Positions 1-26,259 of a DNA stretch of 26,259 nucleotides are shown here, in pieces; positions within the stretch are counted from its first letter, which is position 1, and each line of letters starts with the position of its first letter. The stretch comes from Paraphysomonas bandaiensis (lineage: Eukaryota > Protista > Chrysophyceae). The notes under the pieces are model-generated. The model did not search any database and was not told the origin of the DNA. It worked only from the letters and a program-made list of their open reading frames with translations. The position numbers were made by a program, and so were the translations under genes. The DNA lies in the NCBI GenBank assembly GCA_965644295.1, contig CBFFRP010000511.1, forward strand, positions 1 to 26,259, given 5' to 3'.

Positions 1-1
1 C

Positions 2-163
2 CCGTACTTCACCTTCTTCCGGAAAGACCGCGGAATCTCCAGAATAGACCACATTCTACATACACCTCTTCCCACATACATACAAATTTCTGGCAACGGG
101 TGCTACACCTCGGACGCCATCACGGCAGCAACCTTTGACCACAGACCGGTCTGGACCGACCTC
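2..163 (+). pseudogene. C-terminal part of apurinic-type endonuclease (APE) domain of LINE A
   Basis: Frame +2 (absent from ORF track) reads PYFTFFRKDRGISRIDHILH...TFDHRPVWTDL, matching APE motifs SRID-IL and (S)DH-PV. Confidence 0.85.
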
Positions 164-1250
164 TGCATCAGTGGAACAGGACCCCCCCTGCCGAAGGAGC
201 AACACCTTCAGATCCCGCCAAGGCTTAACATCAATCCCGCCGATCAGGAAATGGTGGAGGAAAATACCAACAGCATCTCAGCACACATCATCAATCCCTC
301 CCGGAGCCCTCGGCACACCCACACCCTGCCGACCGCGCCGCCACCAAACTAGCACTAATCCATCGCATCACCATTGACGCGGCTCACGACACATGTAGCG
401 CAGATAGAACGAAGAAAACACGCATTCACCACCTCTGCCAACGCAAACGTTCCCGCTTCAAAGACGGCTTTTCTGCGGAAATGAGAGTTATTCAAACAGC
501 GCTCCACTTAGTCATCTACCTAAAGAGAAAGTTTTTCAACAGAGCCGGCTATCTCCACCCTCATGTAGATGACACACGTCTCTACAGTCTTACACGAAGA
601 GGCCTCCAGCGGTGGGAGGTCACCATAGCCGCCCTGGACCACGCTTCAGAGGACCCATCCCACCCACCCACCACCATCATCAAGCCTGCCGTGGATCCAC
701 GCCAGATGCTGACATGGACTGTTGCGACCATCAATAGCACACAGTTTGACACCCTACGGGATAACCTTACCCGAATGCTCCAAGGAAGAGCAAGAACAGA
801 AATGCGGAAGCGTATGACCCACAGGACCCACACCATCCAAGCCCACCTGGAACTCCAACACATCGGAAAAGTCCTTCAGACAATAGGATTGAAGCGCAAA
901 CAGACGCCACCCCTCACCCGACTCACCCTAGAGGACGGAGCCACCCTAACCCTCCCCATAGACATACAGGACGAGCTGAACAAACATTTCACAGCCCACC
1001 ACTCCATCCCATCCGGACTTGATCCAGTCGCCCACAAGCTACATCATGACGACACCTGGTGGCACGAGCTCGCAGCTGGCGCCGACATGAACACACCCTT
1101 GCATCCACATTCCGCCATTCCCGATCACCACCAGCTTGGCCTACGAAACTTATGCAAAACAAAGGTTACCTCCGCCACAGCTAAAATGATCCAAAAGACG
1201 CTCTACAACAGCAGATCACAATAAGCGAGTTCCACTCCACCCTGGACGGG

Positions 1251-2696
1251 ATGGCCAAGGATAAAGCGCCCGGACCATCCATGGTCACCACCAACATGAT
1301 AAAGAAATGGACCCCTGAAATAAAGATTGAAGTCCTAGGCCTCCTCCAAACCCTCTGGACCCATCGCCATGTGCCACGCTGGTGGAGAGACAGAGTCATG
1401 ACGCCACTTCTTAAAAAACCAGGACACACGTCTCTAAAGAACCTCCGACCGATAGGGCTCCTAGAGGTTTTGCGCAAACTAATGACCCGTATCATCACCC
1501 ACCGGCTCCTCCACATATGGGAAGAAGATGAAGTACTGCACCCTGCGCAACACGGCTATCGATGGCGACACGGCACGGACACGGCCATTCTACGAGTCCT
1601 CGCGGCCACGGAACTGGCCAAACTTACCGGGCATGTGAAACTCTGCACCTTCTGGGATTTTCAAAAGGCCTTCGACTCCATCGCACCCAATCTTCTCAAA
1701 TTAGCATGGGCACGACTTGGTGTCCCCGATGACACTATCAAATGGCTAAGCGATCTCGACGATGGGGGTCGCACCTTCATCTGGACCCCACACATGGCCG
1801 ACAACATCGATCCCCGATCACTCGAAGAACTGCTTGGCTCAGATGACTCCTTTATCCAGCACCCTGATATGGGATTCTCCGCGGAGAGAGGGGTCACACA
1901 AGGTGGAACTGAATCCACAGTTGCATGGATTGTCATCTTTGACATGATCCTATGCTGGTCTGACCTACATGATGATAGCCAAGATGAGGCGTACGCAGAT
2001 GACCTCTCCCAAATCACAACTTCCATTGAGGCCACTCAGCTCAAGGCCGACAAACTCTCATCCTTCTGCGCCTTCTCCGGAATGCAACTAAACATCCCCA
2101 AAACTGAATGCATTGCCCTGGGAGCCCCATTTGCGGTGACGGCCATGTTAGAATCAAACCCACACAACATCATAAGAGACTGGAACTGGTGCCCACACCC
2201 CATCCCCATCCAAACAACCACCAATTCCACCAAGTATCTCGGCGTACAACTTCCATTCTCCGTAAAGGACACTGACTCCCACAGCTGGTGCACCACCTAC
2301 ATAGCCACATCCACGGCAGTTCTACGATCCAAATGCGCGACACCTGACTGCAAGCTACTCGTCCTCAACACACAAATACTCCCGACCCTACTATACAAGG
2401 CCACCAAAGCATCCTGGACATATGCTAAATACATCGCCATACACAAACTACTCGCGCAGGCCGCTAGGAAAATACTCCGTCTCCCCCCTGGATATCCCAC
2501 GGATCTTATCTACCTTCCCCCGAAATACAAAGAGCTTGGACTGCGCAAATTTTCAACCCACGCTCAGACTCAGAAATGGCATACTCTTCAACGAGCCCTC
2601 ACACTCGGAGGACAGCCCAGAGTGCGGCCATATCGCTCTTGCAACGCTACGAGCACCCCCCCCAGCAGGACGTTGACACGTACATCACCAGTCTAA
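1251..2696 (+). pseudogene. LINE reverse transcriptase domain (frameshifted fragment of ORF2)
   Basis: KAPGP, NLRPIGLLE, QHGYR, DFQKAFDSI, GVTQGG, YADD, LNIPKT and KYLGV motifs. The upstream ORF 481-1224 is the APE-RT linker in another frame. Confidence 0.93.
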
Positions 2697-3334
2697 TACA
2701 ATGGGGGCAACAACTACGCATCAGAATACAACCTCCCTCCCCAGCTACGCCACAATTCCGAGCTACTATTGACAAAGTCCAATCACAGCTACAACTGTAC
2801 AATGATCACAAATATGCTTACAAAGCCATCTTCACGGATGGATCCTTCACACGCACACACCTCACCCCTGCTCACCTACTCGGCAACACCCACACACAGC
2901 CCAATTCTCACGACGGAGGAGCTGCAATTGTATGGCTCCCGCCCAAGAACACCTGGGGTCACAGACAAACCAAAATCCTACTACTTACGGCACCACAGCA
3001 CACAGCGCCTGGCCTCAACGCATACACCTACGAAACCCTTGCAATATCAGCAGCACTGACATTCTCCAATGTACTCCACTCTTCCGTGCCAATCTGGACT
3101 GACTGCCAGGCGGTACAGACGCGGACCAAAGAGGCCCTCTCACACAGACGGCGCGCCCTCGGAACAAAGCCCCAGGGAATATTTTACGAATGCCTCGCCA
3201 CCACAGCTCTTAAACAGCGTCCAATAAAATGGACGCGCTCGCACCCCGAACGTAGAACACAAGTTCAAAGCAACTGGACCTACTACACTGACCACGGCAT
3301 TTATATAGCTGACGCCGCCGCCAGCGGCGATTAG
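2576..3334 (+). pseudogene. RNase H domain of LINE A ORF2 (frameshifted fragment)
   Basis: IFTDGS, GGAAIV, NAYTYETLAI, IWTDCQ, WTRSHPE and IADAAA give the RNase HI catalytic pattern D-E-D-H-D. Confidence 0.85.
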
Positions 3335-3715
3335 AAGACACTAGACAAAGTGCTCGGAGCCTCCAACTACAGTGTTGTCACAACTGTGACGCTACGCACA
3401 TACTGGAAGAATTCTTCACCACGGGTCAATGGCACTGGCGTAGATACGATACACACCTCCTCACAGACCTCGGTCCTATGCTAGGAGACGTTACAGATCT
3501 CCACCACACCAGTGGGACCTCCATCAATACACCTTCCGACGAGATAGCATGTATGCTGCACAAACGCAACGAGACCCGCAGTATTGGACACGCAGCGGAA
3601 CAAGGCTCCCACACAAGCTCCATCCCCTCCGTACCCATAACTCCTCCAAACACTACATCTCCCTCTCGCAGAGCGTATACGCGAGACGGCATACGTATGG
3701 GACAAATCCTTTGCA

Positions 3716-4495
3716 ATGGGTAGAAACCGAGCCAAAGGAAAATCCGGACATGATCGCACAACGGCTTCCACATGCGCAGACTGTGCACACCCCACAGACA
3801 ACATGGCGCACATGCTTCTCACCTGCACTCACCCTGACATCTTTCACATACGTGAAGATGTCCACCAAGCACACCACAATAAGCTTGACAAACTTCGCAC
3901 ACGCACGCTCCCCCATCCCTGGTTTTACACCGCCATAACCAAACTAGCCAAAGCCGCATGGAACCCAACCACCCCCCAGGTTGAGCGCTACTGGACCGGC
4001 CACATTACTGCCACACAATTGGCCGACACATTCGGACGTCACATATCCAACTCACTGCTCGAACATCAGTTCCACGCCCTCGAAAAATCCATCGCCTCTA
4101 TCCTACTCCCCCTATATGATGGAGGGCTCCGCATGCTTCGCAATAGGGGATTCAGACACCACAACGCAGACACGGCACCGGCGACACCGGTCACGACACA
4201 TTCACAGCAACGCCAGTCCCAAGATACTCACCCGACACCAAAAATACTCCAACTACTCCAGGCGACATCCACTCCAAGAACTACACTCTCTGCAAGAGCC
4301 CAGACCCGACAGAGGCAAGCGCAACCACTCCGGAAACAACTCCTCCTTACTTGTGGCCGAAACCCCACCTCAACAACCAGCACCATCTCCACCACCGACT
4401 TGCACTCTCATATACATCTCGCCTCACCCACCCCCCACATAATCCATGGCACAGGCCCGCCAGACACATTGCCCAAAGGTAGACCCCCCGACTAA
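3716..4495 (+). pseudogene. C-terminal zinc-knuckle region and low-complexity tail of LINE A ORF2, ending PKGRPPD-stop
   Basis: CADC-x8-H-x4-C pattern. Clear homology to ORF 4874-5710 (GRNRAK, AWNP..PQVER.WTG). Confidence 0.8.
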
Positions 4496-4506
4496 CCTCA
4501 CTACAA

Positions 4507-4551
4507 GGGACGGTTGCACCATGGTGCTCGCAGCGATGCACAAGCAGTCCC
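4507..4551 (+). other. Conserved structured RNA motif in LINE 3' UTR (copy A)
   Basis: GGGAC...GTCCC outer stem enclosing GCAC-CATG-GTGC and GCA-GCGA-TGC hairpins; homologous to 11137, 20711 and 25034. Confidence 0.75.
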
Positions 4552-4739
4552 GAGACGGTTGCCCGCCACTAGTAGTATATAGCAAATCTAGTTATTAGCT
4601 AGTCTATAGACACAAACTAGTTTCTGTACGCAACCGTACTCATGTAATAATCAGACTTTCATATATCCCCATATAGTTAATTCTAGTAGTGGTTTCCCAG
4701 CCATAAATAGCTCGTTTTCTACTTCCAGAAATAATCATA

Positions 4740-5707
4740 TAGAAATCAACGGACGCTGGAGGCCTACACAGCTCACCGAGACCTGACCGGGCTCCTGAAT
4801 ACTGGAAAGACAGCGGAGCACTACTTCCGCGCAAACTGGCGCAAGCAGATGGTGGACCCTCAAAGGACAAAAAGTGAGTTCCCACCTGCGCCAGCGAGAA
4901 CTCAATGCAGCACTGACATGTTGGGACAAATCCTACAGCATAGGAAGAAACCGGGCGAAAACCAAACACGGACTCGACATGGCTAAAGCCGCATGTTCTG
5001 ACTGCGGATTTAGACTAGACTCACTCAAGCATATGTGTCTAGACTGTCCAAATGACAACATAATGCAGATAAGGGAGTCTGCATTTCACAGCCACAAAAA
5101 CGCGCTTCTAGAAGAAATGAGAAATCCGGAACTACCCCAATGGATCACCACTGTACTCCAGCGACTCTCCAGCAGGGCCTGGAACCCTTCCGTGCCACAG
5201 GTGGAAAGATTCTGGACGGGTACCATCACAACTACTCAGCTTGAAATGGTTTTTGGAGATCACATCCATGAGTCACTGACATCCCAAGGACTGCGCAGCA
5301 TCAAATCAGCGATCATCAAATTACTTCTACCGCTTTTCGCTGCAGCAAAACTAATGATCCAAGATCGAGGTAGAAGATACGTTACCCTACAGAAAGGTCC
5401 CCCAAGGCTACTACCGCGGCCGCATCCAAAACATAGACAGAAACGAAAACACCCAAGGGTGCTAAGATTACTAGGAATCCACAGACGAACCGAGACTAGA
5501 ACACCGCCCACCGCACCTATGAACCTTACCAACCATACGCAAAGGACCATAGCACCGGACCGTATGACACCAACAGGCCCTAGACAACGGCGACGACGTC
5601 TCCGGCAACTCCACCTATGCCCAACGCCCAGACGGTGCATGGCGACACCGCCACATTCCACCACACCATCAACCTCTCAGTGCACACATCTAGTGCTCGG
5701 TACGCTC
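4740..5707 (+). mobile_element. 5'-truncated LINE of a related family (copy B), left part, interrupted by the copia insertion
   Basis: Encodes PEYWKDSGALLPRKL...GRNRAK...CSDC-x8-H-x4-C...AWNPSVPQVERFWTG, homologous to LINE A 3550-4150. The stop at 5710 is supplied by the LTR. 5' boundary is approximate. Confidence 0.85.
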
Positions 5708-6000
5708 TAACAGAAGTTGACATTATTTGCTAAGGTTTTCTATTCTCAACTGATAAGATGAAATTATAAACATTACATGATAAAGAACCTAAGTTGTGTT
5801 CGATGTGTTCAACACCATTCATTTACTACTATAGTGTACAAACCACCCACTCAGTGATCGTATCCTGTATAGTCATCCACTTCTACTTCAGTTTCATACT
5901 ACATAATATAATGTACTAATTACATATATATCTTTCGATCCTTGCATCTCACATAATACTGCACTCAATTGCAAGTATATAGAATCTTCAGATCTCAACA
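5708..6000 (-). repeat. 3' LTR of copia element
   Basis: Identical to 10708-11000 by visual comparison. On the minus strand it starts TGTTGAGA and ends TTCTGTTA. Confidence 0.97.
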
Positions 6001-6009
6001 CTCCCCCTC
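6001..6009 (-). other. Polypurine tract (GAGGGGGAG)
   Basis: Purine run directly abutting the TG of the 3' LTR on the minus strand. Confidence 0.93.
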
Positions 6010-6125
6010 AATTGAGTGTTGTACTTATGACGCCTCCCAGCTATTGAATGCCTGAGATAAAAAAATTCTTGACAGTAAAATAGACTCATCTCTAAGTCTA
6101 AACCTCTGTCTAAAAAACTCAGTAC

Positions 6126-8519
6126 CTACTTGCGCCTTCTTTTATCCCTTGGTCCCTCATTAATCACTTCAGTGGAACTCTTAACTTTCTCTCCAAGATT
6201 TCTCTTTCTCTGATCCATATATGATAAACCAACCAATGACTTTGTATAAATATCTGCTGCTTGTTGCGATGTATGCACATGCACTAACTTAATCGTATTG
6301 AACTGATTGGGATCCACGTGCTCTCTCACCATGTGATACTTAATCTCAATGTGCTTCGACTTCTTGTGAAACACTGGGTTTTCGGCCAAATCCTGGGCAC
6401 TCTGACTGTCGATGAAGAATGGTGTGGGTTTGATGAGCCTCAACTTAATCTCACCCGTCACCCCCCGAACCCATAGCACTTCTTGGAGACCCGAGTAAAT
6501 ACACTGATACTCAGACTGCATGCTTGACGTTGCCACTGTCGTCTGCAGTTTGGACTGCCAGGCTATAGGCCCTCCCGCTGCAAACCCAACGTACCCCGAC
6601 GTGGACTTCCTGGAGAGCTGATCTCCCGCCCAATCCGCGTCAGTAAACATATGGAAGTCGAACCGTCTACTCCCATATTGAATCCCTTTGTCAATAGAAC
6701 CACGAATATATTGCCATACATGTGTTAATAGCTTGCATACTTCAATATTCACCTTATTACTGAACCGAGACAGTACTCCCACTGCATAGGCAATATCCGG
6801 CCTCGTGTTCATCGATAGATATAGTAATGCACCTATCAGCGGCCGATATGGGAAGTTATCTACTATAAGCTGTTCCTCCTCGGTATGCTCATGCCGCGCC
6901 CCTTTTGCCACTAAATCCATTGCTTCCGCCGGTAGAGGACTCTTCCGTACCTTTCGCGGTGACCCAAGATACTTTTCAAACTTTTCTAAGATCTTAGCCG
7001 CATATACTGATTGGTCAAGACGAATATACTCTGGCGTTCTTGTGACTCGAACATTCAGAAAATGTTCCATCTCGCCCATATCCTTCATATCAAACCGGGC
7101 ACACAGTTGAGCTTTAATATCCTTCACTATGTTGACATCACGACCTAACACTAGGATATCATCCACATATATCGTTAATAATATCAATTCATCGCCCTTA
7201 TACTGATAATACAAACACGGGTCTAATACACATGGTTTAAAATGCATAGATCGTATGAATTTATCCAATGTTTTCCACCACGACCGCGGGGAACTCCGAA
7301 GCCCGTATAACGACTTCTTCAGCTTAAAGCAGTACCCCTCAGGCAGCTGAAAGTCCGGAGTTGCCTTCATATATACGTCCCCCTCTATATCTGCATATAG
7401 AAATGCGTTAGACACATCCAGTTGATGAATTACCATGTTCATCACGAAAGCTATGGTGATTAACAGTCGCACTGTTACCCCCTTAACAACGGGTGCGAAA
7501 TGGTTCGCCCAACCACTCGACTGCTGTCCACAACCGATTGCTACAAGACGAGCCTTATATCGGCGGACCTCTCCCTCCTTATCGTACTTCTTTCCATAGA
7601 CGTACTTGGAGTGCAGTGGGACGACTCCGTCCGGTATACGAGTCACCTCCATGGTATCTCGCTTCGCCAAACCCTCTCGCTCTACACGGCGAGCTCGTCT
7701 CCACTCCCTGTGCTCGGCACTCTCCAAGGACTCACGATGTGTCTGAGGCACTGTCGACTCTTCCGCTGACATCCACACTGAGTCTGCCTCCTGTAAAAGG
7801 TCACTCACATCACTCTCATCACTCAAATGATGGATTTGTCCTAACACCGACACATTCGTTACCGTCCTTGGAGTTCTTGCGCGTTTGCCGTGCGGATGAT
7901 TCTCGGCAGGGGTCCCTTCCCCCGAAGGTAATGCTGAGTCAGCCTGGGGCTGCACCTGCCCACTTTCCGACTGCTGTGGCACCACTCCGCTGATACCGCC
8001 GTCACGGTTGTCAGTAACTCTGGCCCTAACCACCCTCTGCGCAAGATCCTCTGTCATCTTCTTGATGTCAGCAATATGAATAGGAGTTTTATCCTCCACT
8101 TGAACCTGGTTACCAGTAACCAACGACCGGTATCCCACAATAAGTCCCTTCCTTATCACCACTCTGTTAGTCTTGTATAGCAGACCACCATCCTCATGGT
8201 GCTTTCCGATAAGATACTCAAACTCACCCGGTTGACGAGCCTCGGGATCTATAGCCACTTGAGCCTCCTCCAGCTCTCTATAATAATCCTGAGACCTCTC
8301 AGGTACCGATTCATCAAATAATACATGTACAGAGTGTACTACGGTGTCCCCCACTAGCACCTTGTATCCTTTTCGATCAGCTGGATACCCTATGAAATAA
8401 CCTGTCATTGCTTTGTCCTCCCAGTCCTTCCTCCTGTCGGCCTTGGGTGTTAGCACATATGCTTTGCACCCCCATTTCCGTAGCCACGATAGGCTGGGAA
8501 CGCTCCCCCTGGGACACAC
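6126..8519 (-). CDS. Copia pol: integrase C-terminus, reverse transcriptase and RNase H
   Basis: LRKWGCKAYV...GYFIGY, RYKARLVA, QLDVSNAFL, KSLYGLR, IYVDDIL, TRPDIAYAV, TDADWAG, KSKHIEIKYH. It continues the upstream ORF across a frameshift near 8505-8509. Confidence 0.95.
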   Translation of the reverse strand: MCPRGSVPSLSWLRKWGCKAYVLTPKADRRKDWEDKAMTGYFIGYPADRKGYKVLVGDTVVHSVHVLFDESVPERSQDYYRELEEAQVAIDPEARQPGEFEYLIGKHHEDGGLLYKTNRVVIRKGLIVGYRSLVTGNQVQVEDKTPIHIADIKKMTEDLAQRVVRARVTDNRDGGISGVVPQQSESGQVQPQADSALPSGEGTPAENHPHGKRARTPRTVTNVSVLGQIHHLSDESDVSDLLQEADSVWMSAEESTVPQTHRESLESAEHREWRRARRVEREGLAKRDTMEVTRIPDGVVPLHSKYVYGKKYDKEGEVRRYKARLVAIGCGQQSSGWANHFAPVVKGVTVRLLITIAFVMNMVIHQLDVSNAFLYADIEGDVYMKATPDFQLPEGYCFKLKKSLYGLRSSPRSWWKTLDKFIRSMHFKPCVLDPCLYYQYKGDELILLTIYVDDILVLGRDVNIVKDIKAQLCARFDMKDMGEMEHFLNVRVTRTPEYIRLDQSVYAAKILEKFEKYLGSPRKVRKSPLPAEAMDLVAKGARHEHTEEEQLIVDNFPYRPLIGALLYLSMNTRPDIAYAVGVLSRFSNKVNIEVCKLLTHVWQYIRGSIDKGIQYGSRRFDFHMFTDADWAGDQLSRKSTSGYVGFAAGGPIAWQSKLQTTVATSSMQSEYQCIYSGLQEVLWVRGVTGEIKLRLIKPTPFFIDSQSAQDLAENPVFHKKSKHIEIKYHMVREHVDPNQFNTIKLVHVHTSQQAADIYTKSLVGLSYMDQRKRNLGEKVKSSTEVINEGPRDKRRRK

Positions 8520-10723
8520 TCATATGGAGACATCCATCCTTGCCACGTCCGAGTTGGCATTCGTCGCACAATGTAACATGCAGTTTGATAAGCATCAAAC
8601 CAGAACGACTTTGGAAGTCCAGATGCCGTCAACATCGTCAGTGTCATCTCCCCAATTGTTCGGAATTTCCTCTCAGACACCGCGTTGAGCTCTGGCGTGT
8701 CTCGTGTTGTATGTGACACCCGAGTCCCATATCGCTGCAACAGATACTCTCTTATCTGCTGACTAATAAGTTCGGATCCTCCATCGGCATGATACTCCAC
8801 TATACGGTTCCACCCCTCGTACTTCACTAAGTGGACCTCGCACAAGTGTCGTAGACATTTGAACACCTCCTCTCCGCTTCGAGTCCTCAATCCATATTCC
8901 CATATCATCTTTGTTGCTAAGTCCGTAAATAGGAGCACGTACTTATACCCTTGTCTGGATTCACAATTGAGATAGACGGAGATGTCCGCTGTTACTCTTT
9001 CCAGGAACCTGACTGCGCTTAGCTCTTCGTTGTCCCGTGATTTGAACGAATGCCTGGTTATCTTCGCCTTGGCACACCATTTACACAGGGGTTTCTTGCA
9101 ACTCTTCTCCTTTGCCTTCGAAAGGTGATGTCGTTGTAGTCCTGATCCTCTGAATAACATGTGTCGGTGAGCTTCTATTAACTTCGATTTCGAGACATGT
9201 CCAGTACGCTCATGTAAGCGATCCAACGCATCTTGTCCTGTATTATCCGACAAATTTACCTCCTCTATCTGATTGCACATAGACACATTTGGCAGATTTA
9301 ACACCTCCATCAAGTCCACATACGGCATCCCTCCATGCTCATCGTACTCTCCAGTCAACACCTCGTTTCCAGAGTCCAATTCCACGATTTTAGGCTTTCG
9401 AAGCAGTTGTAATCCGTATCCCATTGATCTCAGCATCCCTCCTGACACAATGTTCTTCACCGCTTCTTCACTAACTCTGATGTCTCTCCATTCCCCGAAT
9501 GTACCAGTTCCCTGTGTCTCCAATTGAGAACCCTTTCTAGTTAGTTGGATTGCCCCAAACTCAGGAGTAAATGACTCCAGTGCAATTTTATCCTTTACTA
9601 TAAACAGTCTTTTACTTGCACAACTGTCCAGATATACACGAGGTTCTTCCGACGTATCCACCGATAGCAAAACCTCTTCTCCAAACAAATTCGCTTCATC
9701 ATCCGACGACTCTCCGTCGTTGACGTATTTCTTCCATTCTGTCTCGAATTTCCTGTTCGATTTTCGAGGATTCTCATTATCCGGGTTTTTTATGTTCTTC
9801 CGTTTTTTCGACTTGCACTGTCGGGCTTTGTGACTAAAATCTCCACAGATATGACAACCAGTATAATCCTTTGATCCTGGCTGCTGCACACTCTTCGAAG
9901 CCTTTTCCTTTGTCTTCCCTTTTCTTTTGAACTTGTCCATTTTTCTTTGTCGTTCCTTAGCATAACAATTCGCTGCTACATGTCCCTTCTTCCGACAAAA
10001 TGAACAAACCACTGGCTCCTTCGACGCCGTAAAATTGATCTCTTCAGATTTGTCTCCCTTTAGTTTCTTCAGCTGCGTCATAGCCTCGTCATACTCTTCA
10101 CAAGCCTCTTTCACCGAATCAAATGTAGTTGTTGCTTTAGGCATCATCGCTACCGACATCCATAAATCATGTAATTCCTCTATCTGCAGCGCTGCTTTTA
10201 TCTTTGCTAATTTACTTGCCTCTGTCTGCGGTTGTCCCAATTTTATGAGCTTCTGGATTATACCGTTCAGTCGATCTACCCCAACAGACACCTTTTCCCC
10301 CGGCCTTATTTTGAACGAATGGTATTCTGCCGTAGTCTTCTCCAATACAGTCCCAATCTCGCCTCTGAACCTATCAACCAGTGTCTGAAGGAGCTCACTG
10401 GATAACACCTCCTTAGCAGGATCATCAGCAGGTAAAATTGCCTTCCCCTCCAAATATTGATTGGCTACCTCCAACACATCAGGGTCATGCTCGCAAGCCT
10501 CCCAAATAGTACTAACACAGGTATCATTACGCTCTCTCCATGACTCTAAATTCCTTCCTCCGGCTGGCGGGTCCTCCAAGCCAAGATGGTTTCGGTTTTT
10601 CTTCATTAGATGCATCTTGATTTTTCTCGCTGAATAGTCTGCTTGGTTCTTGTCAAACCGTAGCTTCTTGTCATCTTCCCCATCCCTACAACTATCACTC
10701 GCTACCATAACAGAAGTTGACAT
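8450..10723 (-). CDS. Copia gag-protease-integrase (likely start ATG at 10708 or 10723)
   Basis: Two CCHC knuckles (CSFCRKKGHVAANC, CHICGDFSHKARQC), protease YLDSCAS, integrase HHCC (HERTGH...CKWC) and core D..D..E (TADI, HADGGSE, NAVSERK). Confidence 0.95.
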   Translation of the reverse strand: MSTSVMVASDSCRDGEDDKKLRFDKNQADYSARKIKMHLMKKNRNHLGLEDPPAGGRNLESWRERNDTCVSTIWEACEHDPDVLEVANQYLEGKAILPADDPAKEVLSSELLQTLVDRFRGEIGTVLEKTTAEYHSFKIRPGEKVSVGVDRLNGIIQKLIKLGQPQTEASKLAKIKAALQIEELHDLWMSVAMMPKATTTFDSVKEACEEYDEAMTQLKKLKGDKSEEINFTASKEPVVCSFCRKKGHVAANCYAKERQRKMDKFKRKGKTKEKASKSVQQPGSKDYTGCHICGDFSHKARQCKSKKRKNIKNPDNENPRKSNRKFETEWKKYVNDGESSDDEANLFGEEVLLSVDTSEEPRVYLDSCASKRLFIVKDKIALESFTPEFGAIQLTRKGSQLETQGTGTFGEWRDIRVSEEAVKNIVSGGMLRSMGYGLQLLRKPKIVELDSGNEVLTGEYDEHGGMPYVDLMEVLNLPNVSMCNQIEEVNLSDNTGQDALDRLHERTGHVSKSKLIEAHRHMLFRGSGLQRHHLSKAKEKSCKKPLCKWCAKAKITRHSFKSRDNEELSAVRFLERVTADISVYLNCESRQGYKYVLLFTDLATKMIWEYGLRTRSGEEVFKCLRHLCEVHLVKYEGWNRIVEYHADGGSELISQQIREYLLQRYGTRVSHTTRDTPELNAVSERKFRTIGEMTLTMLTASGLPKSFWFDAYQTACYIVRRMPTRTWQGWMSPYECVPGGAFPAYRGYGNGGAKHMC
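10698..10707 (-). other. Primer-binding site TGGTAGCGAG (probably initiator tRNA-Met)
   Basis: Immediately follows the 5' LTR. The first 8 nt equal the yeast Ty1 tRNAi-Met PBS (TGGTAGCG-CC). Confidence 0.85.
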
Positions 10724-11000
10724 TATTTGCTAAGGTTTTCTATTCTCAACTGATAAGATGAAATTATAAACATTACATGATAAAGAACCTAAGTTGTGTT
10801 CGATGTGTTCAACACCATTCATTTACTACTATAGTGTACAAACCACCCACTCAGTGATCGTATCCTGTATAGTCATCCACTTCTACTTCAGTTTCATACT
10901 ACATAATATAATGTACTAATTACATATATATCTTTCGATCCTTGCATCTCACATAATACTGCACTCAATTGCAAGTATATAGAATCTTCAGATCTCAACA
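10708..11000 (-). repeat. 5' LTR of copia element
   Basis: Identical to 5708-6000; PBS on the inner side and TSD CGCTC on the outer side. Confidence 0.97.
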
Positions 11001-11005
11001 CGCTC

Positions 11006-11319
11006 AGGACCTTAATACAGAACCCTGTACCTCAGAGCCAGGCGGAACCTTATCCCAAGGGGAGACCCCCGGACAACACGCGCCAGTGAGTCCTCAGACA
11101 CACGAGCAGGGCGAACTCACACACAACATCAAGAACGGAAGTGGTTGCACCTTGGTGCTTGCGGCGACGCACAAGCAGCTTCTGTAGCGCTAAATAGTAG
11201 GATAATAGAATTTGTGCTGATTAGTTATGGGTAGAGGTCTAACTAGTAGATCTAGCATTCAACTAGCCACTGTATCGGAATGAGTTTTTAACGCCTATTG
11301 CTAAATAAAAAGACTTTCA
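11006..11319 (+). mobile_element. 3' end of LINE copy B (ORF end and 3' UTR)
   Basis: Removing the copia and one TSD restores the frame ...LGTL-RTLIQNPVPQSQAEPYPKGRPPDNTRQ-stop (TGA 11087-11089). The structured motif (11137-11183) and the terminus AATAAAAAGACTTTCA follow. Confidence 0.88.
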
Positions 11320-11322
11320 ATA

Positions 11323-11582
11323 TCCGTTACTCAAAGAATACAGTAGTAGCTAGCTGTATTATGAGAACCAATAATATAATAGCCATTGTAGTGATGAAAC
11401 TGAAATATACTGACTGTACAAGATAGTGACGATGTAAGATCGTACTAGAAATGGTTGGTGTAGTAGAGATAAAAAAGAGTTGGTGAACGTCAATGCATGA
11501 AGTATGGTAACTCTCATAATTATATACTATTCTATATAAGTGTTTATCAAGGTCTTATTATTGGAAATGTCAATTTCTAACA
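11323..11582 (+). repeat. Possible degenerate solo LTR related to the copia LTRs
   Basis: TGTAGTGATGAAACTGAAATATACTGACTGTACAAGATA and AATGTCAATTTCTAACA resemble LTR segments TGTAGTATGAAACTGAAG...TGACTATACAGGATA and AATGTCAACTTCTGTTA. CAATA flanks both sides (11318-11322, 11583-11587), but the 5' end is TC rather than TG. Confidence 0.4.
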
Positions 11583-11776
11583 CAATAGTCAATATTGCAA
11601 TTATATAGCGGAACTCAACATTTCCGACCTATACTAGCAGTAGAAGGGGAAAATCCGCAATTATTATGCCATTCCTTTATGCAGTAGTTGAATATACAAC
11701 TATTGATATATTGATCTGACTGACGACTACATGAAATGAAAATCAAGCCTCATGCTATCATGAATACAAAAACTAC

Positions 11777-12829
11777 TTAAAACGTTTCGTGTCGATGCGT
11801 CATTTCAGCCCCTGATGACAACAAACTGTAATCGTCGGCCTGCTGCTTCCTGAGGTCTGTAATCTTGTAGATCATGTAACCAATAACTCCGACGAGCACC
11901 ACTGTTATAATGAGAAGGGTAATAAGGAGTGCCAGTTGGACCGCAAACCCATTATATGATTCGTCATCTGAGCCGCTAGAGGTACAGGAGCTACCTGAGT
12001 ATCCAGCGTTACAGTAGCAGTAAGACTTCTTGTTGACTGAGTCATAAGCGCAATGCCCATGAGAGTTGCAAAGCCCATTTTTCGTTATCGGACACTCCTA
12101 AAATATACCATGTGCGTAAGAAACACATAAATACAAATAGTCACATACCGTGGGACAACCGTGGTAGCTCTTCATTACCATGTGATACTGACATTTTTCT
12201 GGCTCCTGGGCCGATACAATAGCGGATTCCACGTTGCTACACATGAGGTCAATAGTGGCTGATCGCAACCGGCCAACGCTTTGACACTTCTCGCCCAGGG
12301 CATAGGTCATCGACACACCAACGGTAGGGTCTTTCTCGTCAATCAATTTGTAAGACAAATCATCATTACTGGGGTCGTACTTTCCAATCACATAACAGTC
12401 AGAATAAGTAGCGTACGTCATGTACTGGAGGGCAACGGCACTAGTAATTCCCTTTGATTTGCACACATCAGGAATGTATTCTGCACCAATGTTGGAACAA
12501 AAATTCCACTCATACGAAAAGCTAGGCTCTTCCTCGGGAGTACACGGAATATCTCCATCTAAGATACTGTAAGGCTTCTCTGTCTCTTTCAACGTTAATG
12601 CTTTTAAATCGTAATGAGCCCCTATGCAAATATTCAATCAGCACAAAGTATTCGAACATCAAACGAGTTAATAGCTGTACCCGTAAGGCTCTTCCATTCA
12701 CACTGTATATATATTAGTACATAAGCATTACATGTACTGCATGTAAACCCATACCGGAATATCTTTCTTGGATGCATGGACCACAACAAACAGAGGGATA
12801 AAGAGTTGACGAAATCCTGAAAAAAACAT
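11777..12829 (-). CDS. Type I membrane protein: signal peptide, mannose-6-phosphate-receptor-homology (MRH/ATG27-like) domain, EGF-like domain, TM helix, YxxL tail; exons 12829-12755, 12702-12681, 12621-12149, 12097-11777
   Basis: Three GT-AG introns (52, 59, 51 nt) join an open frame MFFSGFRQLFIPLFVVVHA...GAHYDL...YEWNFC...GVSMTYALGEKC...EPEKCQYHMVMKSYHGCP-TECP...CNSHGHC...CYCNAGYSGSSC...LALLITLLIITVVLVGVIGYMIY...DYSLL...ETF-stop. Confidence 0.85.
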
Positions 12830-13396
12830 TGGTGGGAATTGAAGTGGAATCACCTACACTGTACACGCAACGGAATAATGCAGTAGTGATGTTGCGTCTA
12901 AGCAATCACTAAATAAGTGAAGTGTACGTCTTTGCAATGGGTTTTGTTAAAAAAGCGCTGATGATGATTTTTGCATATCACTTTTGTGACCTGTACTGCT
13001 GTACATATCCCTTCTCATCACTCAAAATCCTGTGTTTCGAAATTTACGTACTCTAGAAATATCAGGTGTTTACGAAATTTATATGCCTATTTACAGCCCA
13101 CTCGCGATATAACGCGATTCCTATACTGTATCGCTATGGCACTATATCGCGATTTTCTTTCGCGAACAGCGCAATATATACTATAAAACCCGGGTTTTTA
13201 TTTTTCACTGTTGGTTTGGTGATGGTAGATATACCACCATATCCTATATGCAAGAGCACCACTGTCAAAAATACATTCACTACTGTCTGTACTTGCCAAT
13301 TATCATCTTTCTGGAATGTATTTTATTTCACTGGGCTGTAATGCTAGGGCAGCTGCTACTTTAATAGTTGAAGGAGTTATAAATTGATATTGTGCT
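12830..13396. promoter_or_regulatory. Putative bidirectional promoter between divergent genes
   Basis: 567 bp between the two ATGs. Clustered TCGCGA palindromes (13102, 13147, 13160) and AAAACCCGGGTTTT (13185-13198). Confidence 0.5.
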
Positions 13397-16300
13397 ATGG
13401 ATGCAGCAGCTGCTCATTTACTGGACTTTTCTACAGATCTGGACATTGAGCTTTTGGATCAGATCGTGTCAATAGCTTATGATCCGTCCCATCCCCAACG
13501 GGGCGCTGCTAATGATTTCTTGGTGAGAATGAAGGATCATCCTGACATGTGGAAGAGGGCGGATGGGATGTTGGAGACATCAAATAATGCTGCAACGAGG
13601 TTTTTTGGATTGCAGGTTCTTGGAGACGCTATATCAACACGATGGAAAATATTACCAACCGAGCAACGAGAGGGCATTCGCAACTATATTGTGGGTAAGA
13701 TTATAAATTTATCCAGTAGTCCCCAGCTTCAGCGAGAAAACCATTCGTTTTTGTCTCGTTTGAACTTAGTGTTAGTTAGTATACTTAAGCAGGACTGGCC
13801 TCACAATTGGCCATCGTTTATATCCGATCTAGTTGGCTCATCCAAATCGTCAGAATCATTGTGTGAAAACAATATGCAAATTTTGCAGCTTTTATCAGAA
13901 GAAGTGTTTGATTTTTCAATATACACGATGACTGCAGCCAAGACGAAAAATATGAAGGAATCATTGTATGAAGAGTTCTCACAGGTTTTCGAATTGTGCC
14001 AATTCATTCTTGACGCGTCACAGAAAAAATCTCTTTTAACTGCAACCTTGAAGACACTTCAACGTTTTTTGTCTTGGATTCCACTTGGATATATATTTGA
14101 AACAGCATTGGTTAACGGTCTGATATCGGTATATTTTCCTCAACCAGCGTACAGGTATTTTTTTCTTAGCAATATAGTATGTGCTAATTTCTCTTAATAG
14201 AACCGCTACATTGGACTGTTTAACTGAAATTGCCTCTCTCCCTCCTGCTGATATTCCTGACGCATACCATCAAACCCTACAGATGCTTCTTGTAAACTTG
14301 ATTGACAAGCTCAAGGGAATCATACCATTGGACACCAACCTCGTGCAAGCGTATGACAATGGGACTGAGGAGGACTGCCTATTCGTATCGCGGCTCGCAC
14401 TCTTTCTTGGAACATTTCTTAAAAGTTATAGCTTCTTGTTTGAGGGCTCGAGGGATGAGCCTTTGCAACAGACTATTGTAGAAGCCTTAACGTATCTGGT
14501 GATGTGCTCGGAAGTCGATGATGAGGAAATTTTTAAGACCTGTTTAGAGTTTTGGTATTCATTCACTAAGGATTTACACTCGTCGGAAGATGCGCGGACA
14601 CGCTCTCATAATGCTGTGGGAAACATCTTGGGAGGAACTCTCTATGGCACGTCACAAACTCATACAAGTAAGGTTGCAGTGTACGGAAATATTCTGCACC
14701 GCCTACGGCACGTTATTATCGACAAGATGGCGAAACCTGAGGAAGTTATCGTCGTAGAGGATGAGAACGGAGATATTGTGCGCGAGATGACGAAAGACAC
14801 AGAGGTCATTGCTCAGTACAAGACAATGCGGGATGCTATTGTTTACTTAACCCATCTGAACTATGAAGATACGGAGGCCATTATGTTGGGTAAGCTAGAG
14901 CAACAGGTGGATGGAGGCATGTTTTCGTGGCAAGGGCTTAATACTTTGTGCTGGGCAATAGGGTCAATATCTGGTGCTATGGGTGAATCTGATGAGAAGC
15001 GATTTCTTGTGACAGTGATAAAGGACCTACTGCGACTTTGTGAAGAGCAACGAGGGAAAGATAATAAAGCTGTGGTGGCTTCTAATATTATGTATATTGT
15101 CGGTCAGTATCCGCGCTTTTTGCGGGCTCACTGGAAGTTTTTGAAGACTGTGGTAAATAAGCTGTTCGAATTCATGCACGAACACCATCCTGGAGTACAA
15201 GACATGGCGTGTGACACGTTCTTTAAAATTGCGCAGACGTGCAAGCGAAAATTTATGACCGTTCAAGTAGAGGACGACGTTATAGAACCTTTCATTCTCA
15301 CACTCATTGCTGATTTATACAAACATATTGCCGACCTGCAGCCCCATCAGGTGCAGGCATTTTACGAAGCTGTTGCATGCATGTTATCTGATCGCGGACG
15401 TGGTATTCGTATTAATCGTCAAGAAGTTATTGTGAAGCTCATGAAGCTTCCGAATTCCTCGTGGCAGGAGATTATGAACCAGGGAGGACAAGATGTTGAC
15501 AGTATGCTCCAACTAGACGTCGTGAAAGAACTTTCCAAGATTCTCAGAACCAACACCAAAGTATGCAGCGCTGCAGGATCCATTTATATTCACCAACTAT
15601 CGAATATTTTTCTCGACATGTTGAATGTATACCGCCTTTACAGTGAACGGATTTCTGAAGCCGTTCAGAAGCAAGGTGAAGTTGTGACAAGGTATACACT
15701 CTTCAAATCAATGCGTGGTGTGAAATCAGAGATTCTAGACCTTGTAACCACCTTCATTGAAACTTGCCCAGAGCTTGAAAATGGCCCGCAAGTTATTATG
15801 ACTACATTCATTCCAGCGCTTATGGTTGAAGTGTTATGTGATTATCAGAAAGCTGTTCCTTCAGCGAGAGATGCTAGAGTTCTTACGTTATTTGCAACAG
15901 CGATATCCAATCTTCGGGAACATATATCACAAGATGTTCCTCGTATCATGGAGGCCATCTTTGAACCAACCCTTGAAATGATCACGAAAAATATGATGGA
16001 TTACCCGGAGCACAGAATGGGGTTCTTCAAGTTTTTGCGAGAGGCAAACGAGCACTGTTTTTTCGGTCTCTTCAGTATTCCCCCACAACAACAGAAGTTA
16101 GTTGTTGATAGCATCGTGTGGGCATTCAAACACACGGAGAGAAATATATCTGAGACAGGTCTAGAGATACTACACGAGCTTCTGCAAAATGTAGGTCGCA
16201 CTAATGAACTCGCCCAGCCCTTTTATCAACAATTCCTGCTTCCTCTTACTCAAGATATACTGGGTATTATGACGGATAGGCTTCACAAAAGTGGCTTCAA

Positions 16301-16727
16301 GCTACAAGCGACTGTTCTGCAGCATATATGTTGTTTATTGGAGAAGGATCGTGCTGTTGCTCCTCTCTATGATCCTCAGGCGGATAATCATGCGCCTAGT
16401 CAAAAGGATGGATCGACAGACAACAAACAGTTCGTGATGGAATATATTGCCTGTCTTCTCACATCATCATTTCCAAATATGACGAAAACTCAGGTAATTG
16501 CCTTTGTGAAAGGTCTATTTAAAGTCTCTCACGACCTTGTGGCGTTTAAGCAACATCTCCGTGACTTCTTGGTAACAGTGAAGGAGTTTGAGGCTGAAGA
16601 TAACTCAGAACTTTATATTGAAGAAGTGGAAGGTGGTGCCGAGATGTTACGGCAGCAGCAGTGGGAGTACAGAGCCTCTGTGCCAGGTCTTCTCTCTCCC
16701 CAGGAGATTTTTGAATCTAATATGTAG
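13397..16727 (+). CDS. XPO1: Exportin-1 (CRM1); exons 13397-14154 and 14201-16727, about 1094 aa
   Basis: LLDFS..LDI.LLD N-terminus, KQDWPHNWPSFI, LCENNM.IL.LLSEEVFDFS, MAKPEEVIVVEDENG, DLLRLCEEQRGKDNKAVVASNIMYIVGQYPRFLRAHWKFLKTVVNKLFEFMHE, C-terminal VPGLL.P. A 46-nt GT-AG intron (14155-14200) restores the frame (YR|TATLDCLTEI). Confidence 0.98.
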
Positions 16728-16865
16728 AAATAGCAAATTTTCTCTCCATAGTGCGGAATGGTAAATATTAATTTTGTCAACTCCACATACAATAATTAGT
16801 CTCTGTTGCACTGATCTCTAAGAAGTCGTGCAGCTTAACACATTGATTCTGATAGTAACAGTAAC

Positions 16866-17317
16866 TGTTGAGATTTGAAGATTCAATGTTGTTGCAATTG
16901 AGTGCAGTATTATGTGAGATGCGAGGATCGAAAGATATATCTATAATATATATGTAATTAGTATATTATGTATATTGTAGAATGAAACTGGAGTATATAT
17001 ATGTTGGTGACTATACAGGATACGATTACTGACTGTGTGGTTCGTATATTATAGAAGTAAACGATTGGTGTTGAATACAACTTAGGTCCTTTATCATGCA
17101 ATGTTATAATTACAATCTTATAAATTGAAAACAACAGCAAACCTTAGCGAATAATATCAACTTTTGTTATGGTAGCGAACGATAGTCGTAGGATGGGGAA
17201 GAGGACAAGAAGCTACAGTTTGACAAAAACCAGGCGGAGTATTCAGCCAGAAAATAGATGCTTTTGATAAAGAAAAATAGAAACCATCTTGGCTTGGAGG
17301 ACCCGCAAGCCGAAAGA
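16866..17317 (+). mobile_element. Degenerate 5' fragment (LTR 16866-17169, PBS, gag start) of the same copia family
   Basis: TGTTGAGATTTGAAG...CTTTTGTTA then TGGTAGCGA. Gag remnant GEEDKKLQFDKNQAEYSARK...KKNRNHLGLEDP aligns with the intact element, with frameshifts. Confidence 0.92.
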
Positions 17318-18040
17318 TATTAGAACATGGATCTTATTCTAGTATATTCAGTATGTCACTTGAAGACAATGTACGATAATACAGTGATATATATAGTGAT
17401 GTACAAATGCTGTGATGATATTGAGAAACTGAAATAGTTTGATCTTTCAAGATATGTTTAGTAACGAGAGGTTCACATAATATGTAGGAGATTATGCGTG
17501 GAACAAATGAGTTTGTGTTGTTTATCACAACTTCGTGTAAACGATATTAATTAATTAATTAATCTAGTCTAACGACAAATTCTCTCTGAGATCTAGTTAA
17601 GAATGCAATTTCCAACATGATAGCGAGCGAGGAGGAGAGAAGGAGGATAGCAGAGTAGTTCCGCAGTTCAACGAGAATAACGTTGAACAATAGATCGAGG
17701 ATTTTCAGACATTCCTCAAGAGAAAAGAGCAGAGTGAAGTAGCGGTGGAATCAAAGCGACTTCGGGGAACAGCGACTCACGTTAATGGAGGAGAAGGCTT
17801 ACAGACAGGTTGTGTGAAGAAGTACTGGAAGGCGAATGCCATAGCTTATTCGTATTCCATCTATTGCATAAAGAGTTCAAGGCTGATGGAAGTGGAAAAG
17901 TAACAGGTTTAAAGCACATGTTATTATGATTGATGAATTGAAGAAATGTTTTGCTGGAGGAAAGCAGTACAAGATCAATGAACTGTTAACTCAATACGGT
18001 TCGAAATACTGCTGAAAGAACTACAGGACCAGCAGGACAT
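17318..18040 (+). mobile_element. Degenerate fragment of a second copia family nested in the previous remnant (LTR about 17318-17617, PBS-like 17618-17627, decayed gag)
   Basis: Gag homology stops abruptly at TATTAGAAC. 300 bp later comes ...TTCCAACA-TGATAGCGAG, then purine-rich decayed coding sequence (VPQFNENNVEQ*IEDFQTFLKRK). Right boundary is uncertain. Confidence 0.6.
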
Positions 18041-19499
18041 GTCACACGACTACGAGAAGGTTTTGGTTGCACATTATTGTATGACAGCGATGAGAGGATA
18101 TTTTCCTATATCTGTAGAGGAGTGAGAGGGCTCTATATGCAATCTGTATATTTGGACTGCTCTGATCTCCTCTGTATACATACGTACAGAGCAGCACACA
18201 CACAGCTGAATGAGAGCATACAGAAGACGAGACACCAGATTGCTGTGTATTTATGTAATTCTCTGCCCTACGATGGCAAATACAGTCCAACATAAAGTTT
18301 CACCCTATTAACCAGCTCCAAGCCCAATGTCTCTATTGAGACCGTGGCTGAGTCACATCAGTGTGCCCAGGGCCTTTTACACTCCCTTACTGCTGCATTT
18401 TGTTGACCACCACGCTTCCGACAAATTACCTGTCACACCATGTTGTACACGCTCCAAGCCCCCCTGCCTGGCCTTGCAACCTTCACCCTACTCAACTACT
18501 TCAGTTAAACCACGTGCCTGCACCAATGCAGCGCTGACCGCACCTATGTGCTATCCCCTCAGCAGACAACTTCGTCTCACCCATCGCTTTCTACGGCTAC
18601 AACCTCTCAGAACGTGGCTCGTGCGAGCAGATCCACGCAAACGGCCCCCATGTACCTTCTCTGCAACCCCTGTCTCCTCTCGACACCTCTCCACTGCACA
18701 ACAGGGCCGTCTCCTGACGACAACCCAGCCCAACCCAACATGGTTTGTCTGTGGTCCATCCACCCAGCAGGCTACCCCCTCACCCTGTTCACCTATCACC
18801 CCCACAGCCCATCCATCTCATTGGATAGACACTGTATTCCGCATACGGTATACTCGACTACTGTACTACTGTGTCCTACAGGATGTATACCATTCCGTGT
18901 ATACCTCTAGGAAGTAGGGTCCCAACTAATGCCGATTTCAGATTTTTTGGTTCCTGCTTGTGCCGATTTTTTTTATAGAAAAGTGCACGATTGGTATGAA
19001 GATTAACTGACTTCAGGCAGATCTCTCATACATACATGCACTGAGTCACACATTGCACATAAGGTTGCACATTATACTGCGCACCATTCATATCAGACAA
19101 TGTCACAACAGTATCAATGTAAGCTCGTGCCCAATACATAACGTAGGGGCTCTGAATCCATGCCGTTGTTGGGACCATCGACCAGTCAGCAGCGATATCG
19201 CAACAACAAGGGATCTTCCTGACTATGTGCCTCATAGGACAGTAGTGAATCGTGTACTTTGATCATTGGGAGACTCGCCTTTGCCTGATAAAGTATCTAG
19301 GAAGGATGGAAACATACCAACTATGACCAGAGAGAGGTCTCATGGTTGGAGGTATGAAACTGGGGTTAAGCTCCTATCTCTACGGTGAATCTACACTCTG
19401 AAGGAGCGCAAAATATTTGTTTGCAAGGTAGTTGTTATTTTGTGCTTATCTACTTGTGTATATGTCTACGATTTATAATATCATGTATATCTAGTTGCC

Positions 19500-19790
19500 T
19501 TGTTGAAGGGTGTCATCTCCACAACTGGAAGAGAAAGCATACTGGAAAAGTATGGTGCTGTATTGTACACACAAATCGATGATATGGCACAGTTTCGGGA
19601 TATTCTTCGGTTAGACTTTGGTAGTACTGAAGATGCGTCCTCTTTTCGCTACTTCTGCAAAAGACCCTCCAACTACACCATTGTGGATATGGTCTTCCCT
19701 CTTGGTCGTACCCAGAGCCATATTTCCAACAGCGTTGACCGCGATATTATGGCCTCGACGTCTGAACTTCTGGACCGATTAGACGTCTGA
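19500..19790 (+). pseudogene. Possible decayed transposase (HARBI1/ISL2EU-like HTH segment)
   Basis: RYFCKRPSNYTIVDMVFPLGRTQSHISNSV loosely resembles the R-L-x-YP-x-R-x-x-DM-x-x-x-FGR-S-x-S-x-IS segment of Harbinger-type transposases. It lies inside the TIR element. Weak. Confidence 0.3.
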
Positions 19791-20446
19791 TCTTCATAAA
19801 CGCTTCATGTAGGAAGTACTACATGTGCATTCACATTCATGCGGTTGGAAGAGGCCTATTGCGGCAAGAGTTCAATTCGCTCCAACTTTATGGTTCCCGG
19901 AAAGCTTTGAATTCCAGTGACGCCAGGCTTCTCCAGACATTTGGACTGTTCTGTCGCTGGTTTCACACAGGAGCGCCAGGTGGCTGTGGAAGAGCAGCCG
20001 GGGATGAAACACATGGTATTATGTGGAGCCGTATGAGGGGGGTTCAGACTTCTGCCTTCTCATCAAGAGCACCACGGCATATTTCCATGAGAAGGGCTGG
20101 ATCACCCCCGCCCGCGAATACTAATATTTGTAGTAGTTTATATGTTTATATCATGTAAACGATGTGTGAACTGCACACCTTTACACCTGCCATATGTGAA
20201 CAACTACACACCACATTTTTCTCCTATAAGAGTACTCATTATAAATATCTCCTATACTCATTATTAATTTCTTTTAATACTTGAATCGTATTTCCACTAC
20301 TACTTACCAGGGTTGCGAAAAAAATAATTGGTGAGATGCAAACACTACCCAAGAATTCAATTATTGTCGTAGGTATTAATTGCCTTCTATTCTAGTGCTT
20401 GATTTTAACATAGCATTCACTACTTACTTCTGCTAGCTACCTTCGC

Positions 20447-20865
20447 CCTCAAAAAAGTCTGAATCGCACCTTTTATTCTGAGTTCTCCGGGAAACTAACG
20501 TGAGCCCCATATATAGTAAGCAGATATTGTTCTGCCCACTCATAGCAGAATGTTTGTGTGATACACGGGACAAAATAAGTGTCACTTCTCGTATAAATGT
20601 CTTTGGGCCTTGACTATTAAACAGGAATGGGCCCACCTCAAGAGTATCTGGGGTATTGGACTGCATACTGAAGCCATGCATCCGGGCTATTCACCTTAAG
20701 GACAGAGAGGGAAAGTGGCTGCACCATGGTGCTTGTGGTGACGCACAAGCAGCTTTCGTAGCGCCAAATAATAGGATATCTTAGTTAAGCACTAGTTAAT
20801 TATATTGCTTGGCTACATTAGTGCTGACTCTTACACGCCTACTGCTAATAATCAAACATTCACTA
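20447..20865 (+). mobile_element. Short retroposed insert (copy C) carrying the LINE 3' motif and terminus
   Basis: Motif at 20711-20757; terminus CGCCTACTGCTAATAATCAAACATTCA; flanking direct repeat CTAGCTAC(C/T)TTCGC (20433-20446, 20866-20879). Confidence 0.7.
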
Positions 20866-21781
20866 CTAGCTACTTTCGCAAGAACTATCTACTGAATTGA
20901 TCCGAAGTCACCAATCAGCATCGTCTGAACACTGGCCAGTGGATAGTCCCTTTCCAGCGCTTACAGTGCATTCCAACACGCGCTTCGTCGACCAATGTGT
21001 CAAATATAGTGATATATATTCTTTTACCATTACTAACATCACCATCACTATCTGAAATGTCGGAATTGCTGCCCATATGATTGCATAGGTGTCAACCTCT
21101 AGTATTGAGGTAGGTGCATTGCTTTGGATTAATAGGAACGTAATGATGATATCATACAAAATTCATACACAATTATGAGTGCACAGTATCTACAGAGCTA
21201 CATTCTACAAACATACAGGCTGTGTAGAGTCACGTGGTGTTTGTATTCCAGGTGATACACACAGTCATGTGTGCAGCATAGAGTCTTAAATATCGGGCTA
21301 CATTCAATGTTTTGAGGGAATTAGGTCTCGGATTCGAGTCCAGCACTATTGAATTAGTACAGAATGCTGTTTGTGTCCTCAGAGTCACATGGTGTGTTGA
21401 TGTATCGTGTAGAGTGTGTGAAGGACTGTCATCAGTGGAGTGAGGAGGGTCATGAAAACCGGCACTGATAGGATCCTAAAAAAAAAGATAACTGAAAAAC
21501 CCCTTAAGGGCACTCACTTTGGACATGAGGCCGTTCCTTAGGACATGTCAAAATCAAAAAAATGGTATTATTTTGACAGTGGGGTGCGTTTTGCCATTCC
21601 TTAGGACAGTCAAAAATCAAAATAATGGCAAAATATTATTTTGACACCCGGCTCGCATCAAAATAATGGTCACTATTTTGACGCCAGAGAAGGAATGTCA
21701 AAATAGTTGACCTCGCGTCAAAATAGTTGATAAGGCCATTATAACCACAATAAGTCATCTTTTAGACAGAAGTAACACACG

Positions 21782-22871
21782 ATGAGCACCAGTGTGATCA
21801 AAGTGAACACCCCAAGCGTGTTCACGCTTGTTTCGAACCTAATAACAGTTGAAGCGGCGCTGGAGACCGTGGCTGAGAAGGAAGGAAACCAATCCTTCTT
21901 GGATCTAAAGGAAGAAATGGAAAAGACTCAGAGGAGCGATGCAGAATGAGGACATCCCTTTATGGAATGCCCTTGCCCAAAAGAACTCCGGCATTAATAT
22001 CGATGAAATGCTTCTTCTGTTCAGACAGAAGAAGTATTTGGAGGCTGCCTCTGCAAAGCAAAACAAGAACAGAGTGATTCAAGATGATGATGAAGCGGTT
22101 GGTGATGAAGACTATGTAAATGAAGCGGTTGGTGATGTGAATGACGACGGGAATGTTGATGCTGCTTCAGTGGATCAAGATGATCGTGAAGATAAATCAC
22201 CTGATTCTACTGCTCTGACAGAGCCCAGTGCTTCAAACCTTATGACAAAACGAGAAATAGAGAAATGCCAATTGCTGAAGAACTTCCCACCTGATTACAT
22301 GCATCAAACATATCTGGCATTTATAAAACTAGGTCCGCCGGCTGCACCATTTGATTCACCAGTCCTTCGTGGCGAATTAAGCTGTGGACCGAAGAAAAAG
22401 TTGGGCACTCTGTCCTCTGATAGTTTAATGATTAAGGCTTGCGATCTATCGAAGCCCGCGGATCGAAGCACGCCATTAAGCAGAGCAGATGCACGAAATC
22501 AGCACAGAATGGAAGAAGAATTCGCCATCGAAAAGAAGAGAACTAAAAAATTCTTGGTTGCGCAACAGGAGAGTAACAAATTGGAATCCTACGTCATTGA
22601 CTTGGAATGCTATCGTCAGAAAATCGAAGACTTTGAGAAGAAAATTGCATTGCATGAGGCCTTAGGAGACAAAGACTCAGCAAATCGTATTCGTTAAGAA
22701 TTGTTGTCGTATTATGAAAACAACAGTATGCCATCCAAACCCACGCTTGTTGATCTCACTGCTGAAGATAATAGCGATGACGATGGTAACCCGCATCATC
22801 CAATGAAGAAGAAGCGTATTAACCCTTTCCAGACACCATCTCCTAAAGATGAAAGCCCGTCTAATGTATGA
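21782..22871 (+). pseudogene. Harbinger accessory (probably Myb/SANT-like) gene, disrupted
   Basis: ATG at 21782, frame break near 21908, then RKKWKRLRGAMQNEDIPLWN (resembles the last SANT helix). After an in-frame TAA at 22695-22697 the frame stays open to TGA 22869-22871. Confidence 0.6.
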
Positions 22872-23122
22872 TCTTTTCGTTGTGTGCTTTACAGTTATTG
22901 CTATTAAGCTAACACTACTTATTAAACAAGCACAACTGTCTTTTTATTTCTTGCATACATTTATTCTTCTGCTACTAGCATATTACAGTCTCCAGTCTGC
23001 AGCTAAGTTCATTTTACAGTCTCTACAGTAGTCTCTAGGTAAGATTGCATACTTTCTTAGCTACAGTATGTGAGCTCACAATGGGTGGGATCTTAAATTT
23101 TAATTACTTAACATATAGCAAG

Positions 23123-23760
23123 CTATAACCAAATCAATTCACGCTTCCTTCTGGCAACAGAATGATGAACAATAAGGTCACGACGTAGCTCATAGTGTGT
23201 AGTCTGCACTTCTTCTTCGATATGATCTGCAATAAAAGGACGCAACATAGTTCCTTCTGCGACAGGTGTATTACCATTTCTTGCGCGATTCATTGCTCTG
23301 GTTTCCATTACTCTGCGCTGAGTACCATCGTACAGGTCATCGTACTCGTCATCTGGGTTTGATTCATTCCAGTCATACGCCTCTTCCCACCTCTTATCAT
23401 ATCCATCATAACTCAGCAATATGTTATGCAGAATGCAACTTGTAAAGAAGACATTATCAATTTGGTCTTTGCTATGAAGTTCAATTGCATTGCACAAAAG
23501 ACGAAATCGCTTCTTCAAAATGCCGAATACATCTTCAACATCTTTACGCACAGACTCTAAATTGCAGCTCCAGCTTGCCGTCTTCTCGCAACTGGTATGT
23601 CTTACGGTTCCTGTTTTTAAATCTCCTCTCTCTCCGAAGTTTACTCTTGATCTTCTTCGTAGGATGAAACCACTCCAGCATAATCTTACTGCAGCGTCGT
23701 CTCCTCTTCATACGTTCGAAAGCATTGAACAAACGTGTCATGTTATTCCTGTCTCCCACT
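23123..23760 (-). pseudogene. Harbinger DDE transposase remnant (N-terminus fused out of frame to C-terminus)
   Basis: WSCNLESVRKDVEDVFGILKKRFRLL...FFTSCILHNILL...LRRDLIVH is the PIF/Harbinger C-terminal signature. The central catalytic region is missing, with the junction near 23575. Confidence 0.88.
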
Positions 23761-24165
23761 GCTCATAATAATGACACTATATATGTCACATTAAATGACA
23801 ACACTGCTTGATTTGAACATTTGAATTCAACCCAGGCTATACAGGTGTATACGTGGCCGTATATACTATTTTGATGCGAGATGTCCTAAGGAATGGCACA
23901 TCAAAAGTCAAAATCCACCGAAATCCACAAAAATATTGATTTCACATCAAAATAATTATTTTGATTTTGACATGTCCTAAGGAACGGCCTGAATAACTCG
24001 AGATCCAAATTATGAATCAAGCTGGTCAATTATAATGCATCTCACACAAAATCATTCCACATCTGATGACGTATTTGCTAACGTCATCGCCACTCTGTGA
24101 CTGAAACTGTGATTGACTGAAAACACCTAAAAAACCGGCATTAGTGGGGACCCTACTTCCTACTG

Positions 24166-24267
24166 CTGTTGGACACATCACCATGTCCATGTACCTGTAT
24201 ACCTGTACTGTTGGACACATCACCATGTCCATGTACCTGTATACCTGTACTGTTGGACACATCACCA
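24166..24267. repeat. 42-bp tandem repeat, about 2.4 copies
   Basis: CTGTTGGACACATCACCATGTCCATGTACCTGTATACCTGTA at 24166 and 24208, partial at 24250. Confidence 0.95.
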
Positions 24268-24936
24268 GCTCTCTCTCTCTGTCCAACACACTCATAACAC
24301 CACTGCAGTGTCATACACACACACAGTGCACTCTACCTCCTCCTAGAAAACCCCCAGACAAACTATCTCCTCTCCCTTCGTCTCTGATACCTTGCAATCA
24401 TCTTCCTTCCACACACTCTCTATGCCTCAGTCTGTACCCCCCTGCACCAACACAGACACTAACAAGGGCAGCTGAGGACGTCCGAGTGTCTCCTCCAGAC
24501 CATCATCATCATCACGATCATCTCGTGCATAGGTCTATCAGAGTACTCGACCTCAGTGACTCTTGTTCTGTTGCGCAGTCTCACTCTCCTCAATCAGATG
24601 TTGCCTCTCTTGCACCATCACACTCCCTCTCGACTCCCTGTAGCTGGACACACCGGATGACCCTCACATCCCACCCCTGTACAGCTATACACCCTCTTGC
24701 ATGTGTTCTCTACCGCTGGCTAAGACAGCAAAAGAGCCGATTTCGACGCTTCTTCACAGTAGGCCATAACCTTTTGCAAGACCTTCATCCATATACCTCC
24801 GAGCCACTTGGAACAATGCCTAAAGGAAGGCCACCAGATCGCCAATCTCAGAAGGGCATATTACTGTTTCCCCTAACTGCCATAAGGCTAATAAGTCAGT
24901 CCCCGTGAGGTACATAAGGCTATCTATCATATAGCG

Positions 24937-25215
24937 AGTGGAGTCTCATCCCAAGAGGAGACCTCCAGATCACACGCGCCGGTGAGTCCCAGGACACACG
25001 ATCATGGCGAGCCTCATAACACACACTAAGAACGGAAGTGGTTGCACCTTGGTGCTTGCGGCGACGCACAAGCAGCTTCTGTAGCGTTAAATAGTAGGCT
25101 AAAAGAGTTTGTATTGATTAGTTACGGGTAGTAGTCTAACTAGTATGACTAGCATTCTTCTAGCCACTAATTGGTGCAGGCTTTCAACGCCTATTGCTAA
25201 ATAATCAGACATTCA
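24937..25215 (+). mobile_element. Severely 5'-truncated LINE (copy D), same family as copy B
   Basis: Collinear with 11041-11319: HPKRRPPDHTRR-stop, motif 25034-25080 identical to copy B, terminus CGCCTATTGCTAAATAATCAGACATTCA. Confidence 0.88.
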
Positions 25216-25879
25216 ATATATGTATTTATGTATGTGAGAGTCCCCATAAAAAGTTTAGGTGTGAGTGTGATGTCATTGGAGATATTTTATCGAGGTAAAG
25301 GCTTTGTATAGATGTTGACTATATATATATGCCTCGTAATATACGTTCATTACAGACTTAATATATATTACTCCTATTTCAAGAACCATTGTGACAACTG
25401 TGTGTCTAAGGATTGTGGAGGGGTGTGGGCAGAAGCTGATATGTGTAGAATAAGTTCTCAAGGCAATGGAGAACAAACTATCTGCTCGTAGCGGTGATAA
25501 GGTATAAAAGTGCTGAGTAGCAACTGTATGAGTGCTGATGAAATTGTACCACAGGAGTTTCAGCTTGGTGTTTTGGAGACGAAACCTCCTCAGCTAGGTT
25601 GTAAAGCGCTTTCGTACTATGACAGAGGGACGTATGAGGTTGAGTTCGATGTCGACGGCGATATTCAACAATCTTGCGGCACCAGTTGCGATGTCGAGGT
25701 GGTATGGCACGGATGACCATCAACCGCCTTTCACTTATATAGAATATAGCAACCAGAGGATAAAATATAGAGTCCAGTAGTGGTAGTGGTATCAAAACCA
25801 CAAGGAGGAAAAGCAAGGAAACACTACAAAGGTATGTGTGATGCTTGTAACTACATACCTACCTCTGTGCATACCTACG

Positions 25880-25963
25880 TAGGTGAATAACCTAGTCATC
25901 TAGTAATTCATATTTTCAGTTTACAATGACTAGGTTGACTAGGTGTTTTAAGGTATTCACCTA
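25880..25963. repeat. Short imperfect palindrome with repeated CCTAGTCA motifs (possible MITE or transposon-end remnant)
   Basis: TAGGTGAATA...TATTCACCTA arms with internal ACCTAGTCA / TGACTAGGT copies. Confidence 0.55.
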
Positions 25964-26259
25964 GTCAAAAATAATAATTTCCACTCAAACATGGGAGCAT
26001 ATTCTAGCCATTAATTAATGCAAATGCAACTATTGTACACATGCAATGCATCACATCACAATATAAGTGACACTGATAACCCCCCAGACGGCAAGATTTC
26101 ATGATGTTTGGTTAAAAGGGAACTTGAAGAAATATATGGATATTCTGTTCAGAGATCGAAGAAGAGATTATTCCTGTATATGCTACTTGAGCGGTGGAGT
26201 TCTGTCTATGCTACTATGAAATATCTCTTTTCTATACTCTAACTGTGCTTTGACCTGAT

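Follow-up and report, generated by a model that had tools for sequence, protein, structure and literature searches.

A 45-nt three-way-junction RNA motif that keeps its base pairing while its sequence changes in the 3' tails of LINE-type elements from Paraphysomonas bandaiensis

The window, by which we mean the whole 26,259-nt stretch of Paraphysomonas bandaiensis DNA that was analysed, begins with two successive LINEs (LINE A and LINE B), followed by two protein-coding regions and two further element tails (C and D). Sequencing runs that contain this DNA are of marine origin. LINE B is 5'-truncated, begins just after A and is split at 5707/11002 by a Copia/Ty1-type LTR retrotransposon (5708-11001, coding on the - strand). 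The insertion of the Copia element looks very recent: its 294-nt LTRs are 100% identical, its gag-int and RT ORFs are long and open (757 and 797 aa) and a target-site duplication, (C)GCTC, is present. Downstream of LINE B lie a glucosidase-II-beta-like ORF on the - strand (12098-12637) and a CRM1/exportin-1 gene on the + strand (13397-16727), the latter reading as two overlapping ORFs in different frames (13397-14197 and 14181-16727), with a change of frame at ~14181-14197 that may reflect a short intron, frameshift or sequencing error. Beside tail C, a very high-copy short repeat (20484-20563) reaches ~300 times the single-copy depth and is entered by ~70 contigs at 20483/20484. Further along, some contigs lack 2,464 nt and join 21525 directly to 23990; they come from both organism runs, a metagenome and a poly(A) RNA run. 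Because DNA runs are among these, the skipped segment (21526-23989) would seem to be an inserted element that is polymorphic for presence or absence, and not an intron; it contains an ORF (21939-22697) and, close to its ends, short inverted or direct repeats. Tail D adjoins a ~0.8-kb non-coding segment (24160-24935) that opens with a 42-nt tandem repeat (24166-24291; two perfect units and one diverged). The segment is a repeat too, at 20-300 times the depth of single-copy sequence, and contigs from an RNA library lie on it.

A motif of about 45 nt had been described from the letters of this DNA at four places, some 105-135 nt before the 3' ends of "divergent LINE-type elements". All four copies are present there (Table 1), and the ends of the elements (A 4661, B 11319, C 20862, D 25215) lie 110, 136, 105 and 135 nt past the motif. 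These ends were set by a shared terminal box (...GAYWTTCA) together with the point at which other contigs leave the sequence (25215-25218). The box belongs to a second conserved block, TAATAATCAGAYWTTCA, found at the very 3' end of the A, B, C and D tails and of a distant relative (L009:8107-8125); it carries a signal-like hexamer, AAUAA(A/U), ~12 nt before the end, and poly(A) is absent. The description as LINEs stands for A and B, the only two copies with LINE coding sequence upstream in tblastx searches, and not for C and D, upstream of which (from ~20672 and ~24935, respectively) tblastx found none. Tail D does retain the last ~12 codons of ORF2, whose peptide ends in ...GRPPD in A, in ...GRPPDNTRQ in B and similarly in D. 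C and D are either 5'-truncated copies or non-autonomous derivatives.

Table 1. Motif copies, terminal boxes and associated features of the LINE-type elements in the window.
Feature	Position	Strand	Basis or remark
LINE A	1-4661	+	APE-type endonuclease and RVT_1 reverse transcriptase, broken frames
C-terminal ORF of LINE A	3716-4495	+	contains CCHC-like motif
Copy A, three-way junction	4507-4551	+	sequence, folds, alignment
Second UTR domain, A-type elements	4552-4641	+	RNAalifold; both strands changed together in L016
3'-terminal box TAATAATCAGACTTTCA, end of element A	4645-4661	+	end set by analogy with D; no poly(A)
Copy B (P1 CGGAAGU/GCUUCUG)	11136-11184	+	tail of 5'-truncated LINE split by Copia insertion
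3'-terminal box of B, TAAATAAAAAGACTTTCA	11302-11319	+	sequence
Copy C (P1 GAAAGU/GCUUUC, P1b GCU/AGC, P3 GUG-GUGA-CGC)	20711-20757	+	tail ~190 nt, 20672-20862
3'-terminal box of C, TAATAATCAAACATTCA	20846-20862	+	sequence
Copy D (B-type)	25033-25081	+	tail 24935-25215; block common to other genomic families ~25036-25098
3'-terminal box of D, TAAATAATCAGACATTCA	25198-25215	+	contigs of other insertions diverge after 25215-25218

The motif is the sole well-conserved island of these tails. A degenerate pattern of its 33-nt core matched four times on the + strand of the window against 0.00 expected (100 shuffles), and a repeat search recovered a 36-nt core at 83-89% identity across the four copies. 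B and D belong to a single family, with 89% identity over 146 nt; across families, identity is 67-87% in the motif and 30-50% in the MAFFT-aligned flanks, which agrees with the earlier remark that the flanks align poorly. The adjacent C-terminal coding sequences of A and B share just 36-58% amino-acid identity.

RNAalifold and single-sequence folds agree on a junction of three helical arms. In copy A the outer helix P1 (4507-4511/4547-4551) is followed by a 3-bp helix, P1b (4513-4515/4543-4545; GUU/AGC), which is absent from the preliminary description, with the opposed bulges G4512 and A4546 between the two. P2 (4516-4520/4523-4527, loop AU) stacks directly on P1b, and only the two central bases of its loop vary among copies (AU, UU, AA, UC). 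The strand UC (4528-4529; UY in general) leads to P3 (4530-4532/4537-4539), which is capped by the GNRA loop GCGA (4533-4536), and ACA (4540-4542) closes the junction; across copies the P3 loop reads GCGA, GUGA or GCAA, with GACC in L009. The three outer stems reported before (GGGAC/GUCCC in A, GGAAG/CUUCU in B and D, GAAAG/CUUUC in C) are as claimed, as are the hairpin GCAC-CWUG-GUGC and the GNRA hairpin in all four copies of the window. An extended hairpin, UGCUY-P3-AC-AAGCA, was rejected: one-sided changes at columns 51/52 break it and keep P1b, and it leaves C-A mismatches in 5 of the 13 copies aligned.

Nine further copies were identified in public contigs, every one in the 3' UTR of a related LINE. 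The RT ORF and the two C-terminal ORFs (of A and B) served as queries in word searches, which turned up a few relatives in marine metagenomes and one JGI sample; the closest named relative of the C-terminal ORF, and the only one named, is a transcript from Paraphysomonas, a chrysophyte. Every related-LINE contig that reaches past the ORF carries the motif on the sense strand of its 3' UTR. The motif-bearing contigs are A-like (L014, L015, L022), B-like (L023, L025) or belong to a family with 52% amino-acid identity to A (L016 and L017/L018), and they include L019 (63% identity over part of the ORF) and the distant L009. Two RT-ORF relatives (L012, L013) end 24 nt short of the motif and L021 ends ahead of it, while L020, which lacks it, diverges ~30 nt before the end of the ORF through an insertion or a chimera. 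A covariance model trained on 11 copies found its best non-training match at L009:7911-7976, a weak one (13.8 bits, E 0.14-0.22 over 46-71 kb) that is marginal by E-value alone. The match has the expected orientation and falls within the 3' UTR of a full-length LINE, upstream of the recognisable terminal box, and the minimum-free-energy fold of this sequence (RNAfold) independently yields the same three-helix junction. L009 and LINE A share 43% amino-acid identity in the RT and 22% in the C-terminus, where a CCHC-like motif is common to both. Across all copies the motif lies 105-158 nt from the 3' end (105-136 nt for those in the window).

Broader scans returned little. In a metagenome scan the pattern GCACCNTGGTGCN{8,18}GCACAAGCAG, whose fixed T left out the CAAG-loop variants, gave eight chance-like matches, none with a GNRA hairpin or an outer stem; a genome-contig collection gave one chance match, in a Flavobacteriales MAG, and a viral-contig collection gave none. 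One RNA contig ends at window position 25057, inside motif D, and short-read contigs in public collections tend to break off at the motif or inside it, which is consistent with an assembly-breaking repeat common to several families.

Over the 13 copies, standard pairs fill 94.7% of the cells of the paired columns; sliding the 3' partners by 1-3 columns lowers this to 34-43%. Changes on both sides were seen in six pairs, and none of 500 shuffles matched the observed covariation score. Four of these double changes (12-57, 13-56, 14-55, 39-44) fall on the branch between the A and B clades, a fifth (11-58) is seen in C and L019, and the sixth (17-52) is a flip from G-C to C-G in L009; the alignment is shallow, with 13 copies from ~6 lineages and 4/6 double changes on one branch, so that independent events are few. 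One-sided changes that keep the pairing were found at 15-54, 18-51 (three times), 17-52, 13-56, 23-31 and 38-45. About ten changes break a pair, almost all of them singletons in low-coverage contigs (L014, L015, L019, L022, L023, L025), as would be expected if these are dead copies. P2 is nearly invariant and never co-varies, and so neither supports nor contradicts the fold. By folding energy the motif does not stand out from its shuffles (z -0.3 to -1.2), a score that is uninformative for a short, G+C-rich RNA of this kind. The conserved U-G pairs (columns 15-54 and 18-51), which would be A-C mismatches on the other strand, place the structure on the sense RNA strand. The base pairing of the 45-nt junction is retained through changes of sequence, and the earlier proposal of a selected RNA structure with compensatory changes holds on these copies.

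To see how common the tails are, Logan contigs from two runs of the organism, a metagenome and a poly(A) metatranscriptome were aligned to 20400-25300 at no less than 80% likeness. Thousands of contigs pile onto the LINE tails, and in the bin of motif D the summed depth is ~2,000 times that of single-copy bins, a figure that is not a copy number, and 4.5 and 23 times that of the neighbouring tail bins. Contigs of other families join at 25029-25036 and depart at 25098; from these entry and exit points, the block common to the families is ~63 nt long and comprises the junction and GUAGCGYUAAAUAGUAGG. The commonest consensus upstream of it resembles L019. Among the listed variants at a share of at least 5%, the sole one within the motif is the loop base 20726 (A to T, which turns CAUG into CUUG), and this is suggestive; ~94% of the depth on C reads T there. 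No SINE heads (tRNA, 5S, 7SL) were found in the context of the C and D tails. These tails carry no LINE coding sequence and are very abundant, and may simply be 5'-truncated LINE copies.

The tail of A-type elements holds a second domain that bears on a proposed alternative pairing of the motif. Directly 3' of the junction, GAGACGGUUGC (4552-4562) is a near repeat of the 5' strand of P1/P1b, and RNAalifold places it in a long-range helix with GCAACCGUACUC (4630-4641) that closes the domain. In L016 the helix is formed by GAGACAACUG and CAAGUUCUCUC, both strands differing from A, and the motif strand is unable to pair with the downstream sequence; the downstream complement co-varies with the repeat. 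The preliminary description had suggested that the 5' strand of the motif could pair downstream instead, hinting at a switch or pseudoknot. The sequence complement is indeed present in A. It is not conserved as a partner of the motif, since 4630-4641 partners the repeat GAGACGGTTGC (4552-4562) and the tail of C is without the 8-mer complement; in B and D the 8-mer complement relies on two G-U pairs, and a tail of ~130 nt would be expected to hold such a match by chance. The complementarity in A therefore appears to be a side effect of the repeat at 4552-4562 and not a conserved switch, and the co-variation in L016 with the repeat, not with the motif, speaks against the switch or pseudoknot.

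To our knowledge, structural detail on how a LINE protein chooses its own RNA exists for very few elements (R2, L1 and, by genetics, fish L2), and there is almost nothing for protists. Of the three functions proposed earlier (recognition by the RT, dimerisation and 3' processing), recognition fits the present data best, and we think it probable, on balance, that the motif is the cis-acting recognition module of a stringent-type LINE, within an APE-type LINE superfamily of a marine stramenopile. The position, strand, conservation and compensatory pairing of the motif and the abundance of the tails were observed directly, and from them we infer protein binding and a role in reverse transcription. 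Invariant junction and bulge bases, co-varying helices, a variable loop and presence on all families and on coding-less tails make up the pattern expected of a recognition site. The ORF2 protein would bind the junction by reading its invariant junction and bulge nucleotides and its three-helix shape, leaving the helix sequences free to co-vary. In this way the RNA would be chosen as the template of target-primed reverse transcription (TPRT), which would start 105-158 nt downstream, at the terminal box (...AAUAAUCAGAYWUUCA). Precedents exist in other LINEs: the ORF2 protein of the L2-clade element ZfL2 binds its cognate 3' stem-loop (PMC4176376), the UnaL2 hairpin is needed for mobilisation (PMC1636434), the 3' UTRs of stringent-type LINEs are essential and are borrowed by SINEs (PMC3747384), and R2Bm recognises a ~40-nt core of its 3' UTR through short stems and invariant single-stranded junction bases (PMC10499050).

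The structure may instead be selected for some other RNA step, such as stability, nuclear export, 3'-end formation with the AAUAA-containing box, or a stop-proximal hold on the nascent ORF2 protein for cis-preference; we consider this unlikely, but not so unlikely as to be set aside. In A, P1 begins 11 nt past the ORF2 stop codon (4493-4495), and the gap is 11-13 nt throughout the A-type and L016-type elements; this proximity, the hexamer ~12 nt before the end and the alignment of poly(A)-selected metatranscriptome contigs to tail D would all suit such a role. The spacing from stop to motif varies, however, to ~47 nt in B and D (the stop of B falling at ~11087-11089 after removal of the Copia element together with the target-site duplication), ~146 nt in L019 and ~250 nt in L009, and the motif is kept on the short, ORF-less tails C and D.

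That the block lacks a function of its own and spread by recent template switching or recombination from one LINE family to another, its likeness being that of recent common descent, seems improbable to us. Families do converge sharply on the ~63-nt block between unrelated flanks, and P2 and the junction, being almost invariant, yield no covariation signal. P1, however, is wholly different between clades yet paired in each, P3 and P1b change compatibly and L009 retains the fold at much lower sequence identity; compensatory pairs of this sort are not expected from recent exchange.

We would be surprised if the junction proved to be a small RNA of a new class in protist LINEs, one that is catalytic or that switches with a ligand or protein, acting for example by self-cleavage or self-processing of read-through transcripts, or a portable 45-nt tag that is enough to direct reverse transcription of any RNA by the LINE's protein. 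A small self-cleaving ribozyme that processes the element RNA, as in the 3'-processing function proposed earlier, is more doubtful still. Retrotransposons are known hosts of ribozymes, HDV-like in R2 and L1Tc and hammerhead in Penelope-like elements and retrozymes, and the motif is, like these, a small junction RNA with a conserved unpaired core and co-varying helices. The hammerhead is itself a three-way junction, with the core strands CUGANGA and GAAA and a UH cleavage site; no such core is present in the motif, where the aligned junction strands are 0 nt, UY and ACA and the bulges G and A, and no Rfam hammerhead model matched. No other ribozyme family of Rfam did so either, even on the isolated tails at E up to 10. 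In the genomic copies both flanks of the motif are still present, with the following 105-158 nt and the conserved terminus, so the RNA that was retrotransposed was not cut at the motif. A dimerisation (kissing-loop) signal would draw on the palindrome GCACCAUGGUGC, a perfect 12-nt palindrome in A and C, and is just as doubtful as the ribozyme, since B, D, L023 and L025 have CUUG in the loop, L016/L017 CAAG, L019 GUCG and L009 CAUUG, CAUG is confined to the A and C types, and the T at 20726 in ~94% of the depth on C shows that most genomic copies do not conserve it.

If the motif is a recognition tag, the stringent mode operates in stramenopiles, and the families offer a natural series of co-varying RNA-protein pairs for studies of specificity and possibly a compact handle for template targeting, like the R2 tag. 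The candidate recognition RNA is small (45 nt) and well delimited, is kept across LINE families whose proteins share 22-43% identity, and has apparently multiplied to a very high copy number. It also serves as a practical annotation marker for these LINEs and as a known breakpoint for short-read assemblies.

The earlier statement that the motif matches no known family was borne out, as a search of the whole window with 4227 Rfam models, ribozyme families included, gave no match at E up to 1. On the tails alone, at E up to 10, the single match was a trypanosomatid snoRNA, in A only, at 17 bits against the 40 needed, so that nothing came at or near a gathering threshold. Rfam includes an R2 element model. 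In the literature searched we found no description of a LINE 3' motif in stramenopiles or Paraphysomonas.

Two known systems come close. The 3' UTR core of R2 (the R2 tag, ~40 nt, bound by the N-terminal extension of R2Bm) is, like the present motif, a core of ~40-45 nt inside a longer 3' UTR and combines short helices with invariant single-stranded junction bases, single changes of which abolish TPRT in R2 (PMC10499050). In both cases the core is separated from the 3' end, in R2 by dispensable sequence. The topology differs, and the two share no similarity in sequence or by covariance model (no match in the Rfam search); R2 is moreover site-specific with a restriction-like endonuclease, whereas the elements described here encode an APE-type endonuclease. 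The stringent LINEs of the L2 clade, eel UnaL2 and zebrafish ZfL2-1/2, with their partner SINEs (PMC1636434; PMC4176376; PMC3747384), likewise have a conserved structured element in the 3' UTR with variable stem sequence and specific unpaired nucleotides kept, end without poly(A), and have in the tail the part most widely common among families. Their element is a single stem-loop next to the end, whereas here a three-helix junction with a GNRA hairpin lies 105-158 nt from it, a fixed 17-nt box takes the place of short tandem repeats at the terminus, the elements reside in a stramenopile protist and binding by ORF2 is putative. A recognition structure in the 3' tail of a LINE is of a known kind; a three-way junction with a GNRA arm and a fixed terminal box, in a superfamily of protist LINEs, is new.
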